DNA of 64,000 nucleotides from Candidatus Woesearchaeota archaeon (GTDB lineage: Archaea > Nanobdellota > Nanobdellia > Woesearchaeales > JAHWIC01): the NCBI GenBank assembly GCA_019322805.1, contig JAHWIC010000003.1:964-64963 (forward strand). The letters are read 5' to 3'. The translations under genes were made by a program, and so were the position numbers. Under the pieces are notes generated by a model, which was given only the letters and a program-made list of their open reading frames with translations, made no database searches and had not been told where the DNA came from. Positions 1-64,000 of this stretch are shown here, piece by piece. Each line of letters starts with the position of its first letter. Position 1 is the stretch's first letter.

Positions 1-468
1 GAGATGTTGAATGAGAAAAAAGATCTAACTTTATCTTTGTTGTTGAAGTGGCATAAGGAGATATTCCAGGAATCAAAATCAGATATTGCAGGAAGGTTAA
101 GAGACTATAATGTAAGGGTGGGTGATTATAGATGTCCTGACTGGCAGGATGTTAAGAATCTAATTAGAGATTTCTTTATATGGTATAATAAGAATAAAGC
201 CAAAGAACATCCTGTTGAACTTGCAGCAATGGCTCATTACAAATTTGTAAAGATTCATCCATTTGGAGACGGCAATGGAAGAATCGCAAGGCTTATTGCT
301 AACTTTGTACTTAACAAACATAGATTTCCATTGATAGTTGTAGAATATAAGGATAGGAAATCATATTACCGGGCTTTGAGAAAGGCTGATAAGGAAGAAT
401 ATGAGTTTACTAAGTATTTTGTGAGGAGATATTTAAGTATGTATAAGGATTACTTAAAAAAGCTCTGA
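1..468 (+). CDS. Fic/DOC family protein, C-terminal part (5' end probably cut by window edge)
   Basis: ORF open to the window edge. Contains the Fic active-site motif HPFGDGNGRIARL (HxFx[D/E]GNGRxxR). Confidence 0.8.
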   Translation, partial: EMLNEKKDLTLSLLLKWHKEIFQESKSDIAGRLRDYNVRVGDYRCPDWQDVKNLIRDFFIWYNKNKAKEHPVELAAMAHYKFVKIHPFGDGNGRIARLIANFVLNKHRFPLIVVEYKDRKSYYRALRKADKEEYEFTKYFVRRYLSMYKDYLKKL

Positions 469-471
469 CGC

Positions 472-1107
472 CTACCTCTTTATTTCCTTGTACTCAAAAT
501 AAGAGTAGAAAATAGGATAGAGAGCAGCAAACAAAACAGGAATAAGGAAAATCCATATAGCATATTTTTGAATGAATATTCCTGATAAGGCAATTATTCC
601 AGCTGCCTTAAACAGCTTTGCAGCAAGTTTATGTGTTTTCTCCCAAACAAGATTGCTGCTTAAAGTCCATGGAGTTTTTATTCCAATGAACCAGTTTCTT
701 TTAGCGTGTTCTACAAGAATGCCAATATAATAAATTAATATTCCAAAGGCAGGAGTAATCATTAGAGTCATGTTAAATCTATAGTTAAGGTTCCAGAGGA
801 TTGTTAATAGGTAAATATAGAACATGAATGCAATAAAGATAACAATAAACCAATCATAGTATTTTCTGAACTTTTCAACATTCTTTTTCAACGGGTCTAT
901 CCTTGGAAGGAAAATAAAAAGCAGGAAACAAGCAGTAACTACTATAGGCATCAAAAACAAACCCCAGAACTTTGGCATATAGCCGTCAACTTCTCCTGCA
1001 GAGTTCCAGTGAGATGCCATTTTATCCGGCATTTGCGGGTAAAGGCAGATTGCTATAATGAAAGATATTATGATTATTGCTAAACCAAAAATTGTTGATT
1101 TTTTCAT
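472..1107 (-). CDS. SdpI/DUF1648-like integral membrane protein
   Basis: 211-aa ORF with several hydrophobic helices. The N-terminal MPDKMASHWNSAGEVDGY motif is typical of the DUF1648/SdpI family. Confidence 0.55.
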   Translation of the reverse strand: MKKSTIFGLAIIIISFIIAICLYPQMPDKMASHWNSAGEVDGYMPKFWGLFLMPIVVTACFLLFIFLPRIDPLKKNVEKFRKYYDWFIVIFIAFMFYIYLLTILWNLNYRFNMTLMITPAFGILIYYIGILVEHAKRNWFIGIKTPWTLSSNLVWEKTHKLAAKLFKAAGIIALSGIFIQKYAIWIFLIPVLFAALYPIFYSYFEYKEIKR

Positions 1108-1143
1108 GTGATGTTTGTTTATTGATTAGTTTAAAAATCTTTT

Positions 1144-1157
1144 GCAAACCTTTAAAT
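1144..1157 (+). promoter_or_regulatory. Archaeal BRE/TATA-like promoter element (GCAAACCTTTAAAT)
   Basis: The TATA-like TTTAAAT begins 30 nt upstream of the ATG at 1181. The identical 14-mer recurs at 36911-36924, 31 nt upstream of another start codon. Confidence 0.5.
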
Positions 1158-1180
1158 CATCGAAGACGTTACCATAGAAC

Positions 1181-1699
1181 ATGGCAGATAACTATTTCAG
1201 ACCAATAAATGGTATGGAAAAGAAGATAATTGAGTCAGAGGAATTCAGGAAATGCTGTGAGTTTGGAGTAGCTAGAAAAGGCCATGCCGAAGGAAAGACA
1301 GAAGAGCACATAAGACTGATTCTGGAATATATTGAACAAAACTATAAGGAAGACCCGGATTACGAGAGATTAAGATTATTGGCGCTTTTGCATGACATGG
1401 GTAAGTTTGAAGAAGCGGACCAATCACATGCAGTCTTATCAGAACAAATATCTAAGAAATTCATTAAGGATAGAGGCTTATTGAGAATAATACGTATTCA
1501 TGATTTCCCTTGGGCATTTTACAGGATTTTTAAGAAGAAAAAACAGTTTGATAAATATAAGTTTATAGATATATTCAAAGAGATTGACTGGAGGCTCTTA
1601 GTCAAGTTCAGGTATTGTGATAACTGCAATAGGTCTCAGGAACCCTCTATATGGTTTGAGGAGAAATGCAAGGAACTCCTGAAACCATTAGAAAAATAA
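1181..1699 (+). CDS. HD-domain protein (putative phosphohydrolase)
   Basis: 172-aa ORF with H...HD signature (GHAEG ... LLALLHDMGK). Confidence 0.5.
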   Translation: MADNYFRPINGMEKKIIESEEFRKCCEFGVARKGHAEGKTEEHIRLILEYIEQNYKEDPDYERLRLLALLHDMGKFEEADQSHAVLSEQISKKFIKDRGLLRIIRIHDFPWAFYRIFKKKKQFDKYKFIDIFKEIDWRLLVKFRYCDNCNRSQEPSIWFEEKCKELLKPLEK

Positions 1700-1790
1700 A
1701 ATCCTTTTATTCCAATAAGAATATTCTTAACAAAAATATATTTAAATAGGACTTAAGAAGGATTCCTTAACAAATGAAAAGGTGGTATTT

Positions 1791-2999
1791 ATGAAGAAAG
1801 ATGGAAAGTATTTGTTTACTTCTGAGTCTGTTACAGAAGGACACCCTGACAAAGTCTGCGACCAGATATCTGACGGAATCCTGGATGCTATATACAAGGA
1901 TGATCCAAATGCGCGAGTTGCAGTTGAGGCTTTAACAACAACAGGCCTTGTTATTGTGTCTGGCGAAGTTACAACAAAATCTTATGTTGATGTACAGAAG
2001 ATTGTAAGAAATACAATAAAGAAGATTGGCTATACAAAGGCAGAGTATGGCTTTAATTCTGAGGATGTTGGTGTGTTAAGTTCAATCCATGAGCAAAGCC
2101 CTGATATTTCTTTAGGTGTAACACAGACTGAGTCACATGAGCAGGGTGCTGGTGACCAGGGAATGATGTTTGGTTATGCAACTAATGAAACTAAAGAGCT
2201 TATGCCTTTGCCTATATTGCTTGCGCATAAATTATGCATGAAATTAGCAGAAGTCAGGAAGAATAAAACCTTAAAGTATCTAAGGCCTGATGGAAAAAGC
2301 CAGGTTACTGTTGAGTATCACGATGGAACCCCAAAAAAAGTAACAACTGTTGTTATTGCAGCACAGCATGACCCTGATGCTACAGAAGACCAAGTTAAGA
2401 AAGATGTTACCGAGAAAGTAATCAAGCCAGTTTGTGGTAAATGGCTAACAGAAGATACAGTCATCCATGTTAATTCAACTGGAAGGTTTGTGATTGGCGG
2501 TCCTCCAGGAGACACAGGCTTGACAGGAAGAAAGATAATTGTTGATACTTATGGCGGCCATGGCTCTCATGGCGGCGGCTGTTTCTCTGGAAAAGACCCA
2601 AGCAAGGTAGATAGATCAGCATCTTATATGTGCAGGTATATAGCGAAGAACATTGTTGCAGCAGGCCTCGCTGATAAATGCGAGGTGCAGCTTGCGTATT
2701 CCATTGGAGTTGCAAAACCAGTTTCTGTTCTGGTGCACTGTTTTGGAACAAGCAGGATACCAGAAGATAAGATTGCAGAGCTTGTTGAGAATCATTTCCC
2801 ATTAAAGCCATCAGAGATTATTAACCACCTTGATTTGAGGAGACCGATCTACCAGAAAACAGCTGCTTACGGCCACTTTGGCAGAGATGACCCAGACTTT
2901 ACCTGGGAGAAAACAGACAAGGCTGAGCTGCTGAAAGAAGAAGCTGGTAAACTGCACAAGCCTGAGAAGACTGGGAAGGAAGTTCCGCTGGATGAGTAG
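1791..2999 (+). CDS. metK: S-adenosylmethionine synthetase, bacterial/eukaryal MetK type
   Basis: [29 protein letters not shown] and [21 protein letters not shown] motifs. The ATG at 1791 is preceded by the GGTGG SD-like sequence, so the ORF-track start at 1782 is less likely. Confidence 0.95.
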
Positions 3000-3023
3000 A
3001 TTTTTTATTTTTTCAATTAACTT

Positions 3024-3031
3024 TTTAAATA
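3024..3031 (+). promoter_or_regulatory. TATA-like box upstream of the sigma-70-like gene
   Basis: TTTAAATA begins 29 nt upstream of the ATG at 3053. This is the same spacing seen at many other genes in the window. Confidence 0.4.
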
Positions 3032-3052
3032 TAATTCTATATCTTCTTTTGT

Positions 3053-4720
3053 ATGAGGGAGCCAGCACTTAAATTAGATTATCCAGATTTGAACCCGATA
3101 GAGGGCAATAGTGTAAATCAAATTATTGAAGGGGCTAGAAATGATGGCGCTATTTCTTATGGGTTACTTAATGACAGATTACCTTCAAGCATTACTAGGC
3201 CAGGACAGATTGATGCGGTTCTTTCAAGGCTTGATGAAGAAGGCATTGATTTAGTAACCGAGATGGAGCTTAGAAAGAGGCGTTCAAGGCCTGATCCCGA
3301 GAGAATCATGGTTGATAAAGAGTCAAATCTATCAGATGCTGTGAGGATATATCTCGAACAGATGGGTGGCTATCGGCTGCTTACCCAAGATGAAGAAATA
3401 AGGTTGTCAAAAGGATTAGAAATATACTATAAGCACTTTGTCAGGGCTATCCTCCGGTCTTATGAAGGGCTCAAGGCACTTAACGAACATTACGAGAGAG
3501 TTATAGATCACTATATGGGTAGCGAATCTAGAAAATCACGAGAGCCAGAGGCTATAACCAAAATAAAGGAATACAATGAAGAAGTTAGAAAGAAACTTGA
3601 GTTGATCAGAGAAATTAATGCAGAGCTTTGTTTAAGGAGAACATCAGAGAGGAGAAAAAGAGAACTCAGGGAACTTAGAAGACAAATTATAAGAAAAGAA
3701 GCAGATTCACTTGAGGAATCGTTCTATTTGGATTATCAACCTGCCAGAGTCAAGGATTGGGTTTTGACTTCAGTGATGGAAAAATATGCTGAAGCTACTA
3801 CAAAGGTTGGGCATTATGAAGGTAGGTTAAAAGAAGAAAGGAGAACAAGAAATGATCCTAAGGAAGTCTCAAGGCTTGAAACAAGGATCGACAGATTAAA
3901 AAGACAGTATTCAGATGAATTTGGTGAGGATTGGAAGTATGTACAGATAAGACATGCATTGCTACAAAAAAGATCCAAAGCTACTGCAGCATTAGTGAAG
4001 AGACTTACGCAGGGAAACCTTCGGCTTGTTGTAAGTATTGCAAAAAAATATAGGAATAGGGGATTACCTTTCCTTGATTTGATCCAGGAAGGAAATGGCG
4101 GTTTAATGAAAGCTATTTGGAAATATGAATATAGGAGGGGCTATAAATTTTCAACATATGCAACATGGTGGATAAAGCAAGCTATAAGCAGAGCTATAAT
4201 TAATAATGCAAGAACAATAAGGATACCTGCACATATGATTGAAACGATGTCGCGCTTTCGCAAGACATCAAGGGACCTTATGCAAAGGATTGGGCATGAG
4301 CCTACAGTAGATGAGCTTGCTAAAGAGGCAGAACTTCCAATATCTGAAGTGCAGCGTCTCATGCAAATATCCAAGTACCCTGTAAGCCTTGATAGGCCTA
4401 TAGGAGATTCAAAAGATACATACTTTGGAGACTTTATTGAAGATAAAGATGTTGCAAGCCCTATAGTTGTAGCCTCTCACTACCAATTAGCAAATAAGAT
4501 CAATGAGGTATTAGATACGCTCACATACAGAGAAAGAGAAGTAGTAAAAATGAGATTTGGAGTTGGTTATGACCAAGACTTTACTTTAGACGCAGTTGGA
4601 AGAAGATTTAAGGTTACAAGAGAAAGGATAAGGCAGATTGTGGCAAAAGCTATGAGGAAATTGCAGCATCCAGTTAGGTCAAGAGAACTGGAAGGTTTCT
4701 TAGACGAAAGAGTTTCTTAG
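3053..4720 (+). CDS. rpoD: RpoD-like (group 1 type) sigma-70 factor
   Basis: Region 1.1-like N-terminus. Region 1.2: DAVRIYLEQMGGYRLLTQDEE. Region 2: NLRLVVSIAKKYRNRGLPFLDLIQEGNGGLMKAIWKYEYRRGYKFSTYATWWIKQAISRAI. Region 3 is present. Region 4.2: RFKVTRERIRQIVAKAMRKLQHP. Confidence 0.9.
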   Translation: MREPALKLDYPDLNPIEGNSVNQIIEGARNDGAISYGLLNDRLPSSITRPGQIDAVLSRLDEEGIDLVTEMELRKRRSRPDPERIMVDKESNLSDAVRIYLEQMGGYRLLTQDEEIRLSKGLEIYYKHFVRAILRSYEGLKALNEHYERVIDHYMGSESRKSREPEAITKIKEYNEEVRKKLELIREINAELCLRRTSERRKRELRELRRQIIRKEADSLEESFYLDYQPARVKDWVLTSVMEKYAEATTKVGHYEGRLKEERRTRNDPKEVSRLETRIDRLKRQYSDEFGEDWKYVQIRHALLQKRSKATAALVKRLTQGNLRLVVSIAKKYRNRGLPFLDLIQEGNGGLMKAIWKYEYRRGYKFSTYATWWIKQAISRAIINNARTIRIPAHMIETMSRFRKTSRDLMQRIGHEPTVDELAKEAELPISEVQRLMQISKYPVSLDRPIGDSKDTYFGDFIEDKDVASPIVVASHYQLANKINEVLDTLTYREREVVKMRFGVGYDQDFTLDAVGRRFKVTRERIRQIVAKAMRKLQHPVRSRELEGFLDERVS

Positions 4721-4756
4721 AAAATTATTTATAACCCAAGCTCTGTAAAATTAAGT

Positions 4757-5092
4757 ATGATAGAATCCTATTCATTCGGAACTATAAGAATTAATGGTAG
4801 GGCATATAGTAATGATGTTATAATAGCAGGAGATAAAATAATTAATTGGTTTCGGGAAGAGGGGCATAACGCAAGGATTATTGATTTTAAGAATATCCCC
4901 AATAATGATGAGGTTTTGGTTATTGGAACTGGTGCTAATGGTGTTATGAAGGTTTCTGAAGAGGTTGTTGATTATTTTAAGGATAAGAATGTTGAGTTAA
5001 TAATCAAGCCAACAGGAGAGGCAGTTAAAACTTTTAATCAATTAAAGAAACAAAATAAAAAAGTTGCTGGTGCATTTCATCTGACTTGTTAA
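4757..5092 (+). CDS. Mth938-like (DUF498) protein
   Basis: 111 aa. GTGANGVM and the C-terminal HLTC resemble the MTH938 family (HVTC). Confidence 0.6.
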   Translation: MIESYSFGTIRINGRAYSNDVIIAGDKIINWFREEGHNARIIDFKNIPNNDEVLVIGTGANGVMKVSEEVVDYFKDKNVELIIKPTGEAVKTFNQLKKQNKKVAGAFHLTC

Positions 5093-5164
5093 TCCATTGT
5101 AAACACATTGTAAAGATTATGAATATTCTCAATACCTTTATAAACTTTTGAGATATACTACTCT

Positions 5165-6286
5165 TTGGGGGTACAATTGTTAGATTCACCTAAGCTGATT
5201 TTGCCAAGCTCTGTTTCTGAAGAAAGAAAACTAGCATTAGAACCAAAGATAATTACCTTAGCAGATATTATAGGAGAACATGAGCTCTCTCCTGTTATAG
5301 AACAGAGGGGTAGAGAATTAGCTGATATATTAGAAAGCCATAAGGAACAAGTAGCAGGAGAGTCAGGTCTTGTGGCGATCCCTAAGCTGAGACTTCAAAG
5401 ACTCTATGGTTATCTTGATAAACTATTTGGCCGCGATTCTGAGGAGGGCTCAATACACTGCAAGTTGATGTATGGCATAGTGGCTTATCTTGCTGCTGAA
5501 CTTGGTATAAAGGGTGCTGGTAAATTGCATAGGGCTGGTTATGCCGCTGTTCTGCATGATATAGGCAAGGCTGCACTTCCAGCTACTGTAATGGAAGCAG
5601 TTGAGCATGGTGATGATTTCACCCCACAATTGCGTGAGCTTATGAAGGTGCATGTATTGACTGGTTATATTATTGCTGAGATGGCAACCAGGAATGTTCC
5701 TGGTTTGAGGGGGATTGCTTCTCTGATTTTATGCCATCATGAGGAGTTTGAGGGGCTTGGTTATGTTGGTCTGACAGGAAAAGGAGATAAAGTGCCTTTA
5801 GGAAATGAAGATGAGATACCCTTAGTGAGCATGATTATTTCTGTTGTGGATTCTTATTTAGCTGTAGTCCGTAAAAGAGATTATGACCCAAGGAGTCCGC
5901 CAGAAGCAACTCTGCAAGAGCTGCTTAGGGGCGCTTACCTACCGTTTAATGAAGATGTATTGAGAGAATTTAATAAAGATAAATTAGAGGAATTAAAGGC
6001 TCGTTATAAAGAGAAATATAGAGAAGGTTGGGAAACTGCATATAAAGGAGTATTAGTAACGAAGCTGGAAGGTAACACAAGAGAAGGTAGACGTATTCCT
6101 GGCGGATTTAGGTGGAACTATCAAGAATTGATCCTTAGAGGTTCTGTTGAAGAGCTTGAGAGGGCTTATACGCAGGTAAGGCTTTCTCGTGAGAGAAAAT
6201 ATTATCCTATAGTTGTTAACACTTTCATAAAACTAGTGAGGGAGCATCCTGAGATATTAAGGAAAGTGGTAGAACAAGCGCAATAG
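5165..6286 (+). CDS. HD-GYP-like HD-domain protein
   Basis: VLHDIGKAALP plus CHHEEFEGLGYVG (a degenerate HHExxDGxGYP). The start is uncertain: TTG at 5165, or the in-frame TTG at 5177, which lies 30 nt from the TATA-like TTTATAAA at 5147. Confidence 0.6.
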   Translation: MGVQLLDSPKLILPSSVSEERKLALEPKIITLADIIGEHELSPVIEQRGRELADILESHKEQVAGESGLVAIPKLRLQRLYGYLDKLFGRDSEEGSIHCKLMYGIVAYLAAELGIKGAGKLHRAGYAAVLHDIGKAALPATVMEAVEHGDDFTPQLRELMKVHVLTGYIIAEMATRNVPGLRGIASLILCHHEEFEGLGYVGLTGKGDKVPLGNEDEIPLVSMIISVVDSYLAVVRKRDYDPRSPPEATLQELLRGAYLPFNEDVLREFNKDKLEELKARYKEKYREGWETAYKGVLVTKLEGNTREGRRIPGGFRWNYQELILRGSVEELERAYTQVRLSRERKYYPIVVNTFIKLVREHPEILRKVVEQAQ

Positions 6287-6288
6287 AA

Positions 6289-6807
6289 CTATAACTTACT
6301 CTTCTCAGCTTTATCAGATATAATGGCAGAATTCCCGCTGGGATCTTCAATTATGAGCTTCATCTTTTCCTGCCCCCACATTACCTTCATGAGTTTCTTT
6401 AATTGATTCTTTGCTTTTTTCTTTGCAGAATCATCCTCTTCTGCATCACGAAGTTTTTCAATCTGCTCTTTAATCCTGGTTAAAACACCTTCAATATTTG
6501 TAACATAACCGTTTGATGCAGGCCCTGGCGTGACAGTTGCCATATGGGGAATTTTAATAGTTGCTTCAGAGGATTTTACAACTCGAACCTTCATATCTTC
6601 TTCAGAGCTGATCTCGAATGTGTATCTGCATGGTTCTTTGCGCTCAGCCGCTTCAACATCAGCTTTATTGAAGCTGCAGTTTGAGCAGCTCATTGAGAAA
6701 ACAAATACCTTACCAAAGTACGGCACCTCTGTTTCTTCTTCCATTAGCGTCAGTGTCTTCTGCCTGCACATTGGGCACGTTTCTTTCTCGACCGTCTCTT
6801 TAGCCAT
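6289..6807 (-). CDS. ZPR1-type zinc-finger protein
   Basis: CPMCRQKT ... EVPYFGKVFVFSMSCSNCSF, a typical archaeal ZPR1 module. Confidence 0.75.
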   Translation of the reverse strand: MAKETVEKETCPMCRQKTLTLMEEETEVPYFGKVFVFSMSCSNCSFNKADVEAAERKEPCRYTFEISSEEDMKVRVVKSSEATIKIPHMATVTPGPASNGYVTNIEGVLTRIKEQIEKLRDAEEDDSAKKKAKNQLKKLMKVMWGQEKMKLIIEDPSGNSAIISDKAEKSKL

Positions 6808-6874
6808 AAAACGCGAAGAAATAAGTTGATATTTATAGTTTTCTATTTGTTAAGTTGATTTCAATTTTGAATAT

Positions 6875-7015
6875 AATCATTAGAAAAATCATCAATAGGA
6901 AAAAAATCAATAAACGAAAAAAATAATTCTGATTTTTGCTTTATTCCTTTACTTAAAGCAAATCAGAATTATTTTTTTAATGATATTTCTTTTTAATGAT
7001 TTAATTTTTCTATTG
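6875..7015 (+). repeat. R-element copy R1 (minimal form: A/T-rich arms plus a single hairpin)
   Basis: AATCAATAAAC-type words, then the hairpin AATTCTGATTTTTGC ... GCAAATCAGAATT (6925-6970), then an inverted A/T-rich right arm. Confidence 0.85.
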
Positions 7016-7049
7016 TTTAAAACCTAAAAAAGAATTATTATTGCGGCTT

Positions 7050-7502
7050 CTATTCTTCAGGAACTTCAGTACTGTACTCAGTCACTTCTGTAACGCCTTC
7101 AACTGGCTCAGATTCTTCTTTCTTCTCTCCGCTTCCTTCTTTTGGACCTCTATGAATCTTTGCAAAGGAAGGGACAGCAGCAATCCAGTCTTCACCAAAG
7201 CCAGCGATATCTCCTTCGATAGCATCGCAGGTTTTCTTCAGTTTGTTTATTGCACGCTTTAACTCAACAATATCCTTGTCCTTTAATGGCTTGATATTGA
7301 TTAATGCAATTGTGTGCCCTTCCCTTAGAACATCAAGAATCGGCTTTATGTGCTCAAAATTTTCAATGACAAAAGGTCTGACAGTAATCTTGGCTTTTTC
7401 CATGCTAGGCTCAGCACCAAGCTCAACATAGCCTTCTTCCTCTTCTTCAGAACCCTCTGGTTTCTTGAGTTTTGAAAAAAATCCCATATTTTTCACCTTC
7501 AT
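7050..7502 (-). CDS. sepF: SepF-like cell-division protein
   Basis: The core ITVRPFVIENFEHIKPILDVLREGHTIALINIKPL ... AIEGDIAGFGEDW matches the SepF/DUF552 pattern, with an acidic C-terminal tail. Confidence 0.7.
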   Translation of the reverse strand: MKVKNMGFFSKLKKPEGSEEEEEGYVELGAEPSMEKAKITVRPFVIENFEHIKPILDVLREGHTIALINIKPLKDKDIVELKRAINKLKKTCDAIEGDIAGFGEDWIAAVPSFAKIHRGPKEGSGEKKEESEPVEGVTEVTEYSTEVPEE

Positions 7503-7621
7503 AAAAATAACTATTTTAGAATTGTAATAACTCCAATTTATATATAAATCTTTTGTTTCTAGAATACTACTTCAAAAGAAAAGCTTTTTAAATCAAACTT
7601 AAATCTCCTATCCTGGTTTTT

Positions 7622-7912
7622 ATGGCTAAAAGACTTGGTTCAATAAGGAGAAAAACAAGGCATAAGCTGAGTAAATCCTTCAGGAGAAGAGGGAAAATAA
7701 GCATCTCAAGCTATTTCCAGAACTTTAGTGCAGGTGACAAGGTCATTTTGTCTGCTGAATCTGCGTACCAAAAAGGCATGTATCATCCTAAATATATGGG
7801 CAAAAGTGGAGTAGTAAAAAATAAGAAAGGCAAATGCTTTGAAGTAGCTATAAGTGATAAAGGAAAAGAAAAGACTTTAATAGTACATCCAATACACCTA
7901 AAGAGGGTATAA
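7622..7912 (+). CDS. rpl21e: 50S ribosomal protein L21e
   Basis: 96 aa, basic. RRKTRHKLSK ... GDKV ... YHPKYMGKSGVV matches the L21e pattern. It is followed directly by rpoF, as in other archaea. Confidence 0.9.
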   Translation: MAKRLGSIRRKTRHKLSKSFRRRGKISISSYFQNFSAGDKVILSAESAYQKGMYHPKYMGKSGVVKNKKGKCFEVAISDKGKEKTLIVHPIHLKRV

Positions 7913-7914
7913 AA

Positions 7915-8262
7915 ATGGATACCAGCGAAATATTAAACGAGGCTCCTATGAGCATGGTTCAGCTAAAGGAAGAGCTTGAGAGAATAAAGAAACGGGATAA
8001 AGAGCTGAACTTCAGGGCAACAAAGACAGAGGAGTACCTAAGCCAGGTCATCACTCTGAAGGGTGCTGAGGGGCTTTTTAAGAAGCTAGTTGCCTTGAAT
8101 GTGCCAAGGCTTAAGGAGCAGCATATATGCAAGATAATTGATGTACTTCCGAAAACAGCTGATGATCTTAAAGTACTTCTGCAAGGTTATACACTAACAG
8201 TAAACAATCAGAATCTAAAAAAGATTATTGATGCAATCAATGAATTTTTAGCGAAACAATAA
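7915..8262 (+). CDS. rpoF: DNA-directed RNA polymerase subunit Rpo4/RpoF
   Basis: 115 aa, 2 nt downstream of L21e, in the conserved L21e-RpoF-DUF655 order. It shows the helical Rpo4-like pattern. Confidence 0.7.
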   Translation: MDTSEILNEAPMSMVQLKEELERIKKRDKELNFRATKTEEYLSQVITLKGAEGLFKKLVALNVPRLKEQHICKIIDVLPKTADDLKVLLQGYTLTVNNQNLKKIIDAINEFLAKQ

Positions 8263-8328
8263 GGGGGTGCTGATAGTTTCTAATTTTTCATCACAATATT
8301 TATAAATACTATTCAATATTTTATTAAA

Positions 8329-9255
8329 ATGGCGGTGGGGATTGAGCACGGTCATCTCAAGATTTGTGATGACTTTGCAAAAGAGGTGAACAGACTTATT
8401 GGAAGATTTAGTCCTAAGAGCTATAGGATTAACTCCGGCAAATATGAAAGCTTGTTAAGGAAAAAGAATCTGACGATTGAATCCAAAAAGAAGAAACTAC
8501 TGAAAGCATTGCATGAGGTCGTTTTACACGCACTGAGTGTTGATATCCATAATGTAAAACCAGGTAAGATAGTTGATGACCTTAGGATAAACATCAGGAT
8601 TATAAGGGCCATCATCACTAAACTGCGCGACATAAATTATTACCTTGAAGATGTGTTTTTGCATGAGCTTGGCCTTAAAGCAAAGCCGGAAAGCTGGGCA
8701 AAGACAATAAAGAAAGGCGCAAAAAAGCTTAAGGAGAAAAGCGCGCTTGGAAAGCAGGAGCTGGAAAAACTGGAGCATGCTGTTCATAAGATGATTACTA
8801 GGGTAATAACCCTTGATGAAAGATTGCTTAAGACTTACAAAAGAAGGGAAACAAAAGTCGTCAAAGATGAGCATGTACGTATAAATGATTTGGAAAAGCT
8901 CCTTGGAAAACAATCAGAGCTTTTGATGCATTTGCAGGCAAAGTTCCCGCCGCCAAATAAGGTGAAGGCAGATTTATTCGAGCCTGACAGGTTTAACCAC
9001 TGGATGCTTAGGATATTAACCGCATTATCAGCTTTGGAGCACGCTTCCCAAAAGGAAGTGGCAATTTTCCAGAGATTAAAACAAAGCAGAAAGCTCAGAA
9101 GAAAGATTGAATCCAGGATTGATTATGTGCTCAAGGAGAAATTTGAACTTATGCAAATAAAGGAGCAGCGCGTTTTGTCGTGGGAGAACATAGGAAGGAT
9201 TGATGATGCGCTGCACGAGGCAGCGCACAAATACCTTGCTGCTTCACAACTGTAA
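8329..9255 (+). CDS. Hypothetical coiled-coil protein
   Basis: 308-aa ORF, K/E/L-rich, with no motif I recognise. The TATA-like TTTATAAATA lies 30 nt upstream of the ATG. Confidence 0.6.
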   Translation: MAVGIEHGHLKICDDFAKEVNRLIGRFSPKSYRINSGKYESLLRKKNLTIESKKKKLLKALHEVVLHALSVDIHNVKPGKIVDDLRINIRIIRAIITKLRDINYYLEDVFLHELGLKAKPESWAKTIKKGAKKLKEKSALGKQELEKLEHAVHKMITRVITLDERLLKTYKRRETKVVKDEHVRINDLEKLLGKQSELLMHLQAKFPPPNKVKADLFEPDRFNHWMLRILTALSALEHASQKEVAIFQRLKQSRKLRRKIESRIDYVLKEKFELMQIKEQRVLSWENIGRIDDALHEAAHKYLAASQL

Positions 9256-9261
9256 AACAAC

Positions 9262-9360
9262 AAAATTCCGAAGGAATTTTGTGTCGCGAGAAACGCATAG
9301 CGTTTCTGTGTGCCAGAAATGCGGAGCATTTCTGAGCAGCTCAAAAAACCGAAGGTTTTT
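9262..9360 (+). other. Array of four consecutive triloop hairpins
   Basis: AAAATTCC-gaa-GGAATTTT (9262-9280). AGAAACGC-ata-GCGTTTCT (9289-9307). CAGAAATGC-gga-GCATTTCTG (9314-9334). AAAAACC-gaa-GGTTTTT (9344-9360). Confidence 0.85.
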
Positions 9361-9364
9361 CGAC

Positions 9365-9922
9365 ATGGAACGGACAAAGGAAGAAACAGTAGTTGTACTG
9401 GACTTTTTGCCGAATGGCTACCCATTTGACACAAGGCCTATCTACCAGAAAACTGCGATAGCGCAAGCTATAGGCAAGGAGCACTTTGTTTTACTGGAAC
9501 TAGCCCCTAAGAAGGATATCCATTTACAGCCTTATGAGGAGGTTTATATCGGAGAGGGCAAGCGTGACAAGGTGCATCACATAGTTGGAAAGCTTCCTAT
9601 AGATAAACTTACTGCAACAGCAAAGTCTGAGCTGGAATATGTCATAAAGGATATTGTAAATAAAGACGAAAAAAGGTTTGTTGACTTTTTCAATAAGGCA
9701 CAGCCCTTAAGCACAAGAATGCACCAGATAGAGCTTTTGCCAGGCGTTGGAAAGAAGCATATGTGGCAGATAATAGATGCAAGAAAGGAAAAGCAGTTTG
9801 AGAGTTTTAAGGACATAAAGAAGCGCGTTAAGCTTATGCCTGATCCGGAGAAGGCAATCATAAGAAGGATACTTCTGGAACTTCAAGGCAAAGAGAAACA
9901 CAGGTTGTTTGTTGACGTATAA
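9365..9922 (+). CDS. DUF655 (HhH-containing) protein
   Basis: MERTKEETVVVLDFLPNGYP ... LLPGVGKKHMWQIIDAR. The start is set at the ATG at 9365, because the upstream part of the ORF-track frame runs through the hairpin array. Confidence 0.8.
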   Translation: MERTKEETVVVLDFLPNGYPFDTRPIYQKTAIAQAIGKEHFVLLELAPKKDIHLQPYEEVYIGEGKRDKVHHIVGKLPIDKLTATAKSELEYVIKDIVNKDEKRFVDFFNKAQPLSTRMHQIELLPGVGKKHMWQIIDARKEKQFESFKDIKKRVKLMPDPEKAIIRRILLELQGKEKHRLFVDV

Positions 9923-9964
9923 CAAAGGAGTAAATTATCAATAAATAATTCCTTTGTTATGCCG

Positions 9965-9983
9965 GGAGGCACGAAGTGTCTCC
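9965..9983 (+). terminator. GAA-triloop hairpin between convergent genes
   Basis: GGAGGCAC-gaa-GTGTCTCC, 8 bp including one G-T (G-U) pair on the + strand. It lies between the DUF655 stop and the stop of the minus-strand ORF. Confidence 0.4.
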
Positions 9984-9991
9984 GTGTCTAA

Positions 9992-10204
9992 TCATTCTTC
10001 TTCAGACATTTCTTCATCATCAGAGACTCCTTCCTCCATAGCGTCTGCAATCAGGCTGACCACTTTCTTTGACTGCTTTTCTATCCTCTGAAGGTAATCC
10101 ACATCTTGGAACTGCTCTACAGCACATTCCTTACAATAGGATTCAGAACTCCCTTTAATGCAATATTCAGCCTCTTTCTCGCACAGTATGCACTTTTTTG
10201 GCAT
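9992..10204 (-). CDS. Small zinc-ribbon protein with acidic tail
   Basis: 70 aa. CILCEKEA ... CKEC (CxxC...CxxC) and a D/E-rich C-terminus. Confidence 0.5.
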   Translation of the reverse strand: MPKKCILCEKEAEYCIKGSSESYCKECAVEQFQDVDYLQRIEKQSKKVVSLIADAMEEGVSDDEEMSEEE

Positions 10205-10334
10205 TTAGAGGAGAGATGTCAAATGCATTTATAAATATTGCTGAAAATTGGTAGTAGGCGGCAGTAGTAACTTATACTCTAATCTGTAAACCAAACAAAA
10301 ATCTTTAATAACCACGCGGATTTGAGGCCTTACT

Positions 10335-10958
10335 ATGTACTTCAGACCCACCAGCAAGAAAAAGTTTCTAGGAATAAACACCTCAGATACAGAGCTAAGG
10401 GATATTTCAAAGGCATGGTTTGTCATATCACTTGCTTTTGGGATTGTGCTTACAAGAAGGTCTCCATTGCCGATTGGTTATGGATTCATTCTTGCTGCTT
10501 TAACAGTCGGCGTTGGTTTTGTTTTCCACGAGATGGTTCATAAGTTAGTTGCACAAAGGTTTGGATGCTTTGCTGAGTTCAGGGCATTCAACCATATGCT
10601 GGTGCTGGCTTTGCTCATGTCCTTGTTTGGATTTATATTTGCTGCTCCTGGCGCAGTGATGATAGCAGGCCCTGTTGGCAGGAGAAGAAATGGAATGATA
10701 TCTGCAGCAGGAATAGCAGCAAGCCTTGCAATAGCTTTATTGTTCCTTTTTGTGTTTTTGACTGCTCCGTTTGCTTTTGTTAAAAATATAGGGCTTTATG
10801 GCTTTGTGATTAACAGCTGGCTTGCTCTGTTCAATCTTATCCCTCTTGGAAATTTTGATGGCGTGAAGGTGCTTCATTGGAACAGAATAATTTATATAGT
10901 AATGGTCATAATGGCACTTATGCTGATGTTTTTGCAGGGAGTGCTAGGGGGTATTTAG
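10335..10958 (+). CDS. M50 (site-2 protease) family metalloprotease, minimal form
   Basis: HEMVHKLVAQ (HExxH) and NLIPLGNFDG motifs within a multi-TM protein. Confidence 0.75.
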   Translation: MYFRPTSKKKFLGINTSDTELRDISKAWFVISLAFGIVLTRRSPLPIGYGFILAALTVGVGFVFHEMVHKLVAQRFGCFAEFRAFNHMLVLALLMSLFGFIFAAPGAVMIAGPVGRRRNGMISAAGIAASLAIALLFLFVFLTAPFAFVKNIGLYGFVINSWLALFNLIPLGNFDGVKVLHWNRIIYIVMVIMALMLMFLQGVLGGI

Positions 10959-10975
10959 CTTCGCTAAATACTTAA

Positions 10976-11089
10976 ATCCTCCCCATTAGTGCACAAGGAG
11001 AACGCCATAAATTGCTGACGCAATTTAATTTCACAGTGTCCCTCCCCTAACAGGCTATGCACAACAGAACATACAACTAAATATGCAAG
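10976..11089 (+). repeat. B-element copy 1 (77-nt conserved block plus tail ending in ATGCAAG)
   Basis: 10976-11052 matches 45106-45182 with 2 mismatches. It has an internal hairpin AAATTGC-tgac-GCAATTT (11009-11026). The tail CAACTAAAT-ATGCAAG provides the ATG of the next ORF. Confidence 0.9.
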
Positions 11090-11463
11090 GTGTTTTGATG
11101 GACGATGATATAAAGTTTAGATGTCCTTACTGCGGGAAATTAACCAGGCCTCATGAGAGGTATTGTGATTTCTGTGAGCAGGACTTATCAAAGGTCAGGG
11201 ATAAGTTAGAGGCAGAAGGAAGAGAAAAAGCCTGCTTTATAGCAACTGCAGCTTATGGGACTCCTTTTGCAAGAGAGATTGATGTTTTGAGGGACTGGAG
11301 GGATAACAGTTTGAATACAAATTTTTTTGGTTCTTTGTTTGTTAAGGTTTATTATAAAGTGAGCCCTCCTATTGCGAGATTTATAGCAAAGAGGAAAAAA
11401 TTAAGGAAGTTGGTTAGGATTATCTTAAAACCAATAATCAGTATCATTAGAAAAAATCAATAG
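11083..11463 (+). CDS. Zinc-ribbon protein with CFIATAAYG...LRDWRD motif domain
   Basis: CPYCG...CDFC zinc ribbon, then CFIATAAYGTPFAREIDVLRDWRD and a hydrophobic tail. The last codons and the stop lie inside R-element R2. Confidence 0.6.
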   Translation: MQGVLMDDDIKFRCPYCGKLTRPHERYCDFCEQDLSKVRDKLEAEGREKACFIATAAYGTPFAREIDVLRDWRDNSLNTNFFGSLFVKVYYKVSPPIARFIAKRKKLRKLVRIILKPIISIIRKNQ

Positions 11464-11629
11464 AAAAAAATAAATCTGATTTTTGCCTTAAGTCTACTAT
11501 AAAGCAAAAATCATCTGCAGTGTTTCTTAAAGAACCAAACTAAGATGAAAATTCCTTTATACCAGTTGTGAAAGGAATTTTCAGAATTATTTTTTTAATG
11601 AATTTCTCTATTGATTTTTTTTATTGATT
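11443..11629 (+). repeat. R-element copy R2 (canonical short form with four-way-junction core 11475-11585)
   Basis: TCTGA|TTTTTGC-17nt-GCAAAAA|TCATCT-26nt-AGATGA|AAAATTCCTTT-12nt-AAAGGAATTTT|TCAGA, flanked by imperfect inverted AATCAATAG/AAAAA words. Confidence 0.9.
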
Positions 11630-11634
11630 ACTTC

Positions 11635-12012
11635 CTATCTCTTTTCCAAAACCTGAGCATTGCCTTCCACTTCAATAAAAGTCACTTCATCTCCCTCGTT
11701 AAGCTCATTAAGCAGCTCTTCATCGACATCAGCATCCATGGTTTGATAAGAATGCATATCCATGATCTGAACTTTATCAGCTAGCTTTGAGATAACCTGT
11801 GCTGATTTTCTTATGATGTCAAGCTCTTCTACATTATCATGATGATTGAGGTTTATTGATTTCTCGCCCTTGCTAATCAGGCCCTGGACAAACAGCTTTG
11901 TCTTTGAATGAGAATGGGTTCCGTAAGCAACTGTCTCTTTTCTTACAACCCTAAGAACCTCATTGTTATATTTGATATAGCTTCCTTTTCGCAAGTCTTT
12001 TGCTTCTGTCAT
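11635..12012 (-). CDS. eif5a: Translation initiation factor 5A (aIF-5A)
   Basis: 125 aa. LRKGSYIKYNNEVLRVV ... GTHSHSKTKLFVQGL and the C-terminal OB-like half match the eIF5A/EF-P fold pattern. Confidence 0.8.
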   Translation of the reverse strand: MTEAKDLRKGSYIKYNNEVLRVVRKETVAYGTHSHSKTKLFVQGLISKGEKSINLNHHDNVEELDIIRKSAQVISKLADKVQIMDMHSYQTMDADVDEELLNELNEGDEVTFIEVEGNAQVLEKR

Positions 12013-12065
12013 AATGACACCCCTAGAGAAAAACTATCCTTAACTTATTTAAATATTTCTAAGGA

Positions 12066-13181
12066 TTATTCCTTTATGCCTATAGCGTATTTATACCATC
12101 CAAAATCTCTTAGGATTCTTTCATCCTCAAATCTGACAATCTTTTCAAAGGATTCCCACCGCTTCATACTCAATTCTATAGAAGGAGGAGGAGCGTCTTT
12201 TTCAATACGCCCATCATATATCTGAACTGCGGCTTTGGTGCAAAAAGCTTTATTAACAACAGATGGTGCAAGGGATACTCCGCTATATTCTATTACATGA
12301 AGACCAGCATGCTCAAAAAGCGCTGGAAGGTCAACGTTATCTTTATATGGGTCAGGATAAAGGAATGGGAGAATCATCTTGTACCAGGGTGTCTCTTGTT
12401 CAGCTTCTCTTGAAGCTTGATATAATGGACTATCAAAATTAGGAACAGCTACTACAACCATGCCTCCTTTGCCTGTTTGTTCTACCATAATCTCAATTAG
12501 CCTTTTTTGCTCCTCTGTGGTTAAGTGTTCAAAAACACCGCTGTTCATTGCTATTGTATATTCACCTCCGCTTTTATACCTTAGTATGTCTTTTTTGTGA
12601 GGGGTAACACGGTCTTTTGCTTCAAATTGATGTTCTGCAAGGAACGAAGCATAGCGTAGGGCACCCATGGATAAGTCAACAATATCTGCTAGAAATCCAT
12701 GATAAGCTAGCATATTTGAGAGAGTAGCACTTCCACAGCCTAGCTCAACACTTCTAGGCGGCCATGAACCTAATGTTTTCTTATTCCAATGTTTTAGAAT
12801 TCTATCCACAAGCCGCATATACATGTATGCTCTTCCAGGCAGGAATTCGTGGTACCCTTTGTCCAGGTGCAGGAAATGATGGTAAGAGGCTTTTTGAGCT
12901 GCCCAATGTTGGTCCATATTTCTTTGCCGCTCTCTAGCTTGGTCACTCTTATATAGGGGTGAGATAACGTCATCTAGCCATTCTCTTGTACTGGACTGCA
13001 CTGCTAATAGGATAGGATGAGGTCCTTTTTCAGCATCAGCTGCGTCATTCCCTCCACTAGCGATAACAATCTCAGAACTTTTTCTTGGCAATACTAGGGG
13101 TCTTAGTATCTCTTCTAATTCCTCAGGGCTTCTTTTCTCATTATGGCCCCCCAACAATTTTGTTAGCCCTCTAACTGTCAT
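12066..13181 (-). CDS. Class I SAM-dependent methyltransferase
   Basis: VELGCGSATLS (motif I) and downstream motifs, with a long N-terminal extension of unknown function. Confidence 0.7.
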   Translation of the reverse strand: MTVRGLTKLLGGHNEKRSPEELEEILRPLVLPRKSSEIVIASGGNDAADAEKGPHPILLAVQSSTREWLDDVISPLYKSDQARERQRNMDQHWAAQKASYHHFLHLDKGYHEFLPGRAYMYMRLVDRILKHWNKKTLGSWPPRSVELGCGSATLSNMLAYHGFLADIVDLSMGALRYASFLAEHQFEAKDRVTPHKKDILRYKSGGEYTIAMNSGVFEHLTTEEQKRLIEIMVEQTGKGGMVVVAVPNFDSPLYQASREAEQETPWYKMILPFLYPDPYKDNVDLPALFEHAGLHVIEYSGVSLAPSVVNKAFCTKAAVQIYDGRIEKDAPPPSIELSMKRWESFEKIVRFEDERILRDFGWYKYAIGIKE

Positions 13182-13290
13182 ATGTTGATAGGTAGTGATT
13201 GTGCATTTAAAAATCTTTCTATTTATCTATTATTATGTAGTAGTAAAAAAAGGAAAAAGTTTAATAATAACAATGCATTCACTTTTGTAG

Positions 13291-13971
13291 ATGCTAAGAT
13301 TAATTAAAACCCGGCATGGAGAAACCCAGTATAACATAGAAAATCGTATTCAGGGAGGTATTGACACGGAGTTAACACCTCATGGCATAAGGCAAGCTGA
13401 AATGTTAGCAGACCACTTTAGGGATACTCCTATTGATTATGTTGTCTCAGGCACCTTAAAAAGGCAGGCCCAAACAGCAGGGGTTATAGCTAGGCCGCGA
13501 GGAATTAGTGTTGTACATGATGAAGGACTGAATGAAAGGGATTGGGGCAGATTCAATGGACGTTATGAACATGAGGTTGATACAGGAGGCATCCCCCTTA
13601 CCCGTTATCTTTTTTATATGGTAGATCCTAATGATGATAGTAACCCAAAAATAGAGAAAGGCCCTGAACATAAAGGAGAAACAATTGAAGAAATGATGCG
13701 TAGGATAGGACTATTTTATGATAGGCTTGTCGATAGATATGTAGACGCTACGATGTTGATTGTTGGAAGTCAGTTCTCAAATGCTTACCTCTTGAATCAT
13801 GTTCTTGGAATTCCGCCGGAATGTCCTGTTTTATTTGCCCAAGAAAATATGTGCATAAACGAGATAAGGGTTTATCCTAAAAAAGATGCCGGAAGACCTG
13901 TAGAGGTTGTTGATATAAATTTTATGGAGCATGTCCATTACAGGGATGGGTCAGTGCAAGGTACAGATTAG
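13291..13971 (+). CDS. Histidine phosphatase (phosphoglycerate mutase-like) family protein
   Basis: N-terminal RHGETQYN catalytic motif. The TATA-like TTTAATAA lies 31 nt upstream. Confidence 0.8.
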   Translation: MLRLIKTRHGETQYNIENRIQGGIDTELTPHGIRQAEMLADHFRDTPIDYVVSGTLKRQAQTAGVIARPRGISVVHDEGLNERDWGRFNGRYEHEVDTGGIPLTRYLFYMVDPNDDSNPKIEKGPEHKGETIEEMMRRIGLFYDRLVDRYVDATMLIVGSQFSNAYLLNHVLGIPPECPVLFAQENMCINEIRVYPKKDAGRPVEVVDINFMEHVHYRDGSVQGTD

Positions 13972-14918
13972 TATTCTAAACCAATTCTTGAGACGGTAAG
14001 ATGGATCAATACCTCCAGGATCTGTTCCATATTTGATAGGATAAAAAGGTTATTTGCAGGCACCTTTTTCACTAATGACCCCACTTTGTCAAATATTATG
14101 GACCTATCTTTGCTTAACTTCTCTGCCTTTTTAAGGTCAAAATTATAGAAAAAGTCATGATACAAAGAAAGAGTTTCCTGTACATCTGATATGATTGATA
14201 TAGCATCTTTTGCTAACTTTATCTTATGTGCCGTTACAAACCTAGAGCAGTATTTGATTATATCTATTATTTCATCAAGAGAAGAGATAATATGGTATAG
14301 AGTATTTGTTTTTTTATCATCAGTATAACCAAACTTATTTAAAAGTCTTAGGTTATATGCTGCAAATTTAGTTATGGTGTCATGTTTTTCATTTATGGTG
14401 TCTAGTAGCATATGATTGTTTTCTTTTGAACCTTTAACTAAATCCTTGCTTGCGTCAATCAAGAGCAGGAATATACGCCGCAGGATAGTATCAAGTTCCT
14501 TGATCACACCTTCAGATATATCTTTGATAAAGCAGGAATTTTCCTTTTGCTGTATGATCTCGATTCCATTTAATCTGTTGACCTCCTCTTTTATTGATGA
14601 AATAACTGTTACATCCTTCCCTATTTTGTGGTGTTTGGTAGTAACGTCATCAAATCTTAATTTCATTTCATCATAGCCTTTTATGTATAAGCATCTGATA
14701 AGGAACATCAAAGAATCTCTATCCAGGTTGCTTATATCAACTTCGACACGTCCTAAAGACTGTCCTTGCTCTGTACTAACAATAATCTTACTACCTTCCT
14801 CCTTAATATCGAGTTCATCTCCTTTCTTAACCTCATGCTTTTGCGCCCACTTCCTTGGCAAAGAAATCAGCTGTGTAGAATCTGCAATCTGTATAACTTT
14901 TCTTTTCAGTTTAACCAC
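13968..14918 (-). CDS. AbrB/SpoVT-domain plus PhoU-like regulator
   Basis: The N-terminal VIQIADSTQLISLPRKWAQKHEVKKGDELDI is an AbrB/MazE-type swapped hairpin, followed by a helical PhoU-like repeat region. Confidence 0.7.
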   Translation of the reverse strand: MVKLKRKVIQIADSTQLISLPRKWAQKHEVKKGDELDIKEEGSKIIVSTEQGQSLGRVEVDISNLDRDSLMFLIRCLYIKGYDEMKLRFDDVTTKHHKIGKDVTVISSIKEEVNRLNGIEIIQQKENSCFIKDISEGVIKELDTILRRIFLLLIDASKDLVKGSKENNHMLLDTINEKHDTITKFAAYNLRLLNKFGYTDDKKTNTLYHIISSLDEIIDIIKYCSRFVTAHKIKLAKDAISIISDVQETLSLYHDFFYNFDLKKAEKLSKDRSIIFDKVGSLVKKVPANNLFILSNMEQILEVLIHLTVSRIGLEY

Positions 14919-15099
14919 CCTTATAATTTAATAGTTTTATATAATCGGATTAGGAATCTATTAAACTATATAAATCTTTTCATTTTCTATAAAATTGGCT
15001 GTTTTATATAACTTTTATAAAATCTAAGGCATAACTATATAAAAAATGAGCTATTATATAGGTATATCCCGTAAACCTTACGGGATAATAAGGGGGGTG

Positions 15100-15279
15100 T
15101 TGGTAGAGTTCGAAAATAATGATTAAATCTATGCTATGAAAATAGCAAAAGATGAATCATTAAAAATTTAATGACAAATCAATGCTGGAAACAGCAAAGA
15201 CGAATCATTAAAAAAATGATTAAATCTATGTTGGAAACAACAAAAGATGAATCATAAAAAAAACAAAAAACTCTACCAA
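15100..15279 (+). other. Structured domain: 11-bp closing helix enclosing three tandem GAAA-tetraloop hairpins (candidate ncRNA)
   Basis: TTGGTAGAGTT (15100-15110) pairs with AACTCTACCAA (15269-15279). The hairpins at 15119-15160, 15171-15208 and 15216-15255 have apical stems TGCTAT/ATAGCA, TGCTG/CAGCA and TGTTG/CAACA. A separate 10-bp hairpin lies at 15065-15087. Confidence 0.7.
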
Positions 15280-15696
15280 GAACCCTTATCAAATGATGCA
15301 CAGAGGATGTTTAGATGATCAAGAAGGTGAAAAAGAAAATGGAAAAAGAAGAAAGTTTGGAGGACATTGGCATATCTTTATCTTCAGACCCTTTAGATAA
15401 GATGGGTGAGTTCAGAGCTAAATAATGGAGGCAAAGGAATAAAAAAACCGATCTGAAAAACATAAAATTCCATAATCATTGGGTCTAGTCTCAACTCAAT
15501 GATGCAAAAATCCTACCAAGGGATTTTTGTTTTAAAAACTAGTGGCCTAAAAAACCATAAATGGAATTTTAATGCACCAAGATTCAATTTTGAGGAGCTC
15601 AAAAAAACAAAAAATTTTGGCAAACTCAAAAAAATCTTTAGGAGCGGTTTTCCTTTCCCCCACTTAATGCTGAATGAAAAGGAGGAGGCAATAAAA

Positions 15697-15849
15697 ATGG
15701 GAGACCCGGGTGGTGAGCAGATCATACTTGACCCTCTTAAGCCAATCTTCTACTGCTGGGCTTGCCAGCATGAAATGATAAGCAAGGACAGTGTAACATA
15801 TGAATGTCCTGTATGTCATAACCATACTGAAAGAAAACTGGCTTATTAA
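15697..15849 (+). CDS. Small zinc-ribbon protein
   Basis: 50 aa. CWACQHEM ... CPVCHNH. The ATG is preceded by AAGGAGGAGG 9 nt upstream. The longer ORF-track version (15499) has no such signal. Confidence 0.45.
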   Translation: MGDPGGEQIILDPLKPIFYCWACQHEMISKDSVTYECPVCHNHTERKLAY

Positions 15850-15901
15850 ACAAATCAGAAATCCTTAAGATTTATAAGAATAACCGATATTCTACCTTTC
15901 T

Positions 15902-16561
15902 ATGGCTCTATACATTGTTGCAACACCAATTGGGAATCTGGAGGATATTAGCTTTAGGGCAATTAAGGTATTAAATGAGGTAGACTTGATTCTAGCAGAA
16001 GATACAAGAAGAACATCAATATTACTAAATCATTATAAGGTTAAGAATAAAATTGAATCATTTAATGATTTTAATAAAGAGAAGAAAACACCGTCGATAA
16101 TTGAGCAATTAAAAAATAATAAAAGAATAGCTATTGTTTCTGATTCTGGAACTCCTGGAATATCTGATCCTGGGTTTTATTTGGTAAGAGAAGCTGTTAA
16201 GGAAGGAATTGATATAGTTCCTATTCCAGGTGCAAACGCAGCTATAACAGCTTTGGTCAGCTCTGGTTTTGCTACAGATAAATTTATGTTTTTGGGCTTT
16301 TTACCAAAGAAAGAGAATCGGTTGAAAAAATCATTAATGGAGATTAAAAAAAATAATATCACGACGATATTCTATGAGTCTCCTTATAGGATAGAAAAAA
16401 CTCTGAGATTAATGAGTGAAATAATTCCTGATAAAAAAATATGCATTGCTCGCGAACTAACAAAGAAATTTGAGGAGTTTATTCGAGGAACTGCTTCTGA
16501 AATTCTTAAGAAAAAGCCAAAGTTTAAAGGAGAGATTACTGTTGTGGTTGGGAAGGGTTAG
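15902..16561 (+). CDS. rsmI: 16S rRNA (cytidine-2'-O)-methyltransferase RsmI-like
   Basis: LYIVATPIGNLEDISFRAIKVLNEVDLILAEDTRRT, SDSGTPGISDPG and FYESPYR motifs of the RsmI/tetrapyrrole-methylase fold. Confidence 0.85.
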   Translation: MALYIVATPIGNLEDISFRAIKVLNEVDLILAEDTRRTSILLNHYKVKNKIESFNDFNKEKKTPSIIEQLKNNKRIAIVSDSGTPGISDPGFYLVREAVKEGIDIVPIPGANAAITALVSSGFATDKFMFLGFLPKKENRLKKSLMEIKKNNITTIFYESPYRIEKTLRLMSEIIPDKKICIARELTKKFEEFIRGTASEILKKKPKFKGEITVVVGKG

Positions 16562-16636
16562 TTCTTAAAAAACGAAAGCTTTATAAACAAATTAGTAACT
16601 TAATAGTAGTAACGATAGAATAGGGAGCAAACAAAT

Positions 16637-17671
16637 TTGGTAACTCTTACACAAGTAGTAACTAGCGAATTCCTGGATCGTGCAACACGTTCCTATAGAA
16701 TAGGCCCTTATATTCTTCATAGATGCATTGCTTATGGGGGCCATAGTGTAGTCTATGAAGTAACCCATCCAGATAAACAAGGACCACTAGCACTAAAATT
16801 AGCGGGTGTGGGGAAATCCATTACATCAGTAAAGCCTGAGGACCCAAGCAAAGGTTCTGATAAAGAATCTACATGGATTGCTACTGTAGAAAAACCAAAA
16901 CGCACGTATACTCGTGATGATATTCCTACTGTAACTGATAAAAAGGAAAAGGCCCGTGTAGAAATGATGATGAATGAACGCAGGATTCTGGGAATCCTGG
17001 GTGAGCATGAGAACATAGCAAGTCTTGAAGGTCAAGGAGAATATATATTAAATATCAAAACAAGAAAAGGAGAAGAAAAAGCTTTCTTGATGTATGCTGT
17101 TTACCCACGTGTTAAGGCAATCCAAACAGAACGTCTTGAGTCAGGTGCATTAAGCATAGAAGAAGTCTTAGAGATTATGCTAGGTGTTGCAAATGCAGGC
17201 GCGTATTGCCATGAACATGAAGTAATACACTGCGATATCAAGCCTGCCAATATTCTTGTTGACAGGCGTACTTATAAACCAAAGCTTACAGATTTTGGGA
17301 TAGCGCTTTATGTTCCTGATGGAAAACTACAAGGAATGTTGGGAAGTCCAGTTTATATGAGTCCAGAACATGTTATTGGTGCAGTGGAGTATAAATCTGA
17401 TGTGTTTTCGCTAGGCTCTACTTCATTCCATTTGTTAACAGGCATTCAGCCTATAGATAGTGATGAAGCGGATACCAACAAAGCAACGTTTGATATAGCT
17501 TTAAAGATAGCTCATGGAGAGATGGATGCATATAACATTCCTATCAGATCTGTTAGACCTGAGGCTCCTAAGAGACTTGTGAAATTAATTAATGGAATGA
17601 TGGCTAAGAAAATCCAGGACAGACCTGGTATGAAAGAAGTAGCAAGTGAGGTTGCTGCAACAAAGGGTTAA
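16637..17671 (+). CDS. Ser/Thr protein kinase
   Basis: HCDIKPANILV, DFGIA and SPEH motifs. TTG start as given in the ORF track. Confidence 0.85.
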   Translation: MVTLTQVVTSEFLDRATRSYRIGPYILHRCIAYGGHSVVYEVTHPDKQGPLALKLAGVGKSITSVKPEDPSKGSDKESTWIATVEKPKRTYTRDDIPTVTDKKEKARVEMMMNERRILGILGEHENIASLEGQGEYILNIKTRKGEEKAFLMYAVYPRVKAIQTERLESGALSIEEVLEIMLGVANAGAYCHEHEVIHCDIKPANILVDRRTYKPKLTDFGIALYVPDGKLQGMLGSPVYMSPEHVIGAVEYKSDVFSLGSTSFHLLTGIQPIDSDEADTNKATFDIALKIAHGEMDAYNIPIRSVRPEAPKRLVKLINGMMAKKIQDRPGMKEVASEVAATKG

Positions 17672-18653
17672 TAGTAACAGAAAAAATTATATACTTTCAT
17701 TTCTATTATCCATTAAAACGAAAAAAACAATCTTTTTTAGGGGAGTGGTCTGGTTAATCAGCTTGTTTTTGCTAGCTTCTTTTGTTTCTGCCAGGCCTTA
17801 TGATTCCTATACAGCTGATTTTACAATAGTTGAAAGAAATGTTGTTGTGAACATAGTCCTTGATTTTCTGAACGAAGAAACAGGTGTTTTTTATTTCTCA
17901 TTGCCAGAAGATGCCAGAACAATAGACCTTTATATTGATAATTCTGCAGCAGAGCCTGTTATAGAAGAAGGCAGGTTAAAGATAGAGCTTAGATCATCAA
18001 AGAGGGTAAGAATAAGTTATGTTACAGGTGACTTTCTGGATAAAAATAACTTTTTAGTAAACCTCAAAGCACCAGATGATATCAATAACCTTACACTTCA
18101 GGTAAGCCTTCCTGAGAAAGCAGTACTCAGGAAACAGATAATAGAAGGAGATATTACATCTGGCTCAATTCATCCAAATCCAGAGCTAGCATTAACTGAT
18201 GGAAGAAGCATGATATTTATTTGGAAAAGGAATGATTTAAGCAAGGATGATGAGCTTTCAGTATTTGTGCAGTACAAGCCAGGAGGACCTTCTATATGGC
18301 CCATATTCTGGGTTCTGCTGATAGCAGCTATGCTTGCCTATTTAGGATATAATTATATGAAAGAATGGCGCTATAAGGGGCTGATAAAAAGGCCAAAAAA
18401 AGAGGCAAAAGTGCCTCAACCTCGCAAACCTAAAAAGGAATTAGGCATCTTAAAACATCTAAAGGAAGAAGAACAGCAGATAATAAGGGTTTTACAGCAA
18501 AAAGAAGGTAAATGTGAGCAAGGAACTCTACGAATTATTACTGATTTTTCAAAAGCACACCTTTCTAGACTTCTTATGGAATTAGAAGCTAGAAAAATCA
18601 TCCATAAAGAGAAAAAAGGCAAAAAAAACATTGTTTACTTAAAAAAAGGCTAG
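17646..18653 (+). CDS. Membrane-anchored winged-helix (wHTH) protein
   Basis: N-terminal signal/anchor, an extracytoplasmic domain, one TM helix (IWPIFWVLLIAAMLAYLGY), and a C-terminal wHTH-like segment (QGTLRIITDFSKAHLSRLLMELEARKIIHKEKKGKKNIV). The start (GTG at 17646) is uncertain. Confidence 0.6.
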   Translation: MRLLQQRVNSNRKNYILSFLLSIKTKKTIFFRGVVWLISLFLLASFVSARPYDSYTADFTIVERNVVVNIVLDFLNEETGVFYFSLPEDARTIDLYIDNSAAEPVIEEGRLKIELRSSKRVRISYVTGDFLDKNNFLVNLKAPDDINNLTLQVSLPEKAVLRKQIIEGDITSGSIHPNPELALTDGRSMIFIWKRNDLSKDDELSVFVQYKPGGPSIWPIFWVLLIAAMLAYLGYNYMKEWRYKGLIKRPKKEAKVPQPRKPKKELGILKHLKEEEQQIIRVLQQKEGKCEQGTLRIITDFSKAHLSRLLMELEARKIIHKEKKGKKNIVYLKKG

Positions 18654-18760
18654 TGGAACATATTGGAACAATTAGAGCTTATTCTGGGCTTTTTGGAACC
18701 ATTTAAAGCCACTGTTTCATGAACAGAATATAAGTAGAATGCCGCTATATAATTCATTAT

Positions 18761-19921
18761 ATGGCAGGACCTAAATATAGAGGGATGGACTACCTAAGAC
18801 CTGAAATTGAGAGTGCTTTTGACGCTACTTTAGCAAAGGCAATACAAACAGAAGACCCAAGCAAATATAGGCCTACTCCCTTAAATAAAGACAGGCCTTT
18901 TCTTTTTGAATTTAATGGAAGCCTTTCTCTTGATATGGTTATAAGGGATACGCTAACAAAGATTAAAGGGGCTCTTTCTAAAGGTCAGGCTAATGGTTTG
19001 GAGGATATCCCTGAATCACTTAAAAAGCAGATTAGTGATGCAGGAGATATTGGAAATAAGGATCTTCTTAGATTAGTCATAGAAGGGTATAGGTGCAGGG
19101 TGCATTATGAGGTTCCTGTAGGGTATTCTACTAGGGGAGAAGAGCTCTTGTTGGAAGTGCCTCTACAACCCCATATACAACAGCTCTGCGAAATACAGAG
19201 AGATGGTGAGGAAGGCAAATTGGATGCAGTGCCTTATGAAGTAGCAAATGATGGGAGAAATGGCTCTGAATATCCTATTGGAAGGTTTTTAGGGCTGAAC
19301 ATAGGTAGAGGCTCATCTAAAACACTTAGTAAACTTTGTGAGTGGTTTGGATTAGAACCAAATAAAGCACAAAATAATTTAGTTTATCAATTTGTGGTTT
19401 ACGTTAGGATAGGAGAGTATGCAAAAGATTCCAAGAGGCCTGATGATCCAGCTAGAACAAGGATCATATTAGGAACTGAACATAGTAGTTATAGTGCAGG
19501 CAATGGCGATAAACCGCTGAATCTTGCGGATATCAAGCAAGATGAGGATTGGGATCTTGGCAAAAGTCTGCTAGAAGATACGCAACGTATTACAAATCCA
19601 ACAGCAAGTGAGACGCCTACACCCCCTGCAAATCCAACAGCTAATGGAGCCGCAACTGTGGATCCAGGAGCAGAAACAAACTATGCTGCTTCGCCTGCCA
19701 CAAAACCTACATCAACTAGAAGGCATGACAGCACTAGGACAACAAGATTTGAATTAAACCCTGATAGTTCAAAAACACCCCCCTCAACAAGAAAGCCGTC
19801 CAGCACCAGGATAACAAGAAGATTCGAAAGAACTCCAGATGATAAGCCAAGAACATCCACAGAAATCAAGATTCCTAAAGGAAAAACATCAAGGTGGGAA
19901 AGTTTCCAATTAGGTACATAA
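18761..19921 (+). CDS. Hypothetical protein with P/T/S/R-rich repetitive C-terminus
   Basis: 386-aa ORF. The C-terminal region contains two STR...STR.TR.FE repeats. No motif recognised. Confidence 0.55.
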   Translation: MAGPKYRGMDYLRPEIESAFDATLAKAIQTEDPSKYRPTPLNKDRPFLFEFNGSLSLDMVIRDTLTKIKGALSKGQANGLEDIPESLKKQISDAGDIGNKDLLRLVIEGYRCRVHYEVPVGYSTRGEELLLEVPLQPHIQQLCEIQRDGEEGKLDAVPYEVANDGRNGSEYPIGRFLGLNIGRGSSKTLSKLCEWFGLEPNKAQNNLVYQFVVYVRIGEYAKDSKRPDDPARTRIILGTEHSSYSAGNGDKPLNLADIKQDEDWDLGKSLLEDTQRITNPTASETPTPPANPTANGAATVDPGAETNYAASPATKPTSTRRHDSTRTTRFELNPDSSKTPPSTRKPSSTRITRRFERTPDDKPRTSTEIKIPKGKTSRWESFQLGT

Positions 19922-20111
19922 TAAAAAATGCAAAACACAATAATCATTTATGAGCCAATTGAATCGCAGGATAATTTTTCAATTGATAATTTAGACTTAT
20001 ACAAAAAGTTGGGGGGTGATGCTACGGTAAAGAACCTTGAGTTTTATGTTAGTTTTTATGAGGATTTTGGATAAATTATAAGTATAGAAAACCCAACAGG
20101 AGGTGGGAAAC

Positions 20112-21092
20112 ATGAAAAAAACAATAGCATTGGTCTTGGCAATGCTGATGGTATTCTCAGTAGTGCCGCTGGCATTTGCACAAGAAGAGCCAGGAACAGG
20201 AGATCCGCCTGAGTGTGTTGCAGATGAAGACTGTGAAGAAGGCGAAGTATGCACAGATGGTGAATGCGAAGCAGCAGAACCACCACCAGAGTGTGTTGCA
20301 GATGAAGACTGTGAAGAAGGCGAAGTATGCACAGATGGTGAATGCGAAGCAGCAGTACCACCACCACCAGAAGACCCAGGAGTTACACCAGACAGTCCTT
20401 TGTATGGACTTGACAGAGCAATAGAAAGAGTAGAGTTGGCTTTAACCCTAGGTAAGTCAGCTAAGGCAAAGAAAGGACTTGCACATGCAAGAGAGAGGCT
20501 AATGGAAGTCCAGGCAATGATTGCTGCAAAGAAAATGGGTGCAGCTGCAAGAGCACAGGGAGAGCACGACGACATAATGGACGATGTCGAGGACGCTATA
20601 GATGACCTTGGTGATGGAGACGCTGGAGATGAGTTTAGCGACGAAATTGAGATAGAGCAGGCACTTAACCAGCACAGAATGCTTGTACAGCAACTAAACA
20701 ATGTTAAGGTAATGGCTAAGGGCTTGACAGCTGAGCAGCAGGCACAGCTTGATGCAGTAGTTGCTTCACTAGAAGGAGCAACAGAGAGCGCTAAGGTAAA
20801 GGTTCAGGTTAAGAAGGACAGGACAAAGATAAAGATAAAGGCTGCAGCAGGCTTAACTGATGAAGAGTTAGCTTCATTGGAAGAGCAGGCACAGGCAATT
20901 GCAGGCCAGGGAAAGGAAGTAAAGATAAACCTTAAGCCAAAGAAAGGCAGAGGAACGCCTGGTGCTGAAGAGCCTGAAGAACCGGCTGAAGGCGAAGAGC
21001 CTGAAGAGCCTGAGGAAGGAGAAGAAGGTGCAGGTGCAGCTTCTGCAGCAGCAAAAGGCAAAGACAAAAGCTCAAAAGGAAAGAATAAATAA
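20112..21092 (+). CDS. Secreted protein with duplicated Cys-rich module and DUF5667-like helical region
   Basis: The ATG at 20112 is preceded by CAGGAGGTGGG. Signal peptide MKKTIALVLAMLMVFSVVPLAFA. Two copies of ECVADEDCEEGEVCTDGECEAA. PDSPLYGLDRAIERVELAL is DUF5667-like. Confidence 0.65.
   Translation: MKKTIALVLAMLMVFSVVPLAFAQEEPGTGDPPECVADEDCEEGEVCTDGECEAAEPPPECVADEDCEEGEVCTDGECEAAVPPPPEDPGVTPDSPLYGLDRAIERVELALTLGKSAKAKKGLAHARERLMEVQAMIAAKKMGAAARAQGEHDDIMDDVEDAIDDLGDGDAGDEFSDEIEIEQALNQHRMLVQQLNNVKVMAKGLTAEQQAQLDAVVASLEGATESAKVKVQVKKDRTKIKIKAAAGLTDEELASLEEQAQAIAGQGKEVKINLKPKKGRGTPGAEEPEEPAEGEEPEEPEEGEEGAGAASAAAKGKDKSSKGKNK
20211..20355 (+). repeat. In-frame 78-bp tandem duplication (67 nt identical per copy)
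   Basis: GAGTGTGTTGCAGATGAAGACTGTGAAGAAGGCGAAGTATGCACAGATGGTGAATGCGAAGCAGCAG occurs at 20211-20277 and again at 20289-20355. Confidence 0.9.
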
Positions 21093-21110
21093 ATAGTTTT
21101 TTTATTTTTT

Positions 21111-21806
21111 TTATTTTACTTGCAGAGTTCTCTTACTATACACCCTTCCAGTCATCCATCTTACTCCAAGGTATACGAAAGGGGTATCGAACAAAGCTAC
21201 GAGCATCTTTAAGGTCCAATAAGGCATTATCAAAACAAACATATAGCCTACAGTGAACTTTGGAGATGTGTTTAGTGTTGCAGGAACCCATGAGAATGGC
21301 AGATAGTACAACGCAATGAACATGAATATGACTGTATCAATAAACTGGCTTACTATTGTAGAAGCATTATTTCTCAACCACAGGAATCTGCCTTTTGTCT
21401 TCTTTTTCCAGAAATTAAATGCCCAGATATCATGGAACTGGCTCAATAAGAATGCTGTGATGCTTGCTATGAAGAATCTTATGCTGATTCCAAATACTCT
21501 GCCATACTGCTCAGCCTGCACATAGCTTCTTTCCGCATACGGGAGGATTACAGACAGAGCAGTCATCAGCAAAACAACAACCATACAGATGAATCCGACC
21601 CAAACAAATTCCTTTGTTTTTGTTCTTCCATGAACTTCTTCAATAACATCTGTAATCATGAATGTTATTGGATAAGCAAATATTCCAACAGAGAAATTGA
21701 TGATGCTTAACTGGGCTATCTTTGAGCCAATCAGGTTAGCTGCTACAAGGCAGGCTACAAACAACCCTAAGAACAGGTTTGTTTTGGTCTTTAGCTTCCA
21801 TTCCAT
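21111..21806 (-). CDS. VUT/YhhQ-family (queuosine precursor) transporter
   Basis: AYPITFMITDVIEEVHGR, LWLRNNASTIVSQFIDTVIF and LFDTPFVY resemble YhhQ/DUF165. Confidence 0.75.
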   Translation of the reverse strand: MEWKLKTKTNLFLGLFVACLVAANLIGSKIAQLSIINFSVGIFAYPITFMITDVIEEVHGRTKTKEFVWVGFICMVVVLLMTALSVILPYAERSYVQAEQYGRVFGISIRFFIASITAFLLSQFHDIWAFNFWKKKTKGRFLWLRNNASTIVSQFIDTVIFMFIALYYLPFSWVPATLNTSPKFTVGYMFVLIMPYWTLKMLVALFDTPFVYLGVRWMTGRVYSKRTLQVK

Positions 21807-21910
21807 TGTATCACCTTGGCAGTAGAAAAAGAAGGTTATTTTTAAGTCTTTGCTCTAAACCATTACCTTTAAATAATATTCGTAATTGGCAATAGCAACG
21901 AGGGGTAAGA

Positions 21911-22696
21911 ATGGAATTAGATGAAGCAAAGATTTCAAAAGCAATTATAGATAGCTATCATAAAAAACTTACAAAAATCCTAGATGCAGATGTAGCAATT
22001 GCAGGAGCAGGTCCTGCTGGCCTGACAGCAGCCTATTATCTTGCTAAGAAAGGAATAAAGGTAGTTGTTTTCGAGAAGAAGCTGTCCCCTGGAGGAGGGA
22101 TGTGGGGCGGCGGAATGCTGTTTAATGAGATTGTTGTGCAGGAAGACGGCAAAAAGATGCTGGACGAGTTTGGAATAAAATATGAAAAATATTCTGAACA
22201 TTACTATACTGCAGATTCAGTAGAAACAATATCAACAATCTGCTCAAAAGCTGTGAAAGCAGGAGCTTTGCTCTTTAATTGCATCTCTGTAGAGGATGTG
22301 ATCTTAAAGCAGGGCAAGATTCATGGCTTAGTTATTAACTGGACACCAGTTGATATGGCTAAGCTGCATGTAGACCCGCTTGCAATTAAAAGCAAATATG
22401 TTATAGAAGCAACAGGGCATCCTTTGGAGGTTCTTACAGTGATAGAGAAGAAGTGCGGCGGAAAGATGTTTACTGAAACCGGTAAGATAATCTGGGAGAA
22501 ATCAATGGACGCTACTCAGGGTGAGAAAGACTGCGTTGAGTATACTAAAGAGGTTTTTCCTAATGTTTTTGTCGCAGGGATGGCAGCAAATGCAGCTTTT
22601 GGAAGGCCAAGGATGGGTCCTATTTTTGGCGGAATGCTGCTTTCCGGGAAAAAGGTTGCTGAAATGTTGATAGAAAGATTGAAGGGAAAGGAATAA
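21911..22696 (+). CDS. thi4: Thiazole synthase Thi4 (archaeal/eukaryal type)
   Basis: [22 protein letters not shown] ... [17 protein letters not shown] is present at the position of the yeast active-site Cys region. Confidence 0.9.
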
Positions 22697-23080
22697 TCAA
22701 TTCAAAAATTCAATAAAAAAATCATCATTAGGAGAATAATCAATAGAAGAAAAATAAACGGAAATCAGGATTTCCTAGTTGCGCTCGCTTCGCTCGGCAA
22801 CAATCTGATTTTTGCTTTCTTCTCTTCGTTAAGGCAAAAATCGTCTTAAGTGGTTCTTTAAGAAACAGAATAAGACGAAAATTCCTTTATCGCGATGAAG
22901 AAAGGAATTTTCAGATTGTGTATAAATTATGAAATAATTTACTACACTAGAAAAATGTGTTAGCATTTTTCGTTGATTAATTGTTATTAAATAAAACTAA
23001 AGGGCATCAACCGAAACAAACGCACAACTGATTGTGATGGATGAAATTTAACCTAATGATAAATTAAATTGATAGTTAAA
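22695..23080 (+). repeat. R-element copy R3 (long form; core 22804-22915)
   Basis: The same module order as R2, plus three additions: a 5' hairpin module GGAAATC/GATTTCC, an extra hairpin GAAAAATG/CATTTTTC, and a right-hand module ending at the thiE ATG. Confidence 0.9.
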
Positions 23081-23713
23081 ATGAAAAAAGAGAAACTGCA
23101 AGACATTGACCTTTATTTTATAACAGACAGCGAACTCACCAAGAAAACTGTTCTTGACGATGTTAAGGCAGCTATAGCTGGTGGAGTGAAGATAGTCCAA
23201 TACCGCGAGAAAGAGAAATCAACAAAAGAGATGATTGAGGAAGCGCAGAAAATCAAAGAGATTTGCGGCGATGATGTAATATTCCTGATTGATGACAGAG
23301 TCGATGTTGCACTTGCAGTTGGCGCTGATGGTGTTCATCTTGGCCCTGATGATATGCCTTATGGAGCTGCAAGGAAATTGCTTGGAGACGATAAGATAAT
23401 TGGTTTAACTGCTCGTGATGTCGAAGGAGCAGTTAAAGCAGAAAAACTGGGTGCAGATTATGTTGGTATTGGCCCGATATATGAAACAGCAACAAAGCTG
23501 AGTGCTGGAGAGCCTGTTGGTATAGAGATGATAGAAAAGGTTAAGAATGCAATAAGTATCCCTTTTGTAGCTATTGGCGGGATTAATTACAGGGACCTTG
23601 ATAGTGTGTTAGAGGCAGGAGCAACCAAGGTTGCTGCAATATCTGCAATTGTTGCAGCAGATGATGTTGAAAAAAAGGTTAAGAGGTTTATTGACAGATT
23701 ATCTTTCCACTAG
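23081..23713 (+). CDS. thiE: Thiamine-phosphate synthase
   Basis: LYFITD, VHLGPDD and IGPIYETATK motifs. The start is taken at the ATG at 23081. Confidence 0.9.
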   Translation: MKKEKLQDIDLYFITDSELTKKTVLDDVKAAIAGGVKIVQYREKEKSTKEMIEEAQKIKEICGDDVIFLIDDRVDVALAVGADGVHLGPDDMPYGAARKLLGDDKIIGLTARDVEGAVKAEKLGADYVGIGPIYETATKLSAGEPVGIEMIEKVKNAISIPFVAIGGINYRDLDSVLEAGATKVAAISAIVAADDVEKKVKRFIDRLSFH

Positions 23714-23791
23714 AATAAGGCCATATGAATCATGGAAAGACTAATCTGGAAAAAATACAAGCCTAAGCGAGGATTTTGACAAGATCAGAAA

Positions 23792-25057
23792 ATGACTACT
23801 CAATTACATAATGCTAAGGTCTCAGACGTGACTCCTGAGATGGAAGCAGTTGCGAAGGACGAAGCTATTCCTGTTAAAAAGCTGATGAAGAAGATAGAAT
23901 CCGGCTTAGTTGTAATTCCTGCAAACAAGCTTCACAAAAAACTAAAGCCGATTGGAATAGGTGACGGCTTAAGGACAAAGGTTAATGCAAATATCGGCTC
24001 TTCTCCGCAAAAAGCAGATGTTGAGTATGAGCTGAAAAAACTTGATATTGCAGTAAAAGCAGGAACTGATACAATTATGGATTTAAGCACAGGCGGCGAC
24101 ATAGATAAGATAAGGCAGGAGATAATAGCCCATTCAACAATCCCGGTTGGGACTGTTCCTATCTACCAGGCTGTTGTTAAAAAGGGAGATATTCTTGAGC
24201 TGACAGCGGATGACCTGCTCAGCGCTATAAGGAAACATGCCAAGGACGGTGTTGATTTTATTACAGTCCATTGCGGCTTGACAAGGGACGCACTGCCTTT
24301 GCTTAAGAAACGCCTGGCTGGTGTTGTGAGCAGGGGAGGGGCATTTCTGTTTAAATGGATGCTGCACAACAGGGCAGAGAATCCTTTGTATGAGAATTTT
24401 GATAAGATCCTTGACATCGCTGTTGATAATGATGTTACCCTTAGCTTAGGTGACGGCTTAAGGCCTGGCTGTTTGCATGATGCAACAGATAAAGCGCAGA
24501 TACATGAGTTGAAGGTTCTCGGCGAGTTGGCAAAAAAAGCTCATGAAAAAGATGTGCAGGTTATTATTGAAGGCCCTGGCCATGTTCCATTGGACCAGAT
24601 AGAGATGAATCTTAAACTGCAGAAGGAATGCTGCAATAATGCTCCTTTTTATGTTCTTGGCCCCTTGGTTACAGATGTTGCGCCTGGCTATGATCATATA
24701 ACAGCAGCTATTGGCGGCGCTTTAGCTGCTTACCATGGAGCTGCATTCCTTTGTTATGTAAGCCCCAAAGAGCATCTTGGCCTGCCAAATCCAGAGGATG
24801 TCAAGGAAGGTGTTATTGCCTCAAGGATAGCTGCGCATGCAGCAGATATTGCTAAAGGGGTTAAAGGCGCACGCTGGTGGGATGATGAGATTTCAGAAGC
24901 AAGGGCAAGGCTTGACTGGGATAAAGTATTAAAACTTTCAATTGACCCTGAGAAGGCAACAAAGATCAGGAAAGAGTGCAGCAATGTGGATGAAGAGGTC
25001 TGCTCAATGTGCGGGAAGTTCTGTTCTGTTAAGATAAGTAAAGAGATGAAAAAGTAA
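23792..25057 (+). CDS. thiC: Phosphomethylpyrimidine synthase
   Basis: Long conserved ThiC core and the C-terminal radical-SAM-type cluster motif CSMCGKFCS. Confidence 0.95.
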   Translation: MTTQLHNAKVSDVTPEMEAVAKDEAIPVKKLMKKIESGLVVIPANKLHKKLKPIGIGDGLRTKVNANIGSSPQKADVEYELKKLDIAVKAGTDTIMDLSTGGDIDKIRQEIIAHSTIPVGTVPIYQAVVKKGDILELTADDLLSAIRKHAKDGVDFITVHCGLTRDALPLLKKRLAGVVSRGGAFLFKWMLHNRAENPLYENFDKILDIAVDNDVTLSLGDGLRPGCLHDATDKAQIHELKVLGELAKKAHEKDVQVIIEGPGHVPLDQIEMNLKLQKECCNNAPFYVLGPLVTDVAPGYDHITAAIGGALAAYHGAAFLCYVSPKEHLGLPNPEDVKEGVIASRIAAHAADIAKGVKGARWWDDEISEARARLDWDKVLKLSIDPEKATKIRKECSNVDEEVCSMCGKFCSVKISKEMKK

Positions 25058-25194
25058 GTTATTAGTTCTAAATTTTTTTGTTAATTGAGAGGAGTTTACT
25101 ACCATTTCCAAACTATAAAAAAGGGAAAAAGTTAAATAAAATATAACCAATGGTTAGTTAAAATGCCAGAAGTCATAGGATTTGGAGGGGAAAT

Positions 25195-26142
25195 ATGCAT
25201 TGCTTCGCGGCTTCGCGCGTGAATGGAGAAAACGATACTGGGACTGGCTACAGCCTCGATGCGGTTGCAGAACTCATACAATACGAGGCCTATCCTAATG
25301 ATAGCAGCAGGCTCAAAGCCGTCAACATTATGGGAGTATTTCTCGTGGGTTGCGAAGATGATGGAACATATATCGGAATTACACACACTGGGCAGCTAGC
25401 CAATGCCGAATCTGTCCCTCTGGGCACGGATGACTTCACAACAGAACCCCCAAGGCACTTATTCACGGGGCGTGGCACACTTGATCTTCTCATGAGAGAA
25501 TCACCTCTTTACTTTGCCGACGGTAGCCCGGAAGATGGTATTCTATACGCACCAGCTGGCGCCTTCTTGGCTACTAGAGATAAGGTCATCTCTACACGCT
25601 TTCGACCAGCGCATGTAGGCATCGAGCAGGAACCCGCAAGGCTACATGGTAAGGATATTCCCCCACTAAGATGGTCTGGCCTGGTGCCGCTGACCTCATA
25701 CCGCATGGGACCGTTCAAGAAGGGACACTACTATGCTGCTATCAGAGCGGAGCTGCCTGTGAGCAATATTATGGAGTGGTATAACATATCCAGGGAGCGG
25801 TTGTGGGTCGATAACCCCGAATCGCTTCCGAAGAGTTTGTGTGACGGGCTCTCATTGGAGAATAACCCTGAGGCCGGAGCATGGCGCCGATGGATTGGGG
25901 GATGGAAGCAACGGGCAGTGCCTGCGGAGAGCTATTTCATCTTCATGCTGCCGCGGGAGTGGAAGGAAGAAGCACCTACCAGTCATATTGTTGACTGCGG
26001 ACTGGTGCCCCATTGGGAGGAAAGTAGCAGGAAAGATCTGAATGCATACGTACGCTACAGGTCAAATAATTCTTTCAGACTCTTGGTAGACCCCCACGCA
26101 CGCTTTGAGGAAAGAAAGCTGCATTTCCGCCAATGTAATTGA
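25195..26142 (+). CDS. Hypothetical protein, compositionally foreign (GC-rich)
   Basis: 315-aa ORF. The ATG is preceded by GGAGGGG. Two 60-nt lines inside it count 52% and 57% G+C, against 30% and 42% in flanking lines. No motif recognised. Confidence 0.6.
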   Translation: MHCFAASRVNGENDTGTGYSLDAVAELIQYEAYPNDSSRLKAVNIMGVFLVGCEDDGTYIGITHTGQLANAESVPLGTDDFTTEPPRHLFTGRGTLDLLMRESPLYFADGSPEDGILYAPAGAFLATRDKVISTRFRPAHVGIEQEPARLHGKDIPPLRWSGLVPLTSYRMGPFKKGHYYAAIRAELPVSNIMEWYNISRERLWVDNPESLPKSLCDGLSLENNPEAGAWRRWIGGWKQRAVPAESYFIFMLPREWKEEAPTSHIVDCGLVPHWEESSRKDLNAYVRYRSNNSFRLLVDPHARFEERKLHFRQCN

Positions 26143-26241
26143 GATAGGAATCCCTACTGCTGAAGAAGCAAGATAAAAAAACACCTCTTTTTTCTTAAAA
26201 AACAAAAACTATTAAAATAGAGAAAATAAATTAAATCTAAG

Positions 26242-27210
26242 ATGAACATCAAAGACATTGGCGGAGAATTTGCCTTGATAAAACGTATTGCAGCCAAGCC
26301 CAAAGACAAATCAATAATCAAAGGAATTGGCGATGATGCTGCTGTTCTTAAGCTTGGTGGTAAGCTGTTTGTTATAACCACAGACACCTTAGTTGAGAAC
26401 GATCACTTTTCCTTGAAATGGTTCAGTCCTAAGCAGGTTGGAATGAAAGCTATTGAGATTAATGCAAGCGATGTTGGTGCTATGGGCGGCAAACCAAGGT
26501 ATGCGCTTGTTTCACTTGTTCTAAAGCCGGATACTCCTGTTGAGTTTGTTGATGGTTTGTATAAAGGAATGCGTGAAGCTGGAGAGAAACATGGTATAGA
26601 GATAATTGGAGGGAATGTAACCCACGGTAAAGAGCTTGTAATTGATATTGATATGATTGGTGAGGTTGAAAAACAAAATCTTTGCCTGCGTTCAAATGCA
26701 AAGCCAGGTGATTTTATCCTGGTTAGCGGTGATGCTGGAAAGTCAACAGCTGCTTTGCATTTATTCAGGAAGAGTAAGCTCAATAAAAAGAATAAAAATA
26801 ATTTTAAAAAAATAATTGAAGCGCATACAGAGCCAAAAGCCAGATTTGATAAGGTAAAGAAGTTCATAAAATACATTAATGCAATGATTGATGTTTCTGA
26901 TGGTATTGCTTCTGATATAACAAGGCTCTGTGAGCAGAGCAATGTAGGGGCTGTTATTTACGCTGATAATATTCCTATAGCTGATGAAACAAAGAAAGCT
27001 GCAAAACTGCTTGGAGAGAATGCGTTGGATTATGCTTTATATGGCGGAGAGGATTTTGAGCTAGTCTTTACTGTTTCTGAGAAGAATCTAAGGAATGTAA
27101 AAGGATTTCTCATTGGAGAGATTACAAAGAAGAAGGGCGTTCGCTTATATCAGCACGGAAAAGAAAAGCTGATTACAAAGCATGGCTATGACCATTTTAT
27201 TGGCCCTTAA
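26242..27210 (+). CDS. thiL: Thiamine-monophosphate kinase
   Basis: IGGEFALIKRI ... GIGDDAAVL and an AIR-synthase-like fold pattern. Confidence 0.85.
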   Translation: MNIKDIGGEFALIKRIAAKPKDKSIIKGIGDDAAVLKLGGKLFVITTDTLVENDHFSLKWFSPKQVGMKAIEINASDVGAMGGKPRYALVSLVLKPDTPVEFVDGLYKGMREAGEKHGIEIIGGNVTHGKELVIDIDMIGEVEKQNLCLRSNAKPGDFILVSGDAGKSTAALHLFRKSKLNKKNKNNFKKIIEAHTEPKARFDKVKKFIKYINAMIDVSDGIASDITRLCEQSNVGAVIYADNIPIADETKKAAKLLGENALDYALYGGEDFELVFTVSEKNLRNVKGFLIGEITKKKGVRLYQHGKEKLITKHGYDHFIGP

Positions 27211-27614
27211 ATCGCAGATAAAATCAAAGCAGCCTGGAATAATCCGATAAGCATGCCTATAATTCCTCCCAAGATTTCAATGAATCTTAATTCTCTTTTC
27301 GCAACATTTCTGACTATTTGTTCTAATTCTTTATCAGACATTTTAGCGATTTCTTTACCTACAGATTTTTTAAAGACTAATTGCATCTTTTTACCAACAA
27401 AAGGGATTTTCAGCATTTTCTTAAATGATTGAGGCATAACTAAGTGGGCATTTTCACCAATTTTCTCCCCTATGTCTTCTTTATATCTCGGAATCAATCC
27501 CTGAAAACCAAAAATCTTTTTTCTTGGCCTAAATAAAGAAAGAATAGCTAACCAATTAGTCAAAAATCCAATTATAAATCCAGCGCTCATATTTATCAAA
27601 TATATTTTCATCAT
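27207..27614 (-). CDS. DUF445-like small membrane protein
   Basis: GFLTNWLAILSLFRP ... GLIPRYKEDIG pattern and a C-terminal TM helix. Confidence 0.5.
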   Translation of the reverse strand: MMKIYLINMSAGFIIGFLTNWLAILSLFRPRKKIFGFQGLIPRYKEDIGEKIGENAHLVMPQSFKKMLKIPFVGKKMQLVFKKSVGKEIAKMSDKELEQIVRNVAKRELRFIEILGGIIGMLIGLFQAALILSAI

Positions 27615-27791
27615 TTTTTTCTTTCCTTCTTTTAGCCCTTCTTCCCCCTAAATAGACTAATTAGTCGCTCTGGTATATAAATGTTTTTTAGAATAGGCTG
27701 GCATGTTCTAAGAAATTGAAATTTTATTTAGTCTAACAATGTTATACGCCTTTTCCCATCGCTTCTAAATTTCTTTGTTAAAACCGAAACC

Positions 27792-27839
27792 TTTATATAC
27801 TTTATATGAATCATATTTCATATGAAATGCAAATCATAT
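27792..27839 (+). promoter_or_regulatory. TATA-like box plus palindromic candidate operator overlapping the arsR-family start codon
   Basis: TTTATATA at 27792-27799, 30 nt from the ATG at 27822. Inverted repeat ATATGAA-N6-TTCATAT at 27804-27823. AATCATAT is repeated at 27809-27816 and 27832-27839. Confidence 0.4.
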
Positions 27840-28127
27840 AATCTATTCTTTGAAACTATATCAAATAAAACTAGATTGAAGATTCTTGAATTATTGCAGT
27901 CAAAACCAATGAGTGTAACTGAGATTTGTAAAAAGCTTAGTGAAGAGCAAAGTAAGGTCTCCCACAATTTAAAGAAACTGGCAGATTGTCATTTTTTAGA
28001 AGTTGAGCAAAAAGGAAAACAGAGGATTTATTCTCTAAATAAGGATACAATAGTCCCTTTAATGAATCTTGTTTCAAAGCATGTTGAAAAATACTGCACT
28101 AAACCATGTGTAAGAGGTGGAAAATGA
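27822..28127 (+). CDS. ArsR-family transcriptional regulator
   Basis: ISNKTRLKILELLQSKPMSVTEICKKLSEEQSKVSHNLKKL is a wHTH of ArsR/SmtB type. Confidence 0.8.
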   Translation: MKCKSYNLFFETISNKTRLKILELLQSKPMSVTEICKKLSEEQSKVSHNLKKLADCHFLEVEQKGKQRIYSLNKDTIVPLMNLVSKHVEKYCTKPCVRGGK

Positions 28128-29281
28128 AACGAATCTATATGGACCATGCTGCTACAACTCAGACAGATCCTGAAGTAGTTAAGGCTATGGAGCCGTGTTT
28201 TACCAAAAAATTCGGGAATGCTTCCTCACTGCATCAATTTGGTGTTGAAGCAAAAGAGGCTTTAGAAGAATCAAGGGAAAAGATTGCTAAATTAATAAAC
28301 GCAAAACCATCTGAAATAATTTTTACTTCATGCGGCTCTGAATCAAATAATCTTGCTCTAAAAGGCATTATGTATGCTAATAAAAAGAAGGGAAACCACA
28401 TCATAACAAGCAGGATAGAGCATCATGCTATAATTGAAACATGCAAATATTTAGAAAAGCAGGGCTTTACAGTGACTTATCTTCCTGTTGATAAATATGG
28501 CATGGTTGATCCAGGTGCAGTGGAAAAAGCAATAACAAATGATACTGTTTTGGTTTCAATTATGCACGCTAATAATGAGATTGGAACTATTGAGCCAATA
28601 GAGGAAATAGGAAAGCTCTGCAGGGAAAAGAAGGTTTATTTCCATACAGATGCTGTCCAGACAGTTGGAAAGATTCCAGTTGACGTTAAAAAGCTGAATG
28701 TTGATCTATTGAGCAGCTCCGCACATAAGCTTTATGGCCCAAAGGGAGTTGGATTCCTGTATAAGAAAGAAGGAATCAACCTAGTTCCACTAATACATGG
28801 CGGCGGCCATGAAGCTGGCTTTAGGTCAGGAACAGAGAATGTTGCCGGAATAGTTGGTTTTGCAAAGGCTTGCGAGTTAGCAGAGAAAAGAATGGATAAA
28901 GAAATAACCCACTTAAGAAAATTAAGCAAAAAGCTTGTTGATGGAGTGCTTAAGATAGAAAATTCCTATCTAAACGGCCATCCTGAGAAAAGGCTGCCAG
29001 GAACAAATAACTTTAGGTTTGATTTTATTGAAGGAGAATCATTAATCTTAAGATTGGATATGAAAGGAATTGCAGCTTCAACAGGCTCAGCATGCTCTAC
29101 AAAATCATTAGAGCCAAGCCATGTTTTAACTGCTATTGGCTTAAAGCATGTGCAGGCTCATGGAAGCTTAAGGTTATCTTTAGGCAAGGATAATACTGAG
29201 GCTCAAGTCGATTATCTGTTGGGGGTATTGCCAAATATCGTGAAGGAACTTAGGAAAATGAGCCCTCTGGCGGGGAAATAA
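28124..29281 (+). CDS. iscS: Cysteine desulfurase (IscS/NifS type)
   Basis: The start is in an ATGA overlap with the arsR stop. PLP-lysine motif SSAHKLYGPKG and active-site STGSACS. Confidence 0.9.
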   Translation: MKRIYMDHAATTQTDPEVVKAMEPCFTKKFGNASSLHQFGVEAKEALEESREKIAKLINAKPSEIIFTSCGSESNNLALKGIMYANKKKGNHIITSRIEHHAIIETCKYLEKQGFTVTYLPVDKYGMVDPGAVEKAITNDTVLVSIMHANNEIGTIEPIEEIGKLCREKKVYFHTDAVQTVGKIPVDVKKLNVDLLSSSAHKLYGPKGVGFLYKKEGINLVPLIHGGGHEAGFRSGTENVAGIVGFAKACELAEKRMDKEITHLRKLSKKLVDGVLKIENSYLNGHPEKRLPGTNNFRFDFIEGESLILRLDMKGIAASTGSACSTKSLEPSHVLTAIGLKHVQAHGSLRLSLGKDNTEAQVDYLLGVLPNIVKELRKMSPLAGK

Positions 29282-29282
29282 A

Positions 29283-29672
29283 ATGCAGTACAGCAAAAAG
29301 GTCGTAGAACACTTTAGGAATCCGCACAACATGGGTGAGATAAAGAACCCAGATGGTATAGGTAAGGTAGGCAATCCTATATGCGGCGATGTCATGTGGA
29401 TTTATATAAAGGTGGGAAAGAATAAAAAAGGACAAGAGATAGTCAAAGACATTAAGTTCAAAACCTTTGGCTGTGCAGCTGCAATTGCAACCTCTTCTAT
29501 GACTACTGATTTAGCTAAAGGGAAGACTCTAGATGAAGCAATGAAGCTGACAAGGGATGATGTAAAGAATGCTCTTGAAGGTTTGCCTCCTATCAAAATC
29601 CATTGCAGCAACTTAGCAGCAGATGGTTTGCATAAGGCAATTGAAGATTACAGAAAGAAATCAAAGAAATAA
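29283..29672 (+). CDS. iscU: Fe-S cluster scaffold IscU/NifU-like
   Basis: GNPICGD, FKTFGCAAAIA and HCSNLA motifs (three cluster-ligand cysteines). Confidence 0.9.
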   Translation: MQYSKKVVEHFRNPHNMGEIKNPDGIGKVGNPICGDVMWIYIKVGKNKKGQEIVKDIKFKTFGCAAAIATSSMTTDLAKGKTLDEAMKLTRDDVKNALEGLPPIKIHCSNLAADGLHKAIEDYRKKSKK

Positions 29673-30022
29673 TCCAATAAAAGAAATCATTTTAAAAAAT
29701 CAATAAAAACAAAAAATAAATCTGATTTTTGCCTTAAGTCTACTATAAAGCAAAAATCATCCGCTTCTGTTTCTTAAGAAACAGAACAAGATGAAAATTT
29801 AGTAAACGCAACTATTTTATGAAAGATTGCGTTTACTATTTAGTAAGCGAAACTATTGATTATATAATTTCGCTTACTATAACCTTTACAGTGGTTCTGA
29901 AAGGAATTTTCGGAATGATTAATTGTTTTAAAATTTAAATTAAAGTGATGAAAAACAACCATATGCACGACTAATTGTAATAGATGAAATTTAACCTAGT
30001 GATAAAATAAATTGATGATAAA
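29671..30022 (+). repeat. R-element copy R4 (long form; core 29721-29914 with nested twin-hairpin insertion 29799-29882)
   Basis: The same modules as R2. Arm 3 is interrupted by TAGTAAACGCAA...TTGCGTTTACTA and TAGTAAGCGAAA...TTTCGCTTACTA. The right-hand module ends at the ATG at 30023. Confidence 0.9.
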
Positions 30023-30883
30023 ATGACGGCAAGAAACCAATTCATAAGATCCTTTGAAACTAAAATAAAGAACACTATAAAAAAATACAGTCTAATCAAC
30101 AAAAAAGATAAAATCCTGGTTGCTTGCTCTGGCGGAAAAGACTCAACAACTGCTTTATACCTGTTAAACAAGTTTGGCTATAAAGTTGAAGCGATTGCAA
30201 TTGATATGCTGATAGGAAATTATTCAAAAGAAAATATGAAGAATATAGAGAGGTTCTGCGGCGACAATAAAATAAAACTCCATAAGATATCTTTTAGGGA
30301 TGAGTTCGGCCATTCTTTATGTTACTTAACCTCTGTTCTAAAATCAAAAGGCTCCAGACTGGAATCATGCACTGTATGCGGAATCTTAAGAAGGCATCTT
30401 TTGAACAGAAAGGTAAGAGAGCTAAAAGCAGCAAAAGTAGCAACAGGCCATAATCTTGACGATGAAGCGCAAACAATCCTTATGAATATCTTAAAAGGAA
30501 ATCCAGGCTTAAATGCTAAACTTGGCCCTGAGACAGGGGTTGTCAAGGACAAGAAATTTGTTCCCAGGATAAAGCCTTTGTTCTTTTGCCTAGAAAAAGA
30601 TGTTGAAAAATACTCTAGATTGATGAAATTTCCAGTTAAGTATGGCCGTTGCCCATGCTCAGTTGGTGTTTTTAGGGCTTCTGTAAGAGAAGAGCTAAGA
30701 AAATTAAGGAATACCGATAAAATAAAACTAAATATTGTTAATGATTTTTTAAAACAACTGCCAAAATTAAGAGCCAAATACAAAACGAATGAAAAAATCA
30801 GTTACTGCACTGAATGTGGTGAGCCAAGCAAGGGAAAAGTCTGCAGTGCCTGTAGGATACTGCAGCTTTTGAATTCAAACTAA
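30023..30883 (+). CDS. PP-loop ATPase, tRNA 2-thiolation family (TtuA/TtcA/Ncs6-like)
   Basis: ACSGGKDS PP-loop, CTVCGILRR, and the C-terminal CTECG...CSAC zinc/Fe-S motifs. Confidence 0.8.
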   Translation: MTARNQFIRSFETKIKNTIKKYSLINKKDKILVACSGGKDSTTALYLLNKFGYKVEAIAIDMLIGNYSKENMKNIERFCGDNKIKLHKISFRDEFGHSLCYLTSVLKSKGSRLESCTVCGILRRHLLNRKVRELKAAKVATGHNLDDEAQTILMNILKGNPGLNAKLGPETGVVKDKKFVPRIKPLFFCLEKDVEKYSRLMKFPVKYGRCPCSVGVFRASVREELRKLRNTDKIKLNIVNDFLKQLPKLRAKYKTNEKISYCTECGEPSKGKVCSACRILQLLNSN

Positions 30884-30889
30884 GTCAGC

Positions 30890-30995
30890 ATTCGGGGCTA
30901 TCATGATATCTTTTCGCCTCGCAGTGCGACTTTATGTCGCACATTGCGTGTCAATTTGCTTGCGAGTCCACGAGCAAGCTCGCGGACAAATCGCG
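30890..30995 (+). other. GC-rich hairpin-rich intergenic segment (candidate small RNA or terminator)
   Basis: GTGCGAC-tttat-GTCGCAC (30924-30942). GTCC-a-CGAG-caag-CTCG-c-GGAC (30966-30987). A mutually exclusive alternative pairs GCTTGC (30958-63) with GCAAGC (30974-79). Confidence 0.3.
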
Positions 30996-31063
30996 CGTAA
31001 CCAGTCGAAACAAAACATTTTTAAATAGAGCCTTAATCAGCTTAATAAAACAAGGGTGGTATA

Positions 31064-32077
31064 ATGACTGATGAAAAACACGAAAGTACACACGAGCATA
31101 CGCATGAGCCTGTGCATGAGCATAAAGCACATGCCCATAAGAAGAAATTAAAGAAAATACAGGTGTGGCAGATTGCCAGCGGTATACTGGGTATATTGTT
31201 AGTAGTATCTGTTCTTACTCATGGTTTTGGTCCAGGCTGTGCTGGAAATGCTGGTGCTGAATTGACAGCTGACGAAGTAGCTGATAAGGTAGTAACTTAT
31301 ATAGAGGGTCAGGGAGGAACTGCAACTGTGGAATCAATTGAAGAAATGGGAAACCTTTACAGCCTGAACCTGATAGTAGCGGGTAGATCTTATAATTCTT
31401 ATACGACAAAGGATGGAAATCTATTATTCCCTTCAGGCGTAGACCTGAGTGAGGCTCCTGAAGTGCCTTCTGTTCCGGAATCAAGCCAGGATCTCCCGAA
31501 AACAGCAAAGCCAAGGGTTGACCTGTTCATTATGTCATACTGCCCATATGGCATCCAGGCTCAGCAGGGATTATATCCTGTAATGAGGCTGTTGGGGGAT
31601 GATGCAGAATTTAATGTAAAATGGGTTCCATATATAATGCACGGCAAGCAGGAGATTGATGAAAATACAAGGCAGTACTGCATACAAAAAGAGCAGAGAG
31701 ACAAATATGTTGATTATGTAGAATGCTTTGTTTCTTCAAAAAATGCTGCAGTTTGTGGAGTACAGGCAGGAATCGATGAAGATATGGTAGACGCATGCAT
31801 TGAAGAGGCAGATGAGGAATTCCAGATAACTGAAGATTTTGAGGCTGAGGATACCTGGCTGAGCGGAAGATTCCCTATCTACAGGGTTGATAAGGTAGAG
31901 GCTGACTCTTTAGGTGTAAGAGGCTCCCCGTCAATGTTCATTAACGGAGTCCAATACAGCGGAGCAAGAACACCAGAGGCATACAAAACTGCTATCTGCA
32001 ATGCCTTTGAAGAGCCTCCTGAAGAATGCGAGGAAGCATTGAGCACATCCGGCGGCTCAGCTGAAGGAAGCTGTTAA
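31064..32077 (+). CDS. Membrane-anchored thioredoxin-fold (DsbA-like) protein with His-rich N-terminus
   Basis: N-terminal HESTHEHTHEPVHEHKAHAH, one TM helix, then a DsbA-like domain with SYCPYG in place of CxxC. Confidence 0.5.
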   Translation: MTDEKHESTHEHTHEPVHEHKAHAHKKKLKKIQVWQIASGILGILLVVSVLTHGFGPGCAGNAGAELTADEVADKVVTYIEGQGGTATVESIEEMGNLYSLNLIVAGRSYNSYTTKDGNLLFPSGVDLSEAPEVPSVPESSQDLPKTAKPRVDLFIMSYCPYGIQAQQGLYPVMRLLGDDAEFNVKWVPYIMHGKQEIDENTRQYCIQKEQRDKYVDYVECFVSSKNAAVCGVQAGIDEDMVDACIEEADEEFQITEDFEAEDTWLSGRFPIYRVDKVEADSLGVRGSPSMFINGVQYSGARTPEAYKTAICNAFEEPPEECEEALSTSGGSAEGSC

Positions 32078-32093
32078 ACAAAAGAGGTAAATC

Positions 32094-33437
32094 ATGAGGA
32101 AATTACTTTTTTTCTTTTTTTTAATCTTATTAGCTTCTTCTGTATATGCAGAGCCATGTGAGGTTTATTTTTTCTACTCATCAACATGCCCTTATTGTGC
32201 AAAGGAGAGGCCTTTTCTTCAAAAGCTGGAAAAAACAAACCCCTTACTTAAAGTAAACTATATTATTGCTTCAGATGATTATGGGCTGTTTGAGAAGATG
32301 TGCAATGAACATGGCTCTATTCCTGTTGGGGTGCCAAGGACTTTTGTCGGTGACAAGGTTTTCGTCGGTTTTGACGAAGAAGATGGTCAGCTAAAGTATA
32401 GCCAGGGGTATCAGGCTTACATAGGCTACAAAAACCAGATAGAATCTGCTATCTATGACTGTATTGGCGAGGCTAAGCCATATACTGCAAATGAAACTGG
32501 GATTTATCCTGGAGAAGAGCAAAAAAGCATACTACTGGTTCCATTTCTTTTGCTTTTGGTTTACTTCATCTTTCTTTTTGTCTTCAACAGGAAGATAGAG
32601 AAAAGATACTTGATTGGAACTTTCTTTGGTGTTTTTATAGTGATCCTCTTTTATATTATTCATAATATCCCCAAAGAATCGGTCTTATCCTTTGCAAAAC
32701 AGTTTAGTTTCCCTGTTTTTACTTTTATCATTGCTTTGTTAGATGGTTTTAACCCATGCGCATTTGCCGTTCTTGCAATTCTGCTTTCTCTCCTGGTTTA
32801 TGCAAAGTCAAGAGCGAAGATGGCTTTGATTGGAGTGATATTCATACTTACTTCTGGTGTTATGTATTTCCTGTTTATAATAATCCTTATGCTGCTTAGG
32901 GCAGAGATTCTTGGAGCCTATAAAGAGCCGATAAGGATTGGCATTGGCATTATAGCAATAACAGCTGGTGCTATTAACCTTAAGGATTTCTTCTTTTTTA
33001 AGAAAGGATTATCATTGACAATTTCTTCAGAGAAGATGGGCAGGCTTGTTGCGAAGATGAGAAATGTTGTTGATGAAGTTAAGAACGCAACAACAAAAAA
33101 GGCCTTGTTCATAGCTATCTTAGGAACAATACTTTTGGCAGTTTTTGTGAATATAATAGAGCTTGGATGCACGCTTATACTCCCTATAGAGTATATTGAG
33201 GTGTTGATAACAAATTATGGCACTCAGCTTGAAGCACTGCATTATGGCTATACTGCCTTTTACTCTTGCATATACATTATTCCGCTCCTTGCAATATTAG
33301 GAACTTTCCTGTATTCATTAAAATCAATGAGGGTAAGGGAACTCCAAGGGAAAGTTTTAAAACTAATAGGCGGGTTAGTGATGCTTGGCTTAGGCCTTAT
33401 ACTGATATTTAAGCCAGAGCTTTTGGTGTTTGGATAG
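32094..33437 (+). CDS. Thioredoxin-like domain fused to a CcdA/DsbD-type membrane thiol-disulfide transporter
   Basis: Signal sequence, FYSSTCPYCAKE (CPYC), then a multi-TM region with LLDGFNPCAFAVL typical of the DsbD/CcdA family. Confidence 0.65.
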   Translation: MRKLLFFFFLILLASSVYAEPCEVYFFYSSTCPYCAKERPFLQKLEKTNPLLKVNYIIASDDYGLFEKMCNEHGSIPVGVPRTFVGDKVFVGFDEEDGQLKYSQGYQAYIGYKNQIESAIYDCIGEAKPYTANETGIYPGEEQKSILLVPFLLLLVYFIFLFVFNRKIEKRYLIGTFFGVFIVILFYIIHNIPKESVLSFAKQFSFPVFTFIIALLDGFNPCAFAVLAILLSLLVYAKSRAKMALIGVIFILTSGVMYFLFIIILMLLRAEILGAYKEPIRIGIGIIAITAGAINLKDFFFFKKGLSLTISSEKMGRLVAKMRNVVDEVKNATTKKALFIAILGTILLAVFVNIIELGCTLILPIEYIEVLITNYGTQLEALHYGYTAFYSCIYIIPLLAILGTFLYSLKSMRVRELQGKVLKLIGGLVMLGLGLILIFKPELLVFG

Positions 33438-34212
33438 AATGAAGGTTAAAAAATATATTAAGCTGCTGAAGAAAGGAATATTCTTAGAAGCCTTTAATCT
33501 GATTAAGAAAAAGCCAAAACTATATCTCTTTATGCTCCTGATGGATGTTTGTTTTATATTGGGCATTCTTCTTATTGGCAAGATGGGGAATTTAGCTGTC
33601 CAGCATCTGCTCAGGATGAACCCTATAGATGTGTTGATTAGTATGTTCTTCTATATCTTACTTATGATGGTGGTTTATTCCTTTACAAAATTCTTTGCAC
33701 TTCATTTTGTCAAAAATATGCTGAAGAAAACAGGATTAAAATTATCACAAGTAGGCATGTTCTTTCTGCTGAACATGGTGTGTATTGCTTTTGCGCTTGC
33801 TCTATTCCTTGTTTTGAACAGCATCATCCTGGCAAGCGTTAAAGAAGCCTATGTTAGGTCAGCAGCCAGGTTTATTTTGTTTGTCCTGTCTTTATTCACT
33901 TTTGCATTTATCAGCATTGCACACTCGCTATTTGCACTTGGTCTTAGCTTTAAGGATGTTTTGAAGAAGTGCTTTAAATTGACCTTTAACAGGATTAATG
34001 CATATTATGGTGTTTTTGCTGTCAATGCCCTGGTTTTTGGAGTATTTTTTGGGCTTTATTCCGGGTTAGGCGGCTTTCTTGATGCTTTTCTTACCCTGAA
34101 TTTTGAGAGGTATAACGCGCTCTTTATCTGGTTTGGAACAATATTGTTATATCTTATACAGGCTTATAATAGGGTGTATTTTTACCTTATTGTAAAACGC
34201 ATTAGCAGATAA
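33430..34212 (+). CDS. Polytopic membrane protein, unknown function
   Basis: 260-aa ORF with about 6 hydrophobic helices. It overlaps the upstream gene by 8 nt and ends 1 nt before lgt. Confidence 0.5.
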   Translation: MDRMKVKKYIKLLKKGIFLEAFNLIKKKPKLYLFMLLMDVCFILGILLIGKMGNLAVQHLLRMNPIDVLISMFFYILLMMVVYSFTKFFALHFVKNMLKKTGLKLSQVGMFFLLNMVCIAFALALFLVLNSIILASVKEAYVRSAARFILFVLSLFTFAFISIAHSLFALGLSFKDVLKKCFKLTFNRINAYYGVFAVNALVFGVFFGLYSGLGGFLDAFLTLNFERYNALFIWFGTILLYLIQAYNRVYFYLIVKRISR

Positions 34213-34213
34213 A

Positions 34214-34984
34214 ATGTTTTATAATAATATCGACCCAGTTCTGTTAAGGATAGGTTATCTTGAGATAAGGTATTACGGCATTATCTATGCTTTGGGCTTT
34301 GTGATTGCATATTATTTCCTTCTTTATTTTGTTAAGAACAAGAAATTGAAGCTTAGCAGTGAGGAGATTGCTGATTTGCTCTTTTATCTGCTTATCGGCA
34401 TTGTTATTGGCGCCAGGCTGTTTGAGGTTTTGTTCTACAACCTTCCTTATTTTATTCAGAATCCTGTTGAGATATTCAAGGTATGGCACGGCGGCCTTAG
34501 CTTTCATGGTGGCCTAGTAGGAGCAGTCGTTGCAGCTCTTATATTCTGCAGGAAGAAAAAGCTCAAATTCTATGCGCTTGCAGATGCTGTTGTTTTTCCT
34601 CTTTCTTTGGCATTGGCTTTAGGCAGGATTGGCAATTTTATCAATGGAGAGCTTTATGGAACAGTTACCTCAGTTCCCTGGTGTGTCAAGTTCAGGGGCA
34701 TACCAAGCTGCAGGCACCCTTCCCAGCTTTACGAGTCTTTTAAGAACCTGCTGATATTTGGCATCTTATGGTTTATCAAGGACGACAGGATTGAAGGAAA
34801 AAAGCTTCCGCCAGGATTCCTGTTCTGGACATTTGTTGTTCTTTATGCCCTGTTCAGGTTTGCTATTGAATCCTTTAAAGAGCCTATTGTACAGCTTGGA
34901 TTTTTTTCAATGGGAGAGCTGTTGTGCATTGTTATGTTTGGTGTGGGGGTAGTGTTTATGTGGAAATTGTTTAAGAAGCCATGA
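34214..34984 (+). CDS. lgt: Prolipoprotein diacylglyceryl transferase
   Basis: YGIIYALGFVIAY and the signature GRIGNFINGELYG, plus HPSQLYES. Confidence 0.85.
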   Translation: MFYNNIDPVLLRIGYLEIRYYGIIYALGFVIAYYFLLYFVKNKKLKLSSEEIADLLFYLLIGIVIGARLFEVLFYNLPYFIQNPVEIFKVWHGGLSFHGGLVGAVVAALIFCRKKKLKFYALADAVVFPLSLALALGRIGNFINGELYGTVTSVPWCVKFRGIPSCRHPSQLYESFKNLLIFGILWFIKDDRIEGKKLPPGFLFWTFVVLYALFRFAIESFKEPIVQLGFFSMGELLCIVMFGVGVVFMWKLFKKP

Positions 34985-34993
34985 ATTTTTAAT

Positions 34994-36043
34994 GTGTGCT
35001 TTAAGAAAATGCCAAAAAAAAGATTGCCTGGTAAAGAAAACATCTCCTTCCATTATCATGTTATGAGTACTAGACCACCCATCATTCTAGCTCCTTTCAG
35101 TCAATGGGCTCCTATACAGGTTAATGAATATTTTTGTGAAATCTTAAAGGGGAGAAGAGCATATTTTATCCTTTTTTTATATTGGACACATGATACACAA
35201 GATATGGCAATGAGTAGAAGGGACTGGTACGTGAAACTTAAAGAGAAGTACCCCGAACATGAATTTATTTTTTTATGTAATTCTCCTACTGAGTATTACT
35301 TATTTAAAGAATTTAATTTGCCAAGTGTTTTTTGCAACCACAATGCTTTGCTTGATGAGAAAATATTCACAATTTTGCCTGGAGTAAGGAAGAGATATGA
35401 TGCAATATACAATGCACAAATGCAAAGATTTAAACGCCATCACTTAGCATGCGAAGTAAAGAATTTAGCATTAATATCCTTTATTAATACTCTCAAGAGT
35501 CAAATATCGGATTCTAAAAAATATTTTAATGAAACAAAGAAGCTTCTGCCAAAAGCAACTTGGCTGAATGACCCATTAAAGAAAAATAGTAAGAGATGCT
35601 TCAAACCTGAAGAAGTTAACAAATATCTAAACCAAGCTAAAGTAGGTTTGTGCTTATCGGCTCAGGAAGGCGCTATGTATGCTAGTGCAGAGTATTTATT
35701 GTGCGGATTACCTGTTGTTTCTACCAGAAGCAGAGGCGGCAGGAGTGTCTTTTTTGATAAAGAGTATGTAAAAATAGTAGATGGTACTCCAAATGATGTA
35801 AGTGCTGGAGTTAAAGAAATGATTAAACGGAATATCCCTCCGGACTACATTAGAAAGAAAACATTGGAAAAGATGAAGCCTCACAGGGAACGATTTATCA
35901 AATTGATTCAAATGATATATGACAGAGAAGGAATTGATAAAGATTTTAGGAAAGAATGGAAAAAGGTTTTTATTAATAAGATGGTGCGTTATCAGAGAGT
36001 GAGTTTGATAGGGGGTTTATATTATTTGAAACCTACTCAGTAA
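34994..36043 (+). CDS. Hypothetical protein (possible GT-B type glycosyltransferase C-terminal motif)
   Basis: VGLCLSAQEGAMYASAEYLLCGLPVVSTRSRGG resembles the E..G....E....G.PVV motif of GT4-like enzymes. The start is uncertain. Confidence 0.4.
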   Translation: MCFKKMPKKRLPGKENISFHYHVMSTRPPIILAPFSQWAPIQVNEYFCEILKGRRAYFILFLYWTHDTQDMAMSRRDWYVKLKEKYPEHEFIFLCNSPTEYYLFKEFNLPSVFCNHNALLDEKIFTILPGVRKRYDAIYNAQMQRFKRHHLACEVKNLALISFINTLKSQISDSKKYFNETKKLLPKATWLNDPLKKNSKRCFKPEEVNKYLNQAKVGLCLSAQEGAMYASAEYLLCGLPVVSTRSRGGRSVFFDKEYVKIVDGTPNDVSAGVKEMIKRNIPPDYIRKKTLEKMKPHRERFIKLIQMIYDREGIDKDFRKEWKKVFINKMVRYQRVSLIGGLYYLKPTQ

Positions 36044-36689
36044 AAGGCTCGTCAAACTCTTCTAACCATTCCTTCATTTCATCATGTAATAATAATGAGC
36101 TAAATCCAAACTTAGAAGCAGGTGTCAGTAAATCTATTTTCTTATCGAATTCTTTTAAAGCATAATACGCTATTAGCTTGAACTCAGGGCTTTTGCATTC
36201 CCTTATGGCTTTTAAGTTATAATGCACTTCTACCATCTTTACCTTTTTGTCATACTCCAGGTATATTGTATTTGAGCCGCTTTCAGCTTCATAATAAGAG
36301 ATGTATAACTTCTCTTTTGCCCTGCCTAATTCATCTGAGAATTTTGCAGTTTCCGAAACATCAGCAACGCCAAAGCCTTTTGCTCCTACTGACTTGAGGC
36401 CGGCTATTTTACAAGCCACTTTATTGAATACGTCAACTACACTCTTTTCCCTGATAAAGATGCGCAGCTTTAATTCTTCTTCAGTTCTTTTCAGCTTTAG
36501 ATTCAGGTTTTTGTATTTCTTGTCAAACCTTTTGATTAACCTGTCATATTTTGGCTTGTAGAAATCAAAATCGCGATGTACCTCTCCATAGATCTTGTCC
36601 ATTCCAAAGGCTATTCTAATGATTTCCCTGAAGTCTTTCTTGAATAATTTCAAGTCTCTTGCGCTTACAGTGTCCAGTATATCTGCCAT
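36033..36689 (-). CDS. Hypothetical protein
   Basis: 218-aa ORF with no recognisable motif. It overlaps the 3' end of the convergent gene by 11 nt. Confidence 0.5.
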   Translation of the reverse strand: MADILDTVSARDLKLFKKDFREIIRIAFGMDKIYGEVHRDFDFYKPKYDRLIKRFDKKYKNLNLKLKRTEEELKLRIFIREKSVVDVFNKVACKIAGLKSVGAKGFGVADVSETAKFSDELGRAKEKLYISYYEAESGSNTIYLEYDKKVKMVEVHYNLKAIRECKSPEFKLIAYYALKEFDKKIDLLTPASKFGFSSLLLHDEMKEWLEEFDEPFTE

Positions 36690-36714
36690 AATCCAATTTA
36701 GAAACAGCCTTTAT

Positions 36715-36849
36715 TTAAACTTTTTGACTTTGATGCATTTCATAGCATAGCTTGCAGTAGGTATGGATTATTTTTCCATCATTAGTTGACAGCCTGCAGT
36801 CTTCAGCACTGTCAATGTTCTTGCCGCAGGATTCGCATCTGTTGAACAT
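36715..36849 (-). CDS. Small four-cysteine zinc-ribbon ORF (44 aa, below ORF-track cutoff)
   Basis: My translation is MFNRCESCGKNIDSAEDCRLSTNDGKIIHTYCKLCYEMHQSQKV. It has CxxC...CxxC and GGGGAG 7 nt upstream of the ATG. Confidence 0.4.
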   Translation of the reverse strand: MFNRCESCGKNIDSAEDCRLSTNDGKIIHTYCKLCYEMHQSQKV

Positions 36850-36910
36850 ACAACCACTCCCCAAAGAAGATATTATCCTTGATGTATTTAAAATTTTCTT
36901 ATTTATTCAT

Positions 36911-36924
36911 GCAAACCTTTAAAT
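36911..36924 (+). promoter_or_regulatory. BRE/TATA-like promoter element (GCAAACCTTTAAAT)
   Basis: Identical to the 14-mer at 1144-1157. The TATA-like part begins 31 nt upstream of the ATG at 36949. Confidence 0.5.
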
Positions 36925-36948
36925 ATTGACTATATTTTTCTATTCGTA

Positions 36949-37050
36949 ATGAAACGAAGCTCAAGACGCTGGAAGAAGAAAGGCCAGATGCGCTGGAAGT
37001 GGCAGCGCAAGAGAATGAAGAAAGAGAAAAGAAAGAGAGCAAAGGTCTAA
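36949..37050 (+). CDS. rpl41e: Ribosomal protein L41e-like micro-ORF (33 aa)
   Basis: My translation is MKRSSRRWKKKGQMRWKWQRKRMKKEKRKRAKV. It is extremely basic and matches my recollection of archaeal L41e (KRSSRRWKKKGRMRWKW...). Confidence 0.5.
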   Translation: MKRSSRRWKKKGQMRWKWQRKRMKKEKRKRAKV

Positions 37051-37054
37051 ACAG

Positions 37055-38716
37055 CTAAATCTTTAATTCTTTTTTCCAATGTTCACATGCAATATCTACT
37101 TTCTTTGCACAAATTCCTGTGTATTTTTCAGGGTCTTTTAAAATCTCTATCTGTGCTTTTGTGAATTTCTTTATGTATGGCTTTAACTCATCTTCTTTGA
37201 AGAACAAGTCAGTGAATTTTTTTCTTTTCATCTGGCTTTTTAGTGTTAACTTCCTAACAACCTCATGCGCGTCAGGATGATTGTGTGCAGCTAAAAGAAT
37301 ATAAGCTGGCTCTGCTGCAATCATATCCTTGTTCATGTCAAAGTTCTTCTTTAAGCTAGCTTTATCAACAACTAAATTACCCATAATTTTGTTTAGCCTT
37401 GCAACACTTACATAAAGGCCAGCTAAAATCTCAGGAACAAACCTTGATGATGCAGAATTTGTTAAGTCTCTTTGATGCTCACAGATTTGGTCCATATAGA
37501 CTGTGTCCATGCGAGGCATGAACTCTTTCCACATTGACTTTACATTCTCAAAGTTTATTGGGTTGCGTTTGTGAGGCATTGTTGAGGAGCCAACCTGCTT
37601 TTTGCCAAATGCTTCTGCAACCTCACCTATTTCTGAACGCTGCAAATGCCTCATATCATCTGCCAGGTTGGCTATAACTCCAAAAACAGATATGATCGAG
37701 TGCACAAAATCAGCCATATACTCTCCTTCTACTACCTGAGTTGACATTGGCGATGGTTTAATGCCAAGCTCTGCAAGAACTTCCTGTTCAAACTTTATAG
37801 GGTCTTTAATGAATAAAGAAGATGCATTATAAGCTCCAACAGCACCTGCTATTTTTCCTCTTAGGTTGTTAGCTGCTTTTTTTATTCTAATAATTGCAGT
37901 TCCTATTCTTGAAACATACTGTGCAATTGCAAACCCAAATGTAATTGGCTCTGCATGCTGGCCATGGGTTCTTCCAATCTGTATTGTATTCTTCTCTCTT
38001 TTAGCAAGCTCGATTAATGTTTTTTCAAACTCAATTAGTTTAGGAATTAAAACTTCATTTGCACAGTCTTTTAGCCTTGCTGCATCTCCTGAACATATGA
38101 TATCATGCGATGTAGTTGTAAAATGAACATATGGCTTTGCTTTGTCTGAGACTCTTCTTCTTATACAATTAGCTAAAGCCCTAATGTTGTGCTTTATGTT
38201 ATCTTCCTCAACATAAACCTCTTGAGCAGTAACCTGTTTTGTTGCTCTTTCAACCTCTTTTGCGATCTCTTTTGAGCACACACCCATATTTGCTAAGGTA
38301 GTTGTTAAGGCAGCCTCAACCTTTGCTAAGTATCTTATAAAGCCTTCTTCAGAAAGAAATGGCTTTAGTTTTTCCTTTATTCTTTCTTTTCTTCCATAGT
38401 ATCTAAAATCAAGAGGAGAGATATTTTCGAATAAACCAATGACTTCTTCTTTAGATTCTTCCTTTTTCTCCAGATTAATCAATGATTCAATATTTTTCAG
38501 TAAATCACTTTTTTTATTTAATCTAATAACAATCCTGTTTTTTTCTTTTTGCTCAATAATCAAATCGTTTTTCTTAAAGATTTGAATTGTATTGTGCACC
38601 TTTGCTGGAGAGCATTTTAGCCTGTCAGCAATATCTCTTATATGCAGGCTTTCTTTTTCCAATAACCTTAGAATTTCGATGTTTTTCTTTGTAAATATCT
38701 TTGAAATTTCCATCAA
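37055..38716 (-). CDS. purB: Adenylosuccinate lyase with N-terminal wHTH extension
   Basis: The PurB core runs from ISPLDFRYYGRKE onward, with the signature GSSTMPHKRNP. The first 100 aa or so (IEILRLLEKESLHIRDIADRLKCSPAKVHNTIQIF) look like a MarR/ArsR-type wHTH. Confidence 0.9.
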   Translation of the reverse strand: MMEISKIFTKKNIEILRLLEKESLHIRDIADRLKCSPAKVHNTIQIFKKNDLIIEQKEKNRIVIRLNKKSDLLKNIESLINLEKKEESKEEVIGLFENISPLDFRYYGRKERIKEKLKPFLSEEGFIRYLAKVEAALTTTLANMGVCSKEIAKEVERATKQVTAQEVYVEEDNIKHNIRALANCIRRRVSDKAKPYVHFTTTSHDIICSGDAARLKDCANEVLIPKLIEFEKTLIELAKREKNTIQIGRTHGQHAEPITFGFAIAQYVSRIGTAIIRIKKAANNLRGKIAGAVGAYNASSLFIKDPIKFEQEVLAELGIKPSPMSTQVVEGEYMADFVHSIISVFGVIANLADDMRHLQRSEIGEVAEAFGKKQVGSSTMPHKRNPINFENVKSMWKEFMPRMDTVYMDQICEHQRDLTNSASSRFVPEILAGLYVSVARLNKIMGNLVVDKASLKKNFDMNKDMIAAEPAYILLAAHNHPDAHEVVRKLTLKSQMKRKKFTDLFFKEDELKPYIKKFTKAQIEILKDPEKYTGICAKKVDIACEHWKKELKI

Positions 38717-38802
38717 ATCACCTCGATAAAATAAAAGTGTTCAGTATTTATAAACCTTTCTGTTTATTTTTTAGAATTCATTATTTTTTAATGAACGACC
38801 AT

Positions 38803-39174
38803 TTAACTTTCGTTCTCTCGATTCTCAATGATTTCCTCTTCATGCCCCTGCGCTGCTGCTAGATAATAGCCTTGTATTGTGCCGTACATAACCAAGGGTG
38901 CCCAACCACAACTGGTTGCTCCGTTTTTCACAACACTCCTTAAAAAGCTGTACATCCCTTTTTCAGCATCTTCCTTGGTCCAATAAGCGCTTGCATCCAT
39001 TAATATATCTATAATCCTATCAGTTGAGAATGCTCCAGTAACAGGCATTCTTTCAAGACGCCTTTTTTTCAATCTGCTTAGGCTTATATCCGGCTCTGCA
39101 TCCAGGAATATGTCTAGACTTATGCTTTTTCTAAGAGCAGATGTTTCAGATGAATATACAGGCCTTCTTGGCAT
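38803..39174 (-). CDS. Hypothetical protein
   Basis: 123-aa ORF, no motif recognised. Confidence 0.45.
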   Translation of the reverse strand: MPRRPVYSSETSALRKSISLDIFLDAEPDISLSRLKKRRLERMPVTGAFSTDRIIDILMDASAYWTKEDAEKGMYSFLRSVVKNGATSCGWAPLVMYGTIQGYYLAAAQGHEEEIIENRENES

Positions 39175-39260
39175 TCCATACTTGGTTATTGAGAATAGTA
39201 TTTAACTTTTTGTCTTAATTATAGAAAACTTATTAAATGATATTTCTAAGACTAGGTGTT

Positions 39261-39716
39261 ATGAAAAAAAATCAACTCTTTTGGCTTGTAGTTCTGATAG
39301 TACTAATCCTAGACCAACTAATCAAACTAATTATAAAAACAAAACTTATAGTTAACCAATCAGTCCCAGTAATAAAGAACATCTTCCATATAACCTATAT
39401 CCAGAACACAGGAGCTGGCTTTGGAATTCTTAAAGGCCAGCAGACAGCACTTATATGGTTTGCAGTATTTATCATAGGTGTTATCTTATATAATTATGAT
39501 AAAATACCCAAGGATTGGCTTGGTAACAGCTCTATAGCTTTGATCCTTGCAGGCGCGATTGGAAACCTTATCGATAGGCTCTTCCTTAGATATGTCATAG
39601 ATTTCCTTGATTTTAGGATATGGCCTGCTTTTAATATTGCTGATAGTGCCTTGACCTTAGGGGTAATCGGGTTTATCATATACTCATTTAGGCAAGAGAA
39701 AAAATCTAAGAAATAA
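39261..39716 (+). CDS. lspA: Lipoprotein signal peptidase (signal peptidase II)
   Basis: NTGAGFG, AGAIGNLIDR, VIDFLDF and FNIADS motifs. The start is taken at the ATG at 39261. Confidence 0.85.
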   Translation: MKKNQLFWLVVLIVLILDQLIKLIIKTKLIVNQSVPVIKNIFHITYIQNTGAGFGILKGQQTALIWFAVFIIGVILYNYDKIPKDWLGNSSIALILAGAIGNLIDRLFLRYVIDFLDFRIWPAFNIADSALTLGVIGFIIYSFRQEKKSKK

Positions 39717-40415
39717 TTATTCTTCTTCCATGCATGTATGGGGATTTAAGCCGTCTTCTTCTGCTTCTGCTTTAGTATTATATTCAACTCTGTTTTCCTC
39801 TTTTATAAGCTCTACCCAGTCGCACTTAGGTGAGTGGTAAAGCTTGCCTGCTGCACTTGCGACTACCGGGCCTGATACAAATACGTTTTCTTCTTCAGGC
39901 TCTTCCTCCGCTTCTTCCACCTTTTCAGGCTCCTCAACTTCAGGCTCTTCCTCCACTTCTTCAGGCTCTTCAACCTTAGGCTCTTCCTCCGCTTCTTCCA
40001 CCTTTTCAGGCTCCTCAATCTTTTCTTCAACCTCTTTGGGCTCCTCAAACTCTTCAACAACGTCTTCTTTCTTTTCTTCGCCCAGGTTAACTACAGCCAT
40101 TACAAAGCCGATTGAGCTGGACACGATTGTTGCTAAATGTGCTAAATCCATTGGTTTGGTTTTGGAATACATGAAAAGCAGGTTTAGCAATACTAAGCCA
40201 AACATTAATGAAAGGAACTTAAAGCCAAAGTTCAAACCATTGTAGATGGCTGCGAGGCTGAGTAGCGCTATTGACATAAAGAAAATAAGCAGAATAAACT
40301 CTCCAATAAAGAAGAATGTGTGCAACCTGAATACTAATTTTATAAGGCCAAGTATGGCTATCGAAGTAAATAAGCCTGCCCACAAGAAAAGCTTAGCGTC
40401 TCTTTTTTCCCCCAT
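39717..40415 (-). CDS. Membrane protein with acidic E/P/K/V repeat linker and C-terminal YH..C...NP..C module
   Basis: Four N-terminal TM helices, a repeated EPEKVEEAEEEP region, and a C-terminal KLYHSPKCDWV...AEAEEDGLNPHTC that resembles small bacterial metal-binding (sunset/Ada-like) modules. Confidence 0.5.
   Translation of the reverse strand: MGEKRDAKLFLWAGLFTSIAILGLIKLVFRLHTFFFIGEFILLIFFMSIALLSLAAIYNGLNFGFKFLSLMFGLVLLNLLFMYSKTKPMDLAHLATIVSSSIGFVMAVVNLGEEKKEDVVEEFEEPKEVEEKIEEPEKVEEAEEEPKVEEPEEVEEEPEVEEPEKVEEAEEEPEEENVFVSGPVVASAAGKLYHSPKCDWVELIKEENRVEYNTKAEAEEDGLNPHTCMEEE
39898..40018 (+). repeat. In-frame 81-bp period repeat inside the acidic linker
   Basis: GGCTCTTCCTCCGCTTCTTCCACCTTTTCAGGCTCCTCAA occurs at 39898-39937 and 39979-40018. 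Confidence 0.85.
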
Positions 40416-40494
40416 AGTCAGAATAGAAACTAACCTTTTATTTAAATATTTCTATTCTAGAGTAGTAATAAGTATAGTCACCAACCTGGGACAT

Positions 40495-40551
40495 CAAAAA
40501 ATCTTGCTACGCAAGATTATTCTGGAGTTATAAAGTTTTGAACTTTATAAC
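40495..40551 (-). terminator. Two hairpins downstream of aIF-1A, the second followed by a T-run
   Basis: GTTATAAAGTT-ttg-AACTTTATAAC (40527-40551) begins 3 nt after the stop. ATCTTGC-tac-GCAAGAT (40501-40517) is followed on the minus strand by TTTTT. Confidence 0.45.
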
Positions 40552-40553
40552 CA

Positions 40554-40895
40554 TTAAAACTCTTCAAAATCCTCTGCTTTCAAATGACCCTTTCTCTTTA
40601 GAAATTGTATCTGTGATTTAGTATATTTATAGAGGATATCTCCTTTATCATCACCACCGAATTCCCATGGCTCAACAATAATGACGTCACCAGCTCTAAC
40701 CCAGAGCCTTCTCTTAAGCCTTCCAGGTATTCTGCAGATCCTAGATTTGCCATCCAGGCATCTCACTCTCATACGTGAAGCACCTAAGCGCTGCTCTAAT
40801 ATACCAAGAACCTGTCTTCCGCGAGGAAGCTTAATCCTACTAATCTCCATCTGGATTTTTTCCTGTAATGCTTCTTCTTCTTTTTTCTTGCCCAT
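40554..40895 (-). CDS. eif1a: Translation initiation factor 1A (aIF-1A)
   Basis: [49 protein letters not shown] is an S1-like OB fold of eIF1A. Confidence 0.9.
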
Positions 40896-41010
40896 TCACC
40901 TAAGAAAGTAGTGAATGGTTTATAAATGTTTATTTTTTAGCAAGGATAAACTATTTAAATCTACCATAATAAACTGATTTATAACTAAATTCCAAAGGGG
41001 GGAAGTAACT

Positions 41011-42297
41011 ATGAAGAATGAATTGTTTGAGATGGTAGAGGGCTATGATTCTATCTCCAGGTCAATAAAGATGATTAATAAGGCTGCCGGGATAATTGGT
41101 CTGGATGAGGGCCAGATGCTGGACATTATTCAGCCGCATGACATAAGGGTATATAAGTTGCACCTTAAGCTCTTTGGCAAGAGTTTCGACATCTGGGGGT
41201 GCACTTCACTCCATAATAAGTCAAGAGGCTTATATAAGGGAGGAGTAAGGATTGCGCCTGACGTAAATATCTTTGAGGTTGTTGAGCTGAGCAGACTCAT
41301 GACTATAAAAACTGCCTGCGTCGATTTAGAATTTGGTGGCGCTAAGACAGGAATACGATTTGATATGAAAGGTGCATACAAAACATTTGGTATAGACAAG
41401 TATGACCCTGACTTTGAGACTAATATTAAACGTGAGATTCTGCACGAGTTTGCGCATCATTTCAGTAATCTTCTTAGGTCAAATGAGTATGTCCCTGCAC
41501 CAGATATAGGGACAAATCCATTGGATATGGCAGCTATATTTAACGAAACAAACAACCCTTCAACAGTAACTGGTAAACCTGAAGGTATGCCTGGTTGGCT
41601 TCCGGGAAGGAACGAAGCTACAGGTTATGGAGTTACTGAGTGTACAATAGACTTGCTCAATGATTTATCTATAGAGCCTAAGAATGCCACAGCCGCAGTT
41701 CAGGGTTTTGGAAATGTAGGTATGCATACAGCCAAATTCTTATCAGAAAAAGGGGTAAAAGTGGTGGCAATAGCTGACATAGGCGGGGCACTATACAACC
41801 CAGAAGGATTTAACATTGGGAAATTAGCAGAATATGCTGCAAAAAACGGCACAATAAAAGGATTCCCAGCAAAGGATATAACCAATGAAGAATTCTTTGC
41901 ACTGGATGTTGATGTTTTGATTCCTGCGGCAATAGGCAATGTAATCAGAGAGGACAATGTTGAATCAATAAGAGCTAAAGGGATTGTAGAAGCAGCTAAC
42001 ATGCCTGTTCATTACAAGGCTGAAAGGATCTTAGCGCAGAAAGGCGTGAAGATGATACCTGATATAATAGCTAATGCTGGGGGTGTGATTGCTTCTGGTG
42101 AAGAATACTCTAAATCTTTGTCGGCTAAATATATGAAAAAAGAAGAGACTTATTCAATGATAACCCAAAGAATTATAAATAATCTGAATTTGGCAAAAGA
42201 TATTGCAAAGGAGCATGATGCCACTCTGAACCTGGCATGTTATATTCTTGCATTAAGGAGGATTTGCCATGCGCATAGTATAAGGGGATGGAGATAG
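41011..42297 (+). CDS. Glu/Leu/Phe/Val dehydrogenase family protein (glutamate dehydrogenase-like)
   Basis: KGGVRIAP, GGAKTGI and QGFGNVG (Rossmann) motifs. Confidence 0.8.
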   Translation: MKNELFEMVEGYDSISRSIKMINKAAGIIGLDEGQMLDIIQPHDIRVYKLHLKLFGKSFDIWGCTSLHNKSRGLYKGGVRIAPDVNIFEVVELSRLMTIKTACVDLEFGGAKTGIRFDMKGAYKTFGIDKYDPDFETNIKREILHEFAHHFSNLLRSNEYVPAPDIGTNPLDMAAIFNETNNPSTVTGKPEGMPGWLPGRNEATGYGVTECTIDLLNDLSIEPKNATAAVQGFGNVGMHTAKFLSEKGVKVVAIADIGGALYNPEGFNIGKLAEYAAKNGTIKGFPAKDITNEEFFALDVDVLIPAAIGNVIREDNVESIRAKGIVEAANMPVHYKAERILAQKGVKMIPDIIANAGGVIASGEEYSKSLSAKYMKKEETYSMITQRIINNLNLAKDIAKEHDATLNLACYILALRRICHAHSIRGWR

Positions 42298-42618
42298 ATG
42301 AGCACAAAAACACTAGAAAAACTAAGAGGTTTTGAGAAAGAGCAAGAGCAAAGGTTAGAGCAGATACAAGCTGATTCTTTAAATGAAATAGAAAAGGCAA
42401 GGAAGGATATCGATAAAAAACTAAAGGAAGAGGAGGAAAAACTCCAAAAAAAGAAAGAAGCCTCAGTAGCAAAAGCAAAGGAAGAAGCAAATAGGGAATC
42501 CAGGGAAATCACTAAGGAATATAAGAAAAAGGCGGAACAACTGGAGAAGAAATCTTCTAAGAATTTCAAAAAAGCGGTTGATAAGCTTTTTTCAATAGTT
42601 CTAGAGAAAAATGTTTAG
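42298..42618 (+). CDS. atpH: A-type ATP synthase subunit H
   Basis: 106-aa charged coiled coil at the first position of the HIKECFABD order. It overlaps atpI by 8 nt. Confidence 0.6.
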   Translation: MSTKTLEKLRGFEKEQEQRLEQIQADSLNEIEKARKDIDKKLKEEEEKLQKKKEASVAKAKEEANRESREITKEYKKKAEQLEKKSSKNFKKAVDKLFSIVLEKNV

Positions 42619-44533
42619 GCCGGCTAAAATACACCACACAATAGTCCTGTTGAGGGAAGACAGCGTAAATGAACTTATAACTCTACTTTATGAGCTGGGG
42701 ATATGCGAACTAAAGAAAACTAATGTTGATCTTCCTTCGAAATACTCTTATGAGCTGGTAAAGAATGTTGATGAAATCCAGACAAGGCTGAATTTTATTA
42801 TTGATTCTTTAGAGGAATATAAAGAGATCATCCAGCCAGGAAGCAGGATAAAGGAATTATTTTCACCACAGCCGTTAAAAAAACAAAAGAGCATTCTTTA
42901 TTCGGCAGAAAGGATAATAGAAGAGGTAACCTATCATCTTGACCTGATAGAGCCAAAGATTCGAGAGAGACTGGACAAACTGCAGGAAATAAAGGAGAGG
43001 CTTGAAAATAACAATTTCCTGATCTCAAATCTTTCATTAATACCTGATATAGGGACAAATATTTTTGAATCATCAGATACTGTTAAGTGCTTTCTGGGAT
43101 TAATCAACACAGCTTCTGTGAACAAGATAAAAGGCCCTTTAAAAGACAAAACAGTTATCGGTGTAAAAGAGAAGGATAAAAATCAGTCACTCATAGCTAT
43201 CTTTTCCTTCTTCGAAGACTCCTCATCTGTTGAAAGAGCCCTGCACGAAGTCGGTTTCCAGGAAATAGAGATTCCATTTGAGGATAAGAGACCAATGCAG
43301 ATAATTAACAGCCTGAAAAAAGAAAATGACGAGTTAAACAAAGAAGAGATGAAGATAGGGAATTTCTTAAAGAAAATACAGAAGATTTATGAAAAAAAAT
43401 TAGTTGTATTGGAAGAAGAGCTCAATATTACCAAACAAAAAATAGTTACTTTGGAGAATTTTAAAGCAACAAAGGCATTTTCTGTTGTAGAAGCATGGGT
43501 TCCTGAAAAAGACCTAAAAAAGTTTTGTAACTCAGTAAAAAAGGTTTCAACACAACATTATATTGAGATTGATGAAAAGGATGATGCTCCTACTTTATTC
43601 AGGAATCATAGGCTGGTAAGACCGTTTGAGATGATTACAGAGCTTTATTCTCCTCCAAGGTATAAGGGGTTTGACCCGACACCAATTCTAGCAATCACCT
43701 TTACATTATTTTTTGGTTTTATGCTAACAGACGCTGTTTATGGTCTTATGGTATTAGCATTAGGATGGATGATGTACAAAGGTATTGGTAAAATCAATGA
43801 AGCCATGAAAAGGTTTGCTATAATCCTTGTCGCTTTTGGCATTTCTACAACAATAATGGGTGTTATCTTTGGCTCTTATTTCGGGGATTTCTTCCAGAAA
43901 ATAGGAATACCTATCCCAGTGCCGATTGATTCAATGAGGCAGGTAATGCTAACCTTATCAATAGCATTAGCACTAGGCTCTTTACATCTTATGATTGGCT
44001 TAGTTTCAGGATTCTACGACAATATACACCAGGGAAGCTTTAAGGATGCAATGGCAAAACAGGGTGTTTGGCTTATATTTCTGATAGGCTTGTTCCTGCT
44101 TTTATTAAGGCTAAATACGCCTGGCTTAGTTGCTGTAGGGCTTGCAATCTTACTGCAGATGTTCTTTAATTTTTTAGAGGGTGGCGCTGTTTCATCTTTG
44201 CTCTCTGTATTCGGATTTAGTGGTTTTATAGGTGATTTATTCTCTTATGCAAGGCTGATGGCATTAGCAATTGGTACAGCAGGTATTTCATTGGCTGTTA
44301 ACTTTATGGTTTTCATGGTTATTGACCTGATTCCCTGGATAGGGATTCCGATAGCAATGGTCATCTTTGTGATTGGACATCTATTTAATGTACTAATGAA
44401 TGGTCTTGGAGCATTTATCCATTCAACCAGGCTTCATTTTTTAGAGTTTTTTACAAAGTTTTATGAAGGCGGCGGAAGGACCTACAAGCCTTTCCTCGCT
44501 GAAAGAAAGAATACAATTGTTAAATTAGAGTAA
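42611..44533 (+). CDS. atpI: A-type ATP synthase subunit I (stator a-subunit homologue)
   Basis: 640 aa. A soluble N-terminal half and a polytopic C-terminal half containing the FSYARLMALA arginine motif. Confidence 0.9.
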   Translation: MFRPAKIHHTIVLLREDSVNELITLLYELGICELKKTNVDLPSKYSYELVKNVDEIQTRLNFIIDSLEEYKEIIQPGSRIKELFSPQPLKKQKSILYSAERIIEEVTYHLDLIEPKIRERLDKLQEIKERLENNNFLISNLSLIPDIGTNIFESSDTVKCFLGLINTASVNKIKGPLKDKTVIGVKEKDKNQSLIAIFSFFEDSSSVERALHEVGFQEIEIPFEDKRPMQIINSLKKENDELNKEEMKIGNFLKKIQKIYEKKLVVLEEELNITKQKIVTLENFKATKAFSVVEAWVPEKDLKKFCNSVKKVSTQHYIEIDEKDDAPTLFRNHRLVRPFEMITELYSPPRYKGFDPTPILAITFTLFFGFMLTDAVYGLMVLALGWMMYKGIGKINEAMKRFAIILVAFGISTTIMGVIFGSYFGDFFQKIGIPIPVPIDSMRQVMLTLSIALALGSLHLMIGLVSGFYDNIHQGSFKDAMAKQGVWLIFLIGLFLLLLRLNTPGLVAVGLAILLQMFFNFLEGGAVSSLLSVFGFSGFIGDLFSYARLMALAIGTAGISLAVNFMVFMVIDLIPWIGIPIAMVIFVIGHLFNVLMNGLGAFIHSTRLHFLEFFTKFYEGGGRTYKPFLAERKNTIVKLE

Positions 44534-44556
44534 ACTAGAAGGAGGTAAATAAGAAA

Positions 44557-45042
44557 ATGACTGTAACCCTAGGAACTGTATATGCAGTAAGCGGAGCAGC
44601 GCTTGCATTAGGCGTTGCTGGACTAAGTACAGCATTTGGTGTTAAGGCAGCAGGAGTAGCAGGAGCTGGAGCAGTAGCAGAAAAGAAGGAGCACTTTAAG
44701 AATGCATTAATCCTGCAGGCATTGCCGCAGACACAAACAGTCTATGCATTTATAACAGCACTGCTTATCTTGATGGGTGCTGGCTTATTAGGCGGCGGTG
44801 TAAAAGAGCTAAGTGATGCACAAGGCTTAGCAATGCTAGGAGCTGGAGTGGCTGTTGCAGTAACTGGAATATCTGCTGTAATGCAGGGATTAGTTGCCAG
44901 TGCAGGAATTGTATCGTGCACTAAGAATCCAGATGCATTTGCGCCAAGCATTGTATTTGCTGGACAGTGTGAGACACCTGCTATATTTGGTTTTATTGCA
45001 TCGTTGATATTACTGGTGGTTGGACTTGGAGTGCTAGGATAA
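44557..45042 (+). CDS. atpK: A-type ATP synthase subunit K (proteolipid), duplicated four-helix form
   Basis: 161 aa with two hairpin repeats. Helix 2 has LPQTQTVYAF (Gln at the carboxylate position). Helix 4 has GQCETPAIFGF (Glu retained). Strong SD AAGGAGGT. Confidence 0.9.
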   Translation: MTVTLGTVYAVSGAALALGVAGLSTAFGVKAAGVAGAGAVAEKKEHFKNALILQALPQTQTVYAFITALLILMGAGLLGGGVKELSDAQGLAMLGAGVAVAVTGISAVMQGLVASAGIVSCTKNPDAFAPSIVFAGQCETPAIFGFIASLILLVVGLGVLG

Positions 45043-45058
45043 AATTTTTCAGTGACAT

Positions 45059-45077
45059 TAAATCTCGAAGAGATTTA
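45059..45077 (+). terminator. GAA-triloop hairpin just after atpK
   Basis: TAAATCTC-gaa-GAGATTTA starts 17 nt after the atpK stop. Confidence 0.35.
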
Positions 45078-45105
45078 TGGCGCTCAAAGAAAAATTTTAT
45101 CTTTG

Positions 45106-45229
45106 ATCCTCCCCACTAGTGCACAAGGAGAACGCCATAAATTGCTGACGCAATTTAATTTCACAGTGCCCCTCCCCTAACAAATCTGTTAGAGGTACGC
45201 AACTAAATTAGAGGAATGGAAAATGCAAG
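45106..45229 (+). repeat. B-element copy 2
   Basis: 45106-45182 matches 10976-11052 with 2 mismatches. The tail is GCAACTAAAT, then a 14-nt insert, then ATGCAAG. Confidence 0.9.
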
Positions 45230-45359
45230 CATACTCACTAGCGTTCGTAGCTTACATTTTTTAACATAAGAAAAGGTGAAGTAAAAAATGCAAGCATACT
45301 CACTAGCGTTCGTAGCTTACATTTTTTAACATAAGAAAAGGTGAAGTAAAAAATGCAAG
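45223..45359 (+). repeat. Perfect 65-bp tandem duplication (2 full copies plus first 7 nt of a third, which is the atpE start)
   Basis: 45223-45287 is identical to 45288-45352. Each copy carries ATGCAAGC..., a 13-codon ORF (MQAYSLAFVAYIF) and the AAAAGGTGAAGTAAAAA SD region. The third ATGCAAG at 45353 starts atpE. Confidence 0.95.
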
Positions 45360-45892
45360 TATTCGGTAACGTTGAGGCTTTGAAAAAGGCTATCGAGAAG
45401 AGATACTCTTCGATGGTTAAGGATGTAGAGAAGGATAAGGAAAACCAATTAGCAGAGATAAATGAAGAGCTAAAGGAAAAAATAGGATTGTTAAAGGCCC
45501 ATATGAAGACAAATATTGATGCAGAGGTTAAAAAGACGCATTCAATGATATTGAGTGCTGCGAGGTTAAATGCAAAAAAGGAATTTGAGGAAAAGAGAGA
45601 AGCAATAATTGAATCTGTTTTTAGGGAAGCAGAGAAAGGAGCAAAGGACATTGCGCATACAGCTGAATACATAGGTTTTGTCAAGAAGAATATATCAAAA
45701 ACAAAAGGCTTGACAGTTATAGGGGATAGTGATTATTATAAGGACTCCTTTCCTGGCCTGAAAATTGATAAGGGTATCATAGGATTGAAATTCAAATCAG
45801 AGGAAGTTGTTTATGATTTTGCACTGGATAATATAATTGCTTCAAAAAAAGATGTGTTAAGGCATGAGGTAAGTAAAGTACTCTTTAGTTAA
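45353..45892 (+). CDS. atpE: A-type ATP synthase subunit E
   Basis: 179 aa, with a charged helical N-terminus and a globular C-terminus, in the operon position after K. Confidence 0.8.
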   Translation: MQVFGNVEALKKAIEKRYSSMVKDVEKDKENQLAEINEELKEKIGLLKAHMKTNIDAEVKKTHSMILSAARLNAKKEFEEKREAIIESVFREAEKGAKDIAHTAEYIGFVKKNISKTKGLTVIGDSDYYKDSFPGLKIDKGIIGLKFKSEEVVYDFALDNIIASKKDVLRHEVSKVLFS

Positions 45893-45893
45893 A

Positions 45894-47078
45894 ATGATTA
45901 ATAATACAATAATAAATGCAACAAATGCATTGATTAACTTAACTAATGCTTCTGCAGAGCCTGCTCCATCTAAGCTGGCTTTTTTGGCAAATCCTGGTTT
46001 GTTGGTGTTTGCCTTTTCAGCCTTGTTGGTTGCAGTTTTAATCCTGTTTGTAATTAAGCACGTAACACCTGTAAGTCACTTCCTCTATGCGAATGCAAGG
46101 ATACAGGCAAGAACCAATTTTATGGTTTCAGATGCTTTATCCTTAGAGCTTGCAGAAGCAAAGTCACTCAAGGAATTTAGAAGCTTGTTAAGGGACACAG
46201 AACATGGTGAAGAGCTTGAAAAAAGTGAAGAAGGCTTAAGGCCGTTCCATGTCGCTTTAGAAAAGGGATTTATCAGCTCTATCCTTGAATTGGTTGAATT
46301 AAGCCCTGCTAAATCAAAACCTTTGCTTAAGGCTTATCTGATGTTTTTAGAGGCAAAGATACTGAAAATAATCTACAGAGCAAGGCTGATGAATGCAGAG
46401 ATTGATGAAAGCCTTGTTTACCCTATTGGAAAAATAACTGAGAATTTATTAAGGCATCTTCTAGACACAGAGACTATTGCAGATATTGGCGTTGTTATGG
46501 CTCCTACTGCATATGCGAGGATATTTGAAAAAAAATATGAGAGCCTTGAGGAATTTGAGACAGCAATTGACGAGTTTGTCTTTAACAATTTTGTTGGTGT
46601 TATTGAAAAGACAAAGATGTACGATGGAAAGTACATCATAGATATACTAAATAAGAAAATCGATATATCAAATATATTAGCCCTTTTGAAATTCAGGATA
46701 AGAGGTACAGAAAAAGAACAACAAAGAGACCTTTTGGTTGATAATAAATCAGATCTTTGTTTAAGATTTGATGAATTGATAAAGGCTGAAACACTAAAAG
46801 ATTTTGTAGAGGTGTTTAAAGGCCTTCCTTATCATGAGCCGTTAACAAAAGCATTTGAAAGGTATGAAAAAGACAGCTCTTTATCACATCTTGAAAATGA
46901 ACTTTACAGATTTTTTAAGGAATTTGTGGTAAGCAATGATTTAGGCCACACACTTGGGCCTTATCCTTTGATTTCATATTTAATTAAGAAGGAGTTAGAG
47001 CAGCGTAATCTGTTCATAATAAGCAGGGGTATAGATGCAGGTTTCCCTCCTGAAAGGATAAAGGGGATGTTAGTATGA
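45894..47078 (+). CDS. atpC: A-type ATP synthase subunit C (d-subunit homologue) with N-terminal hydrophobic extension
   Basis: The conserved part starts at FLYANARIQAR. About 60 residues precede it, including LLVFAFSALLVAVLILFVI. Confidence 0.8.
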   Translation: MINNTIINATNALINLTNASAEPAPSKLAFLANPGLLVFAFSALLVAVLILFVIKHVTPVSHFLYANARIQARTNFMVSDALSLELAEAKSLKEFRSLLRDTEHGEELEKSEEGLRPFHVALEKGFISSILELVELSPAKSKPLLKAYLMFLEAKILKIIYRARLMNAEIDESLVYPIGKITENLLRHLLDTETIADIGVVMAPTAYARIFEKKYESLEEFETAIDEFVFNNFVGVIEKTKMYDGKYIIDILNKKIDISNILALLKFRIRGTEKEQQRDLLVDNKSDLCLRFDELIKAETLKDFVEVFKGLPYHEPLTKAFERYEKDSSLSHLENELYRFFKEFVVSNDLGHTLGPYPLISYLIKKELEQRNLFIISRGIDAGFPPERIKGMLV

Positions 47079-47353
47079 TTGTTTTAGGAAATCCAGAGTT
47101 TGTAACAGGGATGAAGTTAGCAGGCATTAAAGACAGCTATGTGATAAGAAAAAGGGAAGAAGCATTAGAGCTGCTAAGAAAGACTGGCAAAAAGGAGTTC
47201 ATTTTAGCTAATGTCAGTGTTATTAAGCTTGTTCCTGAGCTAGAGGGGTTTAGGAATGTTGTCAGTGTTCCGGATGATGCTAAGGAATTTTCAAGCACAG
47301 ATGATTTAAAGGATATTATTAAGTCGGCAGTGGGCATCGAGTTGAATATTTAG
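47075..47353 (+). CDS. atpF: A-type ATP synthase subunit F
   Basis: 92 aa with a 4-nt overlap with atpC. MIVLGNPEFVTGMKLAGI is typical of subunit F. Confidence 0.8.
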   Translation: MIVLGNPEFVTGMKLAGIKDSYVIRKREEALELLRKTGKKEFILANVSVIKLVPELEGFRNVVSVPDDAKEFSSTDDLKDIIKSAVGIELNI

Positions 47354-47665
47354 AAATAAATCAATAAGAAAGAATCAATGGGAAAAATCAATAAACACAA
47401 AAAAATAATCTGATTTTTGCTTTATAATCCACATTAAGGCAAAAATCATCATCCGTCTTTCCTTTAAGTATACATTAAAGGAAGGGAAGAGGATGAAAAT
47501 TCCTTGAGCGTGGTTGTGAAAGGAATTTTCAGAATGATTAGTTGCCATTAAATGATTAATTTGATATGATAAAAACAAACAAATGCGCAACAAATTGTGC
47601 ATGCATATCAACACCCAATGATCAAAATCAATGATGATAATTAAAAACAAATCAATGGTGATATT
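47354..47665 (+). repeat. R-element copy R5 (long form; core 47409-47533) between atpF and atpA
   Basis: It fills the whole 312-nt atpF-atpA spacer. The right-hand module contains the hairpin GCGCAA-caaa-TTGTGC (47585-47600) and ends with AATGGTGATATT-ATG. Confidence 0.9.
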
Positions 47666-49438
47666 ATGGGAAAGATTGTGAAGATCGCAGGACCGGTTGT
47701 GGTAGCCAAGGAAATGAAAGGCAGCAAGATGTATGATGTTGTCAGGGTTGGAGAGGAAAAATTAATCGGAGAGATTATCCAGCTTAATGGGGATAAAGCA
47801 ACAATCCAGGTTTATGAAGACACAACAGGCGTTAAGCCAGGTGAAGAGGTTACATCAACAGGAGCTCCTTTGAGTATAGAGCTAGGGCCTGGTTTGTTAA
47901 GAAGCATCTATGATGGAATTGCAAGGCCTCTGCCTGATATTGCAGAGATTTCTGGTGATTTTATCTCTCGCGGTATAGAGGTTCCTTCATTAGACAGGAA
48001 AAAGAAATACAATTTTATCAGCAGGGTAAAGCCTGGACAAGAGCTAACAGGCGGGCAGATAATAGGAACTGTCAAAGAGACAGATGTTATTGATCACCAG
48101 GTGTTATTGCCGCCAAATCTTTCTGGTAAGGTTACGAACATCAATGAAGGAGAGAAAACAATTGAAGAGCCGGTCATAACCTTAGAGACAAAAGAGGGCA
48201 GCATTGATGTTAAGATGTATCAAAAGTGGCCGGTAAGGATACCAAGGCTTTCTAAAGAAAAGCTAGACCCAACTATCCCGTTGATTACAGGACAAAGGGT
48301 CTTTGATACGTTCTTTCCAATTGCTAAGGGTGGAACAGCAGCTATTCCCGGGCCGTTTGGAGCCGGTAAAACTGTTTCGCAGCAGCAGCTTGCTAAATGG
48401 GTTGATGCAAATGTTATCGTCTATATTGGCTGCGGTGAAAGAGGAAACGAAATGACAGAGGTATTGGATGAATTTCCTAAGCTTACTGACCCGAAATCAG
48501 GAAAGCCATTGATGGAAAGGACTGTTTTGATTGCAAACACATCAAATATGCCAGTTGCAGCAAGAGAGGCCTCTGTTTATACTGGTGTTACAATAGCTGA
48601 GTACTTTAGAGACATGGGTTATGATGTTGCTTTGATGGCAGACTCAACATCGAGATGGGCAGAAGCAATGAGAGAAATCTCCTCAAGACTTGAAGAAATG
48701 CCTGGTGAGGAAGGCTATCCTGCTTATCTCGCATCAAGGTTGGCACAATTCTATGAAAGAGCTGGCAGGGTTGTTACACTAAATGAGCAAAATGGAAGTG
48801 TATCAATTATTGGAGCTGTTAGCCCGCCTGGTGGTGATTTTTCTGAGCCAGTTACACAAAATACCTTAAGAATGACAAAGGTGTTCTGGGCATTGGATGC
48901 TCCATTAGCATATAGAAGGCACTTCCCTGCAATTAACTGGCTGACTTCTTATTCATTATATACCGGCAAGGTCGCACATTATTTCGATGATATTGCAGCT
49001 GATTTTTCTTCTTTAAGGGCAAAAGCAATGAGCTTACTGCAGAAAGAAGCAGAGTTAAGGGAGATTGTTCAGTTAGTGGGGCCTGATGCACTGCCTGAAG
49101 AGGACAAGCTTGTTTTGGATACAGCAAAGTCATTAAGGGAGGATTTCTTGCAGCAGAATGCCTATCACGAGGTTGATACCTTTTGTGCTATTGAGAAGCA
49201 GCATTTGATGCTAAAGACAATCCTTGATTTCCATAATACGGCTTTAGAGACAATAAGGAAAGGGGTAAAGGTAAGGGATATCATAGGATTTGAGGTAAAG
49301 GAGAAGATAGCCAGGATGAAGTACATCAAGGATATTAAAAAAGAGGTTGAAGGAATTACAAAAGAGGTTAGTGCGCAAATGAAAAAACTGCAAAGCACAG
49401 TATCAGAGCTCTCTGCTGCAGCAGAGGGAGGGCAGTAA
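47666..49438 (+). CDS. atpA: A-type ATP synthase catalytic subunit A
   Basis: Walker [21 protein letters not shown] and [10 protein letters not shown]. No intein. Confidence 0.97.
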
Positions 49439-49439
49439 A

Positions 49440-50939
49440 ATGCTGAAAGAATACACTTCAGTAAGCGAGGTTTCTGGCCCTTTAATGATTGTTGAAAATG
49501 TAAAGGATGTAGCTTATGCTGAATTGGTCCAAATAACAACACCTGCAGGAGAAAAACGGCTTGGCCAGGTTTTAGAGATTAGGGAAGACAAGGCAGTTGT
49601 TCAGATTTTTGAAGGAACATCTGGGATTGATACCAAGAATACAAAGGTGCGCTTTATAGGGGAAACAATGAAGTTGGGAGTAAGTGAGGAGATGCTGGGA
49701 AGGGTCTTTAACGGCGCTGGCAAGCCAATAGATAAGCTGCCAGAGATAATCCCAGAAAAAAGGCTTGATATTAATGGGAATGCCATCAATCCATACAAGA
49801 GAATGCACCCTGCAGAATTCATACAAACAGGAATCTCCACTATAGATTTGAATAATACCCTGGTAAGAGGACAAAAACTGCCTATTTTCTCAGGCTCTGG
49901 ATTGCCGCATAACCAGTTAGCTGCACAGATTGCAAGACAAGCTGTTGTACTTGGAGAAAAAGAGAAGTTTGCAGTTGTGTTTGCGGCAATGGGCATAACA
50001 AACGAGGAAGCATTATTCTTTAGGCAGGAGTTTGAAAGAACCGGAAGCTTAGGGAATGTAATCATGTTTTTGAATTTAGCTGATGACCCTGCAATTGAAA
50101 GAATAATCACTCCAAGGATTGCTTTAACAGCAGCAGAGTATCTTGCTTATGACAAGGATATGCATGTCTTGATTATACTGACAGATATGACTAATTACTG
50201 CGAAGCATTGAGGGAGATCTCTGCAGCAAGAAGCGAGGTTCCTGGAAGAAGAGGATATCCTGGGTATATGTACACAGACCTAGCAACAGTCTATGAAAGA
50301 GCAGGGAGAATAAAAGGAAGAAAGGGCAGTTTAACTCAAATGCCAATATTAACAATGCCTGATGATGACATCACTCATCCAATTGCAGACTTAACCGGAT
50401 ATATAACAGAAGGGCAGTTTGTTCAGAGCAGGGACTTGCACAGAAAAGGCATTTACCCTCCAGTTAATGTGCTGCCTTCCCTTTCAAGATTAATGAAGAA
50501 TGGAATTGGGCCAGGAAAGACCAGGGAAGACCATGCAAATGTATCTGACCAGCTATATGCTGCGTATGCTCATGGCATTGAATTAAGAGACCTGGTTGCA
50601 GTTATTGGGAAAGAGTCTTTGTCAGAATTGGATCTGAAGTATTTAGAGTTTGCTGATAAGTTTGAGGATAAATTTGTAAGGCAGGGCTATGAGGAAAACA
50701 GGGCAATAGAGGTAACACTGTCCATAGCATGGAAGCTGTTATCTGATTTGCCAGAAGCAGAGCTTAAGAGGATAAAGAAAGAGTTCATTGATAAGTATCA
50801 TCCTGAAAGAAAGACAGGCAAAGTAAAAGGAAAGGTCTCTTCTGACATAGAGATTTCAGGTTATACAGATGCAGATGCAACCTTAGGCACAGGTCTGGAT
50901 GTAACACCTACAAAGGCTAAGAAGAAGAAAAAGCTTTAA
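49440..50939 (+). CDS. atpB: A-type ATP synthase subunit B
   Basis: SGSGLPHN and [15 protein letters not shown], with a Lys-rich C-terminal extension of about 40 aa. Confidence 0.97.
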
Positions 50940-50953
50940 GATAGGGACTCAAG

Positions 50954-51562
50954 ATGAAGATCAAACCAACCCGGATGGGTTTGCTGTTAACGAGAAAGAA
51001 GTTAAAGATAGCAAAAAAAGGGCACAAATTACTGAAGCAAAAGAGGGATGTTCTTATTTTGGAATTCTTTCAGGTACTGAAGGAAATAAAACAGCTGAGA
51101 AAACAAATCTCTGGAAATCTGATAAAGGCTCAGGGCTCACTTTATAATGCGCAGGCAATTGAGGGCGAGCTGAATATAGAAAGAACAGCCTTGGGCTTGT
51201 CTTCAGGAGCTGCAATAGACCTTTCATCAAGGTCTATAATGGGTGTTGAGGTTCCTGTGATAAGGAATATTGAAGTAGAGCACCAATGGCATGGCTATTT
51301 TGGGCAGACTGTTGAGCTTGATAATGCAGTAAAACAATTCAGGGATATATTTCCTGAACTGATAAGACTGATGGAAAAGCAGCTGATGCTTAAACATCTT
51401 GCAGAGGAGATAAAGAAGACAAAAAGAAGGGTTAATAGCCTGGAGTATCTGACGATACCTGGGTTGGAAGATATAAAAAAGATTATCACGTTTAAATTAG
51501 AAGAACTTGAAAGAGAGAATTTCAGCAGGCTAAAGAAGATAAAGAAGACAACAGCAAAATGA
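50954..51562 (+). CDS. atpD: A-type ATP synthase subunit D
   Basis: MKIKPTRMGLLLTRKKLKIAKKGHKLLKQKRDVL is a typical subunit D N-terminal helix. Confidence 0.9.
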   Translation: MKIKPTRMGLLLTRKKLKIAKKGHKLLKQKRDVLILEFFQVLKEIKQLRKQISGNLIKAQGSLYNAQAIEGELNIERTALGLSSGAAIDLSSRSIMGVEVPVIRNIEVEHQWHGYFGQTVELDNAVKQFRDIFPELIRLMEKQLMLKHLAEEIKKTKRRVNSLEYLTIPGLEDIKKIITFKLEELERENFSRLKKIKKTTAK

Positions 51563-51699
51563 GGCCAAAACAGAAAAAAGAGGCAGAGAAAAGGGCCAGA
51601 CAATTCCTTTTGCTGACAACTGCAAGGATTGTTGCTGAGATTACAATCATTATTGGGTTTTTTATTGTCATATATTTTTTGATTAGAAAATATGTGTAA
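51559..51699 (+). CDS. Small hydrophobic ORF (46 aa) translationally coupled to atpD
   Basis: ATGA overlap with the atpD stop. My translation is MRPKQKKEAEKRARQFLLLTTARIVAEITIIIGFFIVIYFLIRKYV: a basic N-terminus plus one TM helix. Confidence 0.35.
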   Translation: MRPKQKKEAEKRARQFLLLTTARIVAEITIIIGFFIVIYFLIRKYV

Positions 51700-51753
51700 G
51701 TTAGTATATTAACATAAGATTAATAATCAATTTTTGTTTTAGGGGGTGTTAAG

Positions 51754-52179
51754 ATGAAAATCAGAGAGATAATGACTTCGATAAAAAAGACCTCTGCAGA
51801 TACCACTGTTTCTGATGCTGCTAAGCTCATGGATGCAAAAATCATTGGCGGACTGCTTATTGAAGAAGAAGGCAAGGTTATTGGAATAGTAACTGAGAGG
51901 GATGTCTTAAGAAAGATTGTTGCAAAAGGCAGGGATCCTACTACAACACTTGTTAAAGATATCATGAGCACTCCACTTATCACAATAGACCCTGAGAAAA
52001 GCCTTGAAGAAGCAAATGAGATCATGGCTCAGAAGAATATAAGAAGGCTTCCTGTAGAAAGCAATGGCAGCATTGTTGGAATGATTACTATAAGAGATAT
52101 TTCTGATAATTTGAGGTACACCCTAGGGAAAAGTTTGTTAAAGCACAGAGAGAACGATTTTGTTAGGAATCATTTTTGA
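51754..52179 (+). CDS. CBS-domain pair protein
   Basis: 141 aa with two CBS repeats (GGLLIEEEGKVIGIVTERDV and RRLPVESNGSIVGMITIRDI). Confidence 0.8.
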   Translation: MKIREIMTSIKKTSADTTVSDAAKLMDAKIIGGLLIEEEGKVIGIVTERDVLRKIVAKGRDPTTTLVKDIMSTPLITIDPEKSLEEANEIMAQKNIRRLPVESNGSIVGMITIRDISDNLRYTLGKSLLKHRENDFVRNHF

Positions 52180-52188
52180 GAAAAAATA

Positions 52189-52337
52189 TCCCGCGGGAGG
52201 GACATCCGAACTTCTTTGTTTATCGAACCCCCAACACTACGGTAACAGCTGCCTTATTTTCATCCTTAGCAATTAGCTATGTCGATAAGTGGCTATATCA
52301 CCTACAGCCGTATGCTCTACCGTTGAGCTACCGCGGG
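52189..52337 (-). tRNA. tRNA-Tyr(GUA) with two intervening sequences (58 nt at 37/38; about 19 nt in the T-loop)
   Basis: Minus strand: CCCGCGG-UA-GCUC-AACGGUA-GAGC-A-UACGG-CUGUAG[58 nt]A-CCGUA-GUGUU-GGGGG-UUCGA[19 nt]GU-CCCUC-CCGCGGG-A. All stems pair. The loop CUGUAGA equals that of archaeal tRNA-Tyr, and C1-G72 is present. No CCA is encoded, and a T-run follows. Confidence 0.85.
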
Positions 52338-52386
52338 TTTAGTATTAAGAAAACAACATCTCTTTTTAAATTTATCTCTAAAATAT

Positions 52387-52758
52387 AAATCAATAAAAAC
52401 AATTATCATTAAAAAATCAATAAAAACAAAAAATAAACGGGAATCAAAGATTCCTTAGTAGGGCTTGTTTCACTCGGCAACAATCTGATTTTTGCCCCAA
52501 ATCAATTTGAAAAAATTCAATAAACGAAAAATAATAAATAGGATTTTTGCTTGATATTCAACAGTAAAGCAAAAATCATCTACAGTGTTTCTAAAGAACC
52601 AAACTAAGATGAAAATTCCTTGAGCGTGGTTGTGAAAGGAATTTTCGGATTTATTAATTGTTATTTAATAAAAATTAAAGAAATAAAAACACAACCAAGT
52701 GCGCAACTAATTGTGCATACATTCCAGCACCCAGTGATAATATCAATAAAACCCTTAA
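52387..52758 (+). repeat. R-element locus R6 (truncated copy interrupted by a complete copy; core 52540-52649)
   Basis: A 5' module as in R3 and TCTGATTTTTGC (52484-52495) are followed by a new left arm (AATCAATTTG...AATAAACGAAAAA) and then a full core and right-hand module. Confidence 0.9.
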
Positions 52759-54204
52759 TCAAGAATTAATATAAAGCCTGTTTGAATGACTTCTTATCTG
52801 CCTGCCCATATAACCGAATTTTGCCTTCATTGGAGGCAGCATAAACTCACCTAGAATAGAAAGCTTTGCCTTTACCCTGTATGTTATAACCCTCTCTTCC
52901 TCAGGCTCCAGCTCGTTTATGCTCCACTTTAACAGCATTCCTTTCTTTTCATGTTTTAGAACCTTGTTTGGCTGCAAAGAGCCGATTGATAATTCCTGCT
53001 CAACCTCAACAAGATCAGGAACCTTGTCAGTTAGTTCAAGATCCTTTATATTGTTCTTGCCCCTGTTCGTGACGTTTAAAATGACTTTTACTGCATCTAT
53101 TCCTCCTTCATGCTTATGAATATCTGCAACTGATTTTTTGATAATTAAGGGGCTTCTGAACTGGTAATAAAGACCTAATGCAATAGCAGCTAGGATAATG
53201 ATAAGCAGCAATGGCCTGTAGTTAATCACGACCCTCGCTTCGTACTGCTCTCCAGGTCCAAGAGAAACCTCCCAGCTTAGATATCTAATCCCCTCCACTT
53301 TTATGGTCTGGGCAGTTGGCTCTGTTGAGGTAAACATATTCCTTAAGAACGATGTTTCAACCTTAACTGGACCATCATAACCAACATTTCCATCATTTGT
53401 AAATACTATTATACTGTCTATTTTTAGGAATACCTTTGTTGGCTTAATCTCAGGAACAATCTCTGAATATTTGACAATCTCAATGTTCTTCTTCAAAGGA
53501 CCAGTAATTGTTTCATTTCCCCGCATAAGGCTGATATAAAGAATATCTGGCTGTGGCGGTGTCATGGAATCAAGTGTTTCAGTGATATCAACTGTTTTCT
53601 GCTCTTTTGGTTCTATACCGGTTACGACAGTTTTCTGGATAAGCCAGTTTTCACTTTCTATCTTGATTGCTAGGTCAGGTATATCCAGAGGATTCTGGTT
53701 TGTTAATTCTACTTTTATGGGTATAGGATCTCTTGGGTTAATCTCTTTAGGCATTATGACATCCATCATAACTGTGGGTACATACTGTTTTGTTCCAGCT
53801 GGATGCCTTAGAGTGACTGTAGCAGGCACAGTAACAAGCTTGTCTGTCCTTCCTGACCTTACATTTATGTTAACAGCATGTACTCCTGGCTGGGCACTGA
53901 CAGGCTCAACAAATACGGTTATTGTTTCGCTTGATTTACTCTCAACGACAGCGCTGACAGAATATTCGCCAGGCGCAGAATAAATGCTCCATAAAGGATA
54001 ATCCAGGGTGTATATCCTATATACGTCACTTATCCCCAGGTTATTTATTATCCTGAGATAAAAGCTTGCTGCTGTGCCTTCATCTATGTATATCTTATCG
54101 TTTATTGGATTTAACTCAACATAGAACTGTTCTGCACTATAAACTACAGGAATTAATGCAAATATAGCAATAAATAGCGACAGTAAACGCTTATTCCAAA
54201 ACAT
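52759..54204 (-). CDS. Exported protein with C-terminal-proximal membrane anchor, unknown function
   Basis: N-terminal signal MFWNKRLLSLFIAIFALIPVVYSA, a beta-rich body, and a TM helix LLLIIILAAIALGLYYQF. Confidence 0.6.
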   Translation of the reverse strand: MFWNKRLLSLFIAIFALIPVVYSAEQFYVELNPINDKIYIDEGTAASFYLRIINNLGISDVYRIYTLDYPLWSIYSAPGEYSVSAVVESKSSETITVFVEPVSAQPGVHAVNINVRSGRTDKLVTVPATVTLRHPAGTKQYVPTVMMDVIMPKEINPRDPIPIKVELTNQNPLDIPDLAIKIESENWLIQKTVVTGIEPKEQKTVDITETLDSMTPPQPDILYISLMRGNETITGPLKKNIEIVKYSEIVPEIKPTKVFLKIDSIIVFTNDGNVGYDGPVKVETSFLRNMFTSTEPTAQTIKVEGIRYLSWEVSLGPGEQYEARVVINYRPLLLIIILAAIALGLYYQFRSPLIIKKSVADIHKHEGGIDAVKVILNVTNRGKNNIKDLELTDKVPDLVEVEQELSIGSLQPNKVLKHEKKGMLLKWSINELEPEEERVITYRVKAKLSILGEFMLPPMKAKFGYMGRQIRSHSNRLYINS

Positions 54205-54284
54205 AATACACCTCTTCTATTTTTTATACTGGACTAATATATAAATGTTACGCTAAAATGGTAAATAGAACAGTAGTGAAAAAA

Positions 54285-54425
54285 TGGGGCCGCCGTGACT
54301 TTCATGCCATAATTCCTTTCAGGGATTAACGGCGTTCGAACACGGGTTGGAAGCTATCCTGAGCAAAAGGAAACGCCTTAAGCAGTCCCCGAGCTCCAGT
54401 CATAGCCAAACTAGACCACGGCCCC
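54285..54425 (-). tRNA. tRNA (Pro-like acceptor/T arm) with a 36-nt T-loop insert and an unresolved 38-nt anticodon region
   Basis: Minus strand: GGGGCCG-UG-GUCU-AGUUUGGCUA-UGAC-U-GGAGC-[38 nt]-GCUUC-CAAC-CCGUG-UUCGAA[36 nt]U-CACGG-CGGCCCC-A. The acceptor, D, anticodon and T stems pair. UCGGGGA follows the anticodon stem. A T-run follows the 3' end. Confidence 0.6.
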
Positions 54426-54530
54426 AAGTAAAGCAAAAATAACCCTATCCTGCTTATTAATTTTTTTATTTTACATACCGAAAATTATATATAATGCTTT
54501 ACAAGGTATATGCACTAAAAGAGGATTAAC

Positions 54531-55160
54531 ATGGCTTGGTGGACAAAGGAAAAGAAAGAAGAGAAAAAGGGACCAGAAAAGGAAAAATATTCAGAAGCAG
54601 TACAAAGAAAACGCCTTGGGGGTCTTAATGAGGATCTAAGGCTGACTGAAGCTGAGTTAACAAGATATGCTGATTTGAAGAGAAAGGTAAGTGATTTTAG
54701 AAAAGAACTGGCTTTTGTTGGAAGTTATTCGCCTATGTACCAAAGCGTGAATCGTTCTAAAGAAAGGCTGGCTCGATTAGAAGAGCAGGCAAAGAGCTTA
54801 TTTAGAGAGGTTAAAGGATTGGAAAGGCTCCAGGAAAAACTTAGAGCATTAAAGAACGAGGAATTAGTTGATTATATAGTTGGGCTGAAAGGCATTGTAC
54901 TGCCCAGGCTTAAGGCAAGATTCAGGAGAGACTTAAGAGTAGAGCACTGGATTGAAGAAGGCACATTCACTCTTGAAAAACTGTTGAGGAGAGCTATAAC
55001 TGCTTTTAAGCTAAGGACTGAAACAAGACGGCCAAATGTACAGCCATTAATGCATTTCTTTGCTGGAGTAGAGTCCTTGATTGATAGGGGGCTGAAAGAA
55101 CTTGCAATAAGAGTAGCAGACATTAATGACCTGAGAGCATCTATTGGAAAAGCTGCTTAA
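54531..55160 (+). CDS. Hypothetical coiled-coil protein
   Basis: 209-aa K/E/R/L-rich ORF, no motif recognised. Confidence 0.5.
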   Translation: MAWWTKEKKEEKKGPEKEKYSEAVQRKRLGGLNEDLRLTEAELTRYADLKRKVSDFRKELAFVGSYSPMYQSVNRSKERLARLEEQAKSLFREVKGLERLQEKLRALKNEELVDYIVGLKGIVLPRLKARFRRDLRVEHWIEEGTFTLEKLLRRAITAFKLRTETRRPNVQPLMHFFAGVESLIDRGLKELAIRVADINDLRASIGKAA

Positions 55161-55240
55161 GCCCGGGAAAAGCTGATTTGATTCTTCTTTTACTTATAAA
55201 CAAATAATTTTATATACTGGTTTATCAAAAATAAATATAG

Positions 55241-56962
55241 ATGAAATTTTTAGACCTAGTTAAGGTGTATGAACAACTAGAAGCAACCAGTTCTGGCAAT
55301 AAATTACGGGAAATCCTCTCAAATTTCTTTAAAAAGGCTCCTAAACAGGAGATAGAGCAGGTTGTTTACTTAACCTTAGGCCAGATAGCTTCTGATTTTG
55401 AGGATATTAACATAGGCATGGCAGATAAGATGGTTGTTAGGGCTATAGCTAATGCTGTTGATAAGGACATTTCAGAAATAAAGCAGATATTCAAAACAGA
55501 AGGAGATGTTGGAAAGACAGCAGAAAAGACTGTTGCAGGAAAAACAGCGAAGCTGCAGATAAATGGGGTTTTTGAAAGCTTACATAAGATAGCAGAAGCA
55601 TCTGGTGCGGGAAGCCAGGATGTTAAAATAAGCACTTTAGCAGGTTTATTAAAAAAAGCAACACCAAAAGAAGCAAGATATTTGGCAAGAATTGTTTTAG
55701 GCACTTTAAGAATGGGTGTTGGCGATATGACTGTTCTTGATTCTTTATCCATTACCTTTACTGGAACAAAAGCGAACAAGAAATTCCTGGAGCATGCATT
55801 CAATATCTGCCCTGATGTTGGGATCATTGCAAAGACAATCGCAGATAAGGGGCTTAAAGGCATTGATAAGATTGGTGTTGCTGTTGGAAGACCAATAAAG
55901 ATGATGTTAGCTCAGAGAGTTACTGATATAGAGACAATAAGGGAAAAGATGCCGGAAGGTATAGCTGCTGAGGAAAAATATGATGGTGAAAGAATACAAG
56001 CGCATTTCAGCAAAGGAAAACTGGTTCTTTTTTCGAGAAGAATGGAAGCTATAACTAACCAGTTCCCGGATGTTTGCCAGCAAATAAAGAAAAATCTCAA
56101 AGCAAAAGGGTTTGTTGTTGAAGGAGAGGCAGTTGCTATTGACGAAAAAGGAAATTTACTTCCTTTTCAAAGATTAATGCAGAGAAGAAGGAAGTATGAT
56201 GTTGAGGCTTATGTAAAGAAAATCCCTGTTTGCATTTATTTATTTGATTTATTATACCTAAACGGAAAGAGTTACATTAGAGAGGACTATCCTAAAAGAC
56301 ACAAGGCATTAGAAAAGATAGTAAAAAAAGAGACAAAAAACCTGCAGATTGCAAAAAGAATTATTTGTGATGATATCGAATGCATTGAAGAATTTTTTAA
56401 CAAATCCCTGCAAAGAGGATGCGAGGGAATTATAGCAAAATCAACTGCAAAAGGCTCTATCTATAAGCCTGGAACCAGAGGCTGGTTATGGATTAAATGG
56501 AAAAGAGAATACTCAACTGAGTTAGCAGATACCTTTGACTTAGTTGTTGTTGGCGCTTTTGCTGGCAGAGGCAAGAGAAGCGGCACTTATGGCTCTTTGC
56601 TTTGTGCAGCCTATAACCATAAAAAGGATTTTTTTGAAACAGTTTGCAAATTAGGCTCTGGTTTTACTGATGAGCAATTAGCAGAATTACCCAAAAGGTT
56701 TAAAAAGTATCGGGTAAATAAAAAACCTGCAAGATTAGTTATAAATAAGGCTATGAAACCTGATTTTTGGTTTGAGCCAAAAATAGTTGTTGAGGTTTTA
56801 GGGGCTGAATTAACAAGAAGCCCTATACATTCAAGCTCTGAAAAGCAGGGAAAAGGCCTGGCTTTAAGATTTCCAAGATTTAAGCGCTATAGAGAAGACA
56901 AGAAACCAGAGCAGGCAACAACTTCAAAGGAAATATTAGACTTATACGAAAAAAAGAGGTAA
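55241..56962 (+). CDS. lig: ATP-dependent DNA ligase
   Basis: Adenylation motif I EEKYDGERIQAH, EGIIAKS and WIKWK motifs. The TATA-like box lies 32 nt upstream. Confidence 0.95.
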   Translation: MKFLDLVKVYEQLEATSSGNKLREILSNFFKKAPKQEIEQVVYLTLGQIASDFEDINIGMADKMVVRAIANAVDKDISEIKQIFKTEGDVGKTAEKTVAGKTAKLQINGVFESLHKIAEASGAGSQDVKISTLAGLLKKATPKEARYLARIVLGTLRMGVGDMTVLDSLSITFTGTKANKKFLEHAFNICPDVGIIAKTIADKGLKGIDKIGVAVGRPIKMMLAQRVTDIETIREKMPEGIAAEEKYDGERIQAHFSKGKLVLFSRRMEAITNQFPDVCQQIKKNLKAKGFVVEGEAVAIDEKGNLLPFQRLMQRRRKYDVEAYVKKIPVCIYLFDLLYLNGKSYIREDYPKRHKALEKIVKKETKNLQIAKRIICDDIECIEEFFNKSLQRGCEGIIAKSTAKGSIYKPGTRGWLWIKWKREYSTELADTFDLVVVGAFAGRGKRSGTYGSLLCAAYNHKKDFFETVCKLGSGFTDEQLAELPKRFKKYRVNKKPARLVINKAMKPDFWFEPKIVVEVLGAELTRSPIHSSSEKQGKGLALRFPRFKRYREDKKPEQATTSKEILDLYEKKR

Positions 56963-56963
56963 A

Positions 56964-58070
56964 ATGGTTCATCTAGGTTCATCACATAAAGTAGCAAGGG
57001 TCTTTGGTATTGATATAAAGCTCCACATAAGCTGGTTTTTCATCTTTTTCTTATTAGCCTGGTCTTTGGCAACATGGTATTTTCCTACAAACTATGAGTT
57101 TAGCACTGCTGTTAACTGGGTTTTAGGCTATATAGCCGCTGCATTATTGTTTGTTTCTGTTGCAGCGCACGAATTAGCTCATTCAGTTGTTGGGCAGCAC
57201 CATGGAATAAAGGTTTATTCAATAACCCTCTTCTTTTTTGGAGGAATAGCAAATATATCTGACCAGAAGATCAGCCCGGAGACAGAGCTTAAGGTTAGTT
57301 TAGCAGGGCCGATATTAAGTTTGGTTCTTGCAGCCGGGTTTTTTCTCCTTACAAAGGTTCCTTTGATACCCCAGATTACTGCGGTCTTTAAGTACCTTGC
57401 AATTCTAAACACGTTTTTGGCATGCTTCAACCTTCTTCCAGGCTACCCATTGGATGGGGGCAGGGTATTAAGGGCAATTATCTGGAAAGCTACAGGAAAT
57501 ATAAAAAAAGCAACAAAGTACGCATCAGACGGAGGAAAGACAATTGGCTATGCGCTGGTCTTTGTTGGTGTTGTCAGTATATTCTTTGGCTATGGCGGCC
57601 TCTGGTATATTCTGCTTGGCTTATTCATTGTGTTCCTAGCTGATGCCGGCTTCCAGCAGGTTCTGCTTAAGCAAAAACTTTCAAGGGTTGAGATAGGCAA
57701 GCATCTTGAAAAGAAGTTTTTAGTGCTGAGCCCAAGACAGACTTTGAAAGACTTCGTAAAAAAATGCATAGAGCTTGACCACCATAGTTTTATTGTTAAG
57801 GACAAGAATATATACGCAGTAATAAACCTGGATGAATTGGCAGAGATACCCAAGAAATTCTGGTCAAGGGTAAAGGTTGGCGAAGTTGCAAAGATTGTAG
57901 CTCCTTTATCTTACGATGAGGATGCTTACAGCGCATTAAGAAAGATGCAGAACCTTGATGTTGATATAGTGCCTGTCAGGAAAGGCAGCAAGGTTATTGG
58001 TGTCCTTCATCAGTCAGCTATCATGAATATTGCGAGGGTAAGATTGTTAGAAGAAAAACTTGAAGGATAA
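56964..58070 (+). CDS. M50 site-2 protease with C-terminal CBS pair
   Basis: HELAHSV (HExxH) and NLLPGYPLDGG, then two CBS-like repeats. Confidence 0.85.
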   Translation: MVHLGSSHKVARVFGIDIKLHISWFFIFFLLAWSLATWYFPTNYEFSTAVNWVLGYIAAALLFVSVAAHELAHSVVGQHHGIKVYSITLFFFGGIANISDQKISPETELKVSLAGPILSLVLAAGFFLLTKVPLIPQITAVFKYLAILNTFLACFNLLPGYPLDGGRVLRAIIWKATGNIKKATKYASDGGKTIGYALVFVGVVSIFFGYGGLWYILLGLFIVFLADAGFQQVLLKQKLSRVEIGKHLEKKFLVLSPRQTLKDFVKKCIELDHHSFIVKDKNIYAVINLDELAEIPKKFWSRVKVGEVAKIVAPLSYDEDAYSALRKMQNLDVDIVPVRKGSKVIGVLHQSAIMNIARVRLLEEKLEG

Positions 58071-58073
58071 TTC

Positions 58074-58448
58074 TTGGATAAAATGGGCATATTTGTTGTT
58101 CAAAAACATAAAGCAACTCACTTGCACTGGGACTTTCGTTTAGAGCTTGATGGCGTCTTAAAATCTTGGGCTGTTCCGAAAGAGCCGCCTAAAGCAAAAG
58201 GAATAAAGAGGCTGGCTATAAAAGTAGAAGACCATGAGCTTGATTATGCAGGGTTTGAAGGAACAATCCCAGAAGGAATGTATGGTGCAGGAACTGTTAA
58301 GATCTGGGATAAAGGAACTTACGAATTAAAGGAAAAAGCCAAAGATAGGCTTGTTTTTGAGCTAAAAGGGAAAAAATTAAAAGGAAGTTATTGCTTAATA
58401 AGGTTTAAGAAGGCTGGAGCAAAGAATTGGTTACTATTCAAGATGTAA
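58074..58448 (+). CDS. LigD-type 3'-phosphoesterase domain protein
   Basis: FVVQKHKATHLHWDFRLELDGVLKSWAVPKEPP ... DYAGFEGTIPEGMYGAGTVKIWDKGTY. The start may be the ATG at 58083. Confidence 0.8.
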   Translation: MDKMGIFVVQKHKATHLHWDFRLELDGVLKSWAVPKEPPKAKGIKRLAIKVEDHELDYAGFEGTIPEGMYGAGTVKIWDKGTYELKEKAKDRLVFELKGKKLKGSYCLIRFKKAGAKNWLLFKM

Positions 58449-58747
58449 TCAATAAAAAGAAACCAATTTGGAAAAATCAATAAAAACAAAAAATCAATCC
58501 GATTTTTGCTTAATGCTCCACATTAAGGCAAAAATCGTTGAAAACCACCTTCGGTGGTTTTTAACGTGCTCAGAAATCATACCTAATGAAATGGATAAGT
58601 ATGATTTCCGACACATCCGCTGTCATTGCTAAAGGAAAAGAAGAGGATGAAAATTCCCTTATGGTGGTTGTGAAAGGAATTTTCAGATTAAATTTTTATT
58701 GTTTTTTTGTTTATTGATTTCAGATTAAGGAATGATGGTGATAAAAT
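58447..58747 (+). repeat. R-element copy R7 (short TIR-bounded form with expanded arm 2; core 58498-58687)
   Basis: Arm 2 carries CGTTGAAAACCACC-ttcg-GGTGGTTTTTAACG (a UUCG loop) and GAAATCATAC...GTATGATTTC. The right arm TTTTATTGTTTTTTTGTTTATTGATT is an inverted copy of the left words. Confidence 0.9.
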
Positions 58748-58903
58748 ATGATTGATGAAGAAATAGAAAAAATGAAGAAAAAGATAAAAAAGGAAATTGA
58801 AAAACATATAGAAATAGACGAAAGCGATATACCTGTTCATGAAAGATACGTCAAAGAAGAGGATATAAAGCAGATAAAGAAAAAGAAGCGAAAAGATTTA
58901 TAA
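58748..58903 (+). CDS. Small K/E-rich ORF (51 aa, below ORF-track cutoff)
   Basis: My translation is MIDEEIEKMKKKIKKEIEKHIEIDESDIPVHERYVKEEDIKQIKKKKRKDL. GGTGAT lies 6 nt upstream of the ATG. Confidence 0.3.
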   Translation: MIDEEIEKMKKKIKKEIEKHIEIDESDIPVHERYVKEEDIKQIKKKKRKDL

Positions 58904-58937
58904 ATTCCTTTAATGATAATCAAACCGAGGTGATTTG

Positions 58938-60119
58938 ATGGTTAAGGCAATTGTTGTTTCAGATATTCTGTCCACCCAGTTTAGCACAATAGATGAGAAT
59001 GAACCTGTTTCAAAAGCGCTTGGCAAGTTTACATCACTAAGACCAAAGCCTTACCTTCTTATTGTTCTTGATAAAAGGAAAAGATACAAGGGATTAATTA
59101 CAGAGCGAGACATTGTACGCACAAATTTCCAGCCTAAAGCAAAGGTGAGTGAGCTCATAGCTAGGTTAATGCGAAGATTCCCAATTGTATCCCCTGACCG
59201 TACAATAACAGAGGCAACAAGGCTGATGCTTGAGAATGAATTAAAGTATCTTCCTATCATAGAGAAAGGCAAGGTTAAGGGAATCATAAGGGATATAGAT
59301 ATCTTAGATAAGGTTGTTAAGACAAACTTTGGCAATGAGCCAGTTGAGAAGTATGTTACAAGAGAGCCTTATGTCCTGGCTCCTGATGATACAGTTGGCA
59401 AGGCGTTGAACCTTTTCAGGGAGAACAATATTTCAAGAGCTCCTGTTGTTGAGAGGGGGAAGATACTTGGCATACTTACAATGCACAACATTGCAGTTAA
59501 GTTTCTGCAGCCTAAGGTAAAGGAAGGAAGAGGAGAGCTTGCAGGAGAAAGCATGAAGTATATAAGATTCCCTGTCAAAGGAATAATGACCTCATTAGTT
59601 ATAACCTGCTCGATGAAGGAGAAGGTGAAAGCTGTTGTAAAGAAGATGCTGAGGCATGATATAACTGCTGTTGTTGCTGTTGACAACAAAGGAAGATTGG
59701 AAGGGATTGTTGCAAAAAAGGATTTGCTTGAATCAATTGCTTCCTTAGTTAAGCCTCCTGTGCAGAAGTTCTTTATACAGGTTGCAGGCGAGCTTGGCGC
59801 ATTGGATAGTTTTGATAAGGAGTCTGTTTCAAATGATCTGCAGGCCTTTGTAAACCAGTATGATCCAAAGTTCAATGAAGGGCATCTGTATGTCTATATA
59901 CAGCTGCAGAGAGAGAAGACACGCAATAAAAGACAGTTCTACTGCAAGGTTAACTTTACAACAGATAAAGGAAGGTTTCATTCTGGAGAAAAAGGCTGGG
60001 GCGTAGAGCAGGCCTTAAGCAAGTCATTAAGGGAAATAGAAAGGCAGATAGAAAAAAAGCTTGGAAAGCAGATACATAGAACACCAAGAAAGGGTTTGTA
60101 TCCGAGCAGGATAAAGTAA
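58938..60119 (+). CDS. Four-CBS-domain protein with C-terminal HPF/RaiA-like domain
   Basis: GAGGTGAT SD before the ATG at 58938. Four CBS repeats. The C-terminal FIQVAGE...HLYVYIQLQ...FYCKVNFTTDKGRFHSGEKGWGVEQALSKSLREIERQIEKK fits the beta-alpha-beta-beta-beta-alpha pattern of ribosome hibernation factors. Confidence 0.6.
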   Translation: MVKAIVVSDILSTQFSTIDENEPVSKALGKFTSLRPKPYLLIVLDKRKRYKGLITERDIVRTNFQPKAKVSELIARLMRRFPIVSPDRTITEATRLMLENELKYLPIIEKGKVKGIIRDIDILDKVVKTNFGNEPVEKYVTREPYVLAPDDTVGKALNLFRENNISRAPVVERGKILGILTMHNIAVKFLQPKVKEGRGELAGESMKYIRFPVKGIMTSLVITCSMKEKVKAVVKKMLRHDITAVVAVDNKGRLEGIVAKKDLLESIASLVKPPVQKFFIQVAGELGALDSFDKESVSNDLQAFVNQYDPKFNEGHLYVYIQLQREKTRNKRQFYCKVNFTTDKGRFHSGEKGWGVEQALSKSLREIERQIEKKLGKQIHRTPRKGLYPSRIK

Positions 60120-60167
60120 GCACCCTTCTCGTATTTATCACTGTTTGATAGTTAAATCAGGTAAAGG

Positions 60168-60177
60168 TTTATAAATA
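60168..60177 (+). promoter_or_regulatory. TATA-like box upstream of the NTPase locus
   Basis: TTTATAAATA begins 29 nt upstream of the TTG start at 60197. Confidence 0.4.
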
Positions 60178-60196
60178 ATGTTCTATTATATAGTCG

Positions 60197-62365
60197 TTGG
60201 GGGTTAAAACGACAAGCTTTGGTAAGGTTGAATTGGATATAGTGGATTATCTTGATTTCTTGTTAGGTAAAACTAGTGAAGGTTATATACCTCCAGTTAG
60301 AAAAGACGCAATCCACGTTGCTTCTGAATTACCTCCTTTTTTTGAAAGGGCTCAAAGAGCATTAGAGGTTTTGCTTCCAGAGCCTGAAGAAAAAGGAACA
60401 CCGATTGTTATTTCTGACAGAGAAGAGATAATGCATGAGTTTCATCTTTTGGGTCATGGCAAGACTGGAACAAATAAAGAAGGGAGACTAACTGGATGGT
60501 CAGGGGACTTGCCATGCTCTTCATATAGGAAAGATGGCAAGGAAGAGCTTGGCGGAATAGAATTAGCAAGAGCACAGGCTGGAATAGAGCCTGATGGTGA
60601 GCTTAGTAGAACATTAGTAAAAAAAGTAGGTGTAAAAAAACTTAATCTTAATGACTTCTACTACCGATTTAGTGGGGATTTGCCAAGACAACTAGCCCAT
60701 ACTCTGTTATTAACAGGAGATCAAAGCCTATTCGAGGATGTGATGGGACTATCCGCAGTTATTTCAGCTGAGATTGCTGAAAAAGGCAATTTATATGATA
60801 TAGAGAAATATCATCGTTTAATTAAACTTGCGGCTGAAGCTGGTTTCATACCAACTCCTTTGTTAAGAGCCCAGTATTATGGTCCAATGGAGCTTTGTCC
60901 TGAAAAATTAAAGAAAGATGACCGAGACAGCTTCGTTGAACAAAGAGTCAGAGAAGTTGAACAAGAATTTGAAAGTGCACAGAAACAAGGGAGAATAGAT
61001 CCTAAGCTAGAATTTAACAAAAAAATAGCGCAAGCAGAAGCAGAAGACTTGGCTGATGCTTTGATTCACAGAAAAGATCTTTTGTTTGCGCATAGGGATG
61101 AAGGAGGTTATTATATAACTGAAAATAGGCTTGGTTTGGTTACAAGACTTGGTTATTTCTTTGATACTGTAAGAAACGTATTGCCTGAAGGAGAAAAGGT
61201 TTTAGCAGTAACTTCAAGCGGGTGCATAGATGTAAGCTCTATTCATTTTAGATATCTTGAACAAAAAGGAGATTTAGATATAAGGAATCCTAGCAAGAAA
61301 GTCAGAGGCAAGGTAGTTGTCATTAGATATGGCAGATTTAAAGGAAAAGAGTGCTATCTAAATGACCCTGGAAAATTAGAGCCATTAAGACAAAAAGCAA
61401 GGGACCAAATAAATCATCTCAGAAGCTTATCAATAGATTCTTTGATAAGGGATGAGGGAAAAGGCCTGTTGAGAACTCCTTTGCTGGGTTTTGCTGAAGA
61501 TGGGGAGCATAAGCCTTACTCTGAAAAACTTGAGGATGCCATTCGATCACCAAATCCAGTTATTATATTTGGACATGGCGGCCAGGGAAAGAGTATGTTA
61601 GTTACTATGATTGCAGACATGTTCTTAACTGACTCAAGATATTCCGGTGTTGTGCCTGTCTTGATGAATGCTGAAGACGTAAATAAAGGAGCGAGACTAG
61701 CATTAGAAGCTGGCAAGGATATGTATTCTTACTTAAAAGAAGAAGCAGGTATTCCATCACTTCCATCAGAACTTCAATCCGAATGCAAGGCTGCTTTTAT
61801 TATAGATGACCACCAAAAGCTTCATTCCGAGTATAGGCCTGAGCTGGATGAAGCAATACATAAATTAAGGAAAGAAGGTCATTATGTTGTGCTTTTATCC
61901 AGGATGGAAAGGACAGATGTACACCCGCCTTTCAACGAAGGTTATAAGACTATGCAGATCGATAGGGATGGCATTGCACGCCAAACAGACGAATTCATAA
62001 AAGGCAGGATTAAAGAAGGTGATGCTGAAAGGTTTAGGGAATATGCTGCGCAATACGATGCTAGTGTTACAGGCCATTACCTTACAAAATTGTTCCTTAC
62101 AATGATATCTCCAATGGGCCAGGGTGTGAGTGATAGAGTTTTGGAATATATGACCAATCCTCCAATAAGAAGTGCGATAGAACAAGGCATACCATTGACA
62201 AAAACACAACTTTACCAAGCTCAGACAGATTATATAACAGCCTGCGATATTCTTAGAGGAGGTTTTGAATATTCTGCACCTGATCAGTTAAGGGCTGAGA
62301 TTAACAGATGGAAGGATATATTGGCTGAGAAGGCATTTACAGATGCCCCAGCACCAAGAAGTTGA
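60197..62365 (+). CDS. STAND/NACHT-like P-loop NTPase with a large N-terminal domain of unknown function
   Basis: Walker A IIFGHGGQGKSMLV and Walker B AAFIIDDHQ in the C-terminal third. About 470 N-terminal residues have no motif I recognise. Confidence 0.65.
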   Translation: MGVKTTSFGKVELDIVDYLDFLLGKTSEGYIPPVRKDAIHVASELPPFFERAQRALEVLLPEPEEKGTPIVISDREEIMHEFHLLGHGKTGTNKEGRLTGWSGDLPCSSYRKDGKEELGGIELARAQAGIEPDGELSRTLVKKVGVKKLNLNDFYYRFSGDLPRQLAHTLLLTGDQSLFEDVMGLSAVISAEIAEKGNLYDIEKYHRLIKLAAEAGFIPTPLLRAQYYGPMELCPEKLKKDDRDSFVEQRVREVEQEFESAQKQGRIDPKLEFNKKIAQAEAEDLADALIHRKDLLFAHRDEGGYYITENRLGLVTRLGYFFDTVRNVLPEGEKVLAVTSSGCIDVSSIHFRYLEQKGDLDIRNPSKKVRGKVVVIRYGRFKGKECYLNDPGKLEPLRQKARDQINHLRSLSIDSLIRDEGKGLLRTPLLGFAEDGEHKPYSEKLEDAIRSPNPVIIFGHGGQGKSMLVTMIADMFLTDSRYSGVVPVLMNAEDVNKGARLALEAGKDMYSYLKEEAGIPSLPSELQSECKAAFIIDDHQKLHSEYRPELDEAIHKLRKEGHYVVLLSRMERTDVHPPFNEGYKTMQIDRDGIARQTDEFIKGRIKEGDAERFREYAAQYDASVTGHYLTKLFLTMISPMGQGVSDRVLEYMTNPPIRSAIEQGIPLTKTQLYQAQTDYITACDILRGGFEYSAPDQLRAEINRWKDILAEKAFTDAPAPRS

Positions 62366-62373
62366 AATGAAAA

Positions 62374-63099
62374 ATGCGACAGGCAATAGATTCATCATTT
62401 CTCTACACAAGAGGAGACGGAAGCCAGGAATTTGTTCATGATACTTATAGAGATTTCTTTTTAGCTAGAGCTATTGCAGCTAGACTGTCTTCTGGAAGGA
62501 TTCCTTTTGACGAGGCTCATGAATTATGTTCTCGATATGAGAGTTCAAAATCGGATAAGTTTAGAAAAGCTTACGAAAGCCTGGGAGAAGCTCACCTCTT
62601 TCGTTTGCATTCTTCTGGAGAGAATCTAGACACTTTGCATCACCTTGTTGCAGAGATATCGGGTGATGATTTTATCCTTAGCATAAACGCGTTGGAGTTA
62701 AGCAGATTAAGAGACCTTATAGGCAAAAGAATAGAACTTAGATACTACGAGACAGACGATGATGATGAGGGGTTTAGACATGATTACGAGACTAAATATG
62801 GGCTTGTCCTTGAAGGAATTGTTGGAGGCAATGGAAGATTCTATTTTGTAGGTCATAGTGGAAATTTTTATTATGTTCTTTCTCCAGGATTTAAGCCTGT
62901 GCCTGAATATGTTGATGGAGGCATATTAAGGCACATATTTCACGCTGGAAGATCCATAAATGTAGAGCCTTTATTCAGGCCTGCAGATTATGTGCAGGGT
63001 TCCCAGATTAAAGCTATGGCTGAGAAAGGAGAATCTGAAACTAATCCATTTTTAGAGCCAGAGTACCTAAGAGAAAATGGATTGAGGTGGTTGTTTTGA
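62374..63099 (+). CDS. NACHT winged-helix-like module plus unknown C-terminal domain (possibly the severed C-terminus of the preceding ORF)
   Basis: It starts 9 nt after the NTPase stop in another frame. SSFLYTRGDGSQEFVHDTYRDFFLARAIA resembles the F.H.s.QE[FY]LAA motif that follows NACHT NTPase domains. Confidence 0.55.
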   Translation: MRQAIDSSFLYTRGDGSQEFVHDTYRDFFLARAIAARLSSGRIPFDEAHELCSRYESSKSDKFRKAYESLGEAHLFRLHSSGENLDTLHHLVAEISGDDFILSINALELSRLRDLIGKRIELRYYETDDDDEGFRHDYETKYGLVLEGIVGGNGRFYFVGHSGNFYYVLSPGFKPVPEYVDGGILRHIFHAGRSINVEPLFRPADYVQGSQIKAMAEKGESETNPFLEPEYLRENGLRWLF

Positions 63100-63105
63100 T
63101 TAAAA

Positions 63106-64000
63106 TGCCACAAGAAGCACCTGCAATTGAATCAAGCTTTCTCTTTGTAAGAGAAGTGCCACAGGATGATGGAAGTGTTAATTTTGAAGAAGGCTTTACC
63201 CATGATACCTATAGGGATTTCTTTAGAGCTAGAGCTATTGCTAATAGGATTAATGATGGGCAAGCAACTGTTGATACGTATTTTGAAGAGCAGTGGTCTC
63301 GTGAAGCTTATTGGTCATCTGATGATAAGAGAAGAATCATAGACCCTGCGTCCCAGGATATAGTTTTGTTTGTATCAGAAATGTTAGAACCTTCTCATGC
63401 AAGACAGTTAGTTCATCTTTTGAGCAGAGACCAGCTGCAAAGATTTGAGGCAGGTTGGCGCGGTCTAGGTAGATTTTCCAAGAGTATGTATACTGCCTTA
63501 AGGATTATGGGTACTCGCGATATAGGAGATGATGGACTGGAAGGGAAGATTTATAACACCTTTCTCGAGGCAGATATGGATAGTGATTTGCGTGAACTAT
63601 TGGATTCGAGACACTCTATCCCGTTATTGATAAGGATGGTTGAGTCAAATAGCAGGCATGCAGCATTTGCTGTTCCTTTGCTTAGGAGATATAAAGTAAA
63701 AGAAGCAAAGCAAGCTTTAATCTCTTTTATGGACTCAGGTCATGATGAAAGTTGGAAGGCTGCTAATTTGCTTCTAGATTGGGGGTTTGAGGAAGGAGTG
63801 CCTTTTCTTCGTAGATGCGCTATAGATACAGAACATCCAGAGCATGTACAAATTGCTTATGCTCTTCATGAGGCAGGATATAAGGATGTAGTAACTTCTC
63901 TCCGTAATTATGCTTCAGATACAAATCATCCAAAGCATGTAGATGTAGCTTATCACCTTTATAGGTGGGGCTATAAGGATATTGTTGAACATCTCCGTAA
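63106..64000 (+). CDS. Paralogous winged-helix-like module fused to HEAT-like repeats (3' end beyond window)
   Basis: My translation has no stop to the window edge. SSFLFVREVPQDDGSVNFEEGFTHDTYRDFFRARAIA is paralogous to the previous ORF. Later repeats include HPEHVQIAYALHEAGYKDVVTSLR and HPKHVDVAYHLYRWGYKDIVEHLR. Confidence 0.6.

Follow-up and report, generated by a model that had tools for sequence, protein, structure and literature searches.

The closest described counterparts of the element reported here are the BOX elements of Streptococcus pneumoniae, in which boxA and boxC are separated by a tandem array of boxB that folds largely alone, and which affect the genes they are co-transcribed with (PMC3049150). 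BOX elements are bacterial, occur in more than 100 copies per genome and carry terminal inverted repeats (TIRs) resembling an IS (PMC3049150). On the archaeal side, a Woesearchaeal genome ranks among the most MITE-dense archaeal genomes with 105 MITEs per Mb (PMC11602168). Besides this MITE census we found nothing specific in the literature on hairpin repeats of Woesearchaeota or DPANN. A further related group is formed by the REP/BIME elements, transcribed palindromes that RAYT Y1 transposases mobilise and that have an influence on mRNA stability. Here we describe an element of BOX-like layout at about positions 15088–15292 of a 64,000-nucleotide stretch of DNA (in the following, the window) from a Candidatus Woesearchaeota archaeon. 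The element and its surroundings comprise the following features:

13968–14918, minus strand: AbrB/SpoVT-PhoU-type regulator gene, 316 aa (Pfam PF04014), the divergent neighbour
15024–15046, plus strand: promoter block TAAGGCATAACTATATAAAAAA with TATA box at 15036–15043, serving the small-ORF operon
15065–15087, plus strand: upstream hairpin TATCCCGTAA-acc-TTACGGGATA, perfect 10-bp stem with 3-nt loop
15088–15110, plus strand: 5' strand of the closing helix, outer AUAAGGG at 15088–15094 and inner perfect part UUGGUAGAGUU at 15100–15110
15100–15110 and 15269–15279, plus strand: inverted repeat TTGGTAGAGTT / AACTCTACCAA forming the perfect 11-bp closing helix
15119–15160, plus strand: unit 1 (U1), basal stem extending to 15117–15162, GAAA loop at 15138–15141; 8 bp, AAxG loop, 4 bp, AxAA loop, 6 bp, GAAA; −14.5 kcal/mol
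15167–15212, plus strand: unit 2 (U2), degenerate copy, GAAA at 15188–15191; 8 bp, 4x4 loop, 2 bp, 2x2 loop, 5 bp, GAAA; −12.5 kcal/mol
15216–15255, plus strand: unit 3 (U3), scaffold as unit 1, GAAA loop at 15234–15237, apical stem TGTTG/CAACA; −11.3 kcal/mol
15256–15268, plus strand: A-rich single-stranded linker, A8-C-A4 of A8CA6, unpaired probability 1.0
15269–15289, plus strand: 3' strand of the closing helix, AACUCUACCAA at 15269–15279 and outer CCCUUAU at 15283–15289
15303–15425, plus strand: Shine-Dalgarno sequence GAGGATG (15303–15309) and conserved 36-aa ORF (15315–15425)
15427–15696, plus strand: second extra non-coding stretch with nested inverted repeats (15463–15473/15561–15571 and 15423–15439/15650–15666), z = −3.9, absent in the related locus L007
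15505–15533, plus strand: terminator-like hairpin CAAAAATCC-TACCAAG-GGATTTTTG running into TTTTTGTTTT
15697–15849, plus strand: zinc-ribbon ORF, 50 aa, kept in relatives

The original prediction had described three tandem GAAA hairpins, an 11-bp closing helix and a 10-bp hairpin in front of them, and all of these sequence features were found where it had placed them. The structure is real and lies far beyond chance: positions 15060–15300 fold with −76.7 kcal/mol (z = −12.0), the array segment ranks second most structured among the 160-nt pieces of the window, and its ensemble is very stable and well defined. Shuffling produced a perfect 11-bp complementarity between the 40-nt sequences on either side of the array in only 6 of 20000 cases. 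The closing helix can be extended imperfectly to 15094–15110/15269–15285 (17 nt, 88%) and the MFE fold lengthens it further by pairing 15088–15094 with 15283–15289, giving inverted-repeat ends of about 23 nt that are imperfect and contain one loop. The whole element has 204 nt and 72% A+T. The upstream hairpin (−11.8 kcal/mol, unpaired probability 0.06) lies where the transcript is predicted to begin and may be a stem-loop at the 5' terminus of the RNA or else, at the DNA level, a palindromic operator covering the transcription start. The minus strand of 15060–15300 folds as well as the plus strand (−75.9 kcal/mol, z = −11.95) and no G-U pairs occur in the fold, which is the pattern expected of a DNA palindrome.

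TRF detects the array as a tandem repeat at 15113–15263 with a period of 47, 3.1 copies and 77% matches. Every unit forms an imperfect, GAAA-capped hairpin that folds independently with −11 to −14.5 kcal/mol, and the units are parted by an A-rich linker of just 3–6 nt; a CRISPR array, with its identical repeats and unique spacers of similar length, is not supported. The hairpin scaffold of U1 and U3 is identical in the two lower stems and both internal loops. Within the hairpin the two units differ only in the apical stem, where pairing is always kept (C-G is replaced by T-A and A-T by G-C, and one base pair is lost on both sides); all other differences fall into the basal-stem extension and the linkers. 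The stems had also been called covarying, and for the apical stems this stands insofar as pairing is maintained, but the middle stem of U2 has changed without compensation, and the compensatory changes, all of them in the apical stems, were found only among the tandem paralogues U1, U2 and U3 of one genome and not between species.

The location of the element points to a leader. The promoter block is near-invariant in an alignment of five related loci, and from the usual archaeal distance between TATA box and transcription start site (TSS) we take the latter to lie at about 15064–15068. The 36-aa ORF is called as a gene in loci L001 and L002 and has homologous 36-aa ORFs in L007 and L016; its Shine-Dalgarno sequence is mainly unpaired in the ensemble (0.71). 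It is followed by the zinc ribbon and a TP_methylase gene. The region had originally been taken as 580 nt free of genes, which no longer holds, as it contains the conserved 36-aa ORF and the zinc-ribbon ORF starts at 15697. Between 15044 and 15523 there are no T5 runs on the sense strand against ten on the antisense strand, and neither a terminator nor a T-tract separates the domain from the next ORF on the sense strand, which argues for a leader segment and not for a discrete gene. The first plus-strand T5 run after the promoter is TTTTTGTTTT at 15524–15533. As the hairpin at 15505–15529 runs into it, this site looks like a terminator and may mark the end of a transcript made of the leader and the 36-aa ORF. 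Because the element sits between a TATA box kept in relatives and a conserved ORF, it very probably belongs to the 5' leader; its hairpins lie on the putative transcript's sense strand, where their loops read GAAA.

In order to see how far the element is distributed we compared assemblies, relatives and databases. Six assemblies of this species, 99.96% identical in their DNA, all carry it in identical form, the lone difference nearby being one extra A in the A-tract after U3 (15255). Two independent Logan contigs have their ends at exactly 15116. The regulator has 892 homologues, the best named ones from Woesearchaeota, and five related Woesearchaeota, whose AbrB-PhoU regulator is 61–67% identical, do not have the element in the orthologous leader. 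In these relatives only about 45–55 nt lie between the TATA block and the first ORF. L003, L007, L015 and L016 have no element between promoter and ORF, and L014 carries other DNA at the equivalent site, with an IS200/IS605-type TnpA gene and no copy of the element; the orthologous sites thus show a presence/absence polymorphism. L003, L015 and L016 hold instead a 45–60-aa acidic 'FMQGY' ORF at this position. The upstream ORFs in the units (MIKSML*, 13 aa and 28 aa) have no Shine-Dalgarno sequence and do not resemble this 'FMQGY' ORF, and a coding remnant was rejected. The 5' strand of the closing helix includes GGGGGGTG, which aligns with the Shine-Dalgarno sequence of the relatives.

Rfam, for which a check had been proposed, gave no match at the gathering score in the whole window, and a permissive search (E up to 10) of 14850–15750 returned chance matches only (E>1). 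No tRNA or tmRNA genes were found, and box C/D RNA was rejected, since no D box matches the AUGAUGC words at 15294 and 15497. With the element, its units, the upstream hairpin and the second spacer as queries, BLASTN (word size 7) found no further copies in the window or the loci; a borderline match at 26222–26325 is coding DNA. A pattern scan of JGI metagenomes gave three chance matches in coding DNA, and unit-pattern scans of GTDB and IMG/VR gave 52 and 5 single chance matches, all lacking the apical stem. Scanning IMG/VR for the inverted-repeat pair returned two viral contigs with unrelated, GC-richer interiors, which are homologous and were thus counted as one chance event. The element was also not found in plasmid and phage collections. 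The scans of public collections did not return the window's own contig and hence give no copy count for the same genome. No homologues with compensatory substitutions turned up in the relatives or the pattern scans. The element is therefore an orphan of one species without a match in the relatives and databases searched, and it does not belong to a conserved family of ncRNAs. The original prediction had itself named the lack of a homologous locus with conserved pairing as one half of what would speak against it, and our search of relatives and databases found no such locus.

The window contains another family of interspersed repeats with at least seven copies (module A seven times, module B six times, all on the plus strand), built from an A-rich leader, a complementary T-rich tail and 3–5 internal hairpins. 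Its copies lie in gaps between genes and start at or just after stop codons (checked at 11463, 22696 and 58448). A closing helix around tandem hairpins is thus a design common to this family and the element. Short A-rich words are all they share in sequence, and nhmmer profiles of the two modules miss the element (E about 1), so that membership in the family was rejected; in the relatives the same profiles had no match. Seven copies per 64 kb match the published density of 105 MITEs per Mb. The element itself is short (<300 bp), AT-rich, base-paired and bounded by terminal inverted repeats, and it has an internal tandem array of a self-folding, boxB-like module. With no homologous locus, equally folding strands, no terminator and a design that recurs at least seven times in the window, the claim of a novel ncRNA could not be upheld.

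Like BOX, the element has pairing end modules and tandem internal modules of about 45 nt that fold largely alone, is AT-rich and intergenic, forms a tight RNA structure and is, here presumably, co-transcribed with its neighbours (PMC3049150). It differs in its archaeal host, its single copy in about 75 kb, the absence of sequence similarity and the lack of a known partner transposase. DPANN/Woesearchaeal MITEs and the family in the window are likewise small, AT-rich, TIR-bounded, strongly folded, intergenic and species-specific (PMC11602168), whereas the element is single-copy so far, has no target-site duplication and is located in a 5' leader. With REP/BIME it has in common the clustered imperfect palindromes, the conserved mismatches and the short linkers, but it has no GTAG-type tetranucleotide per unit, its units point in the same orientation and there is no Y1 transposase in the window. 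The arrays of type III antitoxins (ToxI) are similar in their tandem repeats of about 36–48 nt with a promoter upstream and protein genes downstream; the element differs as its units are hairpins and not pseudoknots and no ToxN/AbiQ-like toxin is encoded. A type III antitoxin is not supported, as the 36-aa ORF, zinc ribbon and TP_methylase are kept in relatives without the repeats. Structured leaders and riboswitches also show a multi-helix junction with GNRA loops between promoter and first ORF, but unlike them the element has no Rfam match, occurs in one species and consists of helices that are near-identical copies of each other.

Our preferred reading, which we consider about evenly poised, is that of a lineage-specific composite palindromic repeat of the type A-B3-C, BOX/MITE-like and co-transcribed in the leader. 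A and C would be complementary ends bracketing three tandem 47–48-nt B modules, each forming its own hairpin. Such a repeat may have originated at the DNA level, either through insertion or because a hairpin unit was amplified locally in tandem, in a host genome apparently packed with repeats of like design, and its location downstream of the conserved promoter of the small-protein operon suggests transcription within the 5' leader. The RNA would then form a closed four-way junction whose linkers are A-rich and single-stranded. This fold would bring both ends of the insert together and keep the 36-aa ORF's Shine-Dalgarno sequence mostly free of pairing. Read-through to the ORF would fit just one orientation, the one in which the sense strand has no T-tracts. 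The likeliest effect would be a passive or modest shift in mRNA stability or translation, as has been shown for bacterial BOX/REP/Correia-type repeats, and the 10-bp stem-loop at the 5' end could co-act by protecting against 5'-end-dependent decay.

Some observations stand against this repeat reading. MITE and BOX families are multi-copy, whereas no second copy of the element was found in the window plus a 10-kb extension (about 75 kb, <10% of the genome). There is no transposase nearby and no direct repeat at the boundaries 15088/15289 or 15100/15279 that would represent a target-site duplication; the match between GGGGGGTG and GAGGATG is too weak to be one. The pairing-keeping changes between U1 and U3, together with GAAA in all three units, would also fit selection on an RNA or ssDNA hairpin.

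Selection of this kind is at the centre of the strongest rival, a functional cis-regulatory leader RNA in which the three hairpins serve as a multi-site platform for an RNA-binding protein controlling the stability or translation of the operon. We regard this as possible, although not likely; it would be compatible with a repeat-like origin, and candidate binders are the zinc-ribbon or the 36-aa product of the operon, or a general factor. The shared scaffold, in which AAxG and AxAA internal loops lie 4 bp apart below a GAAA cap, the apical changes that keep pairing on this otherwise identical U1/U3 scaffold, the well-defined ensemble, the GNRA loops on a sense strand that alone is free of T-tracts and the position between conserved promoter and conserved ORF all argue for it, and we counted on the same side that long structured leaders are unusual in archaea. 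Against it, all relatives in which the operon is kept lack the element, which is therefore not needed for the operon's basic regulation; U2 is degenerate; and three paralogues alone provide no independent covariation. There is also no recognisable protein-binding RNA motif. A K-turn combines a 3-nt bulge with sheared G-A pairs in tandem, and the AAxG and AxAA loops contain no tandem G-A pairs. In a BHB two bulges of 3 nt, one on either strand, follow a 4-bp helix on its 3' side, whereas here the 2-nt sides of the loops are found 5' of the 4-bp helix, which is the reverse geometry. We consider it unlikely that the element is a young functional leader RNA that titrates or recruits a protein by means of its three equivalent hairpins, each with the fixed pair of asymmetric internal loops, or, more broadly, belongs to a DPANN-specific class of 'closed multi-hairpin' UTR modules. 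This broader class would unite the element with the family in the window, whose members could be transcript-boundary, processing or stability signals at the RNA level.

The equivalence of both strands would also suit an action at the DNA level, with three palindromic operators plus the palindrome at the TSS bound by a dimeric factor such as AbrB-PhoU, leading to a roadblock or to repression of the divergent promoters. The palindromes adjoin the regulator gene and the perfect one at 15065–15087 overlaps the predicted TSS, but we find this explanation improbable, as imperfect palindromes of 40–46 bp with conserved asymmetric mismatches suit hairpins better than B-form operators and the array lies 80–220 bp downstream of the TSS. 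Moreover, the motif is enriched neither elsewhere in the window (5 matches, 5.5 expected) nor upstream of the paralogous AbrB-PhoU gene, and relatives with the same regulator and promoter have no array.

We give little credence to a stand-alone or processed small RNA of about 180–230 nt that would be set free from the leader to act in trans, as originally proposed. The compact self-closed domain with its long closing helix is in line with it, and pairing would be possible between the downstream loop CUACCAAG and the 5' strand of this helix. However, the domain is not followed by a terminator or T-tract, the closing helix carries neither a BHB nor another known processing motif, and no homologues were found in Rfam or in the metagenome and GTDB pattern scans. 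The idea of a loop-helix competition relied on a hairpin at 15505–15529 presenting the octamer CTACCAAG in its loop. The 9-bp stem exists, but the first C of CTACCAAG is part of the stem and the loop has 7 nt. The recurrence of the octamer is statistically weak, since 12-mers with two mismatches, the level of agreement reached by the third copy, occur across the window no more rarely than expected by chance (8 found, 5.9 expected), leaving no support for the competition beyond a 7–8-nt match.

A triple intrinsic-type terminator or insulator on the minus strand, shielding the AbrB-PhoU promoter from antisense transcription on the right, is very unlikely: the linker at 15256–15268 reads as T-tracts on this strand, a T-tract (T7, T5, T4) follows the hairpin three times and one of the three was picked up by a terminator scan, but about 6 kb to the right are without a minus-strand gene, and a role as single-stranded spacers on the sense strand explains the A-rich linkers just as well. 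Hardly credible at all is a chromosomal replication origin, an alternative already raised in the original prediction, with an AT-rich unwinding region between inverted ORB-like repeats: G-run inverted repeats (GGGGGG at 15093–15098) do flank a 158-bp A/T-rich region, but no Orc1/Cdc6 gene turned up in the ORFs scanned across the window or in the neighbourhood within 5 kb (Pfam scan of 20 ORFs of at least 280 aa, further ORFs and called neighbour genes; the ORFs of this size at 20103, 23792, 25195, 26242 and 30023 lay outside this check and 17646 was included only as a shorter called gene), no skew inflection exceeds the effect of gene orientation, the site lies inside a conserved transcription unit and is absent in relatives, and GGGGGG aligns with the relatives' Shine-Dalgarno sequence.

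In summary, the repeat reading, if it holds, carries a warning for ncRNA discovery: in genomes of this kind an extreme folding z-score, GNRA loops and 'covariation' among tandem copies are not sufficient grounds for inferring an RNA gene. On this reading the element would be a further palindromic composite repeat colonising the transcribed intergenic DNA of a tiny, repeat-dense DPANN genome and would show that BOX-like A-Bn-C architectures arise in archaea too. If it were a leader RNA instead, it would represent a rare, newly born structured regulatory leader in an uncultivated archaeon, and it might offer a handle on the function of the conserved small-protein operon beside the AbrB-PhoU regulator.

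The sequence features listed in the original prediction were all found in place, and Tandem Repeats Finder combined the three hairpin units (U1–U3) into a single tandem array (15113-15263, period 47, 3.1 copies, 77% matches), in which every unit is an imperfect palindrome. The 580-nt region around it had been described as gene-free, which does not hold, as two small ORFs lie in this region:

15065-15087, + strand: perfect 10-bp hairpin preceding the array
15100-15110 / 15269-15279, + strand: closing helix TTGGTAGAGTT / AACTCTACCAA bracketing the three-unit array
15119-15160, + strand: U1, ATGATT-AA-ATCT-A-TGCTAT-GAAA-ATAGCA-AA-AGAT-G-AATCAT, basal stem reaching 15117-15162
15167-15212, + strand: U2, a degenerate copy
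15216-15255, + strand: U3, hairpin unit of the array
15315-15425, + strand: 36-aa ORF on which gene callers and relatives agree, with the Shine-Dalgarno sequence GAGGATG at 15303-15309
15697-15849, + strand: 50-aa zinc-ribbon ORF, conserved in relatives

The pairing of the closing helix extends imperfectly to 15094/15285 (17 nt, 88%) and in the MFE fold to 15088-15094/15283-15289, and 6 of 20000 shuffles yielded a perfect 11-bp complement between the 40-nt sequences flanking the array. The 241-nt segment is strongly folded (MFE -76.7 kcal/mol, shuffles -31, z = -12), the partition function retains all helices of the element, and by structure the element ranks second among the 160-nt pieces of the window.

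No match to the element was found in Rfam or by BLAST against plasmids and phages, pattern scans of the JGI metagenome set, the GTDB species representatives and IMG/VR returned chance matches only, and there is no second copy within ~75 kb of the same genome. As it is also absent in all of the nearest other species (AbrB-PhoU 61-67% identical), the element is an orphan. Its identity in six same-species assemblies from different samples is uninformative on constraint, since these assemblies are 99.96% identical overall. Two homologous viral contigs from IMG/VR (L085 6774-6959 and L086 859-1044) contain the inverted pair TTGGTAGAGTT...AACTCTACCAA 186 nt apart, which was rejected as a chance match (expectation about 0.2) with an unrelated, GC-richer interior. 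The AbrB/SpoVT-PhoU protein itself has hundreds of homologues, the named ones coming from Woesearchaeota or Nanoarchaeota, and a second paralogue of 314 aa (12254-13198 of locus L078) lies about 2.5 kb past the end of the window, in divergent orientation to the gene of a 2002-aa beta-helix/CARDB protein; the 280-nt region upstream of this paralogue contains no hairpin units. Two independent assemblies of the same species (Logan contigs L082 and L084) stop at the same base, window position 15116, 3 nt before U1. This could reflect a unit copy-number polymorphism in the population, as this is just the point from which products of unequal crossing-over between the A-tracts ahead of U1 and U3 would differ, or hairpin-induced coverage loss.

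The structure behind the proposed novel ncRNA is real, but its interpretation as such an RNA has only partial support: the element failed as an Rfam-type family, with no Rfam match or homologue, and the reported covariation consists of differences among three tandem paralogues. What stands is that the apical changes between U1 and U3 keep pairing: within the hairpin the apical stem alone differs, by C-G to T-A, by A-T to G-C and by the loss of both partners of one pair, while beyond the hairpin core the basal-stem extension and the linkers differ as well and the middle stem of U2 has uncompensated changes. The U1/U3 pattern is suggestive of selection on the hairpin, be it as RNA or as single-stranded DNA, and also fits with symmetric repair inside a palindrome, between which three sequences cannot discriminate.

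At the site of the element, the related loci L003 (3589-3732), L015 (2644-2826) and L016 (2693-2830, all minus strand of the loci) carry a conserved 45-60-aa acidic small ORF (..EDDE(M/I)..EA(A/G)FMQGY..) as first gene of the operon, which is absent from the window and from L007. The closest other species (L014, AbrB-PhoU 67% identical) has an IS200/IS605-type TnpA-like ORF (..NAYHLVWKPKYAKDPF..) upstream of the regulator (1-341), and three other contigs of this species (L011–L013) break about 50 nt upstream of the regulator gene; the same intergenic site thus is a target of mobile DNA in a relative. The intergenic region of L014 also contains the hairpin CTTGGGC-TTT-GCCCAAG. A second insert, non-coding and 270 nt long (15427-15696, z = -3.9), separates the 36-aa and the zinc-ribbon ORF in the window and contains nested inverted repeats (15463-15473/15561-15571 and 15423-15439/15650-15666), while in L007, which is without it, the two ORFs are 12 nt apart. 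In L016 a non-homologous multi-hairpin spacer of about 240 nt is located at its position (2341-2580, minus strand).

The window, which also codes for an aIF5A-like protein, an A-type ATPase and an ATP-dependent ligase of this Woesearchaeota-like DPANN archaeon, is rich in hairpins, with 27 perfect ones with stems of at least 8 bp against about 9 in shuffles. It also contains an abundant modular interspersed family of at least 7 copies (module A seven times, module B six times), all on one strand:

~6871-7010, 11428-11632, 22704-22930, 29654-29954, 47359-47573, 52388-52689, 58445-58722, + strand: copies of the interspersed family

The three copies checked begin at or just past stop codons, and two members of the family are located in gaps between convergent genes. 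Every copy is built from the A-rich leader AATCAATAAAAACAAAAAAT, then the conserved hairpin GATTTTTGC...GCAAAAATC, then variable hairpins and a further conserved one, GAAAATTCC...GGAATTTTC; most copies also have a T-rich tail reverse-complementary to the leader. The copies at 11.5 and 58.5 kb, the two that were folded, each form a long closing helix around 3-5 tandem hairpins (z = -5.9 to -7.7), the very architecture by which the element had seemed special, and this genomic background changes the prior. The stems are conserved in sequence without covariation, as expected of recently spread repeats, and loci of related species yielded no copy of the family. Its density of 7 per 64 kb equals the 105 MITEs per Mb of a Woesearchaeal genome that a published census places among the most MITE-dense archaeal genomes (PMC11602168), and the family is probably this reported MITE load. 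The element is not a sequence member of it and shares with it the design and a few A-rich words.

Further repeats were observed in the window. An 82-nt intergenic repeat (10971-11052 and 45101-45182, 95% identical; ..CCTCCCCAyTAGTGCACAAGGAGAACGCCATAAATTGCTGACGCAATTTAATTTCACAGTGyCCCTCCCCTAACA) has an 8-bp hairpin at its centre, CCTCCCC at both ends and another perfect hairpin before each copy. A 92-nt block (22989-23080 and 29932-30023, 75% identical, ..ATGAAATTTAACCTARTGATAAA..) immediately precedes two start codons, that of ThiE (23069) and that of a 286-aa ORF (30023), for which it may serve as a common promoter, leader or regulatory element; Rfam gave no match to a TPP riboswitch. At 45220-45349 a 65-nt unit with the start-codon-like AAAATGCAAGC is present twice in tandem (100% identical), which is either an assembly artefact or a very recent duplication. 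Four tandem perfect hairpins with the 3-nt loops GAA, ATA, GGA and GAA fill 9260-9350 in a 110-nt gap between co-oriented genes, and several more of the window's intergenic hairpins have GNA triloops closed by C-G. A bacterial-type S-adenosylmethionine synthetase (MetK domains, 1782-2999) and a full-length sigma-70 factor (555 aa, regions 1.1, 1.2, 2, 3 and 4, 3053-4720) on the otherwise archaeal contig result either from horizontal transfer into the DPANN archaeon or from a chimeric assembly end.

The most economical explanation of the element is a composite palindromic repeat laid out as A-B3-C (two complementary ends around three tandem modules) in a MITE-dense DPANN genome; the repeat probably arose by insertion and/or slippage-type amplification. 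Its closest described analogue is the pneumococcal BOX element, in which a tandem array of boxB modules, about 45 nt each and folding independently, lies between boxA and boxC, and which is co-transcribed with neighbouring genes and influences them (PMC3049150). Inverted-repeat ends, small size, AT-richness, strong folding, an internal tandem module and presence/absence between species are in common, whereas multiple copies (within ~75 kb) and a target-site duplication are lacking, so that we liken the element to the BOX/MITE type and do not class it as a proven MITE. The one copy seen so far, the missing duplication, the lack of a transposase in the window and the pairing-preserving apical changes speak against the composite repeat. 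Among other known systems we rejected a type III antitoxin array (a ToxN-like gene is missing, and the downstream genes are conserved where the repeats are absent), CRISPR (no spacers), K-turn or box C/D (no tandem G-A) and BHB, whose bulges would have to be on the other side of the 4-bp helix.

In an alignment with L003, L007, L015 and L016 the promoter blocks are near-invariant, one of them being TAAGGCATAACTATATAAAAAA (TATA box 15036-15043). Archaeal transcription is expected to start about 26 nt past the TATA centre, and there, after the promoter common to relatives, the 10-bp hairpin begins. In relatives the first ORF follows the TATA box after about 45-55 nt; in the window GGGGGGTG, located 3' of the hairpin and aligning with the relatives' Shine-Dalgarno sequence, is followed by the 200-nt element, the second Shine-Dalgarno sequence and the 36-aa ORF. 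Between 15044 and 15523 there are ten T5 runs on the antisense and none on the sense strand, whose first T-tract TTTTTGTTTT (15524-15533) lies directly 3' of the hairpin 15505-15529. As oligo-T is the archaeal termination signal, the simplest model is a predicted transcript with its start at ~15066, a leader with the element, the 36-aa ORF and a terminator at ~15530.

The main rival, a genuine protein-binding platform of three equivalent hairpins in a regulatory leader, is a serious if clearly less probable reading, and it is compatible with a repeat origin. A young leader RNA with a function, or a DPANN-specific class of UTR modules built as closed multi-hairpins, is rather unlikely. The reverse strand folds as well as the forward strand (z = -11.95) and the helices contain no G-U pairs, and thermodynamics is therefore silent on strand and on RNA versus DNA. 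A double-stranded DNA operator array is improbable. A processed stand-alone sRNA is more doubtful still, and a minus-strand terminator or insulator, on the strand with the T5 runs, is very improbable. A replication origin can practically be dismissed, as no Orc1/Cdc6 gene turned up among the ORFs scanned and the skew gives no independent signal.

The composite repeat would be carried in the leader in the sole orientation without transcription termination, and the 10-bp stem-loop at the 5' end of the transcript might plausibly act as a protective cap. The RNA of the element would close on itself, by which most of the Shine-Dalgarno sequence of the 36-aa ORF stays accessible (0.71 probability of being unpaired in the ensemble), and any effect on mRNA stability or on translation would likely be modest.

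Follow-up and report, generated by a model that had tools for sequence, protein, structure and literature searches.

The repeat R3 fills the space between thi4 and thiE in a 64-kb window (the whole 64,000-nucleotide stretch analysed) of a Woesearchaeota genome, and its hairpins differ from those of related copies by changes on both sides of the stem. The question raised by this locus is what maintains the pairing. The initial annotation read the compensatory changes, together with G-T pairs that would be C-A mismatches on the opposite strand, as a sign of function as + strand RNA or + strand single-stranded DNA. In our assessment R3 is rather, with a probability of about 0.6, a member of a mosaic intergenic repeat that is restricted to this lineage, is present in many copies and represents a non-autonomous DNA element, mobile or recombining, of the MITE/REP-BIME/BOX kind. 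This hairpin-rich repeat family of a Woesearchaeota genome is apparently both previously undescribed and mobile.

Architecture and distribution of the repeat family

The window contains seven copies (R1-R7, Table 1), roughly one element per 9 kb, and all six polar copies lie on the + strand. The 16-mer GAAAGGAATTTTCRGA occurs six times in the window, always on the + strand, against a chance expectation of 0.36. Metagenomes contributed approximately 45 additional distinct copies; the metagenome scan comprised 43 distinct standard copies and the final alignment 50 distinct copies. Because the pattern used to collect copies held the outer stem of hairpin H3 fixed, that stem is invariant in the sample.

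The core consists of hairpins H1, H2 and H3 together with a closing helix; A-rich arms and, in some copies, additional hairpin modules lie on either side of it. The modules follow a set order: an A-rich left arm of iterated ATCAATA-A5 units, the polar core closed by TCTGA/TCAGA, and a right end of one of two types. The first type is an inverted copy of the left arm (as in R1, R2, R7 and many metagenome copies), while the second consists of further modules ending in a Shine-Dalgarno-like stretch directly 5' of the ATG of the next gene. Arm units of the form ATCA(A/T)T..AAAAA cluster almost exclusively at element copies. The optional modules recur outside R3: M0 is found in R6, L216, L187 and L236, and two of its pairs covary (G-C/A-T and A-T/G-C); M3 is likewise located 3' of the core in L189 and L208. 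The right-hand module also occurs in inverted orientation in L224 and L120, and it is therefore regarded as a separate unit with its own inverted ends. The arrangement of R6 (left-end fragment, left arm, core) is shared by L178, L208, L123, L127 and L200.

Table 1. Positions of the repeat copies in the 64-kb window and of the parts of R3
Feature	Window position	Strand	Description
R1, short derivative	6927-6968	no polarity	Closing helix and H1 alone, inverted arms on either side
R2 core	11472-11588	+	Arms 11428-11471 and 11589-11634 are mutual inverted copies
R3, whole copy	22697-23080		
R3 left arm	22697-22759	+	A-rich, iterated ATCA(A/T)T..AAAAA units; begins at thi4 stop codon
R3 optional 5' module M0	22760-22801	+	Hairpin GGAAATC-AG-GATTTCC and stem GTTGC..GCAAC
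R3 closing helix, 5' strand (CAATCTGA)	22801-22808	+	
R3 hairpin H1, GATTTTTGC..GCAAAAATC	22807-22842	+	T5 tract on both strands, hypervariable loop
R3 hairpin H2 ("arm 2" of the initial annotation), GTCTTAAG..CAGAATAAGAC	22843-22876	+	Short type
R3 hairpin H3, GAAAATTCCTTT..AAAGGAATTTTC	22877-22912	+	
R3 closing helix, 3' strand (TCAGATTG)	22911-22918	+	
R3 optional 3' module M3	22918-22970	+	Two hairpins: GTGTA..TACAC and AAAAATG.GTTA.CATTTTT
R3 right-hand module	22976-23080	+	Hairpin GCACAAC-TGA-TTGTG at 23022-23036, then AACCTAATGATAA; stops directly 5' of thiE ATG (23081)
R4 core	29718-29917	+	Two tandem extra hairpins (29800-29838, 29841-29879) before H3
R5 core	47406-47536	+	Between atpF and atpA, A-type ATP synthase operon
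R6	52481-52652	+	Extra left-end fragment (52481-52496), left arm, core (52536-52652)
R7 core	58495-58690	+	Two extra hairpins between H1 and H2

The genes around the copies have housekeeping roles such as thiamine synthesis, ATP synthase and DNA ligase. R2 sits between convergent genes, and R6 is antisense to both of its neighbours, which are minus-strand genes. A 91-aa ORF is listed across R5 on the minus strand. The element is dispersed and short, and indels distinguish the loops of different copies, an observation that speaks against a conserved coding frame.

When the whole window was compared with the Rfam 15 covariance models at gathering thresholds, no match was obtained; in E-value mode the best scores over R3 and R7 were 12-23 bits against cut-offs of 33-90. 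A literature search for repeats in Woesearchaeota did not find them described. The element had no match in plasmid and phage collections, and a viral contig collection gave a single match, to an unrelated terminator-like hairpin. A genome-contig collection queried with a 16-mer, which is too short a query, returned chance matches only. Assembly contigs end inside the element, as is expected of repeats; contigs with an identical AtpA protein represent the same strain cut within the repeat and are uninformative for comparison.

Pairing is maintained across copies

All sequences cited in the initial annotation occur in the window. GGAAATC/GATTTCC is found in R3 at 22760-22775 and GGGAATC..GATTCCT in R6 at 52439-52455; the closing helix TCTGA/TCGGA of R4, the R7 hairpin CGTTG..TAACG (58536-58566) and GCGCAA/TTGTGC in R5 (47585-47600) and R6 (52701-52716) are likewise present. 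For H2 of R3, TAAGACGA is at 22871-22878 as described, while its partner TCGTCTTA is at 22841-22848 and not at 22847-22854, an offset of 6.

The compensatory changes are real. Among the 43 distinct copies, 11 of the 34 pairs are altered on both sides, and none of 500 shuffles reached the observed covariation score. Pair 9-40 of H1, for example, is U-A in 36 copies and G-C in 6, and pair 1-135 of the closing helix is mostly A-T and becomes C-G in copies that bear M0. Two compensatory double changes separate the tandem extra hairpins of R4 from one another.

It is very improbable that these changes reflect chance, or neutral decay of inverted repeats under no constraint. Neutral decay does predict the equal numbers of G-T and A-C pairs reported below, but three observations contradict it. 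First, 91.5% of cells in the 43 distinct copies are paired, compared with 36-62% when the partners are slid, and the shuffles gave the same answer. Second, the stems covary or hardly change at all, although about half of the bases in the intervening loops differ; maintenance of pairing, as originally proposed, is thus upheld. Third, the divergent subfamily represented by L192 and L196 has kept H1 through two double changes.

Tests for a preferred strand

The same agreement does not extend to the strand. The G-T pairs put forward as a mark of the + strand were a selective set, as + strand A-C mismatches are present in the same window copies. Pair 16-33 of H1 is C-A in R2 and R4, and R7 has the closing helix TCCGA/TCAGA and two additional C-A pairs. 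The extra hairpins of R7 carry one exception of each kind: a G-T pair in the hairpin at 58536-58566, which has a cUUCGg loop, and an A-C mismatch in that at 58571-58610 (CAGAAATC../..GATTTCCG). Counted over the core helices of 50 copies, 40 G-T pairs stand against 39 A-C mismatches (binomial p = 1). Equal frequencies of this kind are what the initial annotation itself had named as refuting its strand argument, and a function specific to the + strand is not supported. In a search that treated both strands alike, single mismatches within hairpins numbered 6 for G-T and 18 for A-C. The covarying H2 pair 47-194 shows both intermediate types (U-G in 5 copies, C-A in 3). Folding of H2 gives 41 G-U pairs on the + strand and 37 on the - strand, with no difference in energy (p = 0.18), and the two strands of H1 do not differ in folding energy (p = 0.8).

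Only H3 departs from this symmetry, as it folds better on the + strand in 39 of the 50 copies (p = 7e-5). This advantage is due to a conserved G/T-rich loop motif (GGTTGTG). Pairing within the H3 tip was considered and rejected: the variable 5' half has no register against the constant GGTTGTG and there is no covariation, so that the energy advantage is compositional. We infer that no selection for pairing on one particular strand is discernible in individual copies.

Could the core nevertheless be a functional + strand RNA? It would then be one of two things. One is a discrete small RNA of ~115-130 nt, whose transcription would start from a TATA-like box in the left arm and stop at the T-rich right flank; the other is a 3'-UTR or intercistronic structure that acts in cis, either protecting the upstream mRNA or terminating it. 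In both cases spread as DNA would be secondary. We regard this as possible and clearly less probable than a mobile DNA element. The covariation of H1 and H2, the common + orientation of the six polar window copies and the folding of H3 are consistent with such an RNA. So is the orientation relative to genes, which in co-directional gene pairs is sense in 19 cases and antisense in 3 (p = 0.0009). A TATA-like, TTTAAAA-type box at about 26 nt (21-28 nt) 5' of the closing helix in about half of the copies, a run of at least five T within 30 nt 3' in 25 of 47 copies, and cUUCGg tetraloops in extra hairpins of R7, L123 and L134 point the same way, as does, by eye, a hairpin of the right-hand module with several G-T pairs and a single C-A. 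Against it, H1 and H2 are strand-neutral, as is the core count as a whole, and the asymmetry of H3 is that of a loop motif. From what is generally known of oligo-T termination, the T5 tract in H1 would tend to end an archaeal transcript early. In addition, the same TATA-like sequence also points inward from the right side in two-armed copies, loops of the GCGAAGC type are seen on one strand or the other, and the antisense position of R6 does not fit. The presence and absence of the element at orthologous sites (see below) speak against an ancestral regulatory RNA.

We consider it doubtful that the core is a discrete + strand RNA of ~115-130 nt made from its own TATA-like box, that is, a new multi-copy structured RNA family of DPANN archaea riding a mobile element, in which the constant stems would be a protein-binding scaffold and the fast-changing H1 loop and H2 would confer specificity.

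Several known classes of sequence were also tried and rejected. For a guide RNA (bridge RNA or omega-RNA), the variable loops on either strand resemble their own flanks no more than those of other copies. The boxes of an archaeal C/D box sRNA or K-turn RNA (C, RUGAUGA; D, CUGA) are not conserved: the CUGA-like site takes the form C[U/C/G]GA, with U at column 6 in 31 of 50 copies, C in 13 and G in 3, and its spacing to GAUGA is two hairpins and not ~12 nt. By inspection, resemblance to an integron attC site (RYYYAAC / GTTRRRY) is only partial (GCGCAAC), and the surroundings are housekeeping genes. Neither sigma-70-type promoters (39 found, 52.6 expected) nor G+C-rich intrinsic terminators (15 found, 13.5 expected) are enriched.

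Module exchange between copies

Types of the H1 loop, H2 and the H3 tip assort independently (adjusted Rand index 0.03-0.08), with 46 combinations in 49 copies. The combinations of M0, M3, the right-hand module and the extra hairpins vary among copies, and nested or tandem partial copies are present. Modules are thus reshuffled between copies, the shared anchors being the invariant stem sequences.

Such an exchange is seen at R3 itself. Over 20.8 kb, contig L118 and the window are separated by 5 SNPs and by one cluster of differences at 22823-22877, in which the H1 loop and the entire H2 are swapped, the short-type H2 of R3 being replaced by a long-type. Outside this swap the two strains are 99.98% identical, and another region of the same strains has 1 SNP in 18.7 kb. 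The change in R3 from TCATCT/AGATGA to TCGTCT/AGACGA, which the initial annotation took for paired point substitutions, is present, but belongs to a replacement of the whole of H2 between near-identical strains. No donor copy for the strain variant of R3 was found among the sequences examined. A chimeric appearance at the repeat was noted in some of the short metagenome contigs (L227), and part of the apparent module shuffling, in principle even the R3 strain difference, could therefore be assembly error.

Two sources of covariation can be proposed for a mobile element. The arms of a hairpin, 20-40 nt apart, would be co-transferred when modules are exchanged, and spread may continue only for element lineages whose hairpins are intact.

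Insertion polymorphism and features of mobile elements

Close relatives differ, through gain or loss, in whether they carry the element at orthologous sites, and somewhat more distant ones lack it. In the window, the atpF-atpA spacer holds R5 and measures 312 nt; L236 (AtpA 91% identical) has a different variant in a spacer of 240 nt, and in relatives with 87% and 84% AtpA identity the spacer is just 30 nt and free of the element. Between atpB and atpD, L236 has a copy and the window a 14-nt spacer. L188 and L224, which share a neighbouring ORF at 89% identity, each contain a core at a position that is empty in the other. A repeat model search of L237-L240 gave no matches.

The ends of the element are less regular. 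The arms are ragged arrays of units, the two arms of one element are no more alike than arms of different elements, and the co-evolution between arms expected of a single long closing stem was not seen except in R2 and a few others. The filled site in L224, set against the empty site in L188, has a direct duplication of A-rich sequence, TAAAAACAAAAAAATA(A)AT, on both sides of the inserted copy; a hint of a target-site duplication, it is of low complexity and comes from one pair only. No transposase or recombinase was found in ~0.3 Mb of element-bearing sequence, a small sample, and no mobilising enzyme among 30 window ORFs compared with Pfam or among the Pfam-annotated genes at 12.9-33.7 kb of the window. 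The element-bearing contigs contain no multi-copy ORF families.

A further alternative is that the element moves as single-stranded DNA, its hairpins being recognised on one strand by an HUH (Y1) transposase as in IS200/IS605 derivatives and REP/RAYT. Hairpins of + strand DNA would be the functional form, and orientation would be tied to the direction of replication. Every module is a hairpin, the polar copies are co-oriented over 64 kb regardless of local gene direction, and the window lies within one GC skew regime. Furthermore, the opposite strand of the arm unit contains TTGAT, which we take to be the target sequence of ISDra2 and regard as a lead. We nevertheless think this unlikely, somewhat more so than the discrete RNA considered above, as neither an HUH transposase nor TnpB was found in the examined sequence, a conserved tetranucleotide before the hairpins is absent, and the equality of G-T and A-C leaves pairing without a preferred strand. 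H1 and H3 do not resemble each other in sequence as the paired ends of IS200/IS605 elements do; inverted arms, which this element has, are not known as a feature of that family, and complementarity of a guide-like kind between the variable loops and their own flanks is not seen.

Oligo-T is a termination signal in archaeal transcription. Under the preferred reading, an inserted copy is probably a tolerated spacer, with oligo-T tracts on both strands and an outward-facing start region. Such a role would account for the location after stop codons, survival within an operon and the mostly sense orientation.

Implications

DPANN genomes are very small, yet this lineage carries the elements densely, even within the ATP synthase operon. 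If mobile, the element would be a compact repeat with its own stop signals and start region that could insert harmlessly between essential genes; it would be a marker of strain-level variation and would account for assembly breaks in the lineage. If the RNA reading were true, it would add a new structured RNA family to a group with few; we know of almost no non-coding RNAs in DPANN archaea. Two points of method follow. Covariation in a set of paralogous repeats is by itself no proof of RNA function; gene conversion carries the two arms of a short hairpin along at once. The count of G-U against A-C is a cheap test of strand, and it is negative for this element.

Comparison with known repeat families

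BOX elements of Streptococcus pneumoniae are reported to be short, modular, hairpin-rich intergenic repeats of high copy number (Croucher et al. 2011), and the BIMEs of E. coli (Gilson, Bachellier and colleagues) are reportedly mosaics of REP sequences. The likeness to both is that they are non-coding, are built of a few modules in fixed order with a variable number of internal modules, lie 3' of genes or within operons, and have a mobilising enzyme that is separate or not known. In contrast to BOX and BIMEs, the element is archaeal (DPANN), AT-rich and dissimilar to any Rfam family. In its core, three hairpins form a junction and GA/TC dinucleotides mark each arm boundary, its arms are arrays of A-tract units, and one end module provides the start region of the next gene. 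As with REP and BIME sequences, short extragenic palindromes occur in mosaic combinations; unlike REP/RAYT, the alignment has no conserved GTAG-like 5' tetranucleotide and the sequence examined no HUH-type gene.

MITEs, including the archaeal SM elements of Sulfolobus, resemble the element in being small, non-coding and dispersed, with inverted arms in a subset of copies, insertion polymorphism between relatives, and nested or tandem partial copies. It differs from them in that its terminal inverted repeats are not sharply bounded, there is no clear target-site duplication, many copies have other modules in place of a right arm, and a related autonomous insertion sequence was not found in the small sample of sequence examined. 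Unrelated H1 and H3, inverted arms and the lack of a flank-matching guide set it apart from IS200/IS605 derivatives (PATE) and omega-RNA scaffolds alike.

Correia/NEMIS of Neisseria and ERIC of enterobacteria are co-transcribed with their neighbours, form RNA structures and can provide promoters or sites of processing. By analogy, they illustrate the effect that the element may have after insertion; Correia and ERIC differ in having well-defined terminal inverted repeats, with a TA duplication in Correia. Finally, the element can be likened to hairpin repeats of organelles. The hairpin elements of sponge mitochondria are reported to invade intergenic spacers and insert beside or into each other, with conserved stems and variable loops (PMC2800124). 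The genomes and sequences are different, and where the organelle repeats are usually single or double hairpins lacking arms or a polar multi-hairpin core, the element described here has both.

Structure and distribution of the repeat

The spacer at 22697-23080, which separates a Thi4-type thiazole synthase gene (21911-22696) from thiE (23081-23713), contains R3, one of seven copies (R1 to R7) of a repeat in the window. The 16-mer GAAAGGAATTTTCRGA occurs six times in the window, always on the + strand, versus 0.36 occurrences expected by chance. The source contig (97 kb) belongs to a Candidatus Woesearchaeota (DPANN) genome bin and carries archaeal markers (ZPR1, A-type ATP synthase and ATP-dependent DNA ligase) as well as some bacterial-type genes. 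All of the sequences quoted in the initial annotation were found in the window, although the position of TCGTCTTA is 22841-22848 and not 22847-22854.

Positions of the repeat cores and of other features in the window
Feature	Position	Strand	Remark
R1 core	6927-6968		short form
R2 core	11472-11588		
R3 core	22801-22918		
R4 core	29718-29917		
R5 core	47406-47536		
R6 core	52536-52652		
R7 core	58495-58690		
S-adenosylmethionine synthetase gene	1782-2999		bacterial-type
RpoD sigma-70 gene	3053-4720	+	bacterial-type, full-length
82-nt repeat, first copy	10971-11052		directly 3' of a gene
82-nt repeat, second copy	45101-45182		directly 3' of a gene
Non-coding tandem units	15100-15260		roughly 50-60 nt each
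78-nt tandem coding repeats	20192-20347		within ORF 20103-21092
Lgt gene	34214-34984		bacterial
65-nt tandem duplication	45220-45349		perfect
tRNA-like sequence	about 52180-52345	-	

A modular plan was derived by reading all copies together with their flanks. The A-rich left arm, which starts at or inside the stop codon of the left-hand gene, consists of iterated ATCA(A/T)T..AAAAA units that are almost confined to the elements. The core is closed by a helix of (A/C)AATCTGA with TCAGATT(T/G) and contains three hairpins: H1 (stem GATTTTTGC..GCAAAAATC), H2 (ATCnnC..GnnGAT, in several length classes) and H3 (stem GAAAATTCCTTT..AAAGGAATTTTC). GA and TC dinucleotides at each arm boundary are able to pair with the arm on either side, which leaves an ambiguity of 2 bp in the junction. 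Oligo-T tracts (T5 in H1 and T4 in H3) are conserved on both strands. Optional hairpins occur before the core (M0), between H1 and H2 (R7 and, among contigs from metagenomes or related genomes, L123 and L134) and before H3 (R4). On the right side, R1, R2, R7 and many metagenome copies repeat the left arm in inverted orientation, and the remaining copies have other modules there, such as M3 with its two hairpins. The right-hand module, a short GCRCAAC..TTGTG hairpin with AACCTARTGATAA at its end, often leads into a Shine-Dalgarno-like stretch and then the next ATG; as it is also found inverted (L120 and L224), it behaves as a separate unit.

In R6 (52481-52535), L178, L208, L123, L127 and L200, the left arm is preceded by an additional left end of the core (TCTGATTTTTGCC) and is thus bracketed by a direct repeat of approximately 12 nt. 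L127 and L200 have a matching right end (AAGGAATTTTC[A/G]GA) after the inner element, and the arrangement looks as if one element lay inside another at a fixed point.

Pairing and covariation

A pattern scan of metagenome contigs gave 114 loci, about half of them real, from which 43 distinct standard copies were obtained. A covariance model built on these copies added a few that the pattern had missed. It also confirmed that the repeat is polar, with scores of 95-123 bits in the sense and 30-80 bits in the antisense orientation for the same copies.

The initial annotation had proposed that pairing is maintained by compensatory change rather than lost by neutral repeat decay, and this proposal holds in the larger sample. 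Among the 43 copies, standard pairs occupy 91.5% of cells, versus 36-62% when partners are slid by 1-3 alignment columns; 11 of 34 pairs have changes on both sides, and in 500 shuffles the observed covariation score was never reached. In a recount on 52 rows, two rows proved to be antisense echoes that inflate the number of double changes. At H1 pair 9-40 (alignment columns), 36 copies have U-A and six have G-C, while H2 pair 46-89 is U-A in 15, C-G in 12, U-G in four and A-U in three; a divergent subfamily (L192 and L196) has GTGTTTTGC/GCAAAACAC. The compensatory change noted in the M0 hairpin was borne out by two covarying positions among five copies, and the tandem extra hairpins of R4 differ from each other by two double changes. 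Loops differ by about half of their bases and stems are nearly invariant. Taken together with the covariation and the maintained pairing, this rules out simple neutral decay.

Strand preference

The repeat has an orientation bias with respect to neighbouring genes. With flanking genes taken as crude stop-to-stop ORFs and their directions (left, right) given relative to the element, 19 copies lie in a +,+ context, 11 in +,-, seven in -,+ and three in -,-; between co-directional genes, sense therefore exceeds antisense by 19 to 3 (p = 0.0009). The polar copies in the window are all on the + strand, even R6 with its minus-strand neighbours. Since the window is also a single GC-skew regime, transcription-linked and replication-linked bias are inseparable here. 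About half of the copies have a TTTAAAA-like box 21-28 nt upstream of the closing helix, and in 25 of 47 a run of at least five T is found within 30 nt downstream.

It had further been argued that G-T pairs mark the + strand as the functional one, with the count of G-T against A-C positions put forward as the test. The core helices of 50 distinct copies contain 1517 Watson-Crick pairs, 40 G-T, 39 A-C and 102 others (binomial p = 1), with at least one G-T in 29 copies and at least one A-C in 28. The window copies alone have six G-T and four A-C. The closing-helix position cited as an example is C-A in nine copies and U-G in three, and the R7 hairpin at 58571-58610 also has one A-C mismatch. A strand-symmetric search for single mismatches with at least four Watson-Crick pairs on either side gave six G-T and 18 A-C, many of them chance A/T-rich repeats. 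H1 folds equally well on both strands (p = 0.8), as does H2 (41 G-U pairs on the + strand and 37 on the - strand; mean energies of -9.3 and -8.8 kcal/mol, p = 0.18). The loop motifs show no strand preference: some extra hairpins have cUUCGg loops on the + strand, and GCGAAGC-type loops are found on either. The sole asymmetry is in H3, which folds better on the + strand in 39 of 50 copies (p = 7e-5) owing to a conserved G/T-rich motif in its loop (..GGTTGTGA), for which there is no consistent pairing register. The observation in the initial annotation was thus largely correct and the covariation real, but the inferred + strand-specific function is unsupported. A role as + strand RNA is unlikely, and mobilisation as single-strand DNA more improbable still.

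Gain and loss of copies, and exchange of modules

R5 lies in the ATP synthase operon, between atpF and atpA. This spacer is 30 nt, without an element, in relatives with 87% and 84% identical AtpA, in which no copies were detected (about 20 kb each). In a 91% AtpA relative (L236, GCA_019322485.1) it is 240 nt and holds a copy with differing loops, H2 and H3 tip; in L236 a further copy occupies the spacer from atpB to atpD, which is 14 nt long in the window. L188 and L224 have a gene in common (89% identical as protein), and each has a core where the other has none; the A-rich direct duplication flanking the L224 insertion is only suggestive. Modules assort independently (adjusted Rand index 0.03-0.08), and 46 different combinations were counted among 49 copies. 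Between contig L118 and the window there are five SNPs in 20.8 kb and, in addition, one cluster of differences at 22823-22877, where the H1 loop and entire H2 hairpin of R3 are replaced; elsewhere, the same two strains differ by one SNP in 18.7 kb. The TCGTCT/AGACGA pair of R3, offered as a compensatory change, is present but therefore belongs to a whole-hairpin swap. No donor copy for this strain variant was found among the collected sequences. Evidence for gain, loss and exchange is tempered by contigs that break inside the repeat and by one short metagenome contig, L227, that looks chimeric: a segment identical to L148 1-127 is joined inside H3 to L180 98-846 (99.9%), with a second L180 piece further upstream, and this reflects either chimeric assembly at the repeat or a genuine rearrangement.

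The atpB-atpD spacer of L237, the 87% AtpA relative, contains an unrelated hairpin-rich insert (13140-13280; ..AATAATGGAC..GTCCATTGTT enclosing an inner stem pair). Other Woesearchaeota therefore seem to carry spacer elements of their own.

Other features of the contig

The RpoD gene encodes regions 1.1, 1.2, 2, 3 and 4 (NCBIfam RpoD, E = 7.5e-135) and adjoins the S-adenosylmethionine synthetase gene. Sigma-70 genes have previously been reported in Woesearchaeota (Castelle et al. 2021, PMC8204110). The tRNA-like sequence has an acceptor stem CCCGCGG..CCGCGGG, a D arm TAGCTCAACGGTAGAGC and an anticodon stem TACGG..CCGTA whose loop contains GTA, and is therefore probably a tRNA-Tyr. Its anticodon loop appears to hold a long intron and its T loop another insertion; neither ARAGORN (with or without the intron option) nor Rfam gave a match.

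The 82-nt repeat forms a second family, whose two copies are 95% identical, with a hairpin AATTGC-TGAC-GCAATT between CCTCCCC motifs. Each 65-nt duplicated unit has a GGTGA ribosome-binding-like site and an ATG (AAAATGCAAGCATACTC...), and at 45350, immediately before an ATP synthase E-like gene, there is a third start that has diverged. The non-coding tandem units (AATGATTAAATCTATG..) include small hairpins (TGCTATGAAAATAGCA, GCTGGAAACAGC and GTTGGAAACAAC) and ATCATTAAAAA units as in the element arms; the core is absent. The 78-nt coding repeats are 90% identical and have a cysteine-rich motif (..ECVADEDCEEGEVCTDGECE); their ORF weakly matches DUF7107 and DUF5667.

Nature of the repeat family

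The repeat has a high copy number, is restricted to a lineage, is present or absent at orthologous sites, and combines reshuffled modules and covarying stems with no strand preference in its mismatches. It is best read as a new family of intergenic repeats that are non-autonomous, mosaic and rich in hairpins. The stems may be what a spreading or recombination machinery needs, and compensatory changes would arise largely from the transfer of both arms together. Inserted copies bring stop codons, oligo-T tracts and a start region with them and would be tolerated for this reason. No mobilising enzyme was found among the genes examined in the window and element-bearing contigs, and the repeat had no matches in Rfam, plasmids, phages or viral contigs. 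A guide-like relation of the variable loops to their own flanks was looked for and not found. No prior description was found in the literature searched. Its host, its density and the fast turnover of hairpins between near-identical strains lend the repeat a moderate interest. As an element it belongs to a known kind, of which it is a previously undescribed representative, comparable to the BOX elements of pneumococci, the BIMEs of E. coli and prokaryotic MITEs.

Follow-up and report, generated by a model that had tools for sequence, protein, structure and literature searches.

Which process placed two identical 65-nt units at the start of atpE in the A-type ATPase operon of a Woesearchaeota genome, and what do the units mean for the translation of this gene? 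The original prediction saw a perfect tandem duplication of the atpE ribosome-binding region that created two 13-codon mini-ORFs. Judged from our analysis, the feature is a doubled copy of a putative, so far undescribed archaeal mobile element that resembles the mycobacterial MIRUs in its behavior at gene starts and seems to be kin to BHB introns.

The window, a stretch of 64,000 nt, is part of contig C35 of the source genome G000, a MAG of 1.5 Mb that was built from short reads (54 contigs, 37.7 % GC, 92.8 % complete). Two genomes of the same genus, G001 and G002, served as reference for empty sites. The genes flanking the repeats belong to an archaeal A-type ATPase operon, in which atpI, atpK and atpC were identified via Pfam. 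The atpK product is a duplicated (two-hairpin) c/K proteolipid with two ATP-synt_C stretches in Pfam. The gene atpE was named by its position between atpK and atpC; its 179-aa product had a weak match to the Pfam family vATP-synt_E that remained under the cut-off (E 0.031, 14.1 bits). The N-terminus of AtpE is unaltered, reading MQVFGNVEALKKAIEKRYSS in G000 versus MQVFGNVESLKKAIENKYSS in G002.

Structure of the repeat at atpE

The identity of positions 45223-45287 and 45288-45352 was confirmed by the sequence, an exact search, a repeat search and TRF, which reported for 45220-45359 a period of 65, 2.2 copies and 100 % matches. The exact pattern search for the 65-nt unit yielded two matches and none in 100 shuffles. 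The perfect repeat exceeds the two units by 10 nt because AAAATGCAAG is present three times, at 45220, 45285 and 45350 (repeat search, family D3). Each unit is composed of four parts in the order core, inverted copy of the start region (antiX), SD spacer and fresh copy of the start region (Table 1). The antiX and X arms of copy 1 were recovered by the repeat search as the inverted repeats I2/I3, and in I6/I7 antiX is matched to the start of atpE. The junction between the two units reads ..GTAAAAAATGCAAG^CATACTCAC.. (here and below, a caret marks a junction).

Each unit carries, as originally described, a reading frame from ATG to TAA of 13 codons (ATGCAAGCATACTCACTAGCGTTCGTAGCTTACATTTTTTAA, encoding MQAYSLAFVAYIF) and, behind it, a spacer in which GGTGA lies 8 nt ahead of the next ATG. 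The assumption that ribosomes would meet three identical initiation regions had to be corrected: the native atpE leader GAGGAATGGAAA stands before the first mini-ORF, and the element-derived AAGGTGAAGTAAAAA precedes only the second mini-ORF and atpE.

Table 1. Features between atpK and atpE; positions are those of the window
Feature	Start	End	Strand	Description and evidence
atpK	44557	45042	+	Gene 5' of the repeats in the A-type ATPase operon; Pfam ATP-synt_C 1.4e-24, ORF list
Post-atpK hairpin	45038	45101		AAAATTTTTCA..AAAAATTTT; intact in G002, loop with additional ~38 nt in G000
Remainder of the atpK-atpE gap	45043	45222		Mosaic of other repeats
B element	45106	45182	+	CCTCCCCACTAGTGC..CCCCTCCCC; different dispersed repeat, separate from the 65-nt unit
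Native atpE initiation region	45211	45229	+	SD GAGGA 45211-45215, X1 = AAAATGCAAG 45220-45229; now heads mini-ORF 1
Mini-ORF 1	45223	45264	+	Peptide MQAYSLAFVAYIF, stop TAA; from the native atpE ATG across core and antiX
Element copy 1	45230	45294	+	65 nt, insertion phase; absent from G001 and G002, core matches the dispersed family
Core of copy 1	45230	45250	+
antiX of copy 1	45251	45263	+	CTTACATTTTTTA
SD of copy 1	45275	45279	+	GGTGA
X2	45285	45294	+	AAAATGCAAG
Mini-ORF 2	45288	45329	+	Identical to mini-ORF 1; stop 23 nt 5' of the atpE ATG
Element copy 2	45295	45359	+	Identical in sequence to copy 1; sequence, repeat search, TRF, exact pattern search
Core of copy 2	45295	45315	+
antiX of copy 2	45316	45328	+
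SD of copy 2	45340	45344	+	GGTGA
X3	45350	45359	+	Contains the working atpE ATG (45353)
Gene at the atpE position	45353	45892	+	179 aa, intact; ORF list, aligned to congeners

Filled and empty sites

Both congeners carry the same operon without units and with an intact empty site, AAAATGCAAG^TATTTGG. The atpE leader reads ..CAACTAAGATAGAGGTACATAAAATGCAAG^TATTTGGAAATG in G002 and ..GAGAGGCTAAAAAATGGAAGTATATGG in G001, and in G000 it reads ..CAACTAAATTAGAGGAATGGAAAATGCAAG, two units of 65 nt and TATTCGGTAACG. Thus exactly 130 nt (2 x 65) were gained in G000 after nucleotide +7 of the atpE coding sequence (ATGCAAG^), and a comparison of unit numbers in related genomes, which the original prediction had proposed, gave zero in both congeners and two in G000. 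The native initiation region is collinear with the leaders of G002 (..GATAGAGGTACATAAAATGCAAG^TATTTGG) and G001 and continues straight into the first AAAATGCAAG, a repeat that is single in the empty sites. Empty sites in G001 or G002 were obtained for three loci of G000: atpE, a locus on contig C6 and the trpE-like locus on contig C18, with target duplications of 10, 7 and 8 nt, respectively. The empty C6 locus of G002 reads GAGGTGAAAAAATGAAAG^GTTC, and the empty trpE-like locus of the same genome AAAATGGA^AGAG. The units at atpE are an insertion with target duplication and members of a dispersed family. A reading in which spacer and X' represent the native leader, with a hairpin inserted upstream, was rejected on the alignments of the C18 and atpE loci, which have the native leader entering the first X.

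The gap between atpK and atpE spans 310 nt in G000 (45043-45352), as had been stated, about 132 nt in G002 and 62 nt in G001; it has therefore grown through successive insertions. The B element is 97 % identical over 77 nt to G000:C35:11939-12015 (positions 10976-11052 of the window), and partial copies are located on contigs C12, C5, C6, C50 and C48. It is older than the 65-nt units because G002 already has a B-like element at this position. Copies of the ~38-nt piece in the loop of the post-atpK hairpin were present on contigs C7 (four), C5 and C6.

A dispersed family with a common head

BLAST revealed that the 5' half of the unit recurs elsewhere in G000. The part common to the family is the 21-nt head, or core, CATACTCACTNNCGTTCGTAG; six heads are present in G000, two of them at atpE and the others at C6:2727, C18:133660, C16:28835 and C18:104298. 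With up to two mismatches, an 18-nt core was detected in 14 of 41 genomes of the order, and reversed-pattern controls gave 0-2 matches in any genome and 8 in all. An exact 20-mer scan of the GTDB species genomes returned 104 stretches, nearly all in MAGs of Woesearchaeota, Nanoarchaeota or Nanobdellota or in MAGs deposited as 'uncultured Methanosarcinales archaeon'; one was in a Bacilli MAG, probably by chance. In the wider set of instances, direct repeats of at least 9 nt occurred in 26 % versus 8 % of permuted pairs, and inverted repeats of at least 8 nt in 35 % versus 7 %.

Many members sit at start codons. An ATG was positioned exactly 10 nt before ACTCAC in 18 of 129 core instances, compared to at most five at any other offset. 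The start-type pattern ATGNNNNCATACTCACTNNCGTTCGTAG (up to two mismatches) was found in 31 of 401 genomes of the order, a scan that also returned matches whose ATG was lost within the permitted mismatches, and had no control match. The junction is fixed after nucleotide +7 of the coding sequence ('ATGNNNN') of many unrelated genes, which, outside the atp operon of G000, were named from their N-terminal sequences: besides atpE, these are atpB (L072, G313, G233), pyrI (L010, L056), rpl14 (L086, also ATGCAAG), trpE-like, purH, transaldolase-like and flavodoxin-like genes and others.

Other members reside in stable-RNA genes or behind genes. In three genomes, tRNA-Glu(TTC), tRNA-Arg(TCG) and tRNA-His(GTG) are interrupted after T-loop nucleotide 59; excision of CATAC..GAAAG/T (44-46 nt) yields tRNAs of 74-75 nt. 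The intron boundaries were set by the GAAAG/T motif and the tRNA length; ARAGORN was too permissive when boundaries varied freely. On unspliced DNA, ARAGORN found no tRNAs within the window. In the T-loop introns, exon TTCG or TTCA pairs with intron CGAA or TGAA, with the bulges AA^C and AG^T. A copy in tRNA-Met (L021) is located in the anticodon loop. In L142, an element copy of 50-55 nt interrupts a 16S rRNA gene within ..GTAGCGGTAAAA^..^ATCCTCAGAAGACTACC.. and looks like a mini-intron or an expansion that the small-subunit rRNA tolerates. Antisense copies follow directly after the stop of FtsX-like permease genes (G000 C18:104298, spanning 104250-104360; L018-L020, L054, L135, L145); each duplicates the last codons (..ALRYE) together with the stop, often as two or three mutually diverged copies in tandem. 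At L038, a copy adjoins the 3' end of tRNA-Tyr with a 14-nt duplication.

The copy at G000:C16:28789-28904 (minus strand) lies before a RimK-like ATP-grasp gene. Its head is split by an extra piece that has a hairpin of its own (TCTCAAGC AAA GCTTGAGA); this copy therefore contains a nested insertion. Similar doubled heads were observed in L140 and on contig C3 of G233. The groundwater Woesearchaeota MAG JACQXV01 (NC_groundwater_1524) has at least 17 exact-core copies (e.g., L046, L049, L051, L057, L060, L064), many flanked by ..CCACCAGTC.. and then GTTTGAGCATAGCTCAAAC, a burst of one subfamily.

Anatomy and reading phase of the start-type units

Aligned start-type units share the order X, head, antiX, SD spacer and X', with the consensus AAAATGAAAG^CATACTCACTANCGTTCGTAG CTTTCATTTTGAA (A-rich spacer with GGAGGT).AGTTCAAAATGAAAG^, and an SD is present in every spacer. 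The hairpin of antiX and X' is paired in 93 % of the cells of the alignment with compensatory changes at 7 of 10 pairs; none of 500 shuffles scored as high and slid controls reached 36-60 %. Pairing of antiX with the upstream X is slightly weaker (89 %, 5 of 10 pairs). Examples of the pairing between X' and antiX are ATGAATG with CATTCAT (L169), ATGGAAG with CTTCCAT (L167), CAACATG with CATGTTG (L122) and AATATG with CATATT (L095). A riboswitch-like hairpin of X, core and antiX with a conserved loop was also considered and dropped, as the same core was also recovered from within tRNA and rRNA genes and, in antisense orientation, from behind FtsX-like genes.

The peptide YSL[STA]FVA and its frame are the same in all start-type copies because the junction is fixed at +7. 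The 21-nt head is kept in non-coding tRNA and rRNA introns and in antisense copies, so that its conservation is at the level of nucleotides and not of the peptide; its only free positions (NN) cover one third and one first codon position. From ATG to ATG, 27 of 34 units, related by descent and not independent, measure 2 mod 3, spread over ten lengths (41, 50, 62, 65, 68, 71, 80, 101, 107 and 122 nt). In 22 of the 34 units, likewise sharing descent, the mini-ORF stays open to a TGA that overlaps the real ATG (-4, ATGA). Because the units are related by descent, these counts overstate independence. The hairpin covaries and the frame is biased in start-type units, and it is difficult to see how one phase could be kept over so many lengths unless translation of the unspliced RNA were under selection.

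Possible splicing of the units from the mRNA

The introns in stable RNAs raise the question whether the units at atpE are themselves BHB introns of the mRNA, with EndA cutting after each AAAATGCAAG and RtcB ligating the ends; the insertion would then be neutral at the RNA level, removal of 65 or 130 nt restoring the ancestral leader. G000 encodes both enzymes, EndA (PF01974, 99.8 bits) and RtcB (PF01139, 540 bits), the same head opens the verified introns of tRNA-Glu, tRNA-Arg and tRNA-His, and a copy exists in 16S rRNA. Precise excision would recreate exactly the leader type of G002, and the atpE gene is intact without splicing. At the equivalent positions both atpE repeats read TGCA, a self-complementary sequence, and the bulges AG^C and AG^T were assigned by eye. 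However, the flanking helices (h, h') cannot be drawn around this TGCA helix, and most start-type units have TGAA and TGAA there, which cannot pair. Both the frame signature of 2 mod 3 with ATGA and the presence of an SD in each spacer would be meaningless unless ribosomes translate the unspliced RNA. We consider splicing of these units unlikely. A canonical BHB at atpE was set aside as unlikely: only a 4-bp helix and the bulges fit, outer helices are absent, and most sister units fail even the helix.

Translation of atpE and the question of a dedicated regulator

With 65 nt the atpE unit has the usual phase of 2 mod 3, and its mini-ORF stops early, at a TAA (45262-45264 and 45327-45329) 23 nt before the next ATG. 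An ATGA is not possible at atpE because the start is ATGC; neither unit has the -4 overlap of stop and start, though it is frequent in the family. Hairpins of the decoy starts with antiX were predicted by ViennaRNA at -11.9 and -12.2 kcal/mol, near-isoenergetic with the pairing of antiX to the next start (-11.9 kcal/mol; -9.4 for the real atpE start). The predicted pairing of the atpE AUG was about 0.9 with one to three units, the SD being mostly in the loop, and much weaker with none. The fold of the whole leader was not unusually stable in comparison to shuffles (z = -1.13), and we claim no globally structured RNA. Translational coupling has been reported up to about +25 to +40 nt, with reduced efficiency in several studies (review, PMC12548453). 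The folding predictions make a modest damping or re-setting of AtpE initiation the most likely effect of the units, and ribosomes that terminate 23 nt upstream may relieve the damping in part.

The suspected leader-peptide regulator of atpECF, or an alternative-hairpin switch that tunes the translation of atpE-C-F-A-B versus atpK, could draw on these near-isoenergetic pairings (-9.4 to -12.2 kcal/mol), the predicted paired AUG and the presence of such units at atpB in three other genomes. The stoichiometry break after the c-ring gene would be a sensible control point. Yet the units are absent from atpE in both congeners, and no leader ORF is conserved upstream of the orthologous genes in the 62-nt gap of G001 or the ~132-nt gap of G002. 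The same element, core and mini-ORF included, is found on unrelated genes, and the element also interrupts tRNA and rRNA genes. The head is conserved as nucleotides, with the peptide as its by-product. The codons of the mini-ORF have no ligand-like or amino-acid-related content, and the leader had no match in an Rfam scan of window positions 44000-46500 at E <= 10. A cis-regulator dedicated to the atp operon is thus highly improbable. If mini-ORF translation affects the downstream start, a relay common to the family, in which the stop lies over the real ATG in 22 of 34 units, is a plausible basis, and not an atp-specific sensor.

Tandem state and the second copy

The perfect identity of the two atpE units points to a very recent event. 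Of the original slippage explanation, recency was upheld by this identity; the nature of the duplicated sequence was revised from the native ribosome-binding region to an inserted mobile element. The same sequence results from unequal recombination or slippage at the 10-nt repeats and from a re-insertion, and either may have produced the second copy. Arrays with few mismatches between units occur in independent assemblies of other genomes: two units of 67 nt before atpB in G313, with two mismatches and together 134 nt (2 mod 3) up to the atpB ATGA (frame by hand), two units before atpB in G233, and in G325 three copies at exactly 80-nt spacing, in addition to a second array of three units with unequal spacing on the same contig. 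The arrays, present in several genomes and carrying mismatches, are therefore a normal state of the family and able to persist.

The copy number in the contig might still be an artefact of assembly or consensus, the contig being one arbitrary path through a repeat loop and the true genome, or most of the population, holding one unit or more than two. G000 is a short-read MAG of 54 contigs, and two perfect units, together 140 nt, come close to the maximum that a single read can span. The flanking 10-nt repeats, however, are shorter than any assembly k-mer; from a single insertion, an assembler should not be able to invent the junction between units, and hence at least two units would be present in at least part of the population. 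The arrays of two or three units with few mismatches in independent assemblies also argue against a faulty copy number, which we regard as quite unlikely; the suggested pure assembly artefact is likewise unlikely. Two scans of metagenome contigs, with the 5' junction and with the unit start, gave no matches.

Probable insertion of a small mobile element

The most satisfactory explanation, which we hold to be probably correct, is that each 65-nt unit is a copy of a small, gene-less mobile element of Woesearchaeota that inserted recently and was then doubled. In the lineage of G000, one copy would have entered directly after nucleotide +7 of atpE (ATGCAAG^) and duplicated about 10 nt of the target (AAAATGCAAG). 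The inserted piece would have consisted of head, antiX, SD-bearing spacer and X', a fresh copy of the start. The atpE frame stays intact and is probably served by the element's own SD because the inserted spacer carries an SD and X' renews the start. The native SD and ATG are thereby stranded upstream and open a by-product ORF of 13 codons through the head. The second, identical copy may have followed very recently by recombination or slippage between the flanking repeats or by re-insertion into the regenerated target. In the RNA, antiX has two possible partners, the decoy start upstream and the real start. In a typical member, ribosomes that begin at the native site and translate a mini-ORF ending in ATGA on the real start would open the hairpin and be handed on by termination-reinitiation. 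The relay of the atpE copy seems degraded, with a TAA 23 nt upstream and no ATGA; translation of atpE would probably proceed via the element's SD, with loose coupling at most. We infer the mechanism of mobility, the translation of the mini-ORFs and their effect on atpE expression.

The spacers vary among loci, and only the head and the hairpin logic are fixed, which counts against a fixed mobile sequence. A search for two enzyme families, RVT_1 and the Y1 transposase, found neither in G000 (92.8 % complete). The junctions show a preference for ..AAAG^ or ..AAAA^ (ATGAAAG^, CTCAAAG^, GTTCGAA^, GGTAAAA^), and the 3' end of the family (GTTCAAAATGAAAG^) resembles both the commonest target and the T-loop. 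This suggests, as a lead, that the element's own hairpin guides the choice of target, through sequence similarity or through pairing. The burst of copies in JACQXV01 is a good place to look for a mobilising gene.

Relation to known systems

MIRUs occur in variable tandem copy number, known from MIRU-VNTR typing. They are short, gene-less and apparently mobile repeats that insert at start codons inside operons (Brown & Wade 2025, PMC12548453). Their insertion costs little because the MIRU ORF ends with -4 (ATGA) spacing on the host start (PMC12548453). The family described here is likewise short and gene-less, located at start codons in many copies and genomes, and has an ORF with -4 ATGA and a variable tandem number; in the literature searched, this start-relay design was encountered only in mycobacterial MIRUs. 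In contrast to MIRUs, the family is archaeal and has its own SD. Its covarying hairpin reproduces the host start once inverted and once in direct orientation, and its 21-nt head is also that of introns in tRNA and rRNA. At atpE itself the -4 overlap is absent, either lost or never acquired. The likeness is one in the mode of working, and sequence homology across domains is not expected.

For non-canonical BHB introns of tRNAs, a 'transposition' has been proposed (Fujishima et al. 2010, as summarised in PMC4033280; PMC4090602). The route by which archaeal BHB introns arrive is still called open (bioRxiv 10.64898/2026.10.13.758758), and no general route emerged from a 2026 census of the tRNA introns of Asgard archaea. 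The family resembles these introns in its genuine T-loop (59/60) introns that fit the central helix and the bulges, in a near-identical sequence at many sites and genes, and in the presence of EndA and RtcB in G000. It differs in carrying the same head in leaders of protein-coding genes, in antisense after stops and beside tRNA 3' ends, where target duplications and empty sites in relatives represent insertion behavior at the DNA level, and a proper BHB cannot be drawn at atpE.

Like MITE and REP elements (Correia/NEMIS, REP/BIME), the units are small, non-autonomous, hairpin-forming, dispersed, co-transcribed with their neighbours and flanked by a short duplication. Unlike MITEs, they lack terminal inverted repeats: the 5' end is the head, the 3' end a copy of the target, and the sole inverted repeat, antiX, lies within the element and pairs with its 3' end. 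A partner of the RVT_1 or Y1 transposase type was also not found in G000. In Caldiarchaeum, tRNA genes were disrupted by the integration of a 1.8-kb element that encodes a recombinase (Sugahara et al. 2012, PMC3293823). In both cases part of a gene is duplicated by a mobile insertion, and an interruption resembling an intron can result, but the present units have a size of 41-122 nt and encode only a by-product mini-ORF.

Implications

In the atp operon, the units probably lower or re-set the translation of AtpE as compared with that of the c-ring subunit. In the annotation of DPANN genomes, false mini-genes and uncertain start sites result from such units. A single sequence family is seen here both as a verified tRNA intron and as a recently inserted DNA element with target duplication and with empty sites in sister genomes. 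In protein genes it is rendered harmless by other means, a rebuilt ribosome-binding site and start, typically with a probable mini-ORF relay. More tentatively, and with rather more doubt than confidence, we propose that the head CATACTCACTNNCGTTCGTAG defines one mobile family that forms BHB introns in stable-RNA genes and relay-neutralised inserts at the start codons of protein genes. If this holds true, archaeal 'protein-spliced' introns would be propagated by DNA insertion, with direct as well as inverted copies made of the target, and these Woesearchaeota, with their empty and filled sites and arrays, would show intron gain in action, driven by a mobilising activity that recognises the conserved head.
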